A stretch of 29,363 nucleotides of DNA, from IMG/VR virus record IMGVR_UViG_3300029566_000323. One strand, 5' to 3'. This DNA is from a virus. Its lineage: Duplodnaviria > Heunggongvirae > Uroviricota > Caudoviricetes. The position numbers were made by a program, and so were the translations under genes. Below, one piece after another: positions 1 through 29,363 of this stretch. The notes beneath the pieces are model-generated. The model saw nothing but the letters and a program-made list of their open reading frames with translations. It was not told where the DNA came from and ran no database searches. Within the stretch, counting starts at the first letter, position 1; each line of letters opens with the position of its first letter.

Positions 1-185
1 TGTGCACATCCTTTTGGCATCAAACGTAAACGGGCCAGCATTGAAACAATGCATACTTTATTTAATAACTCCCGTTCGTGTTTTCTTTTGTTAATGGCAT
101 CTTCAGTAAATACAGGATTACTGATAGTGACACCAATTTCAAAACAACCTTCAGACGTATTAACGTTTGGTAATAACGTTTTCAT
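1..185 (-). CDS. dicB: Cell division inhibitor DicB (3' end truncated by window start)
   Basis: Reverse-strand translation MKTLLPNVNTSEGCFEIGVTISNPVFTEDAINKRKHERELLNKVCIVSMLARLRLMPKGCA matches remembered Qin prophage DicB almost residue for residue; ATG at 183-185; last codon and stop lie before position 1. Confidence 0.85.
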   Translation of the reverse strand, partial: MKTLLPNVNTSEGCFEIGVTISNPVFTEDAINKRKHERELLNKVCIVSMLARLRLMPKGCA

Positions 186-354
186 TATCGCGCCCTCAAC
201 AATGAGTTTTGTGATGCGGTGCCTGGTGCCTCCAGGTGACGTTAACCAGTTAACAATTAACGCCGGATACAGAGAATCCACCCATAACACTGTTTTTGGT
301 TTTAACTGTTCCGCGTGCGCTTAGCCGCATTCACCGCATCACAAAATTCACTTT

Positions 355-412
355 AAAAAGGGTGGCAGAGCAGTCACGGAGTAGAACTGATGCCACCAAA
401 GACTACACATGG
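355..412 (-). ncRNA. dicF: DicF small RNA (ftsZ-targeting sRNA variant)
   Basis: Reverse complement reads ...TTTGGTGGCATCAGTTCTACTCCGTGACTGCTCTGCCACCCTTTTT, a close variant of remembered DicF including the GGTGG/CCACC stem and U-run 3' end; lies immediately upstream of dicB on the same strand as in Qin. Ends approximate. Confidence 0.75.
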
Positions 413-706
413 GTATTGTGGCGGGGCTGTCACTTAAGCGTATGGTCAACCTGACAACCCGGTGCATTTTCTGGAGCAATGGAGGAAACCCCAGCCATAC
501 TTACCGCCGCGCCATTTCGCGGATTGCCACAACCGGAAGCGCACGATCGAATTAAATTTAACGACGACCTATACAGAGAGACTAACTTCGCCGGGCGCTT
601 TCGTGTTATGCCCTGACTTTTCAGGGATATATCCTTTTTAGTAAACTGTCAGTGCCGGATTCTTATCCGTGTCCGGCGCACGCACTCTACCTCACCTGTG
701 AATAAA

Positions 707-1093
707 TTAATGATTAATTGATATTTTGTTGTTTGATTCAACTTTCCCATCGGATGTGTGATGCTTTAAATCACAGGAATTAATACTGCTCGCTGTAAAA
801 TGATTTTCAAGGGGAGCTATTCGAATCCCTTTCTTTTTCATTAACAAGCCAAATCCTTTATTAATGATGTCCATTAATTCCAGGAAGTATTTTTCATGTA
901 AATCCTGGTTATCAGAGAGCTGCTTCTCTTCGTACAGACCGATAAAGGCACGACGCACGTTACCGGATATAGTATCGATGGTTTCTTTTTCTACGGTACT
1001 CAGGTCAAGAGTCGCCAGTTGAGAGCGAACCACATTCGATGCCATTTCCTGGAATGGTACTGGTAAATCTTTAAATTCCATCGTCAACCTCAT
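707..1093 (-). CDS. Hypothetical protein (128 aa) in the dicB early operon, occupying the ydfB/ydfC position
   Basis: Intact ORF; start ATG overlaps the stop of the upstream gene (TGATG), implying translational coupling; AT-rich 3' end; no family recognised. Confidence 0.6.
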   Translation of the reverse strand: MRLTMEFKDLPVPFQEMASNVVRSQLATLDLSTVEKETIDTISGNVRRAFIGLYEEKQLSDNQDLHEKYFLELMDIINKGFGLLMKKKGIRIAPLENHFTASSINSCDLKHHTSDGKVESNNKISINH

Positions 1094-1245
1094 CAGTCAG
1101 TGTTTCTGGTTAACCAGCGACGCGCGCCAGCTTCAGTTTGAAACGTTTTGCTTCTGGTATACGTCATCGCGGTAAACGTGCCGTCCTGGTTGGGAAACAC
1201 GCCGCATACCAGAGATTCGTTGTTGCCAAGATCGATAGTATCCAT
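1093..1245 (-). CDS. YdfA/YdaF-like small protein (DUF1391-like)
   Basis: Internal ATG at 1243-1245 preceded by GAGG; product MDTIDLGNNESLVCGVFPNQDGTFTAMTYTRSKTFQTEAGARRWLTRNTD resembles the small protein encoded just downstream of dicA in Qin/Rac-type prophages. Confidence 0.55.
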   Translation of the reverse strand: MDTIDLGNNESLVCGVFPNQDGTFTAMTYTRSKTFQTEAGARRWLTRNTD

Positions 1246-1349
1246 GCTGACCTCATTTCCCCTTAACGCCAGGGTAGCGGAACTGTTTGCTGAGAACACC
1301 GTGCGGTGTCTTGATGAGTAGAATTTAGAATAACCTAAGAATTATGGTC

Positions 1350-1395
1350 AAGCTTTTTGTGTAGAAAAACCTAAGCTTTTTGATGTAAAAAACAC
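1350..1395. repeat. Tandem 23-bp direct repeat in the dicA to ydfA-like intergenic region (candidate early-left promoter/operator element)
   Basis: AAGCTTTTTGTGTAGAAAAACCT (1350-1372) followed directly by AAGCTTTTTGATGTAAAAAACAC (1373-1395), 19/23 identical; CCTAAG motifs nearby at 1334-1339 and 1370-1375. Confidence 0.5.
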
Positions 1396-1451
1396 AAGCA
1401 TTTGAAAGTTTGTGCTTTTTATTACAGAGAGTGGCGAAAAAAAAGGGAGGG

Positions 1452-1859
1452 TTATTTATTTGCGCTTCTTTTGCGAGCTTTGAGTAGTTCTTCAAAAAGT
1501 TTGTTGAAATTCTCAACTCGAGCACGCATCTCTGACAACAGAGCCTTTTGCTCTGACTCAGGCAGTGCGTCGAACAGTTGAAGCAACTCTTTTTGATCTT
1601 CTGTCAGATTAACTGGCTGATTATCTGGGATCGGTTCGCCTGGTTGCTTATCTTCATCTCCAAAAAGAAGCCAAGTCGGCGAGCACTGAAGCGCCTGGCT
1701 CAGTGCGAATAATCTCTTCCCCGCTGGCTGTGTTTCATCTCTTTCCCATTGAGAAATTGTTACGTGAGCCACTTTGACCAGCTTACCTAATGCGGCCTGA
1801 GACAGTTTTAATTTTTTACGCCTGTATAAGAGGCGAGCACCGAAGGTTTCGTTTTTCAT
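1452..1859 (-). CDS. dicA: Prophage repressor DicA (CI-like HTH repressor)
   Basis: 135-aa product with ...ISQWERDETQPAGKRLFALSQALQCSPTWLLFGDEDKQP...ALPESEQKALLSEMRARVENFNKLFEELLKARKR closely matches remembered DicA; divergent from dicC. Confidence 0.9.
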   Translation of the reverse strand: MKNETFGARLLYRRKKLKLSQAALGKLVKVAHVTISQWERDETQPAGKRLFALSQALQCSPTWLLFGDEDKQPGEPIPDNQPVNLTEDQKELLQLFDALPESEQKALLSEMRARVENFNKLFEELLKARKRSANK

Positions 1860-1935
1860 ATTAGGTAATTCTAATTTTTCTTGACTTAGGTTTCTCTACG
1901 ATCTAGTTTCCTTAGGAAAATCTAAGGAGTTCGAT
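1860..1935. promoter_or_regulatory. Divergent dicA/dicC promoter-operator region
   Basis: 76-bp intergenic region between divergent repressor and Cro-like genes containing repeated TTAGG/CTAAG half-sites (TTAGGTAA, CTTAGGTTT, TCCTTAGGAAAATCTAAGGA inverted repeat) and an AAGGAG RBS for dicC. Confidence 0.6.
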
Positions 1936-2163
1936 ATGTTGAAAATTGATGCTATAGCGTTTTTTGGCAGCAAAACAAAGCTTGCCAATGCCGCAGGAGT
2001 TAGGCTGGCAAGCGTTGCTGCATGGGGGAAACTGGTTCCTGAAGGTCGCGCGATGCGTCTACAGGAGGCATCCGGCGGGGAACTTCAGTACGACCCCAAA
2101 GTTTATGACGAATATCGTAAGGCAAAGCGGGCGGGGCGGTTGAACAATGAAAATCACCCCTGA
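1936..2163 (+). CDS. dicC: Cro-like regulator DicC
   Basis: 75-aa product MLKIDAIAFFGSKTKLANAAGVRLASVAAWGKLVPEGRAMRLQEASGGELQYDPKVYDEYRKAKRAGRLNNENHP matches remembered DicC; AAGGAG 6 nt upstream of ATG. Confidence 0.9.
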   Translation: MLKIDAIAFFGSKTKLANAAGVRLASVAAWGKLVPEGRAMRLQEASGGELQYDPKVYDEYRKAKRAGRLNNENHP

Positions 2164-2698
2164 ACAGGTTTGTGAGGCTCTGGATGCCTGGGTATGTCGA
2201 CCAGGAATGACACAGGAGCAAGCGACGATATTAATCACGGAAGCATTCTGGGCTCTGAAAGAACGCCCGAACATCGATGTTCAACGCGTCACGTTTAATG
2301 ATGGCGAGGTTGATCAACGGGCGCTGGGCGTTAACCGGGTGAAGATATTCGAACGCTGGAAAGCTATCGACACCAGGGATAAGCGGAAAAAATTCACGGC
2401 GCTGATTCCGGCAATTATGGAGGCTATCCGAATTAGTGATTTCAGGTTGTATCGTGAGATCAGTGATGGAAAAAGCATTACGTACATGATCGCCGGATTA
2501 AACAAAGAATATGGCGATGTGGTGGAGTCCGGGCTGCTTTTTGCGGATCCAGCTGTTGTGGAACGTGAGACTGACGAGCTTATAGAAAAAGCTATTGCTT
2601 TCAAGCATGCGTATCGTCAGCAATATCAATATTACTTTGCAGATAAACAAATGTCTGCCAGGGGTTTGTATGAGTATCGATGCACTACGATGGGCTAA
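2147..2698 (+). CDS. YdaT-like prophage protein (183 aa; family assignment tentative)
   Basis: Intact ORF overlapping dicC stop; position directly downstream of the Cro-like gene is where YdaT-family genes sit in Rac/Qin-type prophages; sequence identity not verified. Confidence 0.65.
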   Translation: MKITPEQVCEALDAWVCRPGMTQEQATILITEAFWALKERPNIDVQRVTFNDGEVDQRALGVNRVKIFERWKAIDTRDKRKKFTALIPAIMEAIRISDFRLYREISDGKSITYMIAGLNKEYGDVVESGLLFADPAVVERETDELIEKAIAFKHAYRQQYQYYFADKQMSARGLYEYRCTTMG

Positions 2699-3710
2699 AA
2701 AGGTGAAAACCGGCAGTTCATCCAGTAAGTCTGTATTGACCTGGCTTGCTGATATGTGCGGTGCCGATTTGTGTGCATACCCGTCTGTATCTGCACTGGC
2801 AGAAGTAACGGAACTGAACAAAAAGACTGTGCAGGACAGCTTACGACACCTGATGGAGATTGGGTTAATTGTTGATACCGGTGAGAGAAAAGGCAGAACA
2901 AAGCAAATTGTGGTGTACCGACTTATCGGTGTAGAAGAAAGTGTTGCCGAGCCTGAATACACCCAAAAACGGGAGTCTTTAAAGGTGGGTAAAATTGGTG
3001 CTGTTAATAAAAACAGTACCGAAAATGGTTATGTTTCAGCACAAAACAGACCCAAAAACGGAACTCTTAGCTGCATGGAAAATAACCAAAGACACCCAAA
3101 TTTTCCATCAAAGACACCCAAAAACGGATCACGGAACCCAAAGGAACCCAAAGATCTAAACCCCACACATAACGCACGCGAGAGTGCTCCGACCAGTGAG
3201 CAGGAAGTTTTGTCGTTACAGGCAGCACCCCTTGTATTCCTGGATGGCCTGAGCGAACCCATCGGAAAATTTCCGATGACCGATAGCTGGTATCCGTCAC
3301 GGGATTTTCGACGACGGGCTGCGTTGTGGGGGATGGCTTTGCCGGAGACAGAATTTACACCTGCTGAACTTGCCGCCTTCCGGGACTACTGGGCAGCGGA
3401 GGGGAAAGTGTTTACGCAGATTCAGTGGGAGCAGAAATTCGCCCGTCACGTAAATCACGTCAGGGCGCAGGTTAAACCAGTCAGCAAGGGGGTAAACCAT
3501 GCAGCAGCACCAGGTGGCACCGCATCACGGGCAGTTCAGGAAATTCGGGCAGCACGTGAGCAGTGGGAACGTGAAAACGGATTTATCAGCGACGGAAACG
3601 GTCTGGAAGCTGTGGGAACTCATGGGGGAGGTTTATTCGAACCGCTGGACCCAGAAGAACGGGGCCGCACCTTCGAAGCTCTGGATTGCACAGATTGGCG
3701 CGATGACTGA
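2670..3710 (+). CDS. Replication initiator, lambda O-like (N-terminal DNA-binding domain, linker encoding iterons, DnaT-like C-terminal domain)
   Basis: Starts MSIDALRWAKKVKTGSSSSKSVLTWLADM (typical replication-initiator N-terminus); the linker coding region carries iteron-like repeats; C-terminal ...WYPSRDFRRRAALWGMALPETEFTPAELAAFRDYWAAEGKVFTQIQWEQKFARHVNH resembles DnaT/O C-terminal domains. Confidence 0.8.
   Translation: MSIDALRWAKKVKTGSSSSKSVLTWLADMCGADLCAYPSVSALAEVTELNKKTVQDSLRHLMEIGLIVDTGERKGRTKQIVVYRLIGVEESVAEPEYTQKRESLKVGKIGAVNKNSTENGYVSAQNRPKNGTLSCMENNQRHPNFPSKTPKNGSRNPKEPKDLNPTHNARESAPTSEQEVLSLQAAPLVFLDGLSEPIGKFPMTDSWYPSRDFRRRAALWGMALPETEFTPAELAAFRDYWAAEGKVFTQIQWEQKFARHVNHVRAQVKPVSKGVNHAAAPGGTASRAVQEIRAAREQWERENGFISDGNGLEAVGTHGGGLFEPLDPEERGRTFEALDCTDWRDD
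3046..3160. repeat. Iteron-like direct repeats (candidate prophage origin of replication) inside the O-like gene
   Basis: ACAGACCCAAAAACGGAA (3046-3063), AAGACACCCAAATTT (3089-3103), AAGACACCCAAAAACGGA (3111-3128), then degenerate GAACCCAAAGG / GAACCCAAAG copies (3134-3153); arrangement parallels ori-lambda within gene O. Confidence 0.6.
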
Positions 3711-4164
3711 GCAGCAAATCCGACAGGTCTGCCGCCAGTGCATGGACCGCTGCCGGGCGGGTGAAACATGGCCTCCGGACCTGGCTGAGTTTGTGGCGCT
3801 GATTTCAGAAAGCGGGGCCAATCCATTTGGCCTGACGGTGGATGCTGTGATGGAGGAGTACCGCCGCTGGCGTGATGAGTCCTGGCGATATGACGGAAGC
3901 GACAAATATCCGTGGCCTCAGCCTGTGCTGTACCACATCTGCCTCGAAATGCGTACCAGAGGGATTGAGCGCCAGATGACGCAGGGTGAGTTAAAACGAC
4001 TTGCAGAACGGCAACTGACGAAATGGGCAAAGCATGTTGGTAACGGGATGAGTGTTCCGCCAGTGCGACGACAACTGGAAGGGGCGAAACACCCGCAAGG
4101 GCCAACGCCAATTGAACGGCTGAAACAGGAATACGAACGCCGGAAGGCAGCTGGTTTTATTTGA
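3499..4164 (+). CDS. Replication protein P-like (helicase loader); start uncertain
   Basis: C-terminal two thirds align to lambda P (…PDLAEFVALI…YPWPQPVLYHICLEMRTRGIERQMTQGELKRLAERQLTKWAKHV vs lambda …PSPGQFVAWCRE…YPWKSNAHYWLVTNLYQNMRANALTDAELRRKAADEL). ATG 3499 has a strong AAGGGGG RBS but overlaps the O-like ORF by 212 nt; in-frame ATGs at 3622 and 3703 are alternatives. Confidence 0.8.
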   Translation: MQQHQVAPHHGQFRKFGQHVSSGNVKTDLSATETVWKLWELMGEVYSNRWTQKNGAAPSKLWIAQIGAMTEQQIRQVCRQCMDRCRAGETWPPDLAEFVALISESGANPFGLTVDAVMEEYRRWRDESWRYDGSDKYPWPQPVLYHICLEMRTRGIERQMTQGELKRLAERQLTKWAKHVGNGMSVPPVRRQLEGAKHPQGPTPIERLKQEYERRKAAGFI

Positions 4165-4197
4165 ATCTGAGAAACGATTTTGTCGGAGGAAATTTTA

Positions 4198-4968
4198 ATG
4201 GAAACCGTATTTGACGCACTGAAAGCAATGGGAAAAGCCACATCGGTAGAACTGGCCGCGCGACTTGATATCAGTCGTGAAGAGGTTCTCAACGAGCTGT
4301 GGGAACTCAAAAGAAATGGCGTCGTTGATAAAACTGGTCACACCTGGTTTCTGGCTGGCGAAGGTGAATCCCGGGTAACCGAAGAGCGGCCAGTAAAATC
4401 TGAAGCACAGGATATGCTGACCGGGGAGGTCGAACAAAAAGTTACCGCAGACATGATGATTGAGTTTATCGGTCAGGATGGTGCTAAAACGTGTGAGGAA
4501 CTGGCGGGTAAGTTCGGCGTCAGTACTCGCAAGGTTGCCTCCACGCTGGCGGTGGTAACCGCAACGGGGCGGCTGGCACGCGTTAATCAGAACGGTAAAT
4601 TTCGTTACTGCATGCCGGGCGATAATTTACCAGCAGAGCCGAAAGCCGCGCTGGTAACGGAAAGTGATGGTAAGGCCTTTCCTCAGCCAGCAGGTGCTGC
4701 GTTACCAGTCCGGGAAGCCGCAACACAGGAAGAAATTAAAACAGAAACTGTGGCGGACATTGTGCAGCCGTTGCCATCGTTTACCGAAACGCAAGCAGAT
4801 GAGCTGATTTTTCCGTCCCTTCGCAGGGCAAACCTGGCGCTGCGCAGGGCGAAAAGTGATGTTCAGAAGTGGGAGCGAGTCTGCGCCGCGCTGCGGGAGC
4901 TGAACAAGCACCGGGATATTGTTCGACAGATTAGTGATTCTTCCCGCCGTGTTGTATCGGAAAAGTGA
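4198..4968 (+). CDS. Hypothetical nin-region protein (257 aa), N-terminal winged-helix-like segment
   Basis: ATG 4198 with GGAGG 8 nt upstream; N-terminus [43 protein letters not shown] looks like a small DNA-binding domain; acidic middle; family not confirmed. Confidence 0.7.
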
Positions 4969-4983
4969 TTGCCGGAGGCGCTT

Positions 4984-5376
4984 ATGGCAAAAGTATTTAC
5001 ACCAGAAGAGCGGGAAGAAGTGAAGGCGCGCATTGTGGAATTCGTGCGCCTGAGCGGACGAGAAACTTTTCGACAACTGGCAGATAAAACGGGTGTCAGT
5101 AAGACCGCTATTCGTCGTTTATCTGGTGCGCTTGCGGCCAGTGGTGATGTCTGGCTCTCTGGTTGCGGGGTATTTCCATCAGAGCAGGCGTATCGCGTAT
5201 GGCGTAAGACACCGGAGAAGGCTGCTGACCCGACACTGATTCGAAAGTTACCTGACGGAGAAATACGTCGTTACAACAGACGGCAGAACATAATTTGTCG
5301 TGAGTGCCGCCAGAGCGAAGTCATGCAGCGTGTGCTGGCGTTCTATCGGGGAAACTTTCAGGAGGTGATGGAGTGA
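4984..5376 (+). CDS. Hypothetical protein (130 aa) with HTH-like segment
   Basis: ATG 4984 with GGAGG 5 nt upstream; contains FRQLADKTGVSKTAIRRL HTH-like stretch. Confidence 0.65.
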   Translation: MAKVFTPEEREEVKARIVEFVRLSGRETFRQLADKTGVSKTAIRRLSGALAASGDVWLSGCGVFPSEQAYRVWRKTPEKAADPTLIRKLPDGEIRRYNRRQNIICRECRQSEVMQRVLAFYRGNFQEVME

Positions 5377-5378
5377 GG

Positions 5379-5669
5379 GTGAGAGTTTATATTGCCGGTC
5401 CAATGACGGGATATGAAAATTTCAACCGTGAGGCGTTTCACAAGGCGGAAGAGGAACTGAAACGGGAAGGGCATACCGTCTTAAACCCGGCAGTACTTCC
5501 GGACGGGCTGACACAGCCGCACTACATGGATATTTGCATGGCAATGATTCGTTGTGTGGATGCGATTTACATGCTGAATGGCTGGCAGCGGTCAGCGGGC
5601 GCTAAGGCAGAGCTGGCACTGGCGGAGAAACTGGGGCATGCGGTGATTTATCAGGAGGTGGCTCAATGA
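5379..5669 (+). CDS. DUF4406-like protein (nucleoside 2-deoxyribosyltransferase-like fold)
   Basis: N-terminus (M)RVYIAGPMTGYENFNREAFHKAEEELKREGHTVLNPAVLP is the hallmark opening of this family; GTG start at 5379 (or 5373) overlapping the upstream stop. Confidence 0.7.
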   Translation: MRVYIAGPMTGYENFNREAFHKAEEELKREGHTVLNPAVLPDGLTQPHYMDICMAMIRCVDAIYMLNGWQRSAGAKAELALAEKLGHAVIYQEVAQ

Positions 5670-6127
5670 GAGAGGTTAACTATGAGGCGCTTCGTGAGGC
5701 AGCACAAAACTATCAGTCGACGCTGGCGTGGTATCAGGCTATCCCGGACAGCCCAAATGCTGAACGGGATTGTGATGCGGCTCTTGCTGCGTTTAAGCGT
5801 CACATCCGTCATCGGGAAGCGGATATTATCGCTGATTTGCTGGATGGACTGGAAGAAGCAAAATCACAACTCAACGAGCAGCGTGAGTATTACGAAGGCG
5901 TTATCTCTGATGGGAGTAAGCGTATTGCTGAACTGGAAGCGCGGGAAGTTCAATTACCGACTCGCTACGACCTTCGATATGGACATCCGATAAATGCAGA
6001 TGAGCGACATGTCATGATACCTAAAGAAAATGGCAGTTGGCTTTACCTGATTGACCTAGAACACGCATTACGCGTCGCTGGCATTCGCATCAAAGGAGAG
6101 GAGCATGGAAATAAAACCAGAGGATGA
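5666..6127 (+). CDS. Hypothetical prophage protein (153 aa)
   Basis: ATG overlaps upstream stop (ATGA); coiled-coil-like central region; no family recognised. Confidence 0.6.
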   Translation: MREVNYEALREAAQNYQSTLAWYQAIPDSPNAERDCDAALAAFKRHIRHREADIIADLLDGLEEAKSQLNEQREYYEGVISDGSKRIAELEAREVQLPTRYDLRYGHPINADERHVMIPKENGSWLYLIDLEHALRVAGIRIKGEEHGNKTRG

Positions 6128-6461
6128 GTTAAGCAATATCGTTTTATTTCCGGTAAAAGAGGATGACCCTCGTAATCAGGTTAATTTTCTTTATGAGTCA
6201 TCGGAAAGACCATATTGTCATCACGCCTCTGTTCGGGTTGACGAAAAAGAGCGTCAGGTCCGCTGTAAAATCTGCGGTGCAGTTGTGGAGCCGTTTGACT
6301 GGATGCTCTCTGTGGCGAAAAGAGAAACCAGACTGGCAGATGATGTAAGGCTATTGCGCCAGGAGGAACAGGAAAGGCGGAAAAATATAGAAAAGTTAAT
6401 TCAGATTGAGCGTAACGCGAAAGCGCGGATATGCAGGGCGACAAAATCCAGAACTGAATAA
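6105..6461 (+). CDS. Hypothetical protein with putative Cys4 zinc ribbon (118 aa)
   Basis: Strong RBS AAAGGAGAGGAG before ATG 6105; cysteines in PYCHH and RCKICG spaced as in a small zinc ribbon; basic coiled C-terminus. Confidence 0.6.
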   Translation: MEIKPEDELSNIVLFPVKEDDPRNQVNFLYESSERPYCHHASVRVDEKERQVRCKICGAVVEPFDWMLSVAKRETRLADDVRLLRQEEQERRKNIEKLIQIERNAKARICRATKSRTE

Positions 6462-6556
6462 TTAAATTTAGCACTGTTAAAAATTTTATCCTTAACCGGA
6501 GGGATTTCTGCACCCTCAGAACATCAGGAGGCCGCCCGAAAGGGCGGTAATGAAAA

Positions 6557-6964
6557 ATGACTGAATTAACAAAAGAGCAATTAATCGAAGAAGCCAAATT
6601 AAAAATAGCGATTGCGAAATGCCACACGAATTCAGGGATGGCACGGGTAGAGGGTGAGTTATTCAAAATTGCACTGGCATCGCTAGAAGCGGAACCGATA
6701 GCGTGGAAATGCGGCGAAAACATAATCCTGTTTAATCCTGACACAGTTGAAGCATACGCAAAACGTGCGGAGATATCACCTAAACCACTATTCGCAGCTC
6801 CACCTGTGCCGGTTGTGTCTGAAGAACTGGTTAAAGCCGTGCGCTTCTATGAAAAGGTTAAGCGTGAAAATCCGCCAGTCGAAACCGGAGCATGGAAAGA
6901 CGCTGTTGACTGGGTGCTCAAAGAGGCCTGCCAGGTTGTAAACACTGGCATCAAAGGAGACTGA
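6557..6964 (+). CDS. Hypothetical protein (135 aa) sharing an N-terminal module with the 328-aa protein at 7328-8314
   Basis: Intact ORF; shares AEPIAW…AAPPVPVVSEE segment with the downstream 328-aa ORF at protein level with divergent codons. Confidence 0.7.
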   Translation: MTELTKEQLIEEAKLKIAIAKCHTNSGMARVEGELFKIALASLEAEPIAWKCGENIILFNPDTVEAYAKRAEISPKPLFAAPPVPVVSEELVKAVRFYEKVKRENPPVETGAWKDAVDWVLKEACQVVNTGIKGD

Positions 6965-6965
6965 T

Positions 6966-7331
6966 ATGGCACTGACGAAAAAACAACGTGCAGAATTGCG
7001 CATGAAGTTTGGCGGTCGCTGTGCTTATTGCGGCTGTGAACTTGGCGAAAAGTGGCATGCAGACCATGTAAAACCGGTCATTCGTTTTAATGGAAATATG
7101 CTTCACCAGGAACGTGACGATATATCCAACATGGTTCCGGCATGCCACCCATGCAATCTGCACAAGCATTGCAGTAGCCTGGAAGACTATCGGCGAATTA
7201 TCAGTGATGGTCGTCGTGAATTCCTTGCGTCCGGGAAAGGCAAAGCGCTGGTTCGTATGGGATTGGTTGAAATGAAATCTGACCCGGTTGTGTTCTGGTT
7301 TGAAAAATATCAAGAAGGGGCTACAGCATGA
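6966..7331 (+). CDS. HNH endonuclease
   Basis: Motifs CAYCGCEL…HADHVKP…MVPACHPCNLHKH (Cys pairs flanking HNH histidines/asparagine); AAGGAG RBS; stop overlaps next start. Confidence 0.85.
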   Translation: MALTKKQRAELRMKFGGRCAYCGCELGEKWHADHVKPVIRFNGNMLHQERDDISNMVPACHPCNLHKHCSSLEDYRRIISDGRREFLASGKGKALVRMGLVEMKSDPVVFWFEKYQEGATA

Positions 7332-8314
7332 CCACTATTACCAATAAGAAACAGTATCCCAGCGAGCAATATCTTAATGAGCTTATCACCAACATAGAGT
7401 TTGCTGCAAGGGCACCAGTTGAAGTCGTGAGCGCAATGGCAGCAGAGCTACAGAAGCGGCGCGAAGCTGATAGCGCAGAACCAGTTGCTTATATTTTCAA
7501 ACATCCGGCCGGGAAATTATTCTGGGCTTTAACGGATGAAAGCAATAAAGAGCAAGCGGACGTTATTCCTGTTTATGCCGCCCCTCCAGTGCCAGTAGTA
7601 TCTGAAGAAAAACCAATGCCTAACCCTCTTAAAATGTACGCGGTCGATGATGTTGCCGCTATTGCAGAGGTGAGAGGCTGGAATGCCTACCGCGCCGCCA
7701 TGCTTCAGAGTCAGGGGGAAGGCAACCCTCATGTAACCCCGGCTCGCCTGCCTGGTGGTTTCACCATTGAGGATGCGAAGGTGTTACATGAAGACCTTGT
7801 ACGTAGCCACATAAGCCAGGCTTTAAGTGGCGAAAAGATGAAAAAGAAAGATCGCGATGCTGATTTGCGCTGGATTCATGGCGTAATAGTTCAGGCCGCG
7901 TGGTTTGTAAAGGCATCACTGGAGCAGAATGCACTATCGGGCAACTCTCCGGTAATTCCTGGTGAGGTGTTGTCCGCAATCCGGGAGGTTGCCAGGATTC
8001 GCGCCGATTTCGATGATTTTGACGGTGACAGGCGAGGTATCGGTGATTGTCTGGATGAGGCCGAGCAAGAGCTTATCGTTACCATTAACAAATATGCCAG
8101 TCAGTTGGCAGTAGAGCCGGTAGTACCTGATGACGTTCTGGAACAGACAGTAGCGTCGCCAGCGCTAGGTAACCAGGTTAGCGAATTAACAATGTGGGTT
8201 AAACGACTGGTCAGTCAACTGAAAAAAGCTCAGCCGGACTGCAAATTACCGGAGAAGGCGATGGATTACCTGAAACGAAATGGACTGATAAGCGTGGAGG
8301 ATGTTTTACGATGA
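7328..8314 (+). CDS. Hypothetical prophage protein (328 aa), N-terminal module paralogous to 6557-6964
   Basis: ATG overlaps HNH stop (ATGA); contains AEPVAYIFKHPAGKLFW…VYAAPPVPVVSEE matching the 135-aa protein; C-terminal 230 aa unrecognised. Confidence 0.75.
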   Translation: MTTITNKKQYPSEQYLNELITNIEFAARAPVEVVSAMAAELQKRREADSAEPVAYIFKHPAGKLFWALTDESNKEQADVIPVYAAPPVPVVSEEKPMPNPLKMYAVDDVAAIAEVRGWNAYRAAMLQSQGEGNPHVTPARLPGGFTIEDAKVLHEDLVRSHISQALSGEKMKKKDRDADLRWIHGVIVQAAWFVKASLEQNALSGNSPVIPGEVLSAIREVARIRADFDDFDGDRRGIGDCLDEAEQELIVTINKYASQLAVEPVVPDDVLEQTVASPALGNQVSELTMWVKRLVSQLKKAQPDCKLPEKAMDYLKRNGLISVEDVLR

Positions 8315-8434
8315 ATATTTAGACTAAAGAGTTTGTAACGCTATGTAAGTGATTTTTTCTGGTTTAGATATTTATATGTCCGGCCAAATTGAGGTGTGTT
8401 TAAATGTTATTGCACATTGATTGTAGGGGGAATA

Positions 8435-8614
8435 ATGAAAAACGCATTGCAGTTTTTGTTTGTTGCGTTCTGGTTGTTCGCATCATGTATGCCCATCATC
8501 TTCACAGCAAGGTATATGGAAAAAATTGATGTTTTGATATTAATGTTTGGACATATAAATGCCCTTTTTTTAGGGGTGTTCATGGCGGTCATGTGCATTG
8601 AATACTGGCGGTAA
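8435..8614 (+). CDS. Small hydrophobic protein (59 aa, two predicted TM helices)
   Basis: AGGGGGAA RBS 4 nt before ATG 8435; product MKNALQFLFVAFWLFASCMPIIFTARYMEKIDVLILMFGHINALFLGVFMAVMCIEYWR has two hydrophobic stretches; lies in an AT-rich islet flanked by direct repeats. Confidence 0.45.
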   Translation: MKNALQFLFVAFWLFASCMPIIFTARYMEKIDVLILMFGHINALFLGVFMAVMCIEYWR

Positions 8615-8843
8615 ATACAGCGAACGCCATTGGTTTAGTTGGATATTTACTGTGCCGGACAAAAACGGTTTGCGGGGAAATCTTAGTTAAGTAGAATAAC
8701 TGCGGGTGCTTGAGGCTATCTGTCTCAGGCATGAACACCAAAAGGCAGATAGAGAAAAGCCCCAGTTAACATTACGCGTCCTGCAAGACGCTTAACATTA
8801 ATCTGAGGCCATATCTATGCGACACATAGAGATTAGCCTCTTA

Positions 8844-8890
8844 NNNNNNNNNNNNNNNNNNNNNNNNNNNNNNNNNNNNNNNNNNNNNNN
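8844..8890. other. Run of 47 N (assembly gap or masked bases)
   Basis: Literal n characters in the sequence; interrupts the hok-type toxin locus. Confidence 1.
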
Positions 8891-9027
8891 TGTTAATCGC
8901 CCTGATCGTCATCTGTTTAACCGTCATAGTGACGGCACTGGTAACGAGGAAAGACCTCTGCGAGGTACGAATCCGAACCGGCCAGACGGAGGTCGCTGTC
9001 TTCACAGCTTACGAACCTGAGGAGTAA
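8891..9027 (+). CDS. hokD: Hok-family type I toxin (HokD/RelF-like), 5' end hidden in the N run
   Basis: Translation after the gap reads LIALIVICLTVIVTALVTRKDLCEVRIRTGQTEVAVFTAYEPEE*, matching remembered HokD/RelF; upstream leader resembles hok mRNA 5' end; overlapping mok-like frame (8817-9020) also open. Confidence 0.8.
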
Positions 9028-9096
9028 GAGACCAGGCGAGGGAGAAATCCCTCGCCACCTCTGATGTGGCAGGCATCCTCAACGCACCCGCACTTA

Positions 9097-9120
9097 ACCC
9101 GCTTCGGCGGGTTTTTGTTT
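9097..9120 (+). terminator. Rho-independent terminator at 3' end of hok mRNA
   Basis: ACCCGC-TTCG-GCGGGT hairpin followed by TTTTTGTTTTT. Confidence 0.7.
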
Positions 9121-9243
9121 TTATTTTCAACGCATTTGAAGTTCTGGACGGTGCCGGAATAGAATCAAAAATACTTAAGTAGCGCGCAGGGATAAGAGGG
9201 ATGGTCCCTTAAAGGGGAGAGCTAATTATCCGGAAGGATTCTG

Positions 9244-9495
9244 ATGATGAACATCGAAGAACTGCGTAAAATTTTTTGTGAAGATGGCCTCTATGCTGTG
9301 TGCGTTGAAAATGGAAATATTGTTAGCCATTACCGCATTGTGTGTTTGCAAAAAAATGGGGCTGCGTTAATTAATTTTGTGGATGCCCGAGTGACGGACG
9401 GATTTATCTTGCACGACGGTGAGTTTGTCACTTCATTACAGGCATTGAAAGAGATCGGAATAAAAGCTGGCTTTTCTGCTTTTTCAGAAGAATAA
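9244..9495 (+). CDS. Small prophage protein (83 aa), possibly the Qin rem homologue by position
   Basis: GGAAGGA RBS, tandem ATG start; 83 aa and located between the hok locus and the DUF968 gene, the position and length of rem in Qin; identity by synteny only. Confidence 0.55.
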   Translation: MMNIEELRKIFCEDGLYAVCVENGNIVSHYRIVCLQKNGAALINFVDARVTDGFILHDGEFVTSLQALKEIGIKAGFSAFSEE

Positions 9496-9561
9496 ACTCA
9501 TCTACAATCTTGCGCGGGGCTGAACTCCCGCTGAGTAACACCGTGCCACCGGAGAAAACCG

Positions 9562-9840
9562 ATGGCACGCAACGCAAAATATTACAATCATGATAATTCG
9601 ACCGTTCTTGCCCACACGCACGAGCGGTATTCTCATGCATTTAAGTCAGACTGGTACCAGCATCCCCCATGCACTGAAGAACAGGCCGAGTGGCTAATTC
9701 AGTGCTACCGCAGACACGGATACGAGATTAAGAAAGCCCTCAGCCTCGATTATCGTCACTGGATAATCTCCGTCAGGCTCCCTTACTCCGAACGGCCACC
9801 GCGTCCGTCCCGCACATTCCAGCAACGCATCTGGAGGTAA
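9562..9840 (+). CDS. Hypothetical protein (92 aa)
   Basis: GGAG RBS before ATG 9562; stop is 1 nt before the DUF968 GTG start; may be an upstream fragment of a longer DUF968-type gene in the +1 frame. Confidence 0.45.
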   Translation: MARNAKYYNHDNSTVLAHTHERYSHAFKSDWYQHPPCTEEQAEWLIQCYRRHGYEIKKALSLDYRHWIISVRLPYSERPPRPSRTFQQRIWR

Positions 9841-9841
9841 C

Positions 9842-10900
9842 GTGCGGGTATTACTTCGACCTGTTCTGGTACCGGAACTTGGGCTGGTGGTGCTAAAACC
9901 GGGCCGTGAATCCATGCCGGTATTCCACAATACCCGGGTACTGGTGGAGCCGGAACCGAAAAGCATGCGTAATCTGTCGTCCGGGGTCGTTCCTGCCGTT
10001 CGCCAGCCGCTGGCGGAGGATAAATCATTACTGCCATTTTTCAGCGACGAACGAGTGATTCGTGCTGCTGGTGGCGCTGGCGCATTGTCTGACTGGTTAC
10101 TGCGCCATGTTAAATCCTGCCAGTGGCCACACGGCGATTATCACCACAGTGAAACCGTCATTCACCGTTATGGTACCGGCGCAATGGTGTTGTGCTGGCA
10201 CTGCGACAACCAGCTGCGCGACCAGACCTCCGAATCACTCGGGCAACTTGCTCACCAAAACCTGTCTGCATGGATGATTGACGTCATACGCCATGCAATG
10301 AATGGCTCGCAGGAACGGGAATTATCGCTGGCTGAATTATCCTGGTGGGCGGTCCGCAATCAGGTGGCGGACGCGCTACCGGAAGCGGTATTACGTCGTT
10401 CGCTGGGGTTGCGTGCGGAAAAAATCCGCTCAATGTACCGTGAAAGCGACATCGTACCGGGAGAGCAGACCGCCACCAGCATACTGAAACAGCGCACAAA
10501 AAATCTTGCGCCGCTGCCTCACGCCCACCAGCAACAGAACCCACCACAGGAAAAGACGGTGGTCAGCATTGCCGTTGATCCGGAATCTCCGGCTCAGTAT
10601 CTCCAGCGCCAGAAACCACAACGGGAAGAGATGCCTGTATACACGCGCTGGGTAAAAACGCAGAAATGCATGACGTGTGGCAATCAGGCAGATGATCCGC
10701 ATCACATCATTGGTCATGGACTGGGAGGGATGGGAACAAAGGCTGACGATTTGTTTGTTATTCCGCTGTGTCGTAAATGCCATAACGAACTACACGCCGG
10801 GGTAAAAGATTTTGAAGAAAAACACGGTAGTCAGTTGTTGTTGCTGATTCGTTTTTTAATGCACGCGAGAAATTCGGGTGTTCTGAAGTGGAAAGCATAA
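9842..10900 (+). CDS. ydfU: DUF968-family protein (YdfU-like)
   Basis: 352-aa ORF with C-terminal Cys/His cluster CMTCGNQADDPHHIIGHGLGGMGTKADDLFVIPLCRKCHNELH; position between rem-like gene and rusA/Q matches Qin ydfU; GTG start with GGAGG RBS. Confidence 0.7.
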   Translation: MRVLLRPVLVPELGLVVLKPGRESMPVFHNTRVLVEPEPKSMRNLSSGVVPAVRQPLAEDKSLLPFFSDERVIRAAGGAGALSDWLLRHVKSCQWPHGDYHHSETVIHRYGTGAMVLCWHCDNQLRDQTSESLGQLAHQNLSAWMIDVIRHAMNGSQERELSLAELSWWAVRNQVADALPEAVLRRSLGLRAEKIRSMYRESDIVPGEQTATSILKQRTKNLAPLPHAHQQQNPPQEKTVVSIAVDPESPAQYLQRQKPQREEMPVYTRWVKTQKCMTCGNQADDPHHIIGHGLGGMGTKADDLFVIPLCRKCHNELHAGVKDFEEKHGSQLLLLIRFLMHARNSGVLKWKA

Positions 10901-11269
10901 ATGACCGAACGCATAGAATTTGTTTTGCCTTACTCGCCGACGGTGAACACTTACTGGCGACGCCGTGGCAGCACATATTTTGTATCAAAAGCCGGGGAGC
11001 GTTATCGCCGGGCAGTGGCGCTTATTGTTCGCCAGCAGCGACTGAAATTAAGCCTGTCCGGACGGCTGGCAATAAAAATTATTGCAGAGCCACCGGATAA
11101 GCGTCGTCGTGACCTGGACAATATTCTGAAAGCACCACTGGATGCGCTGACGCACGCGGGGTTGTTAATGGACGATGAGCAGTTTGATGAAATCAATATT
11201 GTACGTGGCCAGCCAGTATCTGGTGGACGGCTGGAGATAAGAATTACAGAGGTGGGTGTGCATGAATAA
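10901..11269 (+). CDS. rusA: Holliday junction resolvase RusA
   Basis: Product aligns along its length with remembered E. coli RusA (…PPDKRRRDLDNILKAPLDALTHAGLLMDDEQ…GGRLEIRITEVG vs …[31 protein letters not shown]…GGRLELTITEMG). Confidence 0.9.
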   Translation: MTERIEFVLPYSPTVNTYWRRRGSTYFVSKAGERYRRAVALIVRQQRLKLSLSGRLAIKIIAEPPDKRRRDLDNILKAPLDALTHAGLLMDDEQFDEINIVRGQPVSGGRLEIRITEVGVHE

Positions 11270-11951
11270 CCAGTATTTACAGTTTGTTCGTGAGCAACTC
11301 ATGATTGCCACTGCAGATCTCAGTGGGTCGACAAAATGCCAGCTGGAAGCCTGGCAGGAAAATGCCCTGTTCGATACAGGGCGTTACAGACGCAAAAAAA
11401 TTCGTTACCGCGATGAGGTAACCGGAAAAATGATCACGCGGGATAATCCCCCGATCCAGGGTAAACAATCACTGGCGAAAGGCTCATCAATTGCGCTGGT
11501 CAGTCCTGTTGAGTTTGCAACATCATCGTGGCGGCGTGCTGTTCTGGAACTGGAAGAACATCAGAAGGCGTGGTTGTTGTGGTGTTATGGCGGAAACATT
11601 TGCTGGGAGCATCAGATCGCGATAACGCAGTGGGGGTGGAGTGAATTTAAAACTCAGTCCGGCTCCAGAAAAATTGCAGTGAAAACGCTGGAGCGTGTGA
11701 AGAAGTTGATCTGGCTGGCGGCACAGGATGTCAGAGGATGGGTTACCGGGTGTGAGGTCTACCAGAGACAGGAGCTTGCCAGACTGTGTGGAGTTAAGCC
11801 TGATAACTGGAGCCATAATTATGCGAACTACTGGCGTGAGATGTGCGATATTTTTAAGCGCCTCGATAGAGAATCCTTGATTTGCTCCGTGAAAATAAGA
11901 GCGCAACAAAAAGCGACCTTTTCACGACGAGATATTGCAAAAGTCAATTAA
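11262..11951 (+). CDS. Late-gene antitermination protein Q-like
   Basis: Position immediately after rusA and immediately before a short promoter-terminator unit; ~230 aa as expected for Q-family antiterminators; sequence identity to a specific Q type not verified. Confidence 0.7.
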   Translation: MNNQYLQFVREQLMIATADLSGSTKCQLEAWQENALFDTGRYRRKKIRYRDEVTGKMITRDNPPIQGKQSLAKGSSIALVSPVEFATSSWRRAVLELEEHQKAWLLWCYGGNICWEHQIAITQWGWSEFKTQSGSRKIAVKTLERVKKLIWLAAQDVRGWVTGCEVYQRQELARLCGVKPDNWSHNYANYWREMCDIFKRLDRESLICSVKIRAQQKATFSRRDIAKVN

Positions 11952-11959
11952 ATCGCGTA

Positions 11960-12012
11960 TGTTTCGTATAAATCTGATATTTTGCCGATTTTGTACGTGA
12001 TGGCAAAGTAAG
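11960..12012 (+). promoter_or_regulatory. Candidate late promoter PR' / Q-utilisation region
   Basis: Short intergenic region after Q with TATAAAT at 11967-11973 and a terminator ~45 nt downstream; exact -35/-10 not secure. Confidence 0.3.
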
Positions 12013-12040
12013 AAAAAACCACCGCCAGGTGGTTTTTTTT
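12013..12040 (+). terminator. tR'-like rho-independent terminator downstream of Q
   Basis: AAAAAACCACC-GCCA-GGTGGTTTTTTTT: perfect stem flanked by A-run and U-run (potentially bidirectional). Confidence 0.7.
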
Positions 12041-12163
12041 ATGTCCGAAAATCGCGTCAGTACAGTAAACGCGCTGGTGGTTGCGAATACGGGTCTTTCA
12101 GCTTGCCGGCTTTTTCGACAAGAGTTATTGGTATGTCACGTTAACCGGAAAAGGGAAAAAGAC

Positions 12164-12361
12164 ATGCTAAAACAGCAGGATATGACAGAAGCCGCCAGAG
12201 TGGTGTTTAATGAATTAAGCGTTACCGACCCGGCGACAGTCAGGGAGATTGCACAGAATACTTACCTTTCACGCGAACGCTGCCAGTTAATACTGACCCA
12301 GCTTGTTATGGCGGGTCTGGCAGACTATCAGTTTGGTTGTTACAGACACCTTCAGTCCTGA
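12164..12361 (+). CDS. Small protein (65 aa), possible winged-helix regulator
   Basis: AAGGGAAAAAG RBS before ATG 12164; product MLKQQDMTEAARVVFNELSVTDPATVREIAQNTYLSRERCQLILTQLVMAGLADYQF resembles small wHTH regulators (FaeA/PapI-like pattern); tentative. Confidence 0.45.
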   Translation: MLKQQDMTEAARVVFNELSVTDPATVREIAQNTYLSRERCQLILTQLVMAGLADYQFGCYRHLQS

Positions 12362-12674
12362 AGGCTTTTTTATTTGTGGTAAATGGGCGGCTGGTGGGTG
12401 TGGTGGTTGTTGCTTTCCCGTTGCTGAAAAAGAAAACGCCAGACTGTTAGCCGGGTATCAGTTAGCGGGAGAAATTTTTAAATACTTCACAATTCAGGCG
12501 GTTGACTGTTGTCTGGTTTGCGGGGAGTTTGTTAAAAGAAACTGGCATGGTGAATCCCCCTGTGCGGAGGGGCAATCAGCGAGTAGGTATATGGGATAAT
12601 CGCGGATTCAGGTGCTGGTACTGAATTCACCGGGAGGCACCCGGCACCATGCAATGGCACATAGCGCCACTCTC

Positions 12675-12705
12675 CAGCCCCTCTCCGGAGGGGCTGTTTA
12701 TATTG
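12675..12705 (+). terminator. Terminator-like hairpin closing the structured noncoding stretch
   Basis: CAGCCCC-TCTCCGGA-GGGGCTG followed by TTTATATTGATTTT. Confidence 0.5.
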
Positions 12706-12730
12706 ATTTTGTCAGATGTGAGTAAACTCC

Positions 12731-13066
12731 TTATGGACTTTGTTGTTTTAGCCCATAAGGACATATTTGCAGAGTGCAACGGTTATTAAAGCATTCATTC
12801 AATACGTTATCTGTATTTGTAGGGCATTCCTGGCTGTTTTTGATTAAATTCCAGAATGTTTTATTGAATGGTACTACGTTGTAAATGGTTACAGGTAGCA
12901 CTTTGTTATTGAGCATGATACCTGTGTGAGTCAGTGTAAATATACTTTCAGGAGGTAAGAAAGCATCCGATTGATACCAGATTATTAATTTTATTTTACT
13001 CCATATGACTGAAAAAGATATTCCGCATGATGGCTGGATAACTGTATCAATCACAATCCACTTCAT
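12731..13066 (-). CDS. Hypothetical moron protein (111 aa) on the strand opposite to late transcription
   Basis: ORF with AAGGAAA RBS 5 nt upstream of ATG (minus strand); markedly AT-rich gene and upstream region (13067-13320); cysteine-containing product with no recognised family. Confidence 0.55.
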
Positions 13067-13326
13067 TTAGTTTCCTTGTTTATGCCTTGCTGGTGATGTT
13101 CTGAAAAGTATAAATGATATTTTTGATTGTAAACCATAGAGCAGAATTATTTTTCTGATGTTGTTTATTGTTTATTTAAATGCAGGGTGGTTTATATCTC
13201 GTCTTGTAGTTTATCCATGCATATCTGCTTGATGATGAGGTTTTTATTTAAGGTATGGTTTTGTGTTTTTTCTGTATTACATGTCAGGTATTTTAAAGAA
13301 TCATTTTTCAGATGGTGGAAAGAACC

Positions 13327-13515
13327 ATGGCATTTAAACACTATGATGTTGTCAGGGCGGCGTCGCCGTCAGATCTTGCGGAAAAGCTGACACATAAACT
13401 GAAAGAGGGCTGGCAGCCGTTTGGTAGTCCGGTGGCCATAACCCCTTATACCCTGATGCAGGCGATTGCAGCAGAAGGTGATGTGGTGGTCAGTGGTGCA
13501 ACTGAGCCGGAGTGA
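13327..13515 (+). CDS. Small protein (62 aa), DUF1737-like
   Basis: GGTGGAAAG RBS before ATG 13327; product [62 protein letters not shown] resembles small proteins found upstream of lysis genes in lambdoid phages; family call tentative. Confidence 0.6.
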   Translation: MAFKHYDVVRAASPSDLAEKLTHKLKEGWQPFGSPVAITPYTLMQAIAAEGDVVVSGATEPE

Positions 13516-13673
13516 TACTACGTCATCGTACTGGCCCGGCATTCCAGGCCATAAAAGACGGTCTGGCAGTGGGACTAAATGCACTGACGCTGACGGATAT
13601 TACCAAAAATGCAACGTATGGCGTTGAGATAGAAAGTCTGGTGCTGGAGATAAATGCACCGGCATCATCATAA
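13512..13673 (+). CDS. Candidate small ORF (53 codons), translationally coupled
   Basis: GTG overlapping the upstream TGA (GTGA); product (M)[52 protein letters not shown] is protein-like; below the 60-aa ORF-track cutoff. Confidence 0.3.
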
Positions 13674-13758
13674 AAAGTGAGCCAGTCAAATGGAAGGTAT
13701 CGTTAAACTCACCGGTAGTGTCAGTGGGTCGTCTGAGACGCCTGCATGAGTTATCAGA

Positions 13759-13790
13759 GCCATCAGTACTTAACTGGTGGCTTTTTTATT
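13759..13790 (+). terminator. Rho-independent terminator upstream of the holin gene
   Basis: GCCATCAG-TACTTAA-CTGGTGGC (one G-U pair) followed by TTTTTTATT. Confidence 0.55.
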
Positions 13791-13822
13791 GTTGTCAGCT
13801 TCCGGATAACGGGAGACGGGGT

Positions 13823-14038
13823 ATGTACCAGATGGAAAAAATCACAACAGGTGTGTCATACACCACGTCAGCGGTGGGAACGGGCTACTGGTTCCTGCAG
13901 TTGCTGGACAGGGTTTCCCCGTCTCAGTGGGCGGCAATAGGCGTGCTGGGGAGTCTGCTGTTTGGGCTGCTGACATATCTGACTAACCTGTATTTCAAAA
14001 TCAAAGAGGACCGGCGTAAGGCGGCGCGGGGAGAGTAA
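13823..14038 (+). CDS. S: Class II holin, S21-type pinholin with dual start (Met1/Met4)
   Basis: Product [71 protein letters not shown] closely matches remembered phage 21 S21 / EssD pinholin; two in-frame ATGs 9 nt apart. Confidence 0.9.
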
Positions 14039-14042
14039 AGTG

Positions 14043-14933
14043 ATGAATAAAAAATATGAACTGGTTGTTAAGGGGATAAATAATTACGGGGATAAGGTTA
14101 CTGTTACTGTGAAGTCGGAAGGTGACGGGCAAGCGTCGCTGTTGTTGCCAGATGTGGCGATTAGTCTTGACCGTACTGAAGGTGCCACGCTGGAGTTTTA
14201 CGAAGCTGAGGCGAAAAAGCAGGCGAAGCAGTTTTTCATGGATGTTGCTGCCGGGTTATGTGAATGGAACGAACCGTTGCCGGAAAAGCGCCCCGTAATT
14301 TTAGAGGCGCAGGATGTGTTGATAACCTACAAAGGAAAGCTACCGGGAAGAATTACTTGTTCTCTGAAGATGCCGCCGTCAACACTGCGGTCAGAAAAAG
14401 ATGATGTTGAATCACGTATTGAAAAACTGGAGAGCTACGTCGTTGAGCTGAATAAGAAATGGTCGATATTGGTGCCTTCTGGCGATGAAAAGCAGTTTGC
14501 TGCGTTTGACGATTATTGTCGGAAAGTGATGAGCAGAAATCTCGCAGAGTGTTTCAGTATTCATAATGATAATTTCAGTGACCCGGAATGGGAGTGTAAC
14601 CGGCCATCCTTTGTTGTATCCGGTGATGCTGGGAAAATAACCATCTCAGAAAATGGGAAAGTAACACCTCCATCGCACCAGCACAGTGAGGAGCTCATTG
14701 AATTTGCCATTGATTACCTGAAGAACAATAAAAAGCAGGGGCTGATGAAGCGCGTTGGCCGTTGCATGGGATATCTTCAGGTAGCCGCTGAGATTGAAGC
14801 GCTGGCCAGTGGTGCTGATAAGGATGCAATTGTGCGGGAGGCTCTTCTTCGTGATTTTAATACTCCACCCTTTAAAAAAGGGCCGGCTTACTGGCTTCAT
14901 CCGGGGCTGACTTATCTTAAAGTGCGTATTTAG
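14043..14933 (+). CDS. Hypothetical protein (296 aa) inserted between holin and endolysin
   Basis: Intact ORF with GGGAGAG RBS; no signal peptide, no TM segment, no recognised catalytic motif; located where lysis cassettes normally have S directly followed by R. Confidence 0.75.
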   Translation: MNKKYELVVKGINNYGDKVTVTVKSEGDGQASLLLPDVAISLDRTEGATLEFYEAEAKKQAKQFFMDVAAGLCEWNEPLPEKRPVILEAQDVLITYKGKLPGRITCSLKMPPSTLRSEKDDVESRIEKLESYVVELNKKWSILVPSGDEKQFAAFDDYCRKVMSRNLAECFSIHNDNFSDPEWECNRPSFVVSGDAGKITISENGKVTPPSHQHSEELIEFAIDYLKNNKKQGLMKRVGRCMGYLQVAAEIEALASGADKDAIVREALLRDFNTPPFKKGPAYWLHPGLTYLKVRI

Positions 14934-14969
14934 TGGGCCAGGGACAGCGGCTGAATATTTAATATATCC

Positions 14970-15503
14970 ATGAACACCAAAATCAAATACGGCCTGTCGG
15001 CTGCCGTTCTGGCGCTGATTGCCGCTGGTGCGCCTGCGCCTGACATTCTCGACCAGTTTCTGGATGAAAAGGAAGGCAACCACACCACGGCATACCGTGA
15101 TGGTGCAGGTATCTGGACCATCTGCCGTGGTGCCATCATGGTGGATGGCAAACCTGTCGTTCCGGGCATGAAGTTGTCGAAGGAAAAATGCGACCAGGTT
15201 AACGCCATTGAGCGTGATAAAGCGCTGGCGTGGGTGGAGAAAAACATCAGAGTGCCGCTGACCGAACCCCAGAAAGCGGGGATCGCGTCATTCTGTCCGT
15301 ACAACATTGGTCCCGGTAAGTGTTTCCCGTCGACGTTTTACAGACGAATTAATGCTGGTGATCGAAAAGGTGCCTGCGAAGCGATTCGCTGGTGGATTAA
15401 GGACGGTGGCAGAGACTGCCGTATTCGTTCAAACAACTGTTACGGTCAGGTATCCCGTCGTGACCAGGAGAGCGCGCTGGCGTGCTGGGGTATCGACAGA
15501 TAA
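14970..15503 (+). CDS. R: SAR endolysin (phage lysozyme, R21-like)
   Basis: N-terminal Gly/Ala-rich weakly hydrophobic SAR segment KYGLSAAVLALIAAGAPAP followed by lysozyme core EGNHTTAYRDGAGIWTICRG…; aligns with remembered R21/RrrD. Confidence 0.9.
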   Translation: MNTKIKYGLSAAVLALIAAGAPAPDILDQFLDEKEGNHTTAYRDGAGIWTICRGAIMVDGKPVVPGMKLSKEKCDQVNAIERDKALAWVEKNIRVPLTEPQKAGIASFCPYNIGPGKCFPSTFYRRINAGDRKGACEAIRWWIKDGGRDCRIRSNNCYGQVSRRDQESALACWGIDR

Positions 15504-15659
15504 GCAGAATATTTTGCTGAAAAATGAGGAATGGCCACGCGGGCGGATAACACGAAATCCTGCGAACTGGCGAAACGTAAGTGAATAAAAGTAAAAACCC
15601 CGTTTGTTGGCACCAAGCGAGGTTTTGTGTTTCTGACCTTGAGTAAGGCAAGGGAGAAC

Positions 15660-15842
15660 ATGGCGAAGTGTAAACGAATTCTGTTGAGGTTGACTATGAA
15701 AAATGGCCTTGAACTGAAAGCGCCTGTAACTGATGACATCAGCAGAGCACTGGCTTTTGCCATTAAGTGGGTGGCGGTCGGTGTTGCTGTGTCCCCGATG
15801 CTGTATGGGCTGGCAAAACTGGTCATTGCGTTGAAATCGTGA
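15660..15842 (+). CDS. Small protein (60 aa) with C-terminal TM helix, between endolysin and Rz
   Basis: AAGGGAG RBS before ATG 15660 (alternative ATG 15696 with GAGG); C-terminal hydrophobic [27 protein letters not shown]. Confidence 0.45.
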
Positions 15843-15856
15843 AGGGAGGATTAAGC

Positions 15857-15988
15857 ATGTCAGACAAACTCATAACGCTGGCGAAGATCCTCTGTGTAAT
15901 TGTCGGCATTTCATTTTCACTAATGCTGGTTGCTCTTTTTCTTTCCATGGCCTGGATGATGTTGTCTTCGTCGGGGTTGCTGGGGTGA
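15857..15988 (+). CDS. Small membrane protein (43 aa)
   Basis: GGGAGG RBS 6 nt before ATG 15857; product [43 protein letters not shown] is almost entirely one or two TM helices; stop overlaps Rz GTG start. Confidence 0.45.
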
Positions 15989-16458
15989 ACATAAACCGAA
16001 TGCTTTCCGCGTTTATCGTTATTCTGCTGGTGGCCTGTGGTGCGCTGTGGATGGCAACAGACCATTACCGTGATAACGCGATTACCTACAAAGCGCAGCG
16101 CGATAACAAAGCCAGTGAACTGAAGCTGGCGAACGCAACCATTACTGATATGCAGGTGCGCCAGCGCGATGTTGCTGCGCTCGATGCAAAATACTCGAGG
16201 GAATTAGCCGATGCGAGAGCTGAAAATGAAACTCTTCGCGCTGACGTTGCCGCTGGTCGTAAGCGCCTGCGGATCAACGCCACCTGTCCAGGCTCCGTGC
16301 GTGAAGCCCCCACCACCTCCGGCGTGGATAATGCAACCGGCCCCCAACTGGCAGACACCGTTACACGGGATTATTTCACCCTCAGAGAGCGGCTGATGAC
16401 GATGCACAAGCAACTGGAAGGGGCACAGGACTATATCCGCACTCAGTGCCTGAAATAA
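15985..16458 (+). CDS. Rz: i-spanin Rz
   Basis: N-terminal TM anchor then …[69 protein letters not shown]…[23 protein letters not shown], near-identical in pattern to lambda Rz. Confidence 0.9.
16211..16396 (+). CDS. Rz1: o-spanin Rz1 (lipoprotein) embedded in the +1 frame of Rz
   Basis: Product [61 protein letters not shown] with lipobox VVSAC and proline-rich core, matching lambda Rz1; entirely nested within Rz. Confidence 0.85.
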
Positions 16459-16768
16459 GTTTTGTTGATGCGCCGTATCGTCGCTATATTCCCTCATTAA
16501 CAGAGACCGCAGCCCGACAGGGAGACTCCTCTGCGCGAGTGTGCGGGGATAATTAAAAACGATGCACACCGGGTTTTTACCGCGTTAATGATTCGCGGGT
16601 TTATCCCGGTGCGATGGTGGAAGAAACAGGAAGCTGTATTACAGAAAGTGCTACTACTGTATCCCGATGCGATGTATGTAATGTGAGTCAGATAATGGCA
16701 CAGGATGTGGTGATGTGGCAGTCTGGAACACAGGATATATTGTCAGAATAAGACCCGTAGGAATAAAA

Positions 16769-17095
16769 ATGAAAAGACGCCTTTTACTACTTTTTCTGTT
16801 ATCTGTCCTGGCAGTGGGATGCTCGCAGCAAAAAGCTGATGAGCCCCGGCAATTAGTGACGGTGTATCCACGATATCCGGAATATGCTGCAGCAAATTAT
16901 ATCAAGGGGCTGGTTGAGGTTAAGTTCGATATTGGTGCTGATGGGACTGTGACACGGATCGTTTTTCTCCGCTCAGAGCCTCATAATTTGTTTCGTGATG
17001 AAGTGGTGAAGGCCATGGCGAAATGGCGATTTGAAAAGAATCGCCCCTGTCAGGGAGTGAAGAGACAATTTATCTTTACGCCGTCACGTCCTTGA
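16769..17095 (+). CDS. Lipoprotein with TonB C-terminal-like domain (moron)
   Basis: MKRRLLLLFLLSVLAVGC lipoprotein signal with lipobox; mature part YPRYPEYAAANYIKGLVEVKFDIGADGTVTRIVFLRSEPHNLFRDEVVKAMAKWRFE follows the TonB_C pattern. Confidence 0.7.
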   Translation: MKRRLLLLFLLSVLAVGCSQQKADEPRQLVTVYPRYPEYAAANYIKGLVEVKFDIGADGTVTRIVFLRSEPHNLFRDEVVKAMAKWRFEKNRPCQGVKRQFIFTPSRP

Positions 17096-17187
17096 TGCTT
17101 CCAGGTAGAGAGGGGCTGGACGCAGGAGAAAAATGAAAGAGCCAGCGGTTATATTTTTGTCATGGCTGACGAGGAATGATGGAAGAA

Positions 17188-17210
17188 GGCGTTGTATGCC
17201 ACACAACGCC
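17188..17210. terminator. Hairpin between convergent genes (possible bidirectional terminator)
   Basis: GGCGTTGT-ATGCCAC-ACAACGCC perfect 8-bp stem; T-rich run downstream on the plus strand. Confidence 0.45.
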
Positions 17211-17217
17211 TCACTGT

Positions 17218-17397
17218 TCATTTCTTCTTTTTCTCTGGTGGAACCCGATGAATAAGAGTTGCACTGGTTTCCGATGAGATGGCGATATACTCGGGCAAAG
17301 TATGCTGGCAGTTTTCCAACTGGTCAAAAATACCTGCTCTCGTCTGTTGCAATGCCTGCAGCATGCGGCGGCAATGCGCCTTGCTTTTACTAACCAT
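17218..17397 (-). CDS. Small protein (60 aa), bor-position moron candidate
   Basis: AGGAAGGAAAG RBS before minus-strand ATG at 17395-17397; open frame continues upstream (to 17571), so this may be the 3' part of a frameshifted longer gene. Confidence 0.35.
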   Translation of the reverse strand: MVSKSKAHCRRMLQALQQTRAGIFDQLENCQHTLPEYIAISSETSATLIHRVPPEKKKK

Positions 17398-17458
17398 CTT
17401 TCCTTCCTCTATCAGTCGCTGCGTGAACTCATCATGTAATACCAGGTAAATGCGGATG

Positions 17459-17710
17459 TTATCGGTTTTGGCTACGCAGCATAGTACAAAACGGACAGGT
17501 GCATCCCGGGACGGGGGAGGCGTCACATGTCCCTGTGATGGTTGTTCCGGGTAATGCACTGTGTGGGGCATAAAAATGTCCGATAATTTTACTTTCTACC
17601 GCAGTTAGTTGATTCGTTGGTCCTGGTAGCACATTGGGCGAGGATTTAAATGCCAGGCAACTGAAGGATGATGTTGCAAGGGAGATAGCGAGAATATTTC
17701 TGATTTTCAT
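17459..17710 (-). CDS. Small secreted/periplasmic protein candidate (83 aa) with signal peptide
   Basis: Minus-strand ATG at 17708-17710; N-terminus MKIRNILAISLATSSFSCLA is a classic Sec signal; Cys-rich C-terminus; overlaps the extended frame of the 17218 ORF. Confidence 0.45.
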   Translation of the reverse strand: MKIRNILAISLATSSFSCLAFKSSPNVLPGPTNQLTAVESKIIGHFYAPHSALPGTTITGTCDASPVPGCTCPFCTMLRSQNR

Positions 17711-17858
17711 TTGATGATGCCTCTGTGTGAAATGACGGTAAACGACGCACTTGTGCCGGCACATAATAGCAAGCACCATAATAGATCAGATTCGATTCTT
17801 GCTGTAAGTGATAATTATTCTCGTTTTCGGGTCCTTTCCGTCGATCCAACAGGTTACG

Positions 17859-18010
17859 GGGCGGCGACCTCGCGGGTTTTCGCTATTTATGAAAATTTTC
17901 CGGGAACCATGTCCGGTTTCTCTTCAAGTTAACTATATGAAAAATAAAAAAAGAGGTCTTCTGTGAACCGGACATGCACAAAAAATAGACATGTAAGCCG
18001 GACATGACCG
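17859..18010. other. cos site: cosN (GGGCGGCGACCT cohesive end, 17859-17870) plus cosB with three CGGACATG R elements
   Basis: ACGGGGCGGCGACCTCGCGGGTTTTCGCTATTTATGAAAATTTTCCGG is essentially the lambda cosN region; downstream CCATGTCCGG (17906-17915, inverted), CCGGACATG (17968-17976) and CCGGACATG (17998-18006) flank an A-rich IHF-like segment, directly upstream of the terminase small subunit gene. Confidence 0.85.
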
Positions 18011-18053
18011 GTTTTGTTGTGATTGTGAAGTGAGAGTTTTTGCGAGGTGAGGA

Positions 18054-18563
18054 GTGGCTACGCAGACTGAAGTTGCCAGGCATTTAAGTCTGACCGATCG
18101 CCAGCTTCGCAGATTGCAGAAATTGCCGGGTGCCCCGATATCGAATAAGCGAGGGCAACTGGATCTGGATGCCTGGCGCGATTTTTACATATCGTATCTG
18201 AGAAGAAGTAAAAACGATGTGCCTGATGGCGATAGCGAAGACGACTATGAGGAGAAATTGCTTATTGCCAGATGGGAACTGACAGCAGAACAGGCTGTTA
18301 CACAGCAGTTAAAAAATGAGGTGTCAAAAGGAAAACTTATTGATACCGGGTTCTGTATTTTTGCCCTCAGCAAGCTGGCAATGGCGTTATCCAGTACGCT
18401 TGATTCCATCCCTTTATCCATGCAGCGACAGTTTCCTGATTTAACACCGCGCCATCTTGACCATCTGAAAACCCTTATTGCGAAGGGGGCAAATCAGTGT
18501 GCGCGGGCGGGGGATAAATTACCGGATTTACTCGATGAATATATCAGAGCAACAACTGAATAA
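18054..18563 (+). CDS. nu1: Terminase small subunit (Nu1-like)
   Basis: Aligns with lambda Nu1 in C-terminal two thirds (…FCIFALSKLAMALSSTLDSIPLSMQRQFPDLTPRHLDHLKTLIAK… vs …FCTFVLSRIAGEIASILDGLPLSVQRRFPELENRHVDFLKRDIIK…); GTG start with GAGGTGAGGAG RBS right after cos. Confidence 0.9.
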   Translation: MATQTEVARHLSLTDRQLRRLQKLPGAPISNKRGQLDLDAWRDFYISYLRRSKNDVPDGDSEDDYEEKLLIARWELTAEQAVTQQLKNEVSKGKLIDTGFCIFALSKLAMALSSTLDSIPLSMQRQFPDLTPRHLDHLKTLIAKGANQCARAGDKLPDLLDEYIRATTE

Positions 18564-20463
18564 TATGATGAGTGCTGTCACAACAGCATTACAGCCCCTG
18601 ATAAGGGCATTGCCGGTGACGCCAGTTGAATGGGCTGATCAAAATTATTATCTGCCTAAAGAATCTTCATATGGTGAGGGAGAATGGAAAACGCTGCCGT
18701 TCCAGATCGCCATCATGAACAGCATGGGGAATGATCAGATCCGGACTGTTAATCTGATTAAATCTGCCCGTGTTGGCTATACAAAGATGTTGCTGGGGGT
18801 GGTCGGGTATTTTATTGAGCATAAATCCCGAAACAGTCTGCTTTTTCAGCCCACGGATTCTGCCGCTGAAGATTTTATGAAGTCTCACGTGGAGGCGACG
18901 ATTCGGGATGTGCCATGTCTGAAAGACCTTTTTCCATGGCTGGGGCGTAAACATCGTGACAATACCCTCACGCTGAAACGCTTTTCATCGGGTGTGGGTT
19001 TCTGGTGCCTGGGCGGCGCTGCCGCCAAAAACTACCGTGAAAAATCCGTGGACGTGGTCTGCTATGACGAACTTTCCTCGTTCGAACCGGATGTCGAAAA
19101 AGAGGGTTCGCCAACCCTGCTTGGGGATAAACGTATTGAGGGCTCTGTATGGCCCAAATCCATTCGCGGCTCGACGCCTAAAATCAAAGGCACCTGCCAG
19201 ATCGAAAAAGCGGCCAACGAGTCGGCGCATTTCATGCGTTTTTATGTGCCCTGCCCACACTGTGGGGAGGAGCAGTATCTGAAATTTGGCGATGAATCCA
19301 CGCCTTTTGGCCTTAAATGGGAGAAGGACAGCCCCGAAAGCGTTTTCTACCTCTGTGAACATCATGGCTGCGTGATCCATCAGTCTGAGCTTGACCAGAG
19401 CAACGGGCGGTGGATCTGTGAAAACACGGGGATGTGGACCCGTGACGGTCTGACGTTTTTCAGCGCCGCGGATAATGAAATTCCGCCGCCGCGCTCCATC
19501 ACGTTCCATATCTGGACAGCGTACAGTCCGTTCACCACCTGGGTACAGATAGTCTATGACTGGCTGGATGCACTGAAAGATCCCAACGGCCTGAAAACCT
19601 TTGTGAACACCACGCTGGGCGAGACCTGGGAAGAGGCCGTGGGCGAAAAACTCGATCACCAGGTGCTGATGGATAAGGTTGTGCGTTACACGGCGGCGGT
19701 GCCTGCCCGGGTGGTTTATCTGACGGCGGGCATTGACTCGCAGCGAAACCGTTTTGAGATGTATGTCTGGGGATGGGCACCGGGAGAGGAAGCTTTTCTG
19801 GTGGATAAAATCATCATTATGGGGCGTCCTGATGAGGAAGAGACGCTGTTACGTGTGGATGCGGCGATCAACAAAAAATACCGCCATGCGGATGGCACCG
19901 AAATGACCATTTCCCGTGTCTGCTGGGACACCGGGGGGATCGATGGTGAAATCGTCTACCAGAGGTCAAAAAAACACGGTGTTTTCCGTGTGCTGCCGGT
20001 AAAAGGCGCGTCTGTCTATGGCAAGCCGGTGATCACCATGCCGAAAACCCGCAATCAGCGGGGCGTTTATCTGTGTGAAGTGGGGACGGACACCGCAAAA
20101 GAAATTCTCTATGCCCGTATGAAAGCCGAGCCCACGCCTGCGGATGAAGCCACGTCGTATGCCATCCGTTTTCCTGATGATCCGGAGATTTTTTCGCAGA
20201 CAGAGGCGCAGCAACTGGTCGCGGAAGAGCTTGTGGAGAAGTGGGAAAAAGGAAAGATGCGTCTGCTGTGGGATAACAAAAAGCGGCGTAACGAAGCGCT
20301 GGACTGCCTGGTGTATGCCTACGCGGCATTACGTGTGTCCGTGCAACGCTGGCAGCTTGATCTGGCTGTACTGGCAAAATCCCGGGAAGAAGAGACGACC
20401 CGGCCAACCCTTAAAGAACTGGCAGCGAAGCTGTCCGGAGGAGTGAATGGTTACAGTCGCTGA
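18535..20463 (+). CDS. A: Terminase large subunit (gpA-like)
   Basis: Starts MNISEQQ… and aligns along its full length with lambda gpA (…VEWADQNYYLPKESSYGEGEWKTLPFQ…KSARVGYTKMLLGV…GDKRIEGSVWPKSIRGSTPK…CPHCGEEQYLKFGD…); overlaps nu1 3' end as in lambda. Confidence 0.95.
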   Translation: MNISEQQLNNMMSAVTTALQPLIRALPVTPVEWADQNYYLPKESSYGEGEWKTLPFQIAIMNSMGNDQIRTVNLIKSARVGYTKMLLGVVGYFIEHKSRNSLLFQPTDSAAEDFMKSHVEATIRDVPCLKDLFPWLGRKHRDNTLTLKRFSSGVGFWCLGGAAAKNYREKSVDVVCYDELSSFEPDVEKEGSPTLLGDKRIEGSVWPKSIRGSTPKIKGTCQIEKAANESAHFMRFYVPCPHCGEEQYLKFGDESTPFGLKWEKDSPESVFYLCEHHGCVIHQSELDQSNGRWICENTGMWTRDGLTFFSAADNEIPPPRSITFHIWTAYSPFTTWVQIVYDWLDALKDPNGLKTFVNTTLGETWEEAVGEKLDHQVLMDKVVRYTAAVPARVVYLTAGIDSQRNRFEMYVWGWAPGEEAFLVDKIIIMGRPDEEETLLRVDAAINKKYRHADGTEMTISRVCWDTGGIDGEIVYQRSKKHGVFRVLPVKGASVYGKPVITMPKTRNQRGVYLCEVGTDTAKEILYARMKAEPTPADEATSYAIRFPDDPEIFSQTEAQQLVAEELVEKWEKGKMRLLWDNKKRRNEALDCLVYAYAALRVSVQRWQLDLAVLAKSREEETTRPTLKELAAKLSGGVNGYSR

Positions 20464-20653
20464 ACTGCAGGCGCTGCGTCAGGCGCGCCTTGATTTATTA
20501 ACCGGTAAACGGGTGGTGTCTGTCCAGAAAGATGGACGAAGAATTGAATATACGGCGGCCTCTCTGGATGAGCTTAACCGTGCGATCAATGATGCTGAGT
20601 TGGTACTGGGGACAACCCGCCGTCGCCGTCGTCCGCTGGGAGTGAGGTTATGA
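20447..20653 (+). CDS. W: Head-tail joining protein W
   Basis: 68-aa product …LTGKRVVSVQKDGRRIEYTAASLDELNRAI… matches lambda gpW (…[30 protein letters not shown]…). Confidence 0.9.
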   Translation: MVTVAELQALRQARLDLLTGKRVVSVQKDGRRIEYTAASLDELNRAINDAELVLGTTRRRRRPLGVRL

Positions 20654-22242
20654 AACGAACGCCTGTCCTGATTGATGTGAACGGCGTTCCGCTTCGGGAG
20701 AGCCTCAGCTACAACGGGGGCGGCGCAGGATTTGGCGGGCAAATGGCGGAGTGGTTGCCACCGGCGCAGAGTGCCGATGCGGCCCTGCTGCCCGCGTTGC
20801 GTCTGGGGAATGCCCGGGCAGATGATCTGGTGCGCAATAACGGGATAGCGGCCAATGCGGTGGCCCTGCATAAGGATCACATTGTCGGGCATATGTTTCT
20901 TATCAGCTACCGCCCGAACTGGCGCTGGTTGGGGATGCGGGAGACCGCGACAAAAAGTTTTGTCGATGAGGTGGAGGCGGCCTGGTCAGAATACGCAGAA
21001 GGGGTGTTTGGCGAGATCGACGTGGAAGGGAAACGCACGTTTACAGAATTTATTCGTGAAGGTGTGGGCGTTCATGCGTTTAACGGCGAAATCTTTGTGC
21101 AGCCGGTCTGGGATCCGGAGAGCACGCAACTGTTTCGTACGCGTTTTAAAGCCGTGAGTCCGAAACGGGTGGACACGCCAGGACATGGTATCGGGAACCG
21201 TTTTCTGCGGGCCGGGGTGGAGGTCGATCGATATGGTCGTGCCGTTGCGTACCATATCTGTGAGGATGATTTTCCGTTCTCCGGGAGTGGACGATGGGAA
21301 CGGATCCCGCGTGAACTTCCCACCGGGCGTCCGGCCATGCTGCATATTTTCGAGCCGGTGGAGGACGGGCAGACCCGTGGGGCTAATCAGTTTTACAGCG
21401 TTATGGAACGGCTGAAGATGCTCGATTCCCTGCAGGCAACACAGCTTCAGTCGGCCATAGTGAAGGCGATGTATGCAGCGACGATTGAAAGTGACCTTGA
21501 TACCGAAAAGGCCTTTGAATATATCGCCGGTGCGCCGCAGGGGCAGAAGGATAATCCGCTTATTAATATTCTGGATAAGTTCTCCACCTGGTATGACACG
21601 AATAGCGTGACGCTGGGCGGTGTCAAAATTCCGCACCTTTTCCCCGGTGATGATCTGAAACTTCAGACCGCGCAGGATTCAGACAATGGATTTTCGGCGC
21701 TTGAACAGGCGCTGCTGCGGTATATCGCCGCCGGTCTTGGCGTTTCCTACGAACAGTTGTCCCGTGATTACTCGAAGGTCAGTTATTCAAGTGCCCGCGC
21801 ATCCGCCAATGAGTCGTGGCGCTATTTTATGGGGCGGCGAAAATTTATTGCGTCCCGGCTGGCCACGCAGATGTTTTCCTGCTGGCTGGAAGAGGCACTT
21901 CTTCGGGGGATTATTCGTCCGCCACGGGCACGTTTTGATTTTTATCAGGCGCGATCAGCCTGGTCACGGGCTGAGTGGATTGGAGCCGGAAGAATGGCCA
22001 TTGACGGGCTCAAGGAGGTTCAGGAATCAGTGATGCGCATTGAGGCCGGACTGAGCACGTATGAGAAAGAGCTGGCGCTGATGGGCGAGGATTATCAGGA
22101 CATTTTCCGCCAGCAGGTCAGGGAATCTGCAGAGCGGGAAAAAGCCGGACTCTCACGTCCGGTGTGGATAGCGCAGGCGTATCAGCAGCAGATAGCGGAG
22201 AGTCGCAGGCCGGAAGAGGAGACAACACCACGTGAGACGTAA
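20650..22242 (+). CDS. B: Portal protein (gpB-like)
   Basis: 530 aa, correct size and position after W; ATG overlaps W stop. Confidence 0.9.
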   Translation: MKRTPVLIDVNGVPLRESLSYNGGGAGFGGQMAEWLPPAQSADAALLPALRLGNARADDLVRNNGIAANAVALHKDHIVGHMFLISYRPNWRWLGMRETATKSFVDEVEAAWSEYAEGVFGEIDVEGKRTFTEFIREGVGVHAFNGEIFVQPVWDPESTQLFRTRFKAVSPKRVDTPGHGIGNRFLRAGVEVDRYGRAVAYHICEDDFPFSGSGRWERIPRELPTGRPAMLHIFEPVEDGQTRGANQFYSVMERLKMLDSLQATQLQSAIVKAMYAATIESDLDTEKAFEYIAGAPQGQKDNPLINILDKFSTWYDTNSVTLGGVKIPHLFPGDDLKLQTAQDSDNGFSALEQALLRYIAAGLGVSYEQLSRDYSKVSYSSARASANESWRYFMGRRKFIASRLATQMFSCWLEEALLRGIIRPPRARFDFYQARSAWSRAEWIGAGRMAIDGLKEVQESVMRIEAGLSTYEKELALMGEDYQDIFRQQVRESAEREKAGLSRPVWIAQAYQQQIAESRRPEEETTPRET

Positions 22243-23680
22243 TCTTTCACACATTATTGCCGCAGCATTCAATGAACCGCTGCTTCTGGAGCCCGCCTAT
22301 GCGCGGGTTTTCTTTTGCGCGCTCGGGCGCGAGATAGGGGCAGCAAGTCTTTCGGTACCACAACAACAGGTACAGCTTGATGCTCCCGGAATGCTGGCTG
22401 AAACGGACGAGTACATGGCCGGAGGTAAACGACCGGCCCGTGTTTACCGGGTGGTGAACGGTATTGCTGTACTGCCGGTGACCGGCACGCTGGTGCACCG
22501 GCTGGGCGGTATGCGGCCATTTTCCGGAATGACAGGCTATGACGGCATTGTCGCCTGTCTTCAGCAGGCAATGGCGGATAGCCAGGTGCGGGGCGTACTG
22601 CTGGACATTGACAGTCCGGGCGGGCAGGCCGCCGGCGCGTTTGACTGCGCTGACATGATTTACCGCCTCCGTCAGCAGAAGCCGGTCTGGGCACTGTGCA
22701 ATGACACTGCCTGTTCTGCAGCCATGCTGCTGGCGTCGGCCTGCTCCCGACGGCTGGTTACCCAGACATCCCGTATCGGCTCCATTGGCGTGATGATGAG
22801 CCATGTCAGCTATGCCGGTCATCTGGCGCAGGCCGGTGTGGATATCACGCTGATTTATGCCGGGGCGCACAAGGTGGATGGCAATCAGTTTGAAGCGTTG
22901 CCGGCAGAGGTTCGCCAGGACATGCAGCAGCGGATTGATGCGGCGCACCGGATGTTTGCCGAAAAAGTGGCGATGTATACCGGGTTGTCTGTGGATGCGG
23001 TCACGGGAACAGAGGCCGCCGTTTTTGAAGGTCAGTCCGGCATTGAGGCCGGGCTGGCGGATGAATTAATCAATGCGTCGGATGCCATCAGTGTGATGGC
23101 CACGGCGCTGAACAGTAATGTCAGAGGAGGCACTATGCCGCAATTAACTGCAACGGAAGCCGCCGTGCAGGAGAACCAGCGAGTGATGGGGATCCTGACA
23201 TGCCAGGAAGCGAAAGGACGTGAACAGCTTGCCACGATGCTGGCAGGGCAACAGGGCATGAGCGTTGAACAGGCCCGGGCGATTCTGGCCGCGGCGGCAC
23301 CGCAGCAGCCGGTGGCATCCGCGCAGAGTGAAGCCGATCGCATTATGGCGTGTGAAGAAGCGAACGGTCGTGAACAACTGGCGGCTGCACCACTGGCGGA
23401 TGCCGGGCCCTCACTTCGTGATCAGATCATGGCCCTGGATGAGGCAAAAGGGGCAGAAGCGCAGGCTGAAAAACTGGCGGCCTGCCCGGGAATGACCGTG
23501 GAGAACGCCCGGGCTGTGCTGGCTGCGGGATCAGGTAAGGCCGAACCGGTCTCTGCATCCACAACCGCCCTGTTTGAACATTTCATGGCGAATCATTCAC
23601 CGGCAGCGGTGCGGGGTGGCGTGTCACAGACGTCAGCAGACGGTGATGCGGACGTGAAAATGCTCATGGCCATGCCATGA
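22232..23680 (+). CDS. C: Prohead protease gpC-like (S49/ClpP-type) with in-frame C-terminal Nu3-like scaffold region
   Basis: 482-aa ORF after portal; N-terminal part has S49-peptidase-like pattern (…VLLDIDSPGGQAAGAFDCADMIYRLRQ…); C-terminal third is Ala/Gln/Glu-rich with repeated CQEAKGREQLA / CEEANGREQLA segments typical of scaffold proteins; GTG start. Confidence 0.9.
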   Translation: MRRNLSHIIAAAFNEPLLLEPAYARVFFCALGREIGAASLSVPQQQVQLDAPGMLAETDEYMAGGKRPARVYRVVNGIAVLPVTGTLVHRLGGMRPFSGMTGYDGIVACLQQAMADSQVRGVLLDIDSPGGQAAGAFDCADMIYRLRQQKPVWALCNDTACSAAMLLASACSRRLVTQTSRIGSIGVMMSHVSYAGHLAQAGVDITLIYAGAHKVDGNQFEALPAEVRQDMQQRIDAAHRMFAEKVAMYTGLSVDAVTGTEAAVFEGQSGIEAGLADELINASDAISVMATALNSNVRGGTMPQLTATEAAVQENQRVMGILTCQEAKGREQLATMLAGQQGMSVEQARAILAAAAPQQPVASAQSEADRIMACEEANGREQLAAAPLADAGPSLRDQIMALDEAKGAEAQAEKLAACPGMTVENARAVLAAGSGKAEPVSASTTALFEHFMANHSPAAVRGGVSQTSADGDADVKMLMAMP

Positions 23681-23716
23681 AGTCAGTGCTGACCATCAAT
23701 ATGAGGTTTTAACAAA

Positions 23717-24064
23717 ATGGTGACGAAAACCATCACTGAACAGCGTGCGGAAGTACGTATTTTTGCCGGTAATGATCCGGCTCATACCGCCACAGGCAGC
23801 AGCGGGATTTCTTCCGCAACACCGGCTCTGACGCCCCTGATGCTGGATGAAGCCACCGGGAAACTGGTGGTCTGGGATGGACAGAAAGCCGGTAGTGCGG
23901 TTGGCATACTGGTACTGCCGCTTGAAGGCACAGAGACAGCGCTGACGTATTACAAGTCGGGAACCTTTGCGACGGAGGCAATCCACTGGCCTGAAAGTGT
24001 GGATGAACACAAAAAGGCAAATGCCTTTGCCGGCACAGCCCTGAGTCACGCGGCTCTGCCGTAA
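23717..24064 (+). CDS. D: Head decoration protein D
   Basis: …GNDPAHTATGSSGISSATPALTPLMLDEATGKLVVWDG…ALTYYKSGTFATEAIHWPE…KANAFAGTA… matches lambda gpD. Confidence 0.9.
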   Translation: MVTKTITEQRAEVRIFAGNDPAHTATGSSGISSATPALTPLMLDEATGKLVVWDGQKAGSAVGILVLPLEGTETALTYYKSGTFATEAIHWPESVDEHKKANAFAGTALSHAALP

Positions 24065-24121
24065 CACGTTATCAGGCCACCATGGTGGCCTGACTGATTT
24101 CTGAATGAAAGGAACTGATTT

Positions 24122-25150
24122 ATGGGATTGTTTACGACCCGCCAGTTACTCGGTTATACCGAACAAAAAGTTAAATTCCGTGCGCTATTTCTGGAGCTGT
24201 TTTTCCGCCGTACGGTGAATTTCCACACCGAAGAGGTGATGCTGGACAAAATTACCGGAAAAACGCCGGTGGCGGCCTATGTCTCCCCGATCGTTGAAGG
24301 AAAAGTGCTGCGCCATCGTGGTGGTGAAACCCGCGTGTTGCGTCCGGGCTACGTCAAGCCGAAACACGAATTTAATTACCAGCAGGCGGTTGAGCGCCTT
24401 CCTGGTGAAGATCCATCTCAACTGAATGATCCGGCTTACCGCCGTCTGCGTATCATTACCGATAACCTCAAACAGGAAGAGCACGCCATTGTCCAGGTGG
24501 AAGAAATGCAGGCGGTAAATGCTGTGTTGTATGGCAAATACACCATGGAAGGAGACCAGTTCGAGAAAATTGAGGTCGATTTTGGCAGGTCGACGAAGAA
24601 TAACATCACTCAGGGTAGTGGTAAGGAGTGGTCAAAACAGGATCGTGACACGTTCGATCCTACACATGATATTGACCTCTACTGCGACCAGGCCAGCGGT
24701 CTTGTGAATATTGCCATTATGGACGGTACCGGCTGGCGTCTTCTGAATGGTTTTAAGCTGTTCCGCGAAAAACTGGATACCCGTCGCGGTTCAAATTCTC
24801 AACTCGAAACGGCAGTGAAAGATCTGGGCGCAGTGGTGTCCTTCAAGGGGTATTACGGCGATCTGGCCATTGTGGTGGCGAAAACGTCTTATATAGCAGA
24901 AGACGGTATCGAAAAACGTTATCTTCCAGATGGCATGCTGGTTCTGGGGAATACTGCTGCAGATGGGATCCGTTGTTACGGTGCCATTCAGGATGCTCAG
25001 GCGTTGTCCGAAGGTGTGGTGGCCTCTTCCCGTTATCCGAAACACTGGCTGACGGTAGGGGATCCCGCCCGTGAATTTACCATGACGCAGTCCGCGCCGC
25101 TGATGGTGTTGCCGGACCCGGATGAGTTTGTGGTGGTACAGGTGAAATAA
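24122..25150 (+). CDS. E: Major capsid protein E
   Basis: 342 aa; aligns end to end with lambda gpE (…YVSPIV…PGYVKPKHE…AIVQVEEMQAVNAVLYGKYTMEGD…KLDTRRGSNSQLETAVKDLG…GDPAREFTMTQSAPLMVLPDPDEFVVVQ). Confidence 0.95.
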   Translation: MGLFTTRQLLGYTEQKVKFRALFLELFFRRTVNFHTEEVMLDKITGKTPVAAYVSPIVEGKVLRHRGGETRVLRPGYVKPKHEFNYQQAVERLPGEDPSQLNDPAYRRLRIITDNLKQEEHAIVQVEEMQAVNAVLYGKYTMEGDQFEKIEVDFGRSTKNNITQGSGKEWSKQDRDTFDPTHDIDLYCDQASGLVNIAIMDGTGWRLLNGFKLFREKLDTRRGSNSQLETAVKDLGAVVSFKGYYGDLAIVVAKTSYIAEDGIEKRYLPDGMLVLGNTAADGIRCYGAIQDAQALSEGVVASSRYPKHWLTVGDPAREFTMTQSAPLMVLPDPDEFVVVQVK

Positions 25151-25158
25151 TCCGTGAG

Positions 25159-25187
25159 CGGGGGCGAAATGCCCCCGTGTCTTTTTT
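25159..25187 (+). terminator. Terminator-like hairpin immediately after the major capsid gene
   Basis: CGGGGGC-GAAAT-GCCCCCG stem-loop followed by TGTCTTTTTT. Confidence 0.5.
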
Positions 25188-25201
25188 CACAGGGGGCTGA
25201 T

Positions 25202-25576
25202 ATGGCAACGAAAGAGCAAAATCTGAAACGGCTTGATGAACTGGCCCTGATTCTGGGGCGTGAGCCGGATATATCCGGGAGTGCCGCAGAGATAGCGCAG
25301 CGGGTGGCAGAATGGGAAGAGGAAATGCAGTCATCCGGCGATGATGTACAGGTTATGAATATGGATATCCGGGAGCGGGAAACCGCGGCTCATGATGTTC
25401 GTGAGGAAACATCCGGCGCGTTAACGCGCATCAGAGTTCTGACCTGCCTCCATCTCTGTGGCGTTGATGGTGAAACGGGGGAATCCGTTGAGCTTGCGGA
25501 TGTTGGTCGGGTGATTCTGATTATGTCCTCAGATGCAAAAACACACGTTGATGGTGGAATGGCTGTTTATGCGTGA
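25202..25576 (+). CDS. FI: DNA packaging protein FI-like
   Basis: Position between E and FII; ~124-aa acidic protein starting MATKEQNLKRLDELALILGRE…; AGGGGG RBS before ATG 25202. Confidence 0.75.
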   Translation: MATKEQNLKRLDELALILGREPDISGSAAEIAQRVAEWEEEMQSSGDDVQVMNMDIRERETAAHDVREETSGALTRIRVLTCLHLCGVDGETGESVELADVGRVILIMSSDAKTHVDGGMAVYA

Positions 25577-25922
25577 TTTTCAGAATGCCTTTGATGCCGC
25601 CCTTGCCGGGGTGGACAGTACGATTGTTGAAGTGATGGGGATCCGTGCGCAGTTCACCTCCGGAGCACAACGTGGCGGCGAAGTTCAGGGGGTTTTTGAC
25701 GATCCGGAGTCGCTGGGTTTTGCCGGTGGCGGGGTCCGTATTGAAGGAAGCAGCCCGTCATTATTTGTGCGGACGGATACGGTGCGTGCCGTGCGGCGTG
25801 GTGACACGCTGACCATTAACGGCGAGATGTTCTGGGTGGATCGTGTTTCTCCGGATGACGGGGGAAGCTGTTATCTCTGGCTCAACCGTGGGCAACCACC
25901 CGCTGTTAACCGGCGACGATAA
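25569..25922 (+). CDS. FII: Head-tail joining protein FII
   Basis: …FDAALAGVDSTIVEVMGIRAQFTSGAQRGGEVQGVFDDPE…GVRIEGSSPSLFVRTDTVRAVRRGDTLTINGEMFWVDRVSPDDGGSCYLWLNRGQPPAVNRRR matches lambda gpFII. Confidence 0.9.
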   Translation: MRDFQNAFDAALAGVDSTIVEVMGIRAQFTSGAQRGGEVQGVFDDPESLGFAGGGVRIEGSSPSLFVRTDTVRAVRRGDTLTINGEMFWVDRVSPDDGGSCYLWLNRGQPPAVNRRR

Positions 25923-25937
25923 ACGCAGGGGGAAATT

Positions 25938-26471
25938 ATGGCGATAAAAGGGCTTGATCAGGCGATTGATAATCTGAGCCGGGTTCGTAAAAACGCCATT
26001 CCGGCGGCTTCAGCAATGACGATTAACCGCGTGGCCACAACGGCGATTAATCAGTCTTCATCACAGGTTGCCCGGGAGACAAAGGTACGCCGGAAACTGG
26101 TTAAGGAACGGTCCAGACTGAAACGGGCGACGGTCAGAAATCCGAACGCAAAAATTATCGTTAACCGCGGTGATCTTCCAGTGATTAAGCTGGGGATCAG
26201 GATGCTGGGCCGTCGTCCGAACAGCATACTTAAAGCCGGTCAGCATCGGTATCAGCGGGCATTCATTCAGCGATTAAAAAACGGTCGCTGGCATGTCATG
26301 CAGCGTGTGGCCGGGAAAAACCGTTACCCTATTGATGTGGTGAAAATCCCGATGGCGGCCCCACTGAAACAGGCGTTTGATGAGAATGTTGACCGTATCC
26401 GGCGTGAACGCCTGCCCGGAGAACTGGCATCCGCGCTGAAACAACAACTGAGGATTGCGATAAAACGATGA
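25938..26471 (+). CDS. Z: Tail completion protein Z
   Basis: MAIKGLDQAIDNLSRVRKNAIPAASAMTINRVATTAINQSSSQVARETKVRRKLVKERSRLKRATV… and C-terminal …LKNGRWHVMQRVAGKNRYPIDVVKIPMAAPL… match lambda gpZ. Confidence 0.9.
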   Translation: MAIKGLDQAIDNLSRVRKNAIPAASAMTINRVATTAINQSSSQVARETKVRRKLVKERSRLKRATVRNPNAKIIVNRGDLPVIKLGIRMLGRRPNSILKAGQHRYQRAFIQRLKNGRWHVMQRVAGKNRYPIDVVKIPMAAPLKQAFDENVDRIRRERLPGELASALKQQLRIAIKR

Positions 26472-26863
26472 AACACACTGATATCCGTGCTGCAGTGCTG
26501 GATGCACTCGAGCAGCATGAACACGGGGCGACGCTGTTTGATGGTCGCCCCGTTGTTTTTGACGAAGAGGATTTTCCTGCGATCGCGGTTTATCTGACGG
26601 ATGCAGAGTATACCGGTGAAGAGCTGGATGCAGATACCTGGCGGGCCACACTGCATATTGAGGTGTTTTTACCGGCACAGGTACCGGATTCAGAGCTTGA
26701 TCAGTGGATGGAAAGCCGGATTTATCCGGCGATGACTGCGATCCCGGCACTGGCAGGACTGATTACCACGATGGTTACGCAGGGCTATGAGTATCGTCGT
26801 GATGACGATATGGCGTTATGGAGCTCTGCGGATCTGACTTATTCCATTACATACGAGATGTGA
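26468..26863 (+). CDS. U: Tail terminator protein U
   Basis: 131 aa, [54 protein letters not shown]…[29 protein letters not shown]…[22 protein letters not shown], near-identical to lambda gpU. Confidence 0.95.
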
Positions 26864-26870
26864 GGACGAT

Positions 26871-27620
26871 ATGGCAACACCAAATCCCCTGGAGCCGGTA
26901 AAAGGTGCCGGTACCACTCTGTGGGTTTACAACGGCAAGGGTGATGCTTATGCAAACCCGTTGTCAGACGCTGACTGGCAGCGACTGGCTAAGGTGAAGG
27001 ATCTGACGCCGGGCGAGATGACGGCAGAATCCTACGATGATAACTACCTGGATGATGAAGACGCAGACTGGACCGCGACCGGGCAGGGGCAGAAATCTGC
27101 AGGTGATACCAGTTTTACGCTGGCCTGGAAACCGGGAGAGGAAGGTCAGAAAGGGCTTATAGGCTGGTTTGAAAGCGGCGATGTCCGGGCCTATAAAATC
27201 CGTTTTCCGAATGGCACGGTGGATGTGTTTCGTGGCTGGGTCAGCAGTATCGGTAAGGCCGTGACGGCGAAAGAAGTGATCACCCGCACGGTGAAAGTCA
27301 CTAACGTGGGTAAACCTTCTGTAGCGGAAGAACGCAGCAAAATTACGCCGGTCAGTGCGATTAAGGTGACGCCGACATCCGGTACGGTGGCAAAAGGGAA
27401 AACAACCACCCTGACCGTTACTGTGGAACCGGAAAATGCAACGGATAAGACATTCAGGGCGATTTCCGCCGATCCATCAAAAGCCACCATTAGCGTGAAA
27501 GATATGACGATTACTGTGACGGGGGTTAAGGATGGAAAAGTCAGCATCCCTGTGATTTCCGGTAATGGTCAGTTTGCTGCGGTGGCTGAAATTACCGTTA
27601 ATAATGTGCCGGGTAGCTAA
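26871..27620 (+). CDS. V: Major tail protein V (with C-terminal Ig-like domain)
   Basis: …[12 protein letters not shown]…[60 protein letters not shown]…[41 protein letters not shown]… matches lambda gpV. Confidence 0.95.
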
Positions 27621-27638
27621 AGAGCTGAGAGATAAGCG

Positions 27639-28070
27639 ATGTTCCTGAAAACAGAACAATTTGAATATAACGGTGTATCCGTCACGCTTTCTGAGCTGTC
27701 TGCGCTGCAGCGTATTGAGCATCTTGCCCTCCTGAAACGGCGGGCAGAAGAGGCTGAAGCCAGCGGCAACCTGCAGGTGAGTGTGGAAGATCTTGTCAGA
27801 ACCGGCGCGTTTCTGGTGGCGATGTCCCTGTGGCATAACCATCCACAGAAAACGCAGTCACCGTCAATGAATGAGGCCGTGATGAAGATAGAGCAGGAAG
27901 TGCTCACCACCTGGCCTGCTGATGCCATTGCCCGGGCGGAAGACGTGGTGTTGCGTCTGTCCGGGATGATCGAAGCTGTTCGTCCGGATACTGATATTAC
28001 TGAAGTGGCGAAAAATAACACGCTGACTGATGATGATTTTTCTGCGGGAAAGTCTTCGACGGTGAGCTGA
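27639..28070 (+). CDS. G: Tail assembly chaperone G
   Basis: MFLKTEQFEYNGVSVTLSELSALQRIEHLALLKRRAEEAEAS…RTGAFLVAMSLWHNHPQKTQSPSMNEAVMKIEQEVLTTWP… matches lambda gpG; ends SAGKSSTVS* just after the slippery site. Confidence 0.9.
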   Translation: MFLKTEQFEYNGVSVTLSELSALQRIEHLALLKRRAEEAEASGNLQVSVEDLVRTGAFLVAMSLWHNHPQKTQSPSMNEAVMKIEQEVLTTWPADAIARAEDVVLRLSGMIEAVRPDTDITEVAKNNTLTDDDFSAGKSSTVS

Positions 28071-28510
28071 ACTTTGCCCTCAGACTGGCGCGTGAGATGG
28101 GGAGACCCGACTGGCGCGCCATGCTTGCCGGGATGACATCCACCGAATATGCCGACTGGCACCGTTTTTACCGCACGCATTATTTTCAGGATACCCAGCT
28201 GGATATGCATTTTTCCGGGCTGACGTACGCTGTACTCAGCCTGTTTTTTTGCGATCCGGATATGCATCCCTCTGATTTCAGTCTGCTTGTCCCCCGGCAT
28301 GAGGAAGAGCAGGTGGAGAGGCCGGATGAGGACAAAATGCTGATGCAGAAAGCGGCAGGACTTGCCGGAGGCGTCCGGTTCGGTGGGGACGGAGGGGGCG
28401 ATATTTTATCGTCTGCGGATGTGGCGGATGTCATGGTGGATGATGCCGCATTAATGATGGCTTCAGCGGGGATTCCGGGAGGTGTGAGATATGTCCCAGC
28501 CGGTTGGTGA
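27639..28510 (+). CDS. T: Tail assembly protein G-T (frameshift fusion product; T portion 28052-28510)
   Basis: T-frame translation …MGRPDWRAMLAGMTSTEYADWHRFYRTHYFQDTQLDMHFSGLTYAVLSLFFCDPDMHP…MQKAAGLAGGVRFG… matches lambda gpT; no independent start, reached only through the -1 frameshift. Confidence 0.85.
28046..28052 (+). other. Programmed -1 ribosomal frameshift slippery heptamer GGGAAAG (G to G-T fusion)
   Basis: G GGA AAG in the G frame; after a -1 shift the reading continues VFDGELNFALRLAREMGRPDW… into the T frame, as in lambda G-T. Confidence 0.8.
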
Positions 28511-29363
28511 TCTTGTTATTGACCTGAGTCTGGATGCGGTCCGTTTCGATGAGCAGATGAGCCGGGTAAGGCGTCATTTTTCAGGTCTGGATACTGACGC
28601 CAGAAAAACCGCAACTGTCGTTGAGCAGGGGCTGAGCCACCAGGCGCTGGCTGCACAAAAAGCAGGGATTTCCGTCGGGCAGTATAAAGCGGCCATGCGA
28701 ACCCTGCCCGCACAGTTTACGGATATCGCCACGCAGCTTGCCGGTGGTCAGAATCCCTGGCTGATCCTGCTGCAACAGGGCGGTCAGGTGAAGGACTCCT
28801 TCGGCGGGATGATCCCCATGTTCAGGGGGCTTGCCGGTGCGATCACCCTGCCGATGGTCGGGGTCACCTCGCTGGCGGTGGCGACAGGTGCGCTGGTGTA
28901 CGCCTGGTACCAGGGAGATTCCACGCTTTCAGCGTTTAATAAAACCCTGGTTCTTTCCGGTAATCAGTCCGGACTGACTGCCGATCGCATGCTGACGCTC
29001 TCCAGAGCCGGACAGGCCGCAGGGCTGACGTTTAACCAGGCGAGTGAGTCACTGGCAGCCATGGTGAATGCCGGTGTGCGTGGTGGTGAACAGTTTGATG
29101 CCATCAACCAGAGTGTCGCGCGTTTTGCTTCTGCATCCGGTGTGGAGGTGGACAAGGTTGCAGAGGCTTTCGGAAAACTGACCACTGACCCGACGTCGGG
29201 GCTGATTGCGATGGCGAAGCAGTTCCATAACGTGACGGCGGAGCAGATTGCGTATGTTGCTCAGTTGCAGCGTTCCGGCGATGAAACCGGGGCATTGCAG
29301 GCGGCGAACGAGGCCGCAACGAAAGGGTTTGATGACCAGACCCGCCGCCTGAAAGAGAACATG
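28490..29363 (+). CDS. H: Tail tape measure protein H (3' end beyond window)
   Basis: MSQPVGDLVIDLSLDAVRFDEQMSRVRRHFSG…AGISVGQYKAAMRTLPAQFTDIATQLAGGQNPWLILLQQGGQVKDSFGGMIPMFRGLAG… matches the N-terminus of lambda gpH; open to the end of the window. Confidence 0.9.

Follow-up and report, generated by a model that had tools for sequence, protein, structure and literature searches.

The three adjacent genes at positions 6557 to 8314 of the 29,363-nucleotide stretch analyzed here (the window) most probably represent one of many combinations generated by cassette and module mosaicism in lambdoid prophages, with no dedicated three-gene system behind them, a reading to which we assign a probability of roughly 0.78. 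It follows from the exchange of cassettes and modules at conserved joints and linker motifs. The window is an ordinary, well-resolved case of known phage gene mosaicism, and it offers base-pair resolution of lambdoid accessory-gene assembly. The ends of the exchanged blocks coincide with gene-boundary joints (SD, stop and start codons plus the first five codons) and with intragenic peptide-linker motifs, and gain or loss of an HNH endonuclease gene involves exactly its open reading frame (ORF).

The element hosting the trio is an E. coli Rac/lambda-like prophage, and the region is its early-right (replication-to-Q) operon. The gene order in the window is cI/cro, O/P-like, DUF977, DUF4406, Ea22-like, the trio, hokD, DUF968, RusA, and Q. 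The Ea22-like gene just upstream of the trio (5666-6127) matches the Ead/Ea22-like family PF13935 (6.3e-12), and 128 complete E. coli genomes carry the region with 100% identity. Its features are as follows.

6526..6559, + strand: leader of ORF1, with AGGAGG at 6526-6531, the hairpin GCCGCCC-GAAA-GGGCGGT at 6531-6548, and the ATG at 6557
6557-6964, + strand: ORF1, 135 aa; over 6557..6964 it encodes a helical hairpin, a beta-hairpin, a Pro-rich linker, and a C-terminal helical hairpin ending in TGIKGD before the stop
6689..6706, + strand: AEPIAW motif of ORF1 (residues 45-50), a family hallmark and mosaic crossover point
6794..6826, + strand: AAPPVPVVSEE Pro-rich linker of ORF1 (residues 80-90)
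6953..6968, + strand: left joint AAAGGAGACTGATATG, holding the SD for the HNH gene, the ORF1 stop, and the HNH start; cross-locus conservation around the HNH gene begins here
6966-7331, + strand: HNH gene, 121 aa, stand-alone, of the beta-beta-alpha-Me zinc-finger endonuclease family
7020..7169, + strand: HNH catalytic core (residues 19-68), C19-x2-C22, D33-H34, N55, C60-x2-C63-N64
7281..7331, + strand: 3' tail of the HNH gene (ending in PVVFWFEKYQEGATA before the stop), carrying the SD for ORF3; the sole HNH remnant in about 325 other E. coli genomes
7328..7342, + strand: right joint ATGACCACTATTACC (MTTIT), the end of cross-locus conservation around the HNH gene
7328-8314, + strand: ORF3, 328 aa
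7328-7474, + strand: mosaic module A of ORF3
7475-7711, + strand: module B of ORF3, with AEPVAY at 7475-7492 and AAPPVPVVSEE at 7577-7609
7712-7936, + strand: mosaic module C of ORF3
7937-8149, + strand: mosaic module D of ORF3
8150..8314, + strand (coding to 8311): C-terminal module E of ORF3 (ending in ELTMWVKRLVSQLKKAQPDCKLPEKAMDYLKRNGLISVEDVLR before the stop), phrog_660 positions 146-193

The TGA of ORF1 (6962-6964) lies 1 nt before the HNH ATG at 6966 (TGAtATG), and the HNH stop overlaps the ORF3 ATG (ATGA, 7328-7331), with the SD-like sequences AAAGGAG and GAAGGGG ahead of the HNH and ORF3 starts, respectively. The first-pass annotation had described a three-gene, translationally coupled unit. 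The ORFs and their adjacent or overlapping stop and start codons were confirmed, but the unit is not a conserved one: among 80 IMG/VR viral loci, an unrelated 72-aa DUF4014 membrane protein is encoded upstream of the HNH gene in 58 and a member of the ORF1/ORF3 family in only about 7, and HNH-less tandems are common. Tight translational coupling was the rule throughout the early-right operon and no special property of the trio, and a promoter and terminator scan returned sites no more numerous than in shuffled sequence, with no sign of a trio-specific transcription unit. Identity with the sister prophage L211 is 98.7% as far as 6555, in the leader of ORF1, and stops there. This leader, whose hairpin is predicted by RNA folding to have a 7-bp stem, reappears before other genes in ArgO145. 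RefSeq annotates just the last 204 aa of ORF3, a truncation that the present analysis corrects.

The N-terminal module that the first-pass annotation had proposed to be shared by ORF1 and ORF3 proved to be real. BLASTP aligned residues 45-90 of ORF1 with 50-94 of ORF3 (22/50 identities, E=1e-5), and Smith-Waterman alignment gave a score of 76 compared with 33.5±5.5 for 2000 shuffles (z=7.7), none of which reached 76. A chance low-complexity match, the objection named beforehand, was ruled out by this shuffle test. The module is present in both proteins but larger than first described, as the alignment extends over residues 6-90 of ORF1 and 12-94 of ORF3. Both proteins contain the same peptide AAPPVPVVSEE, yet 7 of its 11 codons differ, and different codons are used at 20 of the 31 identical residues of the alignment, indicating that the module is kept at the peptide level. 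ORF1 1-90 also matched the N termini of 80/120 ORF3 homologues (best E=4e-15), and its identity with the N termini of DUF551/EaA-like proteins was 35-48%. Our claim of homology is based on these BLASTP, Smith-Waterman, and N-terminal matches and not on a profile-profile comparison (hhalign), in which full ORF1 aligned with ORF3 1-128 at a probability of 99.9% that is inflated by five sequences common to both alignments.

As judged from their sequences, ORF1 and ORF3 are paralogous members of a very large, mosaic Ea22/EaA/DUF551-like accessory family of lambdoid prophages. ORF1 matches phrog_660 (E 1.1e-50, profile positions 3-143), and its profile finds 2499 clusters at 50% identity, the place of the match varying within proteins of 66-423 aa. 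The ORF3 homologues form about 8000 clusters at 90% identity, most of them carrying DUF551, and ORF3 1-128 is 92-96% identical to the N termini of DUF551 proteins. Among 240 homologues, an LEAEPVA-like motif was present in 198 and a Pro linker of the AAPPVPVVPE type in 148; both are hallmarks of the whole family and fall at points of mosaic crossover. The HSP breakpoints of ORF3 cluster at residues 50, 128, 204, and 274. Module E also terminates a 114-aa gene downstream of the HNH gene in Stx phages as well as 187-aa relatives of ORF1, in which residues 1-125 of ORF1 are followed by the C-terminal module of ORF3 (281-328). The breakpoints and the recombined relatives bear out the earlier description of modular proteins with variable C termini.

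Database searches with the two proteins were otherwise uninformative. Pfam gave no PF13935 (Ead/Ea22-like) or PF04448 (DUF551) match in ORF1 or ORF3, and noise only at E≤5 with ORF3 cut into modules. NCBIfam and PADLOC returned 0 matches for either protein, and a PDB chain sequence search returned nothing at E≤1. For the AlphaFold2 model of ORF1 (pLDDT 73), Foldseek returned nothing informative from the PDB (best E=0.49) and a single match at E≤0.001 from BFVD (8.6e-4, TM 0.32); this and every weaker BFVD match was to a phage protein that is unnamed or uncharacterised. The ORF3 model (pLDDT 42, pTM 0.27) was too poor for a fold search. Proteins of the family consist of an N-terminal helical hairpin, a small beta-hairpin between LEAEPVA and [YF]AAPPxPVVPE, and C-terminal modules that can be interchanged. 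If Ea22 is taken as a guide, the most likely role of the N-terminal part is oligomerisation or scaffolding, in which it would present variable C-terminal effector domains.

The middle gene encodes a predicted active nuclease that is kept by selection. Its Pfam HNH (PF01844) score was 31.7 bits (E=1.8e-7), above the gathering score of 21.4, and all 55 homologues match this profile too. The catalytic residues and the two CxxC zinc-ligand pairs are all present, C19, C22, D33, H34, N55, C60, C63, and N64 being invariant among the 55. A pN/pS of 0.086 indicates purifying selection (pS 0.12), and at least 77/82 loci have an intact ORF. In prophages of Salmonella, Yersinia, and Klebsiella, orthologues occupy the same place in the operon, between the replication genes and NinX/NinG/Q. 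The NinG/Rap profile (PF05766) scored 18.9 bits, under its gathering score of 25.4, and similarity to NinG was weak in 18 of the 55 homologues (best E=1.5e-4); the protein is also weakly similar to PHROG 'endonuclease VII' families. PADLOC gave no system-level match for it, with weak HNH-domain matches only (PtuB, 2.8e-8 over about 70 residues), and no PtuA ATPase or retron was found nearby (PADLOC systems Septu PtuAB, retron HNH effectors, and PDC-M01). With no partner genes and no match for the flanking proteins, membership in a defence system catalogued in PADLOC was rejected. The likeness to exclusion cassettes suggested earlier found no support either, as PADLOC linked the trio to no exclusion or defence system known. 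An Rfam search over 5500-10000 returned sok only and no self-splicing RNA. We rejected an intron- or intein-borne HNH, given the lack of an Rfam intron, the gene's own SD, start, and stop, and flanking ORFs that are both complete genes.

The embedded nuclease gene is a discrete cassette, present or absent as an exact ORF, with conservation ending about 13 nt outside it. It is 95-100% identical across the 80 IMG/VR loci, and cross-locus homology collapses at -13/+13 on the two sides. Across these loci, the ORF next to it upstream occurs in 43 different sequences, and so does the one downstream. The HNH-less joint, AAAGGAGAnTGAnATG followed by ACnACT, occurs in at least 120 viral contigs, where it commonly links tandem family genes directly. 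The matched empty sites come from IMG/VR and not from complete E. coli genomes, in which the matches listed for a synthetic empty site (ORF1 3' end plus ORF3 5' end) were all HNH-containing two-piece ones. Two of them (L202 and L101) are 89-90% identical to the window over the left 150 nt and 95% over the right 150 nt, without the HNH gene; their homology blocks terminate at the PVVSEE and AEPV motifs, that of L202 beginning inside the ORF1 Pro linker at the PVVSEE codons (about 6809). A second presence/absence set is formed by L050 (HNH+) and L198, L170, L124, and L117 (HNH-). The indel is the exact ORF between homologous flanks and not a gene-internal insertion.

Other contexts showed further rearrangements. 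The complete E. coli genomes with the remnant, about 325 in number, retain a 50-nt HNH tail alone and have kept the neighbours, the deletion scar joining ..LASLEAEPV to VFWFEKYQEGATA and the stop. The HNH itself bears a grafted MTTIT joint in Salmonella. In 77/80 loci, the gene directly downstream of the HNH gene is a modular one with an MTT start, and the downstream gene in Yersinia is NinX. The order of the window recurs in a Klebsiella prophage, as a protein ending in ..AGIKVEAE (like Ea22-like C termini), the HNH (only 61% identity), and a DUF551 protein.

We propose that the early-right operon is an array of small accessory genes linked by translational coupling. The HNH gene would be an independent, self-contained 362-nt cassette seated exactly in the inter-gene joint (AAAGGAGAnTGAnATG followed by ACnACTwTTACC), adopting the SD and ATG of the joint and providing the downstream gene with a new SD and ATGA overlap. 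The short conserved joints and linker motifs would be the places where lambdoid (pro)phages recombine and so swap cassettes and protein modules, the likely agents being phage enzymes of the RecET/Red type with relaxed homologous recombination. Mosaicism has been described for Ea22 genes, some of which carry DUF551 (PMC10834534); lambdoid mosaics arise mainly through homology-driven recombination tolerant of divergence (PMC3945230). In the literature we found no paper tying an HNH to the accessory genes of the exo-xis or nin region. The long-lived adjacency in Klebsiella, together with the MTT-start neighbours, may be due to a functional link or to a preference for a target site and not to chance assortment.

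Alternatively, the HNH may be a free-standing homing endonuclease. It would cleave lambdoid genomes that share or infect the same cell at their HNH-less joint (AAAGGAGAnTGAnATGACnACT), and repair of the double-strand break would copy its gene into them, with the shuffling of neighbouring family genes being stimulated too. We regard this as plausible but unlikely. The exact-ORF presence/absence at one conserved joint, the matched empty sites with homologous flanks of about 150 bp, the near-identical HNH in many contexts, its intact catalytic residues under purifying selection, and the splitting of the joint by the insertion are all consistent with it. However, non-nuclease cassettes of the same array show gene-boundary exchanges just as sharp, so homing is unnecessary to explain the pattern. 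There is no co-conversion tract, identity being lost within about 13 nt of the ORF ends in most contexts. The window itself has no intact joint, but the HNH+ locus L063 has one 380 bp downstream of the HNH gene, and the joint is not depleted: its frequency in HNH+ loci (1/80) is not below that of a second joint in the HNH- loci listed (1/120). The pS of 0.12 and the synteny across genera suggest long vertical maintenance. It is more doubtful still that the HNH might be an active homing-type nuclease recognising the conserved Ea22/EaA joint (AAAGGAGAnTGAnATGACnACTwTTACC) and, through breaks made there in lambdoid prophages that lack it, driving both its own spread and the unusually intense shuffling of the surrounding Ea22/EaA/DUF551 modules. 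If so, temperate phages would have here a hotspot of diversification driven by a nuclease. If the nuclease cuts the empty joint, it would be tied to mosaic formation; otherwise, the locus is another assortment of known cassette types.

It appears improbable that the trio is a functional module in which the paralogues hetero-oligomerise via their N-terminal helical module and recruit or regulate the nuclease, for instance as an exclusion, anti-defence, or lysis-lysogeny effector. Translational coupling, the N-terminal module common to ORF1 and ORF3, the recurrence of an HNH gene followed by a family gene, including in Klebsiella, and the early-operon position, where accessory host-directed functions are encoded, would fit such a role. 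Against it are the unrelated DUF4014 gene upstream in 58/80 loci, NinX downstream in Yersinia, the common family arrays without HNH, the genomes (about 325) that have lost the HNH yet retained its neighbours, and the PADLOC result.

We gave very little credence to ORF1 and ORF3 being halves of one phrog_660-type gene (187-193 aa) interrupted by the HNH. The phrog_660 profile does match both ORF1 (3-143) and the ORF3 C terminus (146-193), the 187-aa proteins combine ORF1 1-125 with the ORF3 281-328 module, and the two ORFs are in the same reading frame. The split is contradicted by ORF1-type ends (WVLKEACQAVNIGIKGE before the stop) directly upstream of MTT genes without HNH, by the complete N-terminal module of ORF3 and its 230 further residues, by the linker of the 187-aa proteins (CAVILGKADNPLASS), which is missing from the window, and by the exact-ORF indel. 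Phage terminases are often partnered by an HNH protein, and this one is similarly small, but a terminase-associated packaging nuclease of the HK97 gp74 type, also raised beforehand, is scarcely credible, as the small terminase gene (18054-18563) follows only about 10.7 kb downstream of this early-operon gene, beyond the Q region and the lysis genes, its orthologues are always between the replication genes and NinX/NinG/Q, and it is absent from sister prophages.

We also compared the trio with known systems. The closest solved structure by sequence is Gme HNH (PDB 4H9D), a minimal nuclease with the same zinc-finger HNH core (profile E=1.5e-4); the alignment is limited to a core of about 50 residues and says nothing about specificity. 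In T-even phages, free-standing HNH homing genes are small ORFs between genes, variably present and with precise boundaries. The HNH of the window is likewise a small stand-alone ORF with precise boundaries, variably present among related genomes, but it has neither its own promoter nor a co-conversion tract and is under strong long-term purifying selection, with synteny conserved across genera. It shares its operon neighbourhood with lambda Rap (NinG), and its CxxC...DH...N...CxxC-N layout resembles T4 endonuclease VII. Rap contributes to mosaic formation (PMC3945230). The HNH is not a NinG substitute, because it coexists with true NinG in Yersinia and Klebsiella prophages.

The flanking proteins resemble Ea22 of lambda and Stx phages (Ead/Ea22-like, IPR025153, with a DUF551-bearing variant V2), which are likewise early lambdoid accessory proteins with a helical or coiled N-terminal part and swapped C-terminal domains. 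ORF1 relatives fused to PF13935 exist (P0159), and an Ea22-like gene lies just upstream of the trio. Unlike Ea22, ORF1 and ORF3 match neither PF13935 nor PF04448, and they are found in the replication-to-Q region, whereas Ea22 genes are in the exo-xis region. Most ORF3 homologues are annotated as P22 EaA-type/DUF551 (PF04448) proteins, whose N-terminal and middle modules are up to 96% identical to those of ORF3 and which have in common with it the MTT[FI]T start, LEAEPVA, and Pro-linker motifs. They differ at the C terminus, where ORF3 has the 48-aa E module in place of DUF551 and ORF1 ends after its second helical hairpin.

Within the window, a Rac/lambda-like E. coli prophage, all three genes of the trio lie at the positions proposed by the first-pass annotation; their coordinates are listed here with those of the ORF1 leader:

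6454-6568, ORF1 leader, with a strong AGGAGG and next a GC hairpin (7-bp stem, GAAA loop); the SD and the ATG lie ~25 nt apart
6557-6964, plus strand, ORF1 (135 aa)
6966-7331, plus strand, HNH gene (121 aa)
7328-8314, plus strand, ORF3 (328 aa)

The tight stop-start arrangement that had been described is present as well, as TGAtATG between ORF1 and the HNH gene and as an ATGA overlap between the HNH gene and ORF3, and each of the two internal starts has an SD-like sequence in front of it. PGAP, in RefSeq genomes that are identical to the window, starts ORF3 at the ATG at 7700 (204 aa, WP_369759143.1), leaving 369 nt (window 7332-7699) without annotation. Three features support the 328-aa form: the ATGA overlap, the conserved MTTIT joint (the joint being the inter-gene stretch of SD, stop, start and first codons) and residues 1-128, which annotated DUF551 proteins match at their N-termini with 92-96% identity. 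The ORF1 leader is repeated before two unrelated genes of phage ArgO145 (L001 4335-4441, 88%; L001 3328-3359, 94%); it may represent another kind of conserved joint, or else serve to bring SD and start codon together.

Upstream of the trio lie, in order, cI/cro, YdaT, O/P-like replication genes, DUF1627, DUF977, DUF4406, an Ead/Ea22-like gene and a 118-aa gene; downstream are hok/sok, rem, DUF968, RusA, Q, lysis genes and the terminase. This order places the trio in the early-right operon, where nearly every gene abuts or overlaps its neighbor. Of 5426 complete E. coli genomes, 128 carry the 2-kb trio region with 100% identity. Immediately downstream we noted:

8396-8614 (ATG at 8436), AT-rich ORF for a 59-72-aa hydrophobic protein (MKNALQFLFVAFWLF...), between ORF3 and hok/sok
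8704-9028, hok/sok type I toxin-antitoxin locus
8704-8861, sok RNA (Rfam, 81 bits)

The hydrophobic product may be a small moron-like membrane protein; its ORF lacks annotation in an identical RefSeq genome. A run of 47 N (8845-8891) hides the hokD start. The operon also encodes a second HNH-type protein, DUF968 with an HNHc_6 match (9842-11269, 352 aa, phrog_96), directly followed by the RusA resolvase gene; NinG is absent from the prophage.

The evidence best supports the trio as one assortment within an array of mosaic accessory genes arranged in tandem. The HNH gene would be an independent cassette at a conserved joint of this array, with short joints and linker motifs as the sites of recombination through which exchange would occur. 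Experiments agree with this: in them, lambdoid mosaics arose mainly by divergence-tolerant homologous recombination, aided by orf and rap (PMC3945230).

We surveyed the context of the HNH gene in 80 IMG/VR loci, across which it is 95-100% identical. Column conservation is ~100% within the ORF and has dropped to background by ~13 nt upstream of the ATG and ~13 nt downstream of the stop. The HNH-less joint, AARGGRGANTGANATGACNACT, is found in at least 120 viral contigs, where it connects Ea22-like or ORF1-like genes straight to MTT-start genes. Two loci, L202 and L101, provide empty sites matched to the window: on the left, 150 nt match the 3' end of ORF1 at 89-90% identity, on the right, 150 nt match the 5' end of ORF3 at 95%, and the junction reads ...AAAGGAGAGTGATATG followed directly by ACCACTATAACC... 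These comparisons indicate that the HNH gene is an optional cassette whose boundaries are exactly those of the ORF. In both loci the left homology block starts at the PVVSEE codons and the right one stops at AEPV, and thus the two peptide motifs first noticed in the outer proteins are mosaic crossover points.

A remnant of the HNH gene is about as common as the intact gene: 385 of the 5426 genomes have a complete HNH gene, and ~325 others retain only its last ~50 nt. In L211, a sister prophage that shares 98.7% identity with the window as far as base 6555 and has eight different small genes thereafter, and in L210, this tail (L211 2381-2548; L210 2381-2515; window 7281-7331) is in frame with a family N-module, giving a 55-aa ORF in which ..LASLEAEPV adjoins VFWFEKYQEGATA and a stop. 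The tail is a deletion scar, with the crossover within a shared CCGGTTG. At the position of the HNH gene these prophages have alternative cassettes (L211 2107-2370; L210 2134-2370) starting with MATLTKKEQ or MATLKKED, close to the MALTKKQ of HNH; thus, the first cassette codons also appear to be a shared joint. A Salmonella prophage (L203 3001-3369) carries an HNH orthologue of 92% identity that starts with MTTITKKQRAEL (MTTIT) rather than MALTKKQRAEL, indicating that the ATGACCACTATTACC gene-start joint of the array was grafted onto the nuclease gene.

The assignment of the middle protein to the HNH type was borne out (Pfam HNH, 31.7 bits; threshold, 21.4). All zinc and catalytic residues (C19, C22, D33, H34, N55, C60, C63 and N64) are invariant in 55 homologues, pN/pS is 0.086 with a pS of 0.12 (45 alleles), and at least 77 of 82 loci have an intact ORF. 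Prophages of Salmonella, Yersinia and Klebsiella carry orthologues (61-92% identity) at the same place in the operon; in Klebsiella the gene order is repeated too, with a protein ending in ..AGIKVEAE, which resembles Ea22-like C-termini, then HNH, then a DUF551 protein. The gene lies in neither an intron nor an intein and belongs to no PADLOC-catalogued defense system. The main rival explanation is that HNH spreads by homing, which would agree with the exact indel, the matched empty sites and the intact active site. Nevertheless, non-nuclease cassettes have boundaries just as sharp, the return to background so close to the ORF leaves no co-conversion tract, L063 has an intact joint adjoining HNH, and joints are not depleted in HNH-positive loci. 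We consider it improbable that HNH is a joint-specific homing nuclease fuelling the shuffling of the Ea22/EaA/DUF551-like family.

The 80 loci contain 43 distinct flanking ORF sequences upstream and 43 downstream. An MTT-start modular gene follows HNH in 77, an unrelated 72-aa DUF4014 membrane protein precedes it in 58, and a family member does so in only ~7. Of the proposed modular or homing cassette, the discrete optional gene and the modular proteins with variable C-termini stand, but the survey contradicts a dedicated three-protein module. It likewise contradicts a split of one ancestral gene into ORF1 and ORF3, and a role of HNH in packaging, as in the terminase-associated type raised in the first-pass annotation, for the gene is not adjacent to the terminase. 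A 194-aa Shigella sonnei protein (P0242) is the DUF4014 protein (PF13198) fused to HNH, presumably because the TGA of the TGAtATG joint was lost.

ORF1 and ORF3 do share an N-terminal module encoded with different codons, as had been claimed: BLASTP gave E=1e-5, the Smith-Waterman score of 76 was reached by 0 of 2000 shuffles (33.5+-5.5), and 7 of 11 codons differ in the identical AAPPVPVVSEE. The homology extends beyond the two motifs, since residues 1-90 of ORF1 match the N-termini of 80 of 120 ORF3 homologues (best E=4e-15). Both motifs are family hallmarks, with LEAEPVA-like sequences in 198 and the [YF]AAPPxP linker in 148 of 240 homologues. ORF3 homologues form ~8000 clusters at 90% identity, nearly all of them E. 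coli prophage proteins and the majority bearing a C-terminal DUF551 domain; a profile of ORF1 relatives collected 2499 clusters at 50% identity, with proteins of 66-423 aa and variable match positions. BLAST segment ends recur at ORF3 residues 50, 128, 204 and 274, which delimits five modules. The PHROG profile phrog_660 spans ORF1 and, separately, the final 48 residues of ORF3, and 187-aa relatives join ORF1 1-125 to that C-terminal module. The ORF1 model (pLDDT 73) comprises a helical hairpin, a beta-hairpin, a short helix, a proline linker and a second helical hairpin; no usable model was obtained for ORF3, and solved or predicted folds gave no functional lead.

The kinds of genes involved, the annotation of HNH as such and the mosaic nature of Ea22/DUF551 genes were already known. 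New here are four details: the sequence of the joint, the indel of exactly one ORF, the scar, and the finding that peptide motifs coincide with crossover points. Among known proteins, the nearest solved structure to HNH is the minimal Gme HNH (4H9D), and similarity to the NinG/Rap and endonuclease VII families is weak and below threshold. In a Salmonella prophage (L204 1285-2523), a 412-aa protein joins the family N-module (..AAAEPVLY.., ..LYTAPPAS..) to a dATP/dGTP pyrophosphohydrolase domain (PF04447), showing that the module carries an enzymatic effector domain as well. In Ea22, the N-terminal part is coiled and the C-terminal domains are exchanged; its genes are mosaic, one variant bears DUF551, and the protein forms tetramers and has a pro-lysogenic effect (PMC10834534). 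By analogy with Ea22 and with this fusion, the N-terminal module of ORF1 and ORF3 is probably a scaffold or oligomerization part bearing variable effector ends, in an architecture of the same kind as that published for Ea22.

Follow-up and report, generated by a model that had tools for sequence, protein, structure and literature searches.

The window, as we call the 29,363-nt stretch of phage DNA analysed here, probably carries two separate elements side by side: a hok/sok locus and, immediately upstream of it, a 346-bp accessory cassette resembling a moron and holding one real gene, which we term ORF59. An earlier sequence-only reading had joined the two, describing an AT-rich islet in which a small membrane ORF and a hok-type toxin locus are each preceded by a copy of one direct repeat. 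As an observation this is partly confirmed, because the islet, ORF59 and the hok locus are all there and the repeat is present but weak. As an interpretation it fares similarly: the small ORF is real, and the shared regulator or promoter module proposed for it and hok finds no support.

Two adjoining elements in a prophage nin region

The setting is the nin region of a Qin/lambdoid-type Escherichia coli prophage. GC content is 0.33–0.37 over 8275–8649 compared with 0.48–0.57 on the left side, which bears out the AT-rich islet. The phage gene to the left matches only PHROG families of unknown function; homology borders in other prophages show its last 27–49 codons (from 8168 or 8234) travelling together with the islet and hok module. 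Its stop is embedded in an ATGA (8311–8314), and the ATG of that motif is the start of an alternative 27-aa peptide in other alleles. The left-hand features are as follows.

7328–8314, + strand: upstream phage gene, 328 aa (ORF list)
8315–8660, + strand: AT-rich islet, 346-bp swap cassette (GC content, locus comparison)
8360–8388, + strand: repeat copy 1, TGGTTTAG ATATTTA TATGT CCGG C CAAA, 46 nt 5′ of the ORF59 ATG
8425–8430, + strand: Shine–Dalgarno sequence AGGGGG, 4 nt 5′ of the ORF59 ATG (from the sequence)
8435–8614, + strand: ORF59, 59 aa, MKNALQFLFVAFWLFASCMPIIFTARYMEKIDVLILMFGHINALFLGVFMAVMCIEYWR; ATG at 8435, stop at 8612–8614 (ORF list)
8605–8658, + strand: possible RNA hairpin over the ORF59 stop, the 3′ arm being repeat copy 2 (weak; −18.1 kcal/mol, z = −2.0)
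8631–8663, + strand: repeat copy 2, TGGTTTAG TTGG ATATTTA CTGTG CCGG A CAAA, at the right islet end, 6 nt before the hok −35

The right-hand element is a hok/sok locus of the hokD/hokW type that spans about 8670–9113. A masked run within it hides the start codon of hok and, to judge by the 933W annotation (sokW 1594–1664 on the minus strand, mokW 1656, hokW 1713), the promoter of sok as well; we filled this run in from a 100% identical locus, L001. Its parts are listed below.

8670–8697, + strand: hok promoter, −35 TTGCGG (8670–8675), 16-nt spacer, −10 TAGAAT (8692–8697) (hexamer scan)
8704–8861, + strand: hok mRNA leader, Rfam RF01794 ‘sok’ (81.1 bits, gathering score 59, full length 1–157)
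8753–8823, − strand: Sok antisense RNA, approximate, placed by alignment from 933W sokW
8817–8876, + strand: mok-type upstream ORF, 19 codons (identical locus L001 6619–6678; window ORF list)
8844–8890, no strand: masked run of N (from the sequence)
8872–9027, + strand: hok, HokD-type, 51 aa, MKQQKAMLIALIVICLTVIVTALVTRKDLCEVRIRTGQTEVAVFTAYEPEE (RefSeq hokD WP_000813254.1; L001 6674–6829)
9084–9113, + strand: 3′ fold-back element (9084–9096) and intrinsic terminator (9096–9113) plus T-tract (inverted repeat, terminator scan)

With its start codon masked, the hok start coordinate is good to ±1. The promoter fits an mRNA 5′ end at about 8703–8704, which is where the Rfam model starts, and its hexamers recur in 933W, in HannyBb and in the alleles that encode the 27-aa peptide; of the two hexamers proposed from the sequence alone, TAGAAT stands at 8692–8697, and TTGCGG lies one base to the right of 8669–8674, where it had been put. 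A 5′ element at 8697–8709 pairs with the 3′ element at 9084–9096 (tac/fbi-type; 13 nt, 92% complementary). Loci that match the window at 100% identity carry a hokD annotation in RefSeq, and the DNA of about 8661–9123 is 91–97% identical to annotated hok/sok loci. The leader match, the hokD annotation, the fold-back pairing and the terminator together uphold the call of a hok-type locus, and all of them, like the 51-aa Hok and the mok-type upstream ORF, are shared with known hok/sok systems. In 933W, MokW is 70 aa long and in-frame, whereas the mok-type ORF here has 19 codons, with a 3′ part masked in the window and a TGA that overlaps the hok ATG (ATGA). This half of the region is already known and holds nothing essentially new; ORF59 lies outside the hok/sok system as it has been described.

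Locus comparison indicates that the islet, 8315–8660, is a swap cassette and puts the start of the hok module proper near 8661. The site has an alternative occupant, an 82-bp segment that codes for a single-helix peptide of 27 residues, MTWPEAFTTAGIAMAVALVVYSICRWG, and both lie between identical flanks, TTTTACGATGA on the left and AAAAACGGTTTGCGGG on the right. Behind the same upstream-gene end, 76 loci carry the islet and 10 the short cassette; the latter keep an identical hok promoter, TTGCGG-16-TAGAAT. An empty site, as a deletion between the repeat copies might leave, was considered and discarded: no such allele was seen, and alleles lacking the islet carry only the 27-aa cassette. Truncated islets (L149, L161, H120) are insertion-sequence insertions or rearrangements.

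The islet runs on into the hok promoter and leader in 97 of the 98 sufficiently long loci, the exception being L149 with its insertion sequence at 8627, and the hok coding sequence sits at the expected offset in 74 of those 97. A classical moron comes with a promoter and a terminator of its own. As in lambdoid morons and nin-region accessory cassettes, the islet is short, deviates in GC from its surroundings (about 0.5), is present or absent at a fixed site and, like morons, carries a single small gene dispensable to the phage. Unlike classical morons, it shows no promoter or terminator recognisable in consensus scans, and the alternative occupant of its site is also a small hydrophobic peptide.

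ORF59 as a protein-coding gene

Several lines of comparative evidence indicate that ORF59 is a genuine protein-coding gene whose frame has been held over a long divergence. Most of them rest on a paralogue (P0037/P0042) located in an E. coli prophage remnant at the Rac site, with a hok fragment behind it; homology between its locus and the window reaches from the upstream-gene end across the islet as far as the 3′ half of hok (score 44.5, against 10.3 ± 1.4 for shuffles). First, the paralogous protein also has 59 residues and aligns without gaps at 44% identity (phmmer E = 4.8e-10), at a DNA identity of 60% with zero indels over 180 nt. In 20,000 unconstrained simulations with the same 72 differences, the ORF was kept in 0.34% and the protein identity reached in 0.035%, and no simulation achieved both. 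Second, between the subfamilies dN is 0.44 and dS 2.34 (dN/dS 0.19), and codon positions 1, 2 and 3 are identical at 35, 43 and 30 of 60, the second position being the most conserved. Third, among the six frames only that of ORF59 is stop-free in both loci; it has 27 of 60 translated positions in common (26 of 59 residues plus the stop), and the other five have 15–18. Fourth, a Shine–Dalgarno sequence precedes the gene in both subfamilies, with G8428A turning AGGGGG into AGGAGG in 55 of 114 loci, and ORF59 is intact in 113 of 115 loci (about 98%), a sample fetched by flank pattern and so not selected on ORF59.

These results make it unlikely that ORF59 was never, or is no longer, functional and is merely a chance open frame in an AT-rich spacer carried along with hok. 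Such a reading would sit well with the RefSeq pipeline making no ORF59 call, with the family having no distant homologues, with every ORF59 polymorphism being nonsynonymous and with phage records annotating an antisense ORF in its place. That antisense ORF, called ‘hornerin’ or ‘hypothetical’ in three phage records, fails as a competitor: its stop codon is polymorphic (8408 T/A), and stops interrupt the minus-strand frames in one subfamily or in both. The small ORF is thus not noise, in line with the sequence-only reading, and is a conserved two-helix membrane-peptide gene physically linked to hok.

Present-day variation has a different character. Within the subfamilies we counted 14 nonsynonymous substitutions (10 + 4) and 0 synonymous ones, a pattern with a neutral probability of 0.014–0.044, and to judge from the sequences this polymorphism does not look like ongoing purifying selection. 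Public protein sets contain frameshift variants at the T-run 8565–8572 (P0020, P0023 and P0025), and the conserved His40 is replaced by Tyr in about half of the alleles. A reported 52%-identical relative, L086 (strain ECMA0423), proved to be the same locus in an indel-ridden assembly; L210 is a similarly noisy sequence.

ORF59 is predicted to be a helical-hairpin inner-membrane protein with both termini inside (N-in/C-in). Its hydropathy profile has two maxima (Kyte–Doolittle 19-residue means of 2.1 and 2.15; GRAVY 1.2), and its AlphaFold2 model has helices at residues 2–24 and 30–58 (mean pLDDT 73), in agreement with the two-helix membrane ORF first noted at 8435–8614. The N terminus is basic, the C terminus carries an ExWR motif, and the inter-helix loop is neutral in the window subfamily and acidic in the paralogue.

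The window-type islet occurs in 1,570 of 5,426 complete E. coli genomes (about 29%, at least 95% identity) and the paralogous subfamily in 1,045 of the 5,426 (about 19%). Loci identical to the window at 100% are found in ST131-type genomes, and CFT073 has a 98% identical islet with ORF59 at NC_004431.1 1337863–1338042. Outside E. coli and Shigella the family is absent, and only its two subfamilies were recovered by exhaustive phmmer against 1.84 billion representatives, a profile search of 5.8 billion proteins and tblastn against phages and plasmids. ORF59 matched no curated family in Pfam, PHROGs, NCBIfam, PADLOC or PDB sequences, and Foldseek against viral models gave only non-specific fold matches (E ≥ 0.6). 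RefSeq lists no feature at the site; GenBank and UniProt entries for the protein read ‘membrane protein’ or ‘hypothetical protein’. K-12 does not have the islet, which is probably why ORF59 escaped the K-12 small-protein catalogues.

The hokW paper and a 2026 Hok survey preprint (10.1101/2025.08.07.668861) leave the neighbouring small membrane ORF unmentioned, and no mention of ORF59 was found in these two, in the CFT073 small-proteome preprint or in Pro-SMP finder. A literature search covering sources in part returned no transcript, ribosome-profiling or proteomic report of ORF59. SMP7 of the CFT073 study, considered as a candidate, differs from ORF59 in coordinates and length. What results is a conserved small membrane-protein gene with two subfamilies, omitted by the reference annotation pipeline and in no curated family. 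It occupies a defined swap site directly before a toxin promoter, and the other allele of that site likewise codes for a tiny transmembrane peptide; this makes it a cheap and well-defined target for small-protein work.

Possible roles of ORF59

ORF59 has no promoter or terminator of its own that consensus scans recognise and is co-oriented with all its neighbours, so its transcripts most likely arise by read-through in the rightward early operon. Its expression would be low or absent in the lysogen and higher on induction. Translated from the AGGGGG or AGGAGG site, the protein would insert into the inner membrane with both termini inside and may act there as a small membrane effector, for which exclusion, lysis timing and membrane perturbation are candidate roles.

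The suggestion of a second type I toxin–antitoxin system, with ORF59 as a toxin curbed by an antisense or divergent small RNA, strikes us as rather unlikely, and the sequence scans returned no positive evidence for it. The type I toxins described so far are single-helix proteins; two helices are predicted for ORF59. A search opposite the small ORF for the antisense RNA that this idea calls for found, on the minus strand of 8200–9300, neither a sigma-70-like promoter (at least 9/12) nor a terminator; a relaxed scan of either strand (at least 8/12) gave no promoter conserved between the paralogous loci, the islet has no Rfam match even at E ≤ 1, and the minus-strand fold z-score is −1.3, although an atypical RNA could escape consensus scans of this kind. 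The likeness to type I toxins such as Hok, Ldr, TisB, Ibs, ShoB and ZorO (Fozo et al. 2010, PMC2887945) is one of size class, high hydrophobicity, narrow distribution, frequent omission from annotation and residence in a prophage, here next to a type I locus, and does not extend to sequence, as ORF59 resembles neither Hok nor any toxin family. The frameshift alleles and the excess of amino-acid-changing substitutions could mean selection to blunt a toxin; however, the paralogue is intact in its ~19% of E. coli genomes, within a decayed remnant and with no evident partner.

RNA structure gives this idea little more. A 7-nt inverted repeat that brackets ORF59 (8378–8384 and 8654–8660; z of about −2 in the window) loosely recalls the 5′–3′ pairing of hok mRNA, but neither this bracket stem nor the hairpin at 8605–8658 was found conserved when looked for in the paralogue, where the equivalent of the hairpin has z = −0.7. 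The hairpin has no U-tract and is therefore not an intrinsic terminator. Both structures are unproven.

Also rather doubtful, in our view, is a functional two-gene membrane module, in which ORF59 would serve as a second toxin released on induction or as a modulator of Hok (immunity, insertion or pore formation). Were it true, it would give the hok family something new, a protein partner for its type I toxin. Three observations would fit such a module: each of the two diverged ORF59 subfamilies has remained beside a hok locus, the site's other occupant is a small transmembrane peptide too, and the all-amino-acid-changing polymorphism could reflect diversifying selection.

Class II holins and pinholins are phage-encoded proteins of about 60–70 residues with two transmembrane helices, and ORF59 resembles them in size, phage origin and its two predicted helices. 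It differs in lying in the nin region, outside the lysis cassette, and in having no Pfam, PHROG or specific fold match. The annotated class II holin of the prophage itself lies about 5 kb downstream of ORF59.

The two repeat copies

The repeat copies sit inside the cassette on the two sides of ORF59, where they most likely reflect cassette history or chance AT-rich similarity; at best, they could serve as arms in local RNA structure. Three sub-motifs recur in equal order, TGGTTTAG (8360–8367 and 8631–8638), ATATTTA (8368–8374 and 8643–8649) and CCGGnCAAA (8380–8388 and 8655–8663), with a 4-nt insertion, two 1-nt shifts and about 26 matched positions. The gapped local alignment scores 15.5 against 9.3 ± 1.65 for dinucleotide shuffles, 8 of 2,000 of which reach 15.5, a figure uncorrected for the 29-kb scan. 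The similarity reported from the sequence alone is thus present, at a weak level. That ORF59 and hok are each preceded by a copy holds for position only, since both copies lie inside the islet 8315–8660; the alleles with the 27-aa peptide, having identical flanks and the same hok promoter, assign both copies to the islet and not to hok.

It is therefore very unlikely that the copies are binding sites (operator or UP-type) of one regulator of ORF59 and hok, or a duplicated promoter module, as the low shuffle count, the equal sub-motif order and an extended alignment that sets TTGAGG (8389–8394) opposite the hok −35 TTGCGG might suggest. Copy 2 is absent before the same hok promoter in the 27-aa-cassette alleles, and both there and in 933W, whose hokW also has this promoter, the sequence in its place is unrelated, with no significant similarity to either copy in the DNA upstream of hok (about 50–89% of shuffles reach the score). 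At the hok spacing, no acceptable −10 hexamer follows copy 1, the best being TTGAGG-18-CACATT at 7/12 and none reaching at least 8/12. Copy 1 also varies more than any other stretch of the islet, at 6 sites in 29 nt (8361, 8374, 8378, 8380, 8385 and, just after it, 8389), and its allelic changes fail to keep the two copies alike. When the repeats were aligned to homologous loci, copy 1 was unrecognisable in that of the paralogue, and this locus lacks an upstream/downstream repeat pair of its own (a score of 9.5, reached by 25% of shuffles). Short repeats in AT-rich inserts should accordingly be compared across loci before a regulatory function is assigned to them.

Two further identifications made by eye were set aside. 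PhoP-box half-sites are spaced 5 nt apart, and the PhoP-box-like GGTTTA...TATTTA of the copies has spacings of 2 and 6 nt. An alignment with 933W suggested that copy 2 might be left over from the 3′ terminus of the 27-aa gene, but its local alignment scores lie at the shuffle mean, 51–55% of shuffles reaching them, and copy 1 behaves likewise. In the paralogous locus, a partly conserved counterpart of copy 2 follows the stop codon of the paralogue (score 11.5–12.5).

A probable small coding gene beside hok

The window represents a Qin-like lambdoid prophage of E. coli. The sRNA genes DicF (360-411, minus strand) and STnc100 (12516-12705, plus strand), both Rfam matches at gathering score, place it in a Qin/dic-type prophage and, masked run aside, 8200-9300 is 100% identical to chromosomal prophages in many E. 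coli genomes, several labelled O25b:H4-ST131. The identical RefSeq locus, L001, reads ydaT-like, replication genes, several DUF genes, HNH endonuclease, hypothetical, a 558-bp gap, hokD, rem, DUF968, rusA and Q, all on the plus strand; our finding covers that annotation-free gap plus hokD.

The gap contains an AT-rich islet with a 59-aa ORF for a predicted two-helix membrane protein, ORF59 (8435-8614). This description, made from the sequence alone, is borne out by the GC profile (0.33-0.37 across 8275-8649 vs 0.48-0.57 upstream), the open frame, two hydrophobic maxima and an AlphaFold2 model from a seven-sequence alignment (helices 2-24 and 30-58, mean pLDDT 73). RefSeq annotates ORF59 in no matching locus, and three phage records have an antisense ORF annotated in its place. 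Of 5426 complete E. coli genomes, 1570 carry the islet, every time at ≥95% identity, so close relatives alone say little about whether ORF59 is coding.

An exhaustive phmmer search of 1.84 billion representatives returned a second subfamily (P0037/P0042) of 59 aa, aligning without gaps at 44% identity and sharing the motifs SCxPII, LMFG(H), NAL, GVF and IExWR. First, the subfamilies are 60% identical in DNA across 180 nt with no indel (35, 43 and 30 of 60 by codon position), with a dN/dS of 0.19. Second, ORF59 is the only frame free of internal stops in both loci, and translated positions common to both number 27 of 60 in this frame vs 15-18 in the other five. Third, in 20,000 simulations run without constraint at the same difference count, the ORF survived in 0.34% and the observed identity was attained in 0.035%, never both together. 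Both subfamilies carry a purine-rich ribosome-binding site, which a common polymorphism in the window subfamily changes from AGGGGG to AGGAGG. Finally, the 59-codon frame is kept in 113 of 115 loci fetched by flank pattern, a sample free of selection on ORF59 itself. We conclude that ORF59 codes for a protein, or did so until recently.

There is one counter-signal. Although divergence between the subfamilies shows the low dN/dS given above, all 14 substitutions segregating in ORF59 (10 in the window subfamily, 4 in the paralogue's) are nonsynonymous, with a neutral probability of zero synonymous changes of 0.014-0.044; the pattern points to relaxed selection, diversifying selection or chance. 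Tyr replaces the conserved His40 in about half of alleles, and T-run frameshift variants exist in public protein sets.

The paralogue, MRKILMYLCISIWIVISCVPIILTSEYLTEASIMALMFGHANALCIGVFISIIYIECWR, is intact in E. coli KC-Dl-1 (L211, 6130-6309), between ttcA and uspF, within the heavily decayed remains of a prophage at the Rac attachment site; 1045 of the 5426 genomes have this paralogue, which lacks RefSeq annotation. The 3′ half of a hok gene lies ~50 nt downstream. The locus is homologous to the window from ~8301, in the upstream-gene end, through the islet to ~8652 and, after a deletion, again in the 3′ half of hok (8940-9043), so the ORF59-hok adjacency is older than the subfamily split.

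Alternative cassettes upstream of the hok promoter

By its sequence hallmarks, the hok locus is unambiguous: an Rfam RF01794 match (8704-8861, 81 bits), pairing of the mRNA 5′ and 3′ ends (8697-8709 with 9084-9096), a terminator (9096-9113) and the promoter hexamers all uphold the earlier identification of a hok-type toxin locus. Such hok/sok loci are already described (PMC8621323; 10.1101/2025.08.07.668861). The masked run 8844-8890 (47 N; 48 bases in L001) covers the hok start codon, the end of mok and the sok promoter. Read from L001, a 19-codon mok-type ORF (8817-8876, L001 6619-6678) has a TGA overlapping the ATG of the 51-aa Hok; the 933W and L248 alleles have instead an in-frame N-terminal Hok extension, annotated as 70-aa MokW.

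Promoter and alternative cassette
8670-8675 and 8692-8697, plus strand: hok promoter, -35 TTGCGG, 16-nt spacer, -10 TAGAAT
8311-8314 and 8661-8668: window edges of the alternative cassette, found at L248 9313-9396 and in phage 933W (L207) at ~1419-1502

Among loci fetched by a pattern in the upstream-gene end (8267-8292), 76 carry the islet and 10 an 82-bp segment between exactly identical flanks (...TTTTACGATGA on the left, AAAAACGGTTTGCGGG... on the right). With the same flanks enclosing two contents, the islet (8315-8660) is one of a pair of cassettes that alternate at a swap site immediately 5′ of the hok promoter; the hok module begins at about 8661. The 82-bp segment encodes a single-helix 27-aa peptide, MTWPEAFTTAGIAMAVALVVYSICRWG, whose ATG overlaps the upstream-gene stop (ATGA, 8311-8314) and whose gene ends ~5 nt 5′ of the hok -35; only the ATG and a three-codon stub (ATG AAT ATT TAG) persist in the window. 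The peptide also lies, unannotated, upstream of hokW in 933W, there ending ...ANVGTVMAVVLVVYSICRWR, and forms the C-terminus of 121-aa DUF551 proteins; 1514 of the 5426 E. coli genomes contain the cassette DNA. Further upstream, the last 27-49 codons of the 328-aa gene (8168-8314) are common to otherwise unlike genes, several PHROG families match its tail only, and homology borders fall at 8168 and 8234, indicating a mosaic joint within that gene.

Of the 98 flank-pattern loci that are long enough, 97 have the hok promoter and leader next to the islet; the one that does not, L149, has an insertion sequence at 8627. The hok CDS follows at the expected offset in 74; the other 23 have the leader and no hok CDS within 1.1 kb, like the IS-interrupted, Qin-like phage PhiR42_1. 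In PhiR42_1 (L003, 3001-6633) and 23 IMG/VR loci, insertion sequences come after the leader and flxA-ydfV-relBE after them, the order of K-12 Qin, and their ORF59 allele carries A16V, I31V, M37I and H40Y. K-12 Qin has hokD-rem only and no islet. This arrangement suggests an origin of the Qin relBE-hokD operon through insertion into a hok leader that lay 3′ of such an islet; K-12 itself has lost the islet.

The type I toxin and shared-regulator readings

The sequence-only reading had offered ORF59 as a possible second type I toxin. We consider this improbable: promoter, terminator and Rfam scans turned up no antisense RNA opposite the ORF, with no promoter-like or terminator-like site on the minus strand of 8200-9300, no promoter common to the two paralogous loci in a relaxed scan of both strands, and nothing from Rfam within the islet at E ≤ 1. 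Searches of Pfam, PHROGs, NCBIfam, PADLOC and PDB sequences gave no hit for ORF59, and its fold matches are generic helical hairpins.

Blocks of the direct repeat
8360-8367 (copy 1) and 8631-8638 (copy 2): TGGTTTAG
8368-8374 (copy 1) and 8643-8649 (copy 2): ATATTTA
8380-8388 (copy 1) and 8655-8663 (copy 2): CCGGnCAAA

The repeat itself stood in part: three blocks recur in the same order, with a 4-nt insertion in copy 2. Aligned locally with gaps, the two upstream regions score 15.5 vs 9.3 ± 1.65 for dinucleotide shuffles (reached by 8 of 2000), a similarity above most shuffles, yet modest and post hoc. The proposed common regulator or duplicated promoter module did not hold up and is the least probable reading, because both copies lie within the cassette, hok promoters behind unrelated DNA carry the same hexamers, and copy 1, the islet's most variable part, has no counterpart in the paralogous locus, which has no repeat of its own. 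Variants in copy 1 do not preserve the likeness, and the short cassette is unlike either copy. Behind the paralogue's stop codon, copy 2 shows moderate conservation; in the window it can pair with the sequence around the stop codon (hairpin 8605-8658, z = -2.0), and the CCGG cores are mutually complementary (8378-8384/8654-8660), with conservation found for neither pairing. In our reading, the repeat is a relic or a chance product of AT-rich sequence rather than a common regulatory element.

A candidate accessory membrane protein

Lacking signals of its own and co-oriented with its neighbours, ORF59 probably shares the transcript of the rightward early operon, and would be translated from its own ribosome-binding site. 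Its charge distribution (basic N-terminus, neutral or acidic loop, C-terminal ExWR) suggests N-in/C-in insertion; at the membrane it may act in exclusion, in lysis timing or through a functional link with Hok. GenBank and UniProt label it only 'membrane protein' or 'hypothetical protein', and we found no mention of it in the searchable literature. ORF59 is best filed as a new, uncharacterised small phage accessory membrane protein. Its value lies in a clean addition to the annotation and a defined target for experiments rather than in a new kind of system.

Two minor observations concern the downstream side. The hok 3′ UTR and terminator (9036-9117) give a sub-threshold Rfam match to isrK, a Salmonella prophage sRNA (25.7 bits vs gathering 50, E = 0.003). 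The sole promoter-like site of at least 9/12 in 8200-9300, TTGAAG-18-TAGAAT (9136-9165), lies directly 5′ of rem (9244-9495).

Follow-up and report, generated by a model that had tools for sequence, protein, structure and literature searches.

Known cargo elements in the Q-to-holin interval of a Qin-like Escherichia coli prophage: the small RNA STnc100, iraL and a decayed nanS-p esterase gene

Introduction

In lambdoid phages, late transcription halts at the terminator tR' unless the antiterminator Q modifies RNA polymerase. What does such a phage carry directly behind this terminator, ahead of its lysis genes? This question was raised by the virus record IMGVR_UViG_3300029566_000323, a stretch of 29,363 nucleotides (hereafter the window), in which a first-pass annotation made from the sequence alone had singled out the region between Q and the holin gene as the slot where Stx phages keep toxin genes and tRNAs. 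According to this annotation, the slot held a small winged-helix-like gene, structured noncoding DNA and an AT-rich gene on the opposite strand. All features that it claimed were found where it had placed them or a few bases away, and the contents of the slot are already-described cargo, namely the small RNA (sRNA) gene STnc100, the anti-adaptor gene iraL and a decayed esterase gene. The earlier reading was thus correct, and the slot holds nothing new.

Results

The interval between Q and the holin gene

The gene order of the window, DUF968, RusA, Q, P21-type holin, DUF1327/YdfR and lysozyme, is that of a Qin-like lambdoid prophage of E. coli. The Q antiterminator was identified by its match to PF06323 (E = 2e-82). 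Just 3' of Q, a terminator scan located a tR'-like bidirectional intrinsic terminator on both strands at positions 12013-12040 (AAAAAACCACCGCCAGGTGGTTTTTTTTT), which bounds the cargo slot on the left. The right edge is the gene for a P21-type class II holin at 13823-14038 on the plus strand (PF04971, E = 7e-33; also called a class II holin by PGAP). The interval in between very probably serves as a cargo, or "moron", slot where the late operon begins, and it is a mosaic of known elements.

The likeness to Stx phages that had been proposed was borne out by the Stx2d phage Stx2_112808, which shares the tR' terminator and the following 65-aa open reading frame (ORF) with the window (92% identical DNA) and carries these ahead of its tRNAs and stx2AB. 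This phage has a different Q gene, and its homology to the window begins at 12015. Behind the 65-aa ORF it contains a methylase gene, three tRNA genes, stx2AB, a copy of STnc100 and nanS-p, and the order STnc100, nanS-p, holin gene is common to the Q-to-S cargo region of Stx phages and the window. Unlike the Stx-phage cargo, the window carries iraL instead, its nanS-p gene is inactivated, and it is without tRNA genes, toxin and methylase. ARAGORN detected no tRNA gene in the window, and PGAP annotated no toxin gene in a genome identical to it, and a Stx-converting type of cargo with tRNAs and toxin was therefore rejected. A search with PADLOC gave no credible match that would assign a defence role to the 65-aa, IraL or 297-aa proteins.

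The region is rich in terminator-like sites, with 8 found against 2.5 ± 1.6 expected from shuffled sequences. Next to the tR'-like terminator and the one that ends STnc100 (see below), the scan found a terminator-like hairpin on the plus strand at 12349-12364 (CCTTCAGTCCTGAAGG followed by CTTTTTTATT), which overlaps the stop codon of the 65-aa ORF, and an intrinsic terminator on the plus strand at 13756-13784, behind the esterase remnant and ahead of the holin gene, with a 12-bp stem and a T-run. The latter is the second terminator that had been noticed ahead of the holin gene, at 13759-13790.

The 65-aa ORF and a DUF3927 remnant

The first gene past tR' is the 65-aa conserved phage ORF at 12164-12361 on the plus strand, which was present in the ORF list and is annotated by PGAP in an identical genome. 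It belongs to phrog_331 (E = 5e-36) and has 274 homologues in Enterobacteriaceae, typically 63-65 aa long. The presence of a conserved ORF at this place was confirmed; the winged-helix label that it had been given rests on sub-threshold Pfam matches only. The best of these is TrmB with 19.4 bits, below the cut-off of 25.6, and six other DNA-binding or HTH-type families matched more weakly and likewise below threshold. An AF2 model based on 24 close homologues showed three helices at low confidence (pLDDT 67.5, pTM 0.47) and decided the matter neither way, and a Foldseek search of the PDB with this model returned nothing at an E value below 1. Judged from its sequence, the protein is possibly a small winged-helix DNA-binding protein. 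Some database records name its homologues "TrmB family".

The DNA behind this gene, 12362-12720, had been read as noncoding. No full-length gene is annotated there, but the first ~90 nt are the 3' remnant of a gene for a DUF3927 small membrane protein (PF13064; ~12385-12450, plus strand), which the earlier reading had missed. The 37-aa ORF at 12337-12450 covers only positions 31-53 of the 53 positions of PF13064, whereas the DUF3927 copies in strains CFT073 and E2348/69 match this family nearly end to end. Within the remnant, at ~12392-12401, lies a recombination junction of two phage modules: homology to the Stx2d phage stops at 12401, and homology to CFT073 starts at 12397.

The structured DNA encodes STnc100

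The remaining part of this DNA had been described as several hairpins that end in a terminator-like stem-loop at 12675-12705, and a covariance-model scan had been suggested to examine it. Such a scan with cmscan identified an STnc100 sRNA gene (Rfam RF02076) at 12516-12705 on the plus strand, with a score of 132.4 bits against a gathering score of 47 (E = 3e-29), and the model was matched over its full length, positions 1-206 of 206. The terminator proved to consist of a stem at 12675-12696, with 9 bp of which 7 are GC pairs, followed by TTTATATT. Moreover, exact matches to the published STnc_100 qPCR primers lie at 12546 and 12619. What had been read as structured noncoding DNA belongs to a genuine sRNA family that was described before. 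When other RNA families were searched for between 11900 and 13900 at a permissive threshold, only sub-threshold, terminator-driven matches around tR' appeared; these (STnc370, Phe_leader, isrK and RNAI) were rejected as they fell well below their own gathering scores.

An alignment to PasD2, whose 5' end was defined by RNA-seq, indicates that the RNA probably extends from about 12545 to 12705 (~160 nt). Within it, an 8-bp closing stem encloses a domain of several hairpins, and a variable 3' part and the terminator come behind this domain. The predicted fold of 12545-12705 has a minimum free energy of -69.5 kcal/mol (z = -2.96), which none of 200 shuffled sequences equalled. If homologous regions lacked a conserved secondary structure, this would have spoken against a structured RNA, but the structure covaries. 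In a consensus built from 24 distinct variants, 98.2% of the cells were paired, compared to 37-48% when the pairing partner was slid, and in helix 3 six of the eight pairs showed compensatory changes on both sides. None of 500 shuffles reached the observed pairing and covariation values, and these also exceeded all slid controls, with the caveat that the pattern by which the sequences had been retrieved prescribed the 5' strands of helices 1 and 2.

Upstream of the RNA lies a putative sigma-70 promoter at 12509-12538 on the plus strand, with the candidate -35 hexamer TTGTCT (12509-12514), a spacer of 18 bp and a candidate extended -10 element TGtTAAAAG (12531-12538). The -10 lacks the usual final T, and a simple consensus scan made no call here. 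Nevertheless, in 48 distinct upstream sequences, among them those of PasD-type loci, an TTTGTTAAAA / TTTATTAAAA element and a TTG-containing -35 keep a constant spacing to the GCATGGTG 5' end.

A lack of any transcript from 12362-12720 would also have spoken against the RNA, but homologous copies of STnc100 are transcribed according to published work. Strain EDL933 has 11 copies, which are transcribed and of which one was verified by Northern blotting (PMC5331693). The homologue EcOnc27/sRNA103 of EHEC, located downstream of stx2B, binds Hfq (PMC12711010); it has the same architecture and the same late-region position upstream of nanS-p as the copy in the window. RpoD binding has been illustrated at Salmonella STnc100 copies (PMC10794520), and overall a discrete, Hfq-associated RNA has been reported for the homologues in EDL933, Sakai and Salmonella (PMC5331693, PMC12711010, PMC10794520). 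Past the closing stem, the 3' part of these RNAs differs in a mosaic manner from one family member to the next, and for this reason the targets of other copies need not hold for the variant in the window.

The sRNAs PasD1 and PasD2 of EPEC strain E2348/69 (Pearl Mizrahi 2021; Zhu, Shabalina and Storz 2026 preprint) are related to this RNA. They share the 5' end GCATGGTGAATCC..., the closing-stem architecture and the promoter geometry with STnc100 of the window, and both lie after a DUF3927 gene and before nanS-p. However, BLAST aligned only the first 26-29 nt (86% identity), the remainder being unrelated, and gave no match to the PasD 3' part, where the reported seed is located. The PasD2 locus falls short of the Rfam STnc100 threshold. 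As the alignment is limited to the first ~29 nt, an identification of the sRNA as PasD was rejected.

The opposite-strand gene is iraL

The 111-aa gene on the minus strand at 12731-13066, which had been described as AT-rich, with its own ribosome binding site (RBS) and an AT-rich upstream region, is iraL, coding for the RssB anti-adaptor IraL. The product matches NCBIfam family NF007393 (PRK09919) with 162 bits against a cut-off of 121 (E = 4.7e-48) over positions 1-110 of 114, and it is 100% identical to IraL of CFT073, sharing the RefSeq entry WP_000871291.1. Alleles count as iraL when they are at least 95% identical to the CFT073 gene, and the copy in the window falls in this class and not in that of iraM. 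A search of the PDB matched it to IraM (8TWD, E = 9e-32), and a search of Pfam gave no match, the family being present only in NCBIfam and PHROGs. The RBS reads AAGGA. A GC comparison, which had been proposed as a check, gave 34.5% for the iraL coding sequence and 29.4% for its upstream region, compared to 48-55% for the flanking features and 50.6% for the window. Disruption of the 111-aa ORF in relatives would have argued against the proposed cargo unit; in related loci, the reading frame is unbroken in each of the 24 full-length copies, and their codon differences comprise 31 synonymous and 19 non-synonymous ones.

IraL of CFT073 was shown in 2014 to bind RssB and to stabilise sigma-S in the logarithmic phase, and its gene has its own sigma-70-type promoter with an experimentally mapped start (PMC4045071). 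A run of 30 nt from the published 5' end of the mRNA recurs without change in the window, and by identity with this 5'-RACE-mapped end the transcription start of iraL lies at 13099 on the minus strand (PMC4045071), 7 nt downstream of the -10 element TATACT (13113-13108). Along the mRNA 5' end, CFT073 and the window differ in one base, just before the start codon. Over the whole interval from -60 to +35 there are three SNPs relative to CFT073: just past the TTTACA -35-like hexamer, at -1, and between the RBS and the ATG. They leave the TATACT -10, the TTTACA hexamer and the RBS intact. No convincing terminator was found for iraL on the minus strand; read in reverse, the STnc100 hairpin is followed by GAGAGTGG, and there is no U-tract.

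In CFT073, iraL has the same neighbours as in the window (DUF3927, STnc100, iraL, a truncated DUF1737 gene, the 53-aa ORF described below and the holin gene), with an equal gap of 25 nt between STnc100 and iraL. The slot diverges in its upstream part, where CFT073 carries IS200C and three tRNAs in place of the 65-aa ORF and also has a different type of Q. Hryckowian et al. (2014, mBio; PMC4045071) named this site the "potB genomic island" and not a late-operon prophage slot. IraM of K-12, a PhoP-induced RssB anti-adaptor, belongs to the same NF007393 family and is 62% identical to IraL over 107 residues, and both genes lie in or beside prophage DNA. IraL acts in the logarithmic phase and contacts RssB differently from IraM (PMC4045071). 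At the DNA level, homology between K-12 iraM and iraL is confined to the coding sequence (72% over 330 nt), and their regulatory regions are therefore unrelated. STnc100 was also looked for beside K-12 iraM and is absent there.

iraL lies in an AT-rich cassette of 624 bp (12702-13325; 32.7% GC), which separates the terminator of STnc100 from the start codon of nanS-p; the 500 nt on either side have 50.4% and 50.2% GC. In viral contigs that lack iraL, homology to the window ends at 12701 and resumes at 13326, with an unrelated spacer of 225 nt in between. The gene thus sits between genes that are adjacent in related phages and differs from its flanks in composition, as is typical of a moron; of the promoter and terminator of a moron, the former is given by the published start, and a minus-strand terminator is not evident. 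The proposal that this is an independently acquired and separately regulated cargo unit fits these data, with a low-GC cassette that is missing from collinear phages and a gene identical to that of CFT073, for which the promoter has been mapped. The evidence supports iraL as an independently acquired, separately transcribed cargo unit.

Among complete E. coli genomes, iraL is present in 1446 of 5426 (~27%), and STnc100 and iraL are contiguous in 1443, essentially all of the carriers. Many genomes have an allele that is 100% identical over the whole region; E. coli 7/2 and AR_0067 are among the strains with precisely this DNA. Prophages that carry iraL include inducible phages such as vB_EcoS-640R1.

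A decayed nanS-p gene

The first-pass annotation overlooked the nanS-p esterase pseudogene at 13327-13673, which has suffered a nonsense codon and an internal deletion of ~1.49 kb. Its 5' fragment at 13327-13515 on the plus strand derives from a SASA sialate O-acetylesterase gene and has kept the DUF1737 domain (PF08410, E = 4e-17). Compared to the intact gene for 616 aa on viral contig L009, it ends in a TGG to TGA change (W63*) at 13513-13515. PGAP flags this fragment as incomplete. The deletion junction lies at 13531-13552, in a short imperfect repeat, GGCC[G/C]GGCA[G/T]TCCA, where the two segments that BLAST aligns to intact esterase genes overlap; genomes with an intact nanS-p gene beside iraL match the window only up to 13552. 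The deletion has removed the SASA domain. What follows is a 53-aa ORF at 13512-13673 on the plus strand, which is the in-frame 3' end of nanS-p (phrog_143 positions 582-632 of 634); the esterase gene of E2348/69 is 91% identical to it at its own 3' end.

The 53-aa ORF has kept the site reported as a target of PasA, at 13628-13658 (target sequence from the supplement of PMC8550237). PasA and PasC are antisense RNAs located between esterase and holin genes. Their presence at this position was rejected, as BLAST gave no significant match to them anywhere in the window; the sole terminator in 13674-13822 is on the plus strand.

Discussion

When these elements are combined with what is known of lambdoid phages, the following order of events can be proposed. 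Late transcription would start downstream of Q and would be stopped at the tR'-like terminator when Q modification is absent. The conserved 65-aa ORF is the first gene past this terminator. In the lysogen, STnc100 would be made as an sRNA of ~160 nt from its own putative promoter and would end at its own terminator. iraL, on the opposite strand in its low-GC cassette, would be expressed from its own sigma-70 promoter, and IraL would bind the adaptor RssB and block delivery of sigma-S (RpoS) to ClpXP, so that sigma-S levels rise in growing cells. This activity was demonstrated experimentally for the identical CFT073 protein (PMC4045071), and by extension it is expected in the strain from which the window derives, where the promoter differs at three positions. 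The next cargo gene, nanS-p, has decayed to a pseudogene, and the last terminator would insulate the holin-endolysin cassette from transcription of the cargo region. All four terminators would be passed by Q-modified polymerase only.

A different role for STnc100 might be that it acts mainly in cis in the late operon, either as a structured leader with a terminator that blocks unmodified polymerase, or as a processing or stability element. Its location within the late transcription unit with a strong terminator at its end would suit such a role, as would the recurrence of STnc100 copies, at times in tandem, directly ahead of nanS-p or the lysis genes, and the fact that conservation is highest in the structured 5' domain rather than in an obvious single-stranded seed. 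However, the homologues are found as discrete, Hfq-bound RNAs in uninduced lysogens (PMC5331693, PMC12711010), RIL-seq has given many partners for the related PasD RNAs (PMC8550237), and a promoter-like element is present at a constant distance from the STnc100 5' end. We therefore consider a mainly cis-acting element unlikely, while noting that cis and trans roles can coexist. That iraL is a silent or non-functional passenger with an inactive promoter variant, and without effect on sigma-S in its host, seems very unlikely to us. There are indeed the three SNPs between -60 and +35 relative to the tested CFT073 allele, a -35 variant in the ST131 strain JJ1886 has been flagged, its expression being untested in that study (PMC4045071), and the adjoining cargo, nanS-p and DUF3927, is visibly decaying. 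On the other hand, the coding sequence is identical to that of the functional CFT073 protein, and the -10, the -35-like hexamer and the RBS are preserved. The intact reading frame in 24 of 24 full-length copies, the excess of synonymous over non-synonymous codon differences (31 versus 19) and the occurrence of a fully identical whole-region allele in many genomes also argue against a passenger.

The convergent arrangement of STnc100 and iraL, 25 nt apart, could also mean that the two form a coupled module based on antisense pairing or transcriptional interference. As a good terminator is missing for iraL, transcription of this gene would be expected to continue into STnc100 in the antisense direction, and in an induced prophage Q-modified late transcription would pass head-on through iraL. 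If so, the prophage could link sigma-S stabilisation to whether it is in the lysogenic or the lytic state, and could make sRNA levels depend on the activity of iraL. The contiguity of both genes in 1443 of the 1446 genomes with iraL would agree with this, yet identity among nearly all iraL alleles is 95% or more (see also PMC4045071), which makes a single recent insertion the simplest account of the linkage. Moreover, the same STnc100 variant is found without iraL, and CFT073 iraL was complemented in single copy at attTn7 in the absence of STnc100 (PMC4045071). Such a coupled module is, in our view, highly improbable. We thus favour two separate cargo elements, an sRNA gene with its own putative promoter and terminator, and an independently acquired iraL gene.

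The value of this analysis lies mainly in annotation, and long-standing questions are neither opened nor closed by the window. It places iraL, described in 2014 as a gene of a genomic island, as a classic moron in the lambdoid Q-to-holin slot. The linkage of iraL and STnc100 across genomes implies that a phage gene that raises sigma-S during growth spreads horizontally together with a regulatory RNA, and this spread of iraL is relevant to differences in stress resistance between strains.

Organization of the prophage and its cargo slot

The window represents an E. coli prophage of the lambdoid group, marked as Qin-like by DicF and sok in the window and by hokD and rem in an identical genome. 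The DicF sRNA lies at 360-411 on the minus strand (RF00039, 61 bits) and the sok antitoxin RNA at 8704-8861 on the plus strand (RF01794, 81 bits), the latter match extending into 47 N, masked or unknown bases, at 8844-8890 within the hok/sok locus. Many complete genomes, e.g. NZ_CP023820, match the interval 12041-13822 with 100% identity, and at least 80% of this interval was found in 618 of 5426 genomes. It is preceded by DUF968, RusA and antiterminator Q (PF06323), and followed by a P21-type holin, a DUF1327/YdfR protein and lysozyme. In the gap between holin and lysozyme, 14040-14933 (+) is an unbroken 297-aa ORF with a DUF1327 N-terminus and a full-length match to phrog_1085 (E 8e-190). 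Here PGAP gives only a partial 'YdfR family' pseudogene, leaving ~600 nt without annotation; this ORF may be a second cargo position within the lysis cassette.

The features listed in the first-pass annotation, a 65-aa ORF, a gene-poor stretch ending in a terminator, a minus-strand 111-aa ORF and a second terminator, were all recovered where it had placed them. The region has an excess of terminator-like sites (8 versus 2.5 ± 1.6 in shuffles), and the terminator scan placed four on the plus strand: the tR'-like terminator (12013-12040), one at 12349-12364, one at the end of the stretch without an annotated full-length gene (12675-12696), and the second terminator (13756-13784). The window contains no tRNA genes and no toxin gene. 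The proposal that this is the slot used by Stx phages for toxins and tRNAs is nevertheless correct, since the segment 12015-12401, comprising the tR'-like terminator and the 65-aa ORF, shows 92% DNA identity to Stx2 phages with a different Q gene, and in the Stx2d phage Stx2_112808 a methylase, three tRNAs, stx2AB, an STnc100 copy and nanS-p come after this block. In the same slot of uropathogenic E. coli CFT073 (L006), an STnc490 match (146 bits, 11567-11690) lies directly before an IS200C copy and upstream of three tRNA genes.

The 65-aa ORF (12164-12361, +) is conserved: it is a member of phrog_331, a family of unknown function (E 5e-36), and 274 homologues, typically 63-65 aa long and sharing a strongly conserved core, occur in E. 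coli, Shigella, Salmonella, Klebsiella, Citrobacter and Buttiauxella. Its description as winged-helix-like is plausible but unproven, because the Pfam matches (TrmB, HTH_24, MarR_2, DprA_WH, Crp and Rrf2) were all below threshold, the three-helix AlphaFold model is of low confidence (pLDDT 67.5, pTM 0.47), and Foldseek found no match for this model in the PDB. Some database records name the homologues 'TrmB family'.

Downstream, homology to Stx phages stops at 12401 and homology to CFT073 starts at 12397, and this recombination junction coincides with a 3' remnant of a DUF3927 gene (12385-12450, +). The remnant ORF covers only profile positions 31-53 of 53, whereas the copies in CFT073 and E2348/69 cover almost the whole profile. 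The ~360 nt regarded as lacking a convincing ORF thus include a gene remnant, although they hold no annotated full-length gene and do contain an sRNA.

The noncoding stretch encodes an STnc100 sRNA

A covariance-model scan of the stretch predicted to be structured noncoding DNA gave a full-length match to STnc100 (RF02076) at 12516-12705 (+), with 132.4 bits versus a threshold of 47, and published STnc_100 qPCR primers match the window exactly. Alignment with PasD2, an sRNA of E2348/69 whose 5' end was defined by RNA-seq, puts the probable start of the RNA at 12545. In the predicted fold of the 161-nt RNA, an 8-bp closing stem encloses several hairpins, and a small hairpin and the terminator come next (-69.5 kcal/mol, z -2.96). 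We gathered 85 distinct variants from viral contigs, and a consensus structure on 24 diverse 5' domains was 98.2% paired, versus 37-48% with the partner slid, and helix 3 showed six pairs with compensatory changes, all measures being above 500 shuffles; the information lies in helices 3 and 4 alone, as the variant search pattern dictated the 5' strands of helices 1 and 2. Upstream, divergent variants, PasD-type loci among them, share a TG-extended TAAAA(G/A) element and a TTG-containing -35 whose distance from the 5' end does not vary, which supports a promoter of its own for STnc100.

A 37-aa GTG ORF (12612-12725, +) lies within STnc100, and 'tatgggata', listed as a Shine-Dalgarno-like motif in a RIBOseq study of EDL933 that found sizeable ribosome coverage for some STnc100 copies, occurs at 12586-12594. 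The compensatory changes seen in helix 3 speak for selection acting on the RNA. Comparison of 12545-12705 with the 85 variants shows a mosaic family: the closing stem, the first hairpin and the CCGGGAGGCACCCGG hairpin are nearly invariant, and the second arm and the 3' part beyond CACCAUGC are exchanged among variants. Some phages carry tandem pairs that differ in their middle and 3' parts, such as contig L005 (2624-2817 and 3093-3281, ~470 nt apart), and also L014, L023, L033 and L046.

In EDL933, 11 STnc100 copies are transcribed, one confirmed by Northern blot (PMC5331693). The Hfq-binding EcOnc27/sRNA103 overlaps with the copy 3' of stx2B (PMC12711010). Multiple copies occur in Salmonella LT2, with RpoD and RpoN binding illustrated at their promoter regions (PMC10794520). 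A 2026 preprint relates STnc100 to PasD (10.64898/2026.05.13.724894), but the window copy is not PasD itself, because only ~29 nt align. Nothing in the window matched PasA or PasC by BLAST.

An iraL gene on the opposite strand

The 111-aa gene (12731-13066, -) is iraL, encoding an RssB anti-adaptor. The protein matches NCBIfam NF007393, 'anti-adapter protein IraM' (162 bits, cut-off 121), and 8TWD, the solved N-terminal domain of IraM, shares 62% identity with K-12 IraM, and is 100% identical to CFT073 IraL (same RefSeq accession), which binds RssB and stabilises sigma-S in log phase (Hryckowian et al., PMC4045071). That study mapped the CFT073 start by 5' RACE, and 30 nt of the published 5' end occur exactly in the window, placing +1 at 13099 (-); this bears out the suggestion of a separately regulated unit. 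The allele has a TATACT -10 and an AAGGA RBS and differs from that of CFT073 by three SNPs within -60 to +35. Homology to K-12 iraM is confined to the coding region, hence the regulatory DNA of iraL is distinct, which matches the differing induction conditions reported for iraM and iraL. Disruption of the ORF in relatives, named beforehand as counting against a cargo gene, was not found: all 24 full-length copies in the fetched loci were intact. The viral contig L038 carries an iraL/iraM-like gene (12420-12745) with just 78% DNA identity to iraL, compared to at least 90% for iraL genome matches and 72% for K-12 iraM, so that the IraL/IraM family may have further phage-borne members.

In viral contigs with the same STnc100 variant but without iraL, homology ends at 12701 and restarts at 13326 past an unrelated 225-nt spacer, which delimits an iraL cassette of 624 bp (12702-13325) with 32.7% GC between flanks of 50%, as expected for the acquired, low-GC, opposite-strand cargo proposed initially. 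In L013 (IMGVR_UViG_2585427777_000019) this spacer (minus strand, ~60-290 nt downstream of offset 4917) has an opposite-strand hairpin with an A-run, closely like the E2348C_1409/1408 intergenic sRNA candidate (Pearl Mizrahi et al.), and the slot therefore seems to hold opposite-strand cargo with or without iraL.

Past the cassette lies a nanS-p (SASA esterase) pseudogene, 13327-13673 (+), missed by the first-pass annotation. It consists of a DUF1737 fragment, corresponding to the first ~60 residues of the esterase, and a 53-aa ORF corresponding to the last ~50. Contig L009 has an intact, iraL-linked gene of 616 aa; relative to this gene, the pseudogene carries TGG>TGA at codon 63 and has lost ~1.49 kb at a short imperfect repeat (13531-13552). 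The deleted form is found in 726 genomes, about half of the iraL loci, and others have an intact esterase. The remnant retains, at 13628-13658, the reported PasA/PasC RIL-seq target sequence GAUAGAAAGU CUGGUGCUGGA GAUAAAUGCA in a window that has neither sRNA gene.

Linkage of iraL and STnc100

iraL with its promoter was found in 1446 of 5426 complete genomes and on the induced phage vB_EcoS-640R1. Its linkage to STnc100 is near-perfect (contiguous in 1443 genomes), which is compatible with functional coupling of the two, but a single recent insertion is the simpler account, since almost all iraL alleles share at least 95% identity. Moreover, the same STnc100 variant also occurs without iraL, and iraL complementation worked in single copy, apart from STnc100 (PMC4045071). 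We thus consider coupling improbable. No iraL terminator was evident, so its mRNA should, judging from the sequence, run antisense into STnc100, 25 nt away.

In this strain, iraL and STnc100 would each be expressed from their own promoter in the lysogen, and the four plus-strand terminators would silence the lysis cassette until read-through by Q-modified polymerase. IraL sequesters RssB so that sigma-S escapes ClpXP, as established for the identical protein (PMC4045071). The initial observation is confirmed and its interpretation supported. iraL, STnc100, nanS-p and the Q-to-S cargo slot have all been described previously; the modest additions made here are precise boundaries for the cassette, the invariable linkage of iraL to STnc100, the nature of the pseudogenes, and the conserved promoter geometry of the STnc100/PasD family.

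Follow-up and report, generated by a model that had tools for sequence, protein, structure and literature searches.

A long-form YdfR-family gene between the holin and lysozyme genes of a lambdoid prophage

Gene content of the lysis region

The window is the complete 29,363-nt stretch of tailed-phage DNA (IMG/VR record IMGVR_UViG_3300029566_000323) that was analyzed in this work. Its lysis region comprises the following genes and features, the gene studied here (the target gene) being located between the holin gene S and the lysozyme gene R.

13823..14038, plus strand: S, an S21-type class II holin (pinholin type) of 71 aa; PF04971 Phage_holin_2_1 (7.2e-33), holin families phrog_9876/phrog_20
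14030..14035, plus strand: Shine-Dalgarno-like GGAGAG within the 3' end of S, read from the sequence, 7 nt before the target ATG
14043..14933, plus strand: target gene, a long-form YdfR-family protein of 296 aa, from the ORF list; stop codon at 14931-14933
14970..15503, plus strand: lysozyme R, 177 aa; PF00959 (2.4e-24); 36 nt behind the target gene
15985..16458, plus strand: Rz i-spanin; PF03245 (2e-47)
16211-16396: Rz1, embedded in Rz, with the lipobox LVVSAC, from the ORF list

PGAP labels S as a "class II holin family protein", and the N terminus of R, MNTKIKYGLSAAVLALIAAGAP, looks SAR-type, as judged from its sequence and the features of SAR endolysins. A 61-aa Rz1 (PF06085) is called in the related locus L004 at the position equivalent to that of Rz1 in the window. 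The target frame begins with an ATG separated from S by 4 nt (S stop at 14038, ATG at 14043); a GTG is located one codon upstream, at 14040. The earlier note had described an intact, well-initiated frame between a pinholin and a SAR endolysin, with a product free of transmembrane segments. These claims were borne out by the GGAGAG element, by the selection and conservation data given below, by the PF04971 and PF00959 matches on either side and by the hydropathy profile, which peaks at 0.75 (19-residue Kyte-Doolittle window) and contains no hydrophobic segment. The product, of 33 kDa, is a soluble cytoplasmic protein.

The base composition of the target gene differs from that of its neighbors, with a GC3 of 0.47 vs. 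0.68 for S, 0.60 for R, and 0.59 for Rz. Such a distinct composition relative to the flanking phage genes is typical of morons; an own promoter and terminator, the other moron hallmark, were not found by simple consensus scans, which gave no promoter-like site on the plus strand between 11900 and 16600 (from Q to Rz) and no convincing terminator 3' of the frame. Direct or inverted repeats that would mark a mobile element do not flank the insert, and Rfam detected no regulatory RNA in the S-R slot, its sole match being STnc100 farther upstream (12516-12705). Since no plus-strand promoter-like site was found from Q to Rz, we infer that the target gene is expressed late and in a Q-dependent manner, with which its layout is consistent; the earlier note had called such co-expression with the lysis genes guaranteed by the position of the gene.

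Family membership and domain architecture

Residues 1-100 of the target protein match the Pfam family DUF1327 (PF07041, YdfR family) with 137.9 bits and E = 1.3e-40, far above the gathering cut-off of 25 bits and covering profile positions 1-88 of 93, so the earlier statement that no motif could be assigned was wrong. The family phrog_1085, which has no annotated function, matches the protein end to end (all 296 residues aligned to all 296 profile positions, E = 7.6e-190), and all nine PHROG matches (9/9) belong to the "unknown function" category. Among structural and lysis-accessory families, none matched the protein with confidence. PGAP and NCBI label the long form a "YdfR family protein", and the exact target protein has been deposited on at least 1,000 contigs. 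Thus, the gene is not the uncharacterized orphan that it had been taken for: both it and its position are already catalogued, and its counterpart in Escherichia coli K-12, ydfR, which occupies the same slot, has had a name for decades.

Like K-12 ydfR, the target gene follows a class II (S21-type) holin gene and precedes a lysozyme gene in a lambdoid prophage. In the Qin cryptic prophage of K-12, the order is essQ-4 nt-ydfR-rrrQ. The N domain of K-12 YdfR (b1555, P76160) is 47% identical to that of the target over residues 1-74, with 67% positives and E = 6e-21. However, K-12 YdfR, with its 103 aa, has no more than the N domain, whereas the target protein, far from being a single-domain protein of about 100-115 aa, has 296 aa, approximately 180 of them beyond the DUF1327 profile, and carries in addition a hairpin and a C-terminal module (C module) that is absent from Pfam. 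ORF47 of the Shiga-toxin phage BP-4795 likewise occupies the S-R slot, with an N domain 85% identical to that of the target, but it stops after 114 aa and has no C module. The target is, with near certainty, the full-length form of the YdfR/DUF1327 family, a late-operon accessory gene of lambdoid prophages in Escherichia, Shigella, and Salmonella.

A profile search of 1.84 billion representatives yielded 38 matches, all from these three genera, and a cross-genus search with a C-module profile added no new genera and no informative fusions; scanning one genome per species with the protein alone gave just one locus. The arrangement of S, long YdfR, and R is present in 549 of 5,426 complete E. 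coli genomes. Long YdfR is a late gene that prophages of E. coli and Salmonella carry very commonly; about one in ten complete E. coli genomes has it, as do many Shiga-toxin phages.

The protein is composed of an acidic DUF1327 N domain, a helical hairpin with a variable middle, and a conserved basic C module with a tail. The segments are as follows.

14043..14270, plus strand: N domain, aa 1-76; DUF1327 core of three strands followed by a long helix; pI 4.8; AF2 pLDDT 73-91
14271..14387, plus strand: extended segment, aa 77-115; pLDDT 23-41; delimited from alignments; the match to the DUF1327 profile runs out within this segment
14388..14555, plus strand: helical hairpin or coiled coil (EKDDVESRIEKLESYVVELNKK...), aa 116-171
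14610..14858, plus strand: C module core, aa 190-272; three strands plus three helices; pLDDT 75-93; no Pfam family
14859..14930, plus strand: C-terminal tail, aa 273-296; NTPPFKK.P..W..PG..YLK.RI; pLDDT <50, predicted to be unstructured on its own

The N domain has a conserved "EG..LE.Y" helix start. The extended segment is conserved among the E. coli forms despite its low structural confidence, and the middle of the protein, from the end of the hairpin to about aa 189, is variable and rich in indels. The C module core and the tail (aa 186-296) have a combined pI of 9.3. Positions H214, K236, G239, R240, M242, G243, Q246, and F272 of the C module are near-invariant in Escherichia and Salmonella, as are P276, K278, W284, P287, G288, Y291, L292, and R295 of the tail. 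Because its residues are near-invariant while its pLDDT stays below 50, the tail probably serves to bind a partner. The C module has no match in Pfam, NCBIfam, or PADLOC, and sequence-profile searches of the PDB gave a best E of 0.1; no fold or PDB match, including enzymatic and toxin folds, was detected for the target protein. An internal duplication of two alpha/beta units was considered and rejected (hhalign probability 0.15%).

Selection on the long form and occupancy of the slot

The in-frame dN/dS ratio is 0.25 for the C-terminal third of the gene (aa 186-296) and 0.45 for the N-terminal third, with some pairs near 1 in the N domain; off-frame values are about 1.4. The C module is under purifying selection, and the frame is conserved in relatives, being intact in 69 of the 74 assessable related loci. 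The C module is a genuine domain that selection maintains and for which no family model exists; annotation pipelines sometimes remove it as part of a pseudogene. The N domain, the coil, and the C module are common to E. coli forms of 268, 296, and 329 aa and to a diverse Salmonella clade, which is 28-33% identical (about 35% in the C module); about 23 C-module positions are near-invariant across both genera. Because the three-part plan is also found in this Salmonella clade, the short YdfRs look like truncations, and the comparison suggests that the long form is the older architecture, from which the short proteins, including that of K-12, were derived. What is conserved as a unit is the long three-part protein; the K-12 protein, on which the experimental work was done, is probably a shortened version of it.

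The modules also occur in other combinations. In L004, S is followed by a 213-aa C-module protein, a 75-aa DUF1327 protein, and R, i.e., the modules are split and placed in reverse order. Stand-alone C-module genes with their own starts occur, and another 296-aa variant (P0017) combines the same C module with a visibly more K-12-like N domain.

Phages whose S and R are about 90-95% identical differ at this junction: in some, including Min27 and many Stx2a phages, only 4 nt separate S from R, and in the others there is an insert. This, along with the deviating GC3, agrees with the proposal of the earlier note that an accessory gene is located in a polymorphic slot. The S-R junction, which that note had considered as a possible hotspot with variable cargo, is not a hotspot of unrelated cargo: apart from small antisense ORFs or an IS element, the occupants seen were all forms of the YdfR family. 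The slot-length survey joined pieces no more than 875 nt apart, and long inserts such as the target are under-counted in it. Many relatives also have a small partner ORF that converges on the gene; such ORFs include members of phrog_1853, one of them 104 aa long. The Salmonella homologs are located immediately upstream of the holin gene; hence, the linkage of the gene is to the late operon or lysis region and not to the S-R junction itself. The region just downstream of Q generally hosts accessory genes, including stx, nanS-p, DUF826, and DUF1378. The target gene is dispensable, since many otherwise near-identical functional phages do without it.

The junction "GGGGAGAGTAA + 3-4 nt + ATG" leads into a different gene depending on the locus: in Min27 this is R, in both BP-4795 and K-12 it is ydfR, and in L004 it is the C-module gene. 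As judged from these junctions, the GGAGAG at the 3' end of S would serve any gene placed next after S. In empty alleles R begins 4 nt after S and uses GGAGAG, whereas in all occupied alleles examined R follows "...AATATCC" or "...ATATCT", without a Shine-Dalgarno sequence; none is obvious at the start of R in the window. The N terminus of R differs accordingly (MNTKIKYG in occupied vs. MSRKLRYG in empty alleles).

Candidate functions and known systems

According to a 2026 report, K-12 YdfR scores as a binder of Rne 1-597 in two-hybrid tests and carries Rne 1-598 along on purification (PMC13232886). The authors mapped the RNase E-binding surface to residues 1-72 and found that nucleic acid resistant to DNase accompanies the purified protein; overexpression of YdfR changed few transcripts, left growth unaffected, and was non-toxic (PMC13232886). 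The same report lists YdfR, SlyX, YegJ, and ThrB as group II binders of the RNase E N-terminal domain (PMC13232886). The N domain of the target is homologous to this interaction region (47% identity). With regard to other roles, ydfR is not mentioned in the main text of the screen cited for a claim on envelope integrity, so this claim was set aside, and the literature on essQ and rrrQ gave nothing functional.

By analogy with K-12 YdfR, we tentatively propose, with less than even confidence, that long YdfR is an RNase E- or RNA-docking adaptor that tunes late-lytic RNA turnover and holds a second partner through its C module. The protein would be translated from the late Q-dependent transcript via the Shine-Dalgarno sequence inside the end of S. 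Its N domain would contact host RNase E at the catalytic N-terminal half, or RNA, or both, in the manner of the 103-aa K-12 protein, the C module and tail would recruit the second partner, and the adaptor would adjust RNA turnover in the last phase of lytic growth, being neither a part of the lysis machinery nor a defence effector. Several observations count against an RNase E adaptor: the lead comes from one paper on a short homolog of 47% identity with a small overexpression effect, the gene is missing from many near-identical functional phages, and its persistent adjacency to lysis genes in two genera fits a lysis role equally well.

Such a lysis role, in which a cytoplasmic accessory protein modulates either the holin or the accumulation of the SAR endolysin and thereby tunes the moment of lysis, appears unlikely. 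T4 RIII, which acts on holin T, and P1 LydB are cytoplasmic antiholins or lysis accessory proteins; similar to the target, they are small soluble proteins encoded in or beside the lysis cassette and co-expressed with the holin. In two genera, and next to holins of two families, the target gene is invariably found beside the lysis genes and in their orientation: it separates S from R in E. coli and directly precedes the holin gene in Salmonella. Its translation is coupled to that of S by the Shine-Dalgarno sequence within S, and it would be expressed together with the lysis genes. However, this adjacency is weak evidence because the region downstream of Q is a general accessory-gene site, and, unlike RIII and LydB, the target has no lysis-category PHROG match and is dispensable in close relatives; it shows neither a PHROG or Pfam lysis family nor the membrane segment by which phage lysis proteins may be recognized. 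Furthermore, near-identical S and R work without it in 933W-like phages, and S21-type holins, such as S of phage 21, already carry their own antiholin start. The only experimental lead for the YdfR family is RNase E. The lysis-timing regulator considered in the earlier note is unsupported, and so is the defence or abortive-infection effector.

A function as defence, superinfection-exclusion, or anti-defence cargo is quite improbable. It would suit a mosaic accessory gene that some phages have and their close relatives lack, and that is unlike its neighbors in composition, with a relatively fast-evolving N domain and, in many relatives, a small convergent ORF with which it resembles an effector-inhibitor pair. 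Yet PADLOC-DB v2 gave only PbeC (E = 0.018, 11 bits), a chance-level match over a 60-residue helical stretch, neither an enzymatic nor a toxin fold was detected, and overexpressed K-12 YdfR is non-toxic. No promoter of its own was found for the gene, so that synthesis of the protein would be confined to late times in the lytic cycle of its own phage, too late to exclude incoming phages from a lysogen.

We consider it very improbable that the insert acts mainly in cis, by capturing the strong ribosome-binding site embedded in S and leaving R with a weak AT-rich start, so that endolysin is lowered or delayed and the inserted protein matters little. The absence of a Shine-Dalgarno sequence before R and the different N terminus of R in occupied alleles fit this mechanism, but the protein sequence is under purifying selection, its architecture is kept across genera, and the Salmonella gene, upstream of the holin, cannot space S from R. 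There is a negligible probability that only the first approximately 112 codons are genuine, as a YdfR remnant followed by a chance open frame: PGAP calls codons 1-112 alone, as a pseudogene "missing C-terminus", in the 100% identical genome NZ_CP030768, but this call is an artefact because the C module is under purifying selection (0.25 vs. about 1.4 off-frame), and the conservation in Salmonella, the stand-alone C-module genes, the intact loci, and the records that annotate the full 296 aa effectively refute decay.

If the RNase E adaptor reading is true, long YdfR may affect late transcript stability in Shiga-toxin phages and so possibly toxin output or release. Its extension to a new class of phage-host RNA-decay interface, in which the previously unrecognized C module and its tail would recruit a specific RNA or protein and thereby reprogram RNA decay during the final minutes before lysis, and the small opposite-strand protein would check this activity in many relatives, is speculative and distinctly unlikely.

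T4 Srd and T7 gp0.7 are phage-encoded modulators of RNase E, and Srd contacts its catalytic N-terminal half. Should the K-12 result transfer to the long form, the target would resemble them and phiKZ Dip (PMC4980113) as a phage protein that touches host RNase E during infection, and like Srd it would do so at the catalytic half. However, it has no sequence or fold similarity to Dip, Srd, or gp0.7 (PDB searches were negative), and those are early genes of virulent phages, whereas the target is a late gene of a temperate phage. RapZ-type RNase E adaptors (PMC7430671; PMC13232886) are not homologous to the target and offer an analogy only: they follow a similar two-module logic, with one part on the Rne N-terminal domain and another part on a different ligand, and K-12 YdfR, much like RapZ, is purified together with RNA.

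The lysis cassette and its variable slot

The window belongs to a lambdoid prophage of Escherichia coli, and its region 13700-15600 is 100% identical to many complete genomes. The description and coordinates of the target gene in the earlier note are correct: an ATG-initiated ORF of 296 codons lies between the holin and lysozyme genes, and its product contains no hydrophobic segment (19-residue hydropathy peaks at 0.75).

Lysis region (window positions)
13823-14038, upstream of the target: S21-type class II holin S, 71 aa (PF04971, 7e-33)
14043-14933, + strand: target ORF, ATG start, 296 aa
14970-15503, downstream of the target: lysozyme R, 177 aa (PF00959)
15985-16458, after the lysozyme: Rz with embedded Rz1 (PF03245)

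A GGAGAG within the final codons of S lies 7 nt ahead of the target ATG, and whichever gene follows S, the junction is in each case GGGGAGAGTAA + 3-4 nt + ATG. The R start in occupied alleles is preceded by AT-rich sequence in which no Shine-Dalgarno motif is obvious. In the few alleles compared, the N terminus of R tracks the slot state, being MNTKIKYG behind the insert, where no Shine-Dalgarno sequence lies upstream (window 14970-14994), and MSRKLRYG directly after S, where the S-embedded GGAGAG is used (1721-1745 in L097, the Min27 locus and the one empty allele compared); this slot-dependent start may change the level of R translation. No promoter-like sites were found on the + strand from Q to Rz, and the target gene is probably expressed late. 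Its GC3 is 0.47, versus 0.60-0.68 in the neighbouring genes.

The slot is polymorphic. The direct S-R succession assumed in the earlier note is seen in some phages, e.g., Min27 (S-4 nt-R), but not in others: among 39 sampled phage records that cover the whole query and carry S and R approximately 90-95% identical to those of the window, 29 slots are empty and 10 occupied, the latter count being low for long inserts, since only pieces up to 875 nt apart were joined.

The gene is not an orphan. Residues 1-100 match DUF1327 (YdfR family, Pfam) with 137.9 bits (cut-off 25), phrog_1085, which has no annotated function, matches the whole protein end to end (7.6e-190), and the same slot holds ydfR (103 aa) in the K-12 Qin prophage (essQ, 4-nt gap, ydfR, rrrQ) and a 114-aa YdfR in phage BP-4795. 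The identical protein occurs on at least 1,000 contigs, labeled "YdfR family protein", "DUF1327 domain-containing protein" or "hypothetical protein". Among 5,426 complete genomes of E. coli, 549 have 80% or more of the S-ORF-R region together at one site, and 4,334 have some match.

Modular architecture and conservation of the long form

The alignment of relatives reveals a three-part mosaic.

Parts of the 296-aa protein
aa 1-76 (approximately): DUF1327 N domain, with an extended segment reaching about aa 115
aa 116-171: helical hairpin, followed by a variable, indel-rich middle
aa 190-272: conserved C module, with a conserved 24-residue tail

An AlphaFold2 model built from the cross-genus alignment predicts three strands and a long helix for the N domain (pLDDT 73-91) and three strands and three helices for the C module (pLDDT 75-93), with pLDDT of about 60-67 for the hairpin and <50 for the tail. 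An acidic N part (pI 4.8) contrasts with a basic C part (pI 9.3 for aa 186-296).

The frame, noted earlier as intact in the window, is also kept over its whole length, DUF1327 and C module included, in 69 of 74 assessable related viral loci, the intact variants being 296, 268, and 329/330 aa long; the remaining five are broken by frameshifts or insertions, one of them IS1-like. In one viral contig (L083), an insertion with an IS1-type transposase-like ORF (3720-4223, - strand) splits the YdfR-like gene inside the C module. The dN/dS ratio (Nei-Gojobori) is 0.25 for the C module, taken over aa 186-296 (50 pairs), compared to 1.37 and 1.39 in the two off-frames; for the N domain it is 0.45. Searching 1.84 billion representatives with a profile, and then running another homology search, brought to light a diverse clade of 230-340 aa proteins in Salmonella enterica, all "hypothetical protein" with no Pfam match, that are only 28-33% identical to the window protein but share its layout (N domain, coil, C module). 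Approximately 23 C-module positions are nearly invariant across genera, including H214, K236, G239-R240, M242-G243, Q246, P276, K278, W284, P287-G288, and Y291. Given the intact long frames, the selection on the C module, and the Salmonella clade, short YdfRs, the K-12 protein included, are most simply explained as truncated derivatives.

The identities of the N and C parts are uncoupled (99 and 82% in one locus, 65 and 88% in another), which indicates that the modules are shuffled by recombination. In other E. coli prophages, one Stx phage among them, the slot holds a gene for a 213-aa coil and C-module protein, then an independent gene, preceded by a ribosome-binding site of its own, for a 75-aa DUF1327 protein (38% identical to window residues 3-72), then R. 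The occurrence of the modules as one gene in one order and as two genes in the reverse order is a Rosetta-stone argument for joint function, and either also occurs alone. The Salmonella homologs are encoded downstream of Q and directly upstream of the holin, whose family can differ, and the S and R genes overlap there; thus, the conserved linkage is to the late-operon start and lysis region rather than to the S-R junction itself.

Many relatives carry a small convergent ORF (86-105 aa) directly after the YdfR-like gene; it is absent from the window, where merely 36 nt separate 14933 and 14970.

Convergent small ORFs in related loci (- strand)
L055, 3817-4131
L050, 4000-4314
L089, 4808-5125
L092, 4986-5303
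L004, 4902-5189
L094, 4881-5141
L002, 3371-3631

Members of phrog_1853 in E. coli loci share 44-56% identity with those in Salmonella loci, which makes this a gene pair conserved across genera. Other loci have unrelated small ORFs (phrog_10490, phrog_2572) in its place, and none of these families has an assigned function.

Candidate functions

No fold match emerged from Foldseek searches of the PDB (best E 0.39 and 0.49 for the two models). Searches of NCBIfam, PADLOC, and PDB sequences and an internal-duplication test were negative or uninformative, and the cross-genus C-module profile retrieved no other genera and no fusions. The sole experimental information on function comes from Göpel et al. 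(RNA Biol 2026, PMC13232886): a two-hybrid screen picked up K-12 YdfR, which is positive with Rne 1-597, the Strep-tagged protein co-purifies Rne 1-598 through a surface within residues 1-72, DNase-resistant nucleic acid co-purifies as well, and overexpression alters few transcripts and leaves growth unimpaired. Across this mapped RNase E-binding region, the N domain of the window protein is 47% identical to K-12 YdfR, and P0017, a 296-aa variant, has the same C module behind an N domain that is closer to the K-12 one.

By homology with the K-12 protein, the N domain may bind RNase E, at its catalytic half, and/or RNA, and the C module and tail would engage a second partner; we tentatively propose that this soluble late protein could serve as an adaptor that influences RNA turnover in the late lytic phase. 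A cytoplasmic accessory of lysis timing, to which adjacency and translational coupling but nothing else point, seems unlikely. Defence or anti-defence cargo, one of the roles suggested in the earlier note, is unsupported and less plausible still, with neither a library match nor a promoter of its own found. A spacer effect in cis on R translation is contradicted by protein-level selection and the Salmonella position and is quite improbable. The pseudogene reading is effectively refuted. In a 100% identical genome, NZ_CP030768, PGAP annotates only codons 1-112 and labels them a pseudogene ("YdfR family protein, missing C-terminus"; window 14043-14378, or 14344-14679 in locus L001), with no CDS call for the other 184 codons; selection and conservation mark the full frame as coding, and this annotation is an artefact.

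Accessory genes and comparison with known prophages

Other accessory features (window positions; gene names from PGAP, for hokD, YdaT, and TonB on an identical genome)
about 2147-2698: YdaT-family toxin, beside cro/cI
about 8872-9027: hokD (type I toxin), with rem
12516-12705, + strand: full-length match to the Rfam sRNA STnc100 (RF02076; 132 bits, gathering score 47), between Q and the holin, ending at a terminator-like hairpin (12675-12696)
12731-13066, - strand: 111-aa ORF named "anti-adapter protein IraM", between Q and the lysis genes
13327-13512, + strand: truncated DUF1737 remnant, the N-terminal part of a NanS-p-type esterase gene
13756-13784, + strand: terminator-like 12-bp hairpin and T run just upstream of S, presumably read through by Q-modified polymerase
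16769-17095, + strand: TonB-family protein gene, after Rz

Stx phages carry stx and nanS-p at the position of the IraM ORF, the NanS-p-type esterase gene preceding S, and lambda has bor in place of the TonB-family gene. The target gene, its family, and its position were already catalogued. Beside these, the analysis adds a few concrete points, modest in scale: conservation is of the long form with its three parts, the C module is a selected domain with no family model, the modules are found both fused and split, many relatives have a conserved antisense partner ORF, and a link to RNase E can be put to the test.

What the first reader, a model, noticed from the sequence alone, without database searches (positions are those of the whole stretch)
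16769..17095. Prophage lipoprotein with a TonB C-terminal-like domain downstream of Rz/Rz1
The ORF encodes a lipoprotein signal (MKRRLLLLFLLSVLAVGC) followed by a domain with the sequence pattern of the TonB C-terminal domain. It lies in the bor-like moron position. A phage-encoded TonB-C mimic could bind TonB boxes of outer-membrane receptors such as FhuA or BtuB and so block superinfection or colicin entry, analogous in outcome to Cor/Llp-type exclusion lipoproteins but by a different fold.
Basis: inference. Interest (0 to 1): 0.6.

Follow-up and report, generated by a model that had tools for sequence, protein, structure and literature searches.

The report
Phage outer-membrane lipoprotein carrying TonB's C-terminal domain
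A lambdoid prophage gene between the lysis genes and cos encodes a small outer-membrane lipoprotein that is essentially only the receptor-binding C-terminal domain of TonB; it is common, already annotated in phage 21 and about 30% of complete E. coli genomes, and functionally untested, and it most plausibly acts as a non-energised decoy for TonB boxes.

Summary
Window 16769-17095 (+) encodes a 108-aa protein with a lipoprotein signal (lipobox AVGC, Cys18, Ser at +2) followed after 8 residues by a TonB_C domain. Pfam gives 49 bits against a cutoff of 24.6. The domain is 38% identical to E. coli TonB 151-235, and the AlphaFold model superposes on receptor-bound TonB at about 1 Å rmsd.

The gene is not new. 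The identical protein is annotated in phage 21 as "TonB C-terminal domain protein", and 1617 of 5426 complete E. coli genomes carry the gene. It is under purifying selection (dN/dS 0.12). It lies between Rz and the small terminase subunit, on the late strand, in every one of 80 viral loci that had enough flanking DNA, in at least three phage types.

It lacks TonB's membrane anchor, proline-rich spacer and C-terminal blocking strand, so it cannot transduce energy. It keeps the strand that pairs with TonB boxes.

The best reading (about 0.45) is an outer-membrane-tethered TonB-box decoy that blocks TonB-dependent phages and colicins. No binding or phenotype data exist. No promoter of its own was found, so expression is probably late. 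It is not a Cor, Llp, Bor or spanin family member.

The parts
16769..17095 (+). CDS of the 108-aa TonB_C lipoprotein (stop included). It is identical to phage 21 CPT_21_73 / UMO75484.1 and to RefSeq WP_000830178.1.
16759..16762 (+). Shine-Dalgarno AGGA, 6 nt before the ATG
   Evidence: The same site is annotated as the RBS in phage 21.
16769..16822 (+). Lipoprotein signal peptide and lipobox (residues 1-18; Cys18 is codon 16820-16822). Ser19 at +2 predicts outer-membrane sorting.
   Evidence: Read directly from the sequence. Cys18 is invariant among the phage-type homologues. Lipoboxes are present in most short homologues.
16844..17083 (+). TonB C-terminal domain (residues 26-105), equivalent to E. 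coli TonB 153-232
17048..17077 (+). Last beta strand (residues 94-103, CQGVKRQFIF). It is equivalent to the TonB strand (residues 226-231) that pairs with TonB boxes. F101 and F103 correspond to I228 and F230. The protein ends 5 residues later, so TonB's blocking strand 235-239 is absent.
   Evidence: PMC6118199
15985..16458 (+). Rz (i-spanin), with Rz1 (o-spanin) embedded at 16211-16396. This is the upstream neighbour.
16614..16751 (+). 45-aa ORF upstream. It is annotated as hypothetical in phage 21 and is conserved with the 100% allele but not as an ORF in the 72% allele. It is doubtful as a gene.
17218..17397 (-). Convergent YlcI/YnfO-family small gene, the downstream neighbour. A terminator-like hairpin for it lies at 17056-17044, inside the 3' end of the TonB_C gene.
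17858..17859 (.). Approximate cos cleavage point. Window 16469-17858 aligns at 98.7% identity to the right end of the linear phage 21 genome.
18054..18563 (+). Terminase small subunit (Nu1-like), the first gene after cos

Best explanation
The gene encodes an outer-membrane, inner-leaflet lipoprotein whose periplasmic part is a stand-alone TonB C-terminal domain. It has no inner-membrane anchor, no ExbB/ExbD-coupling region and no proline-rich spacer, so it cannot deliver energy.

Proposed mechanism (inferred, not shown): it sits next to TonB-dependent transporters and captures their TonB boxes, and possibly those of incoming group B colicins, by the same beta-strand pairing that TonB uses. This would compete with host TonB and uncouple the transporters. 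The expected outcome is loss of TonB-dependent irreversible adsorption and entry of phages such as T1 and phi80, and of TonB-dependent colicins and microcins, at the cost of siderophore and B12 uptake.

No promoter of its own was found and the gene lies co-directionally at the end of the late operon. It is therefore probably made mainly after induction or infection, protecting the productive cell during the long late period rather than permanently starving the lysogen.

Shown here: the ORF, the lipobox, the domain identity, the fold, the missing TonB parts, purifying selection and the conserved position. Inferred: lipidation and outer-membrane sorting, TonB-box binding, competition with TonB, timing of expression and the exclusion phenotype.
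For: - **Domain and fold.** TonB_C scores above curated cutoffs. The protein is 38% identical to E. coli TonB 151-235 without gaps. The model superposes on BtuB-bound and FhuA-bound TonB at 1.0-1.2 A, with target-normalised TM 0.92-0.93.
- **TonB-box-pairing strand retained.** Hydrophobic F101 and F103 stand at the positions of I228 and F230. F230 is the residue that packs on the conserved Val of the TonB box (PMC6118199). F103 is nearly invariant in the family.
- **Blocking strand absent.** The protein ends at the equivalent of TonB T235. It therefore lacks the strand 235-239 that blocks the binding edge in the E. coli TonB NMR structure and must be exchanged for the TonB box.
- **Positive charge at the strand start.** K98/R99 lie at the start of the strand, and R/K at position 99 is conserved in most lipoprotein homologues. 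A positive charge at this position in Pseudomonas TonB was proposed to meet the acidic first residue of TonB boxes.
- **Energy-transducing parts absent.** Full-length TonB equivalog models score 45-69 bits against cutoffs of 265-448. Only 8 residues separate Cys18 from the domain.
- **Precedent.** An overexpressed periplasmic TonB domain inhibits iron import, and a TonB-box pentapeptide reduces phi80 infection and colicin killing (PMC9841981).
- **Analogy.** Llp and Cor are inner-leaflet outer-membrane lipoproteins that act on the periplasmic face of FhuA.
- **A real, selected gene.** dN/dS is 0.12, and 1617 of 5426 complete E. coli genomes carry it.
- **Conserved position.** It lies between Rz and the small terminase subunit in every one of 80 viral loci with enough flank, and in phages with three different head modules.
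Against: - There are no binding, localisation or phenotype data. No functional paper was found in ten literature searches, and PADLOC gave no hit.
- TonB residues implicated in receptor contact are changed: R158 to T, Q160 to Y and R166 to Y. R166 is described as a highly conserved positive charge that contacts the FhuA plug.
- No sigma-70 consensus promoter or Fur box lies upstream. Expression in lysogens, where exclusion would matter most, is therefore unsupported.
- A constitutive pan-TonB inhibitor would be costly, yet about 30% of complete E. coli genomes, including UTI89 and O157:H7, carry the gene.
- Phage 21 uses LamB, not a TonB-dependent receptor, so any exclusion would act against other phages.
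- Homologous small lipoproteins occur in non-prophage chromosomal contexts in Raoultella, Erwinia and a metagenomic contig next to ahpCF. The family may therefore have a housekeeping envelope role unrelated to phage exclusion.
- The short 8-residue tether may constrain the orientation of the domain relative to the transporters. This could not be modelled here.
Confidence: 0.45

Rival explanations
1. It is a selective binder rather than a general decoy. The domain has diverged to recognise one particular TonB-box-like partner. That partner could be a single transporter, the TonB box of an incoming group B colicin or microcin, or a protein of a competing phage, which the lipoprotein would neutralise at the outer membrane.
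For: - The differences between the two E. coli alleles cluster in the signal peptide, in residues 30-38 (equivalent to TonB 157-165) and in the last strand and tail (residues 90-107). The core, residues 39-89, is almost identical.
- The receptor-contact residues R158, Q160 and R166 are replaced.
- Carriage by about 30% of complete E. coli genomes argues against a costly general block.
Against: - TonB-box pairing is mostly backbone and hydrophobic and is therefore generic (PMC6118199).
- No candidate partner was identified.
- The comparison rests on too few alleles for a statistical test.
Confidence: 0.15
2. It is an envelope or lysis accessory. An outer-membrane lipoprotein that contacts peptidoglycan or outer-membrane proteins would modulate envelope integrity or the timing and efficiency of spanin-mediated outer-membrane disruption.
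For: - It is invariably linked to the end of the lysis cassette, on the same strand, across different head modules.
- It is probably co-transcribed with the late and lysis genes, since no promoter of its own and no intervening terminator were found.
- PHROG 1267 is labelled 'Rz-like spanin'.
- Chromosomal homologues lie next to envelope-stress genes, such as a Spy-like protein and a glycine-zipper lipoprotein in Raoultella. That reading comes from inspecting the ORFs, not from a profile search.
Against: - The lysis-to-terminase junction is a general hot spot for accessory genes; bor sits there too.
- The window has a complete Rz/Rz1 pair of its own.
- Lambda and the K-12 prophages lyse without this gene.
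- No domain other than TonB_C is present.
Confidence: 0.15
3. It is a host-interaction or virulence moron like Bor/Iss. A lipoprotein made in the lysogen would alter serum resistance, adhesion or iron-related fitness in the animal host.
For: - It lies next to bor in phage 21 and in about half of the related loci.
- It is frequent in clinical E. coli, including UTI89, ATCC 25922 and O157:H7.
Against: - Similarity to Bor is confined to the signal peptide.
- No promoter of its own was detected.
- The only well-established ligand class of the TonB_C fold is periplasmic.
Confidence: 0.1
4. It is a decaying fragment of a captured tonB gene with no function. Early genome annotations called it a 'partial tonB-like membrane protein'.
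For: - The old annotation strings say so.
- Only the C-terminal third of TonB is represented.
Against: - dN/dS is 0.12 between alleles, with synonymous divergence of about 1.5.
- A functional-looking lipoprotein signal has been added and is conserved.
- The ORF is intact in more than 1600 genomes.
- A whole family of similar short lipoproteins exists.
Confidence: 0.03

Closest known systems
TonB C-terminal domain of Escherichia coli (PDB 1U07, 1XX3; in complex 2GSK with BtuB and 2GRX with FhuA)
   Same: - The fold is the same, at rmsd 1.0-1.2 A.
- The sequence is 38% identical over 85 ungapped positions.
- The signature residues are conserved: Y163/P164, F180, G186, F202, W213, F230 and P220/G223.
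- The TonB-box-pairing strand is present.
   Different: - There is no N-terminal membrane anchor and no Pro-rich spacer. A cleavable lipoprotein signal tethers the domain to the outer rather than the inner membrane.
- The protein ends before TonB residues 236-239.
- R158, Q160 and R166 are not conserved, and positive charges are added at the start of the last strand.
Engineered periplasmic TonB fragments (Howard et al. 2001, as cited in PMC9841981)
   Same: Both are a TonB C-terminal region without energy coupling, placed in the periplasm. The engineered fragments inhibit TonB-dependent iron import, which is the proposed mode of action here.
   Different: The fragments are laboratory constructs that are soluble and overexpressed. 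This protein is natural, phage-borne, lipid-anchored and diverged. The original paper was not available to read.
Cor (HK022, phi80, N15) and Llp (T5) superinfection-exclusion lipoproteins
   Same: Both are small phage-encoded lipoproteins of the inner leaflet of the outer membrane that act on the periplasmic face of a TonB-dependent transporter. The proposed outcome, exclusion of incoming phage, is similar.
   Different: - The sequence and fold are unrelated. BLASTP similarity to HK022 Cor is limited to the signal peptide, and Pfam finds only TonB_C.
- Cor and Llp are specific for FhuA and close its surface loops allosterically. A TonB-box decoy would instead act on energy coupling, and potentially on many transporters.
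- The genomic position differs: cor lies after J, whereas this gene lies after Rz.
Bor/Iss lipoprotein of lambda and phage 21
   Same: Both are small lipoprotein accessory genes in the Rz-to-cos interval.
   Different: - Bor is on the opposite strand.
- The mature sequences are unrelated.
- Bor co-occurs with this gene rather than being replaced by it.
Small chromosomal TonB_C-only lipoproteins of Enterobacterales (e.g. Raoultella ornithinolytica, Erwinia sp.; uncharacterised)
   Same: They have the same architecture (lipobox followed by a single TonB_C domain, 105-135 aa) and are 38-45% identical.
   Different: They are not in prophages, and their tether and C-terminal tail lengths vary. Their function is also unknown.

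Membership tests
TonB_C domain (Pfam PF03544 / TIGR01352) | Profile score above the curated cutoff | tested here: met
   PF03544 scores 49.2 bits against 24.6. TIGR01352 scores 47.4 bits against 27.1.
TonB_C domain (Pfam PF03544 / TIGR01352) | [quoted passage not shown] | tested here: met
   The AF2 model has pLDDT >97 over the domain. Foldseek gives rmsd 1.0-1.2 A and probability 1.00 to 1U07, 2GSK_B and 2GRX_C.
TonB energy transducer (NCBIfam PRK10819 equivalogs) | Full-length match above the equivalog cutoff | tested here: not met
   It scores 45-69 bits against cutoffs of 265-448, and only the last ~85 model positions align.
TonB energy transducer (NCBIfam PRK10819 equivalogs) | Uncleaved N-terminal membrane anchor that couples to ExbB/ExbD, plus a proline-rich periplasm-spanning spacer | tested here: not met
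   The N-terminus is a cleavable lipoprotein signal ending in the lipobox AVGC. Only 8 residues (SQQKADEP) precede the domain.
TonB energy transducer (NCBIfam PRK10819 equivalogs) | Binding of TonB boxes by strand pairing | not testable with these tools
   The strand and its hydrophobic residues are conserved.
Bacterial outer-membrane lipoprotein | Signal peptide with lipobox [LVI][ASTVIM][GAS]C, and a non-Asp residue at +2 | tested here: met
   The sequence is MKRRLLLLFLLSVLAVGC|S. The Cys is invariant in the phage-type homologues. Lipidation and localisation themselves are not tested.
Cor/Llp exclusion lipoproteins | Sequence or fold relationship to Cor/Llp | tested here: not met
   BLASTP against HK022 Cor matches only the signal peptide, at E=0.08. 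Pfam and PDB searches give TonB only.
Cor/Llp exclusion lipoproteins | Inactivation of FhuA as a phage receptor | not testable with these tools
   This needs expression and plating assays.
Bor/Iss | Sequence relationship to Bor | tested here: not met
   BLASTP against phage 21 Bor matches only the signal peptide and the first residues. Pfam gives no Bor hit.
Spanins (label of PHROG 1267) | Either an o-spanin (a short Pro-rich lipoprotein paired with, and usually embedded in, an i-spanin gene) or a u-spanin (a lipoprotein with a C-terminal transmembrane helix) | tested here: not met
   The window has its own Rz with embedded Rz1 at 15985-16458 and 16211-16396. This protein is a globular TonB_C domain with no C-terminal hydrophobic segment. 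The PHROG label looks like an annotation error.
Moron (autonomous accessory gene of lambdoid phages) | Variable presence between otherwise syntenic phages | tested here: met
   The gene is present in 1617 of 5426 complete E. coli genomes. It occurs with or without bor, and with different head modules.
Moron (autonomous accessory gene of lambdoid phages) | Own promoter and terminator allowing expression from the repressed prophage | tested here: inconclusive
   No + strand promoter scoring at least 9 of 12 lies upstream; the best are 8 of 12. Weak terminator-like sites lie 470 or more nt downstream. Consensus scans cannot exclude a non-canonical promoter.

The most novel reading that the evidence does not exclude
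A natural, phage-encoded, outer-membrane-anchored copy of TonB's receptor-binding domain acts as a broad-spectrum decoy for TonB boxes. It would uncouple many TonB-dependent transporters at once and so exclude TonB-dependent phages (T1/phi80-like) and group B colicins and microcins. This would be a superinfection-exclusion principle that targets energy coupling rather than a single receptor. The chromosomal homologues would then be endogenous negative regulators of TonB-dependent uptake.
Probability: 0.3. Interest if true: 0.7.

Novelty: new variant of a known kind. Interest (0 to 1): 0.45.

Why it matters
If the decoy reading holds, one small prophage gene present in about a third of complete E. 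coli genomes would change three things: susceptibility to TonB-dependent phages, which matters for phage therapy cocktails; susceptibility to colicins, microcins and siderophore-antibiotic conjugates; and iron and B12 uptake during induction. It would also be a natural proof of principle for inhibiting the TonB-TonB box interaction, which is being pursued as an antibiotic target (PMC9841981). It would add a third, fold-unrelated class next to Cor and Llp among phage lipoproteins that act on TonB-dependent transporters.

If the reading is wrong, the gene is still a very common, conserved, uncharacterised late gene of phage 21-type lysis modules. It is easy to study, because phage 21 carries it and E. 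coli K-12 does not.

Tried and rejected
- **Longer GTG start at 16715 (126 aa): rejected.** It would bury the signal peptide, and RefSeq and the phage 21 annotation use the ATG at 16769 with its AGGA site.
- **Spanin identity (PHROG 1267 label): rejected**.
- **Membership in Cor or Bor: rejected.** Direct comparison matched only the signal peptides.
- **Pseudogene or tonB fragment: rejected** on dN/dS and conservation.
- **Own promoter or Fur box upstream: not found.** There was no + strand promoter scoring at least 9 of 12 and no Fur box scoring at least 13 of 19 in 16350-16800. An alignment of upstream regions from four phages showed only short conserved blocks that coincide with the ends of the 45-aa ORF.
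- **The 45-aa upstream ORF as a partner gene: doubtful.** It is not conserved as an ORF in JLK-2012.
- **Defence-system libraries:** no PADLOC hit.
- **BFVD viral structure library:** no match with E<=0.001. The AFDB50 library was unavailable.
- **Structure prediction with E. coli TonB in the alignment:** No complex with a TonB-box peptide could be modelled.
- **Literature:** ten searches found no functional study of this protein. The phage 21 genome announcement does not mention it. Howard et al. 2001 could not be retrieved.
- **First search for related loci attempt with the wide alignment:** failed for lack of conserved blocks. The genome-contig scan returned only 4 loci.

Full report

Yes. 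Window 16769-17095 (+) is an ORF of 108 codons with an AGGA ribosome-binding site six bases upstream. The product begins MKRRLLLLFLLSVLAVGC|SQQ. That is a basic n-region, a 12-residue hydrophobic core, a lipobox (A-V-G-C) and Ser at +2. [quoted passage not shown]

The rest of the protein is a TonB C-terminal domain:
- Pfam PF03544 scores E=7e-13, 49.2 bits against a cutoff of 24.6.
- TIGR01352 scores 47.4 bits against 27.1.
- phmmer against PDB sequences aligns residues 24-103 without gaps to E. coli TonB 151-230, with E about 1e-14. Over 85 positions, 32 are identical.
- An AlphaFold2 model built on a 27-sequence alignment has pLDDT >97 across residues 30-105.
- The model superposes on TonB structures at 1.0-1.2 A, including the BtuB-bound and FhuA-bound forms (2GSK_B and 2GRX_C, target-normalised TM 0.92-0.93).

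The gene lies 310 bp after Rz (15985-16458), which has Rz1 embedded at 16211-16396. The ORF is a real gene. Against the 72%-identical allele of phage JLK-2012, dN/dS is 0.12 with dS about 1.5.

**2. What is it, and is it new?**

The protein is 100% identical to gene product CPT_21_73 of phage 21. That gene is annotated "TonB C-terminal domain protein" (UMO75484.1). The same protein occurs in phages ev017, Perceval and PhiR47_2, among others. A 72% allele occurs in Stx1a phages and JLK-2012, and a 41% relative in a Klebsiella phage.

RefSeq calls it "TonB family protein" (WP_000830178.1). Of 5426 complete E. coli genomes, 1617 carry the gene: 1202 at >=99% identity and 392 at about 73%. Carriers include UTI89, ATCC 25922 and O157:H7 strains. 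So the gene and its domain are already recorded in databases.

What I could not find is any functional study. Ten full-text searches found none, and the phage 21 genome announcement does not discuss the gene. PADLOC has no model for it, and BFVD holds no similar viral structure at E<=0.001. PHROG 1267 matches at E=5e-43 but is labelled "Rz-like spanin". That label does not fit. The window has its own Rz/Rz1 pair, and this protein is a globular TonB_C domain without a C-terminal membrane helix.

**3. Context**

The window is a lambdoid (Qin/21-like) prophage. It is nearly identical to one in E. coli strain 7/2, with the gene order hokD, rem, RusA, Q, holin, lysozyme, Rz/Rz1, this gene, Nu1, A and the head and tail genes. 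Window 16469-17858 matches the right end of the linear phage 21 genome at 98.7% identity. This places cos near 17858, so this is the last sizeable gene before cos.

In 80 IMG/VR loci, every locus with enough flanking DNA has Rz upstream and a terminase small subunit downstream, all on the same strand. A small convergent YnfO/YlcI-family gene follows in nearly all of them. Bor, on the opposite strand, lies just upstream in about half of the loci, including phage 21, but not in this window.

The same placement recurs with other head modules:
- JLK-2012, with an HNH endonuclease and an HK97-type terminase.
- A Klebsiella phage.
- A 44%-identical relative that lies between a DUF2514 (Rz-like) gene and HNH/Terminase_4 genes.

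No + strand sigma-70 consensus promoter, Fur box or terminator lies between Rz and the gene. By analogy with lambda, where the Q-antiterminated late transcript runs through the lysis genes and across cos (established knowledge), the gene is most likely transcribed with the late operon. This is an inference.

**4. The wider family**

An exhaustive HMMER search found 2795 relatives. Among the best hits are many proteins of 105-135 aa with the same architecture, a lipobox or plain signal peptide followed by one TonB_C domain. Some are chromosomal and not in prophages:
- Raoultella ornithinolytica, between lacZ/lacI, small envelope genes and a DUF1440-like gene.
- Erwinia, next to the ara genes.
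- A metagenomic contig, next to ahpCF.

So the TonB_C-only lipoprotein is a broader, uncharacterised family. The phage copies form one branch of it, with a fixed position after the lysis cassette.

**5. How it most likely works**

The protein lacks everything that lets TonB transduce energy. It has no uncleaved N-terminal anchor for ExbB/ExbD and no proline-rich spacer. Full-length TonB models score 45-69 bits against cutoffs of 265-448.

It keeps the fold and the last strand. In TonB, residues 226-231 of that strand pair in parallel with the TonB box, mostly through hydrophobic contacts, with F230 against the conserved Val of the box (PMC6118199). The equivalents here are R99-Q100-F101-I102-F103-T104. 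F101 and F103 stand at the positions of I228 and F230, and F103 is nearly invariant in the family.

The protein stops at the equivalent of T235. It therefore lacks residues 236-239, which form part of the extra strand (235-239) that covers this edge in the E. coli TonB NMR structure and must be exchanged for the TonB box. The binding edge should thus be permanently open.

K98 and R99 add positive charge at the start of the strand. A positive charge at that place in Pseudomonas TonB was proposed to meet the acidic first residue of TonB boxes. K/R at position 99 is shared by most lipoprotein relatives.

Taken together, the simplest mechanism is a non-energised competitor held at the outer membrane. 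It would bind TonB boxes and keep host TonB from engaging them. Three published observations support the plausibility:
- An overexpressed periplasmic TonB domain inhibits iron import.
- A TonB-box pentapeptide reduces phi80 infection and colicin killing (both cited in PMC9841981).
- Llp and Cor show that phages do deploy inner-leaflet outer-membrane lipoproteins against the periplasmic face of a TonB-dependent transporter.

I put this at about 0.45.

**6. What speaks against it**

- Nothing here measures binding or phenotype.
- R158, Q160 and R166 of TonB are replaced by T, Y and Y. R166 is described as a highly conserved charge that contacts the FhuA plug.
- Expression in lysogens is unsupported. 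A constitutive general block of TonB would be costly for the many pathogenic carriers. Late expression avoids that cost but narrows the benefit to protecting induced or infected cells during the late period.
- Phage 21 itself uses LamB, so any exclusion would be directed at other phages.
- The chromosomal homologues suggest the family could have an envelope role unrelated to phages.

Rival readings are a selective binder of one partner (0.15), an envelope or lysis accessory (0.15), a Bor-like host-interaction factor (0.10), and a dead tonB fragment (0.03, contradicted).

**7. Comparison with known families**

- It is a member of the TonB_C domain family. Both the profile and the fold tests are met.
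- It is not a TonB energy transducer. Three defining features were tested and not met.
- It is not a Cor/Llp or Bor family member. Similarity is confined to the signal peptide.
- It is not a spanin.

It may work like Cor and Llp in outcome, but it would target energy coupling rather than the conformation of one receptor.

**8. Verdict**

The domain and lipoprotein assignments are correct but are already in public annotation. The functional hypothesis is reasonable, has precedent and is readily testable, but it remains unproven.

- Novelty: a new variant of known kinds, namely a TonB_C domain in a lipoprotein-only architecture and a possible third class of phage lipoprotein acting on TonB-dependent transporters.
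- Interest: 0.45.

Noticed in passing
window 16896-16923 (- strand) and 17044-17056 (- strand): A strong promoter-like match on the minus strand lies inside the TonB_C gene (TTAACC-16-TATAAT, 10 of 12, with an extended -10 TG). A minus-strand terminator-like hairpin lies inside the gene's 3' end. The hairpin probably terminates the convergent YnfO-like gene. The promoter would give an antisense transcript across the 5' half of the gene, and towards bor in phages that have it.
   Followed up: no
window 17804-17828: A Fur-box-like sequence (15 of 19 matches to GATAATGATAATCATTATC, GAAAACGAGAATAATTATC at 17810-17828 on the - strand, with an overlapping 14 of 19 match from 17804) lies in the AT-rich region just before cos. 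It may simply be a cos or IHF-type AT-rich element.
   Followed up: no
window 16614-16751 (+): A 45-aa ORF directly upstream is annotated as hypothetical in phage 21 and travels with the 100% allele in nearly all loci. It is not conserved as an ORF in the 72% allele of JLK-2012. Only its first and last ~15 nt are conserved there.
   Followed up: partly
PHROG phrog_1267 (database, matched by window 16769-17095): The PHROG family containing this protein is labelled 'Rz-like spanin' in the lysis category. The members are TonB_C lipoproteins, so the label looks like an annotation error that could propagate.
   Followed up: yes
L083 7998-8333 (Raoultella ornithinolytica), L085 557-913 (Erwinia sp.), L092 6001-6402 (metagenome): Homologous TonB_C-only lipoproteins (38-45% identity) sit in non-prophage chromosomal contexts: near lacZ/lacI and small envelope genes, near araBA/araFG, and next to ahpCF, a GST and a GGDEF gene. 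This is an uncharacterised bacterial family.
   Followed up: partly
proteins P0036, P0043, P0047, P0054 and others: Many of the best remote hits are long proteins with 3-6 separate TonB_C-matching stretches, for example P0036 (513 aa, 5 stretches). These are multi-TonB_C proteins of unknown role.
   Followed up: no
window 14040-14933 (+): A 297-aa ORF lies between the class II holin and the lysozyme (14970-15503). RefSeq annotates only a truncated 'YdfR family' pseudogene there, so the lysis cassette of this prophage is interrupted or carries an insertion.
   Followed up: no
L089 (NZ_CP023820.1 1294000-1310000): The prophage that matches the window has Lom after J, then a long side tail fibre gene, its assembly gene and a SAM-dependent methyltransferase. 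It has no cor, and it abuts potB.
   Followed up: partly
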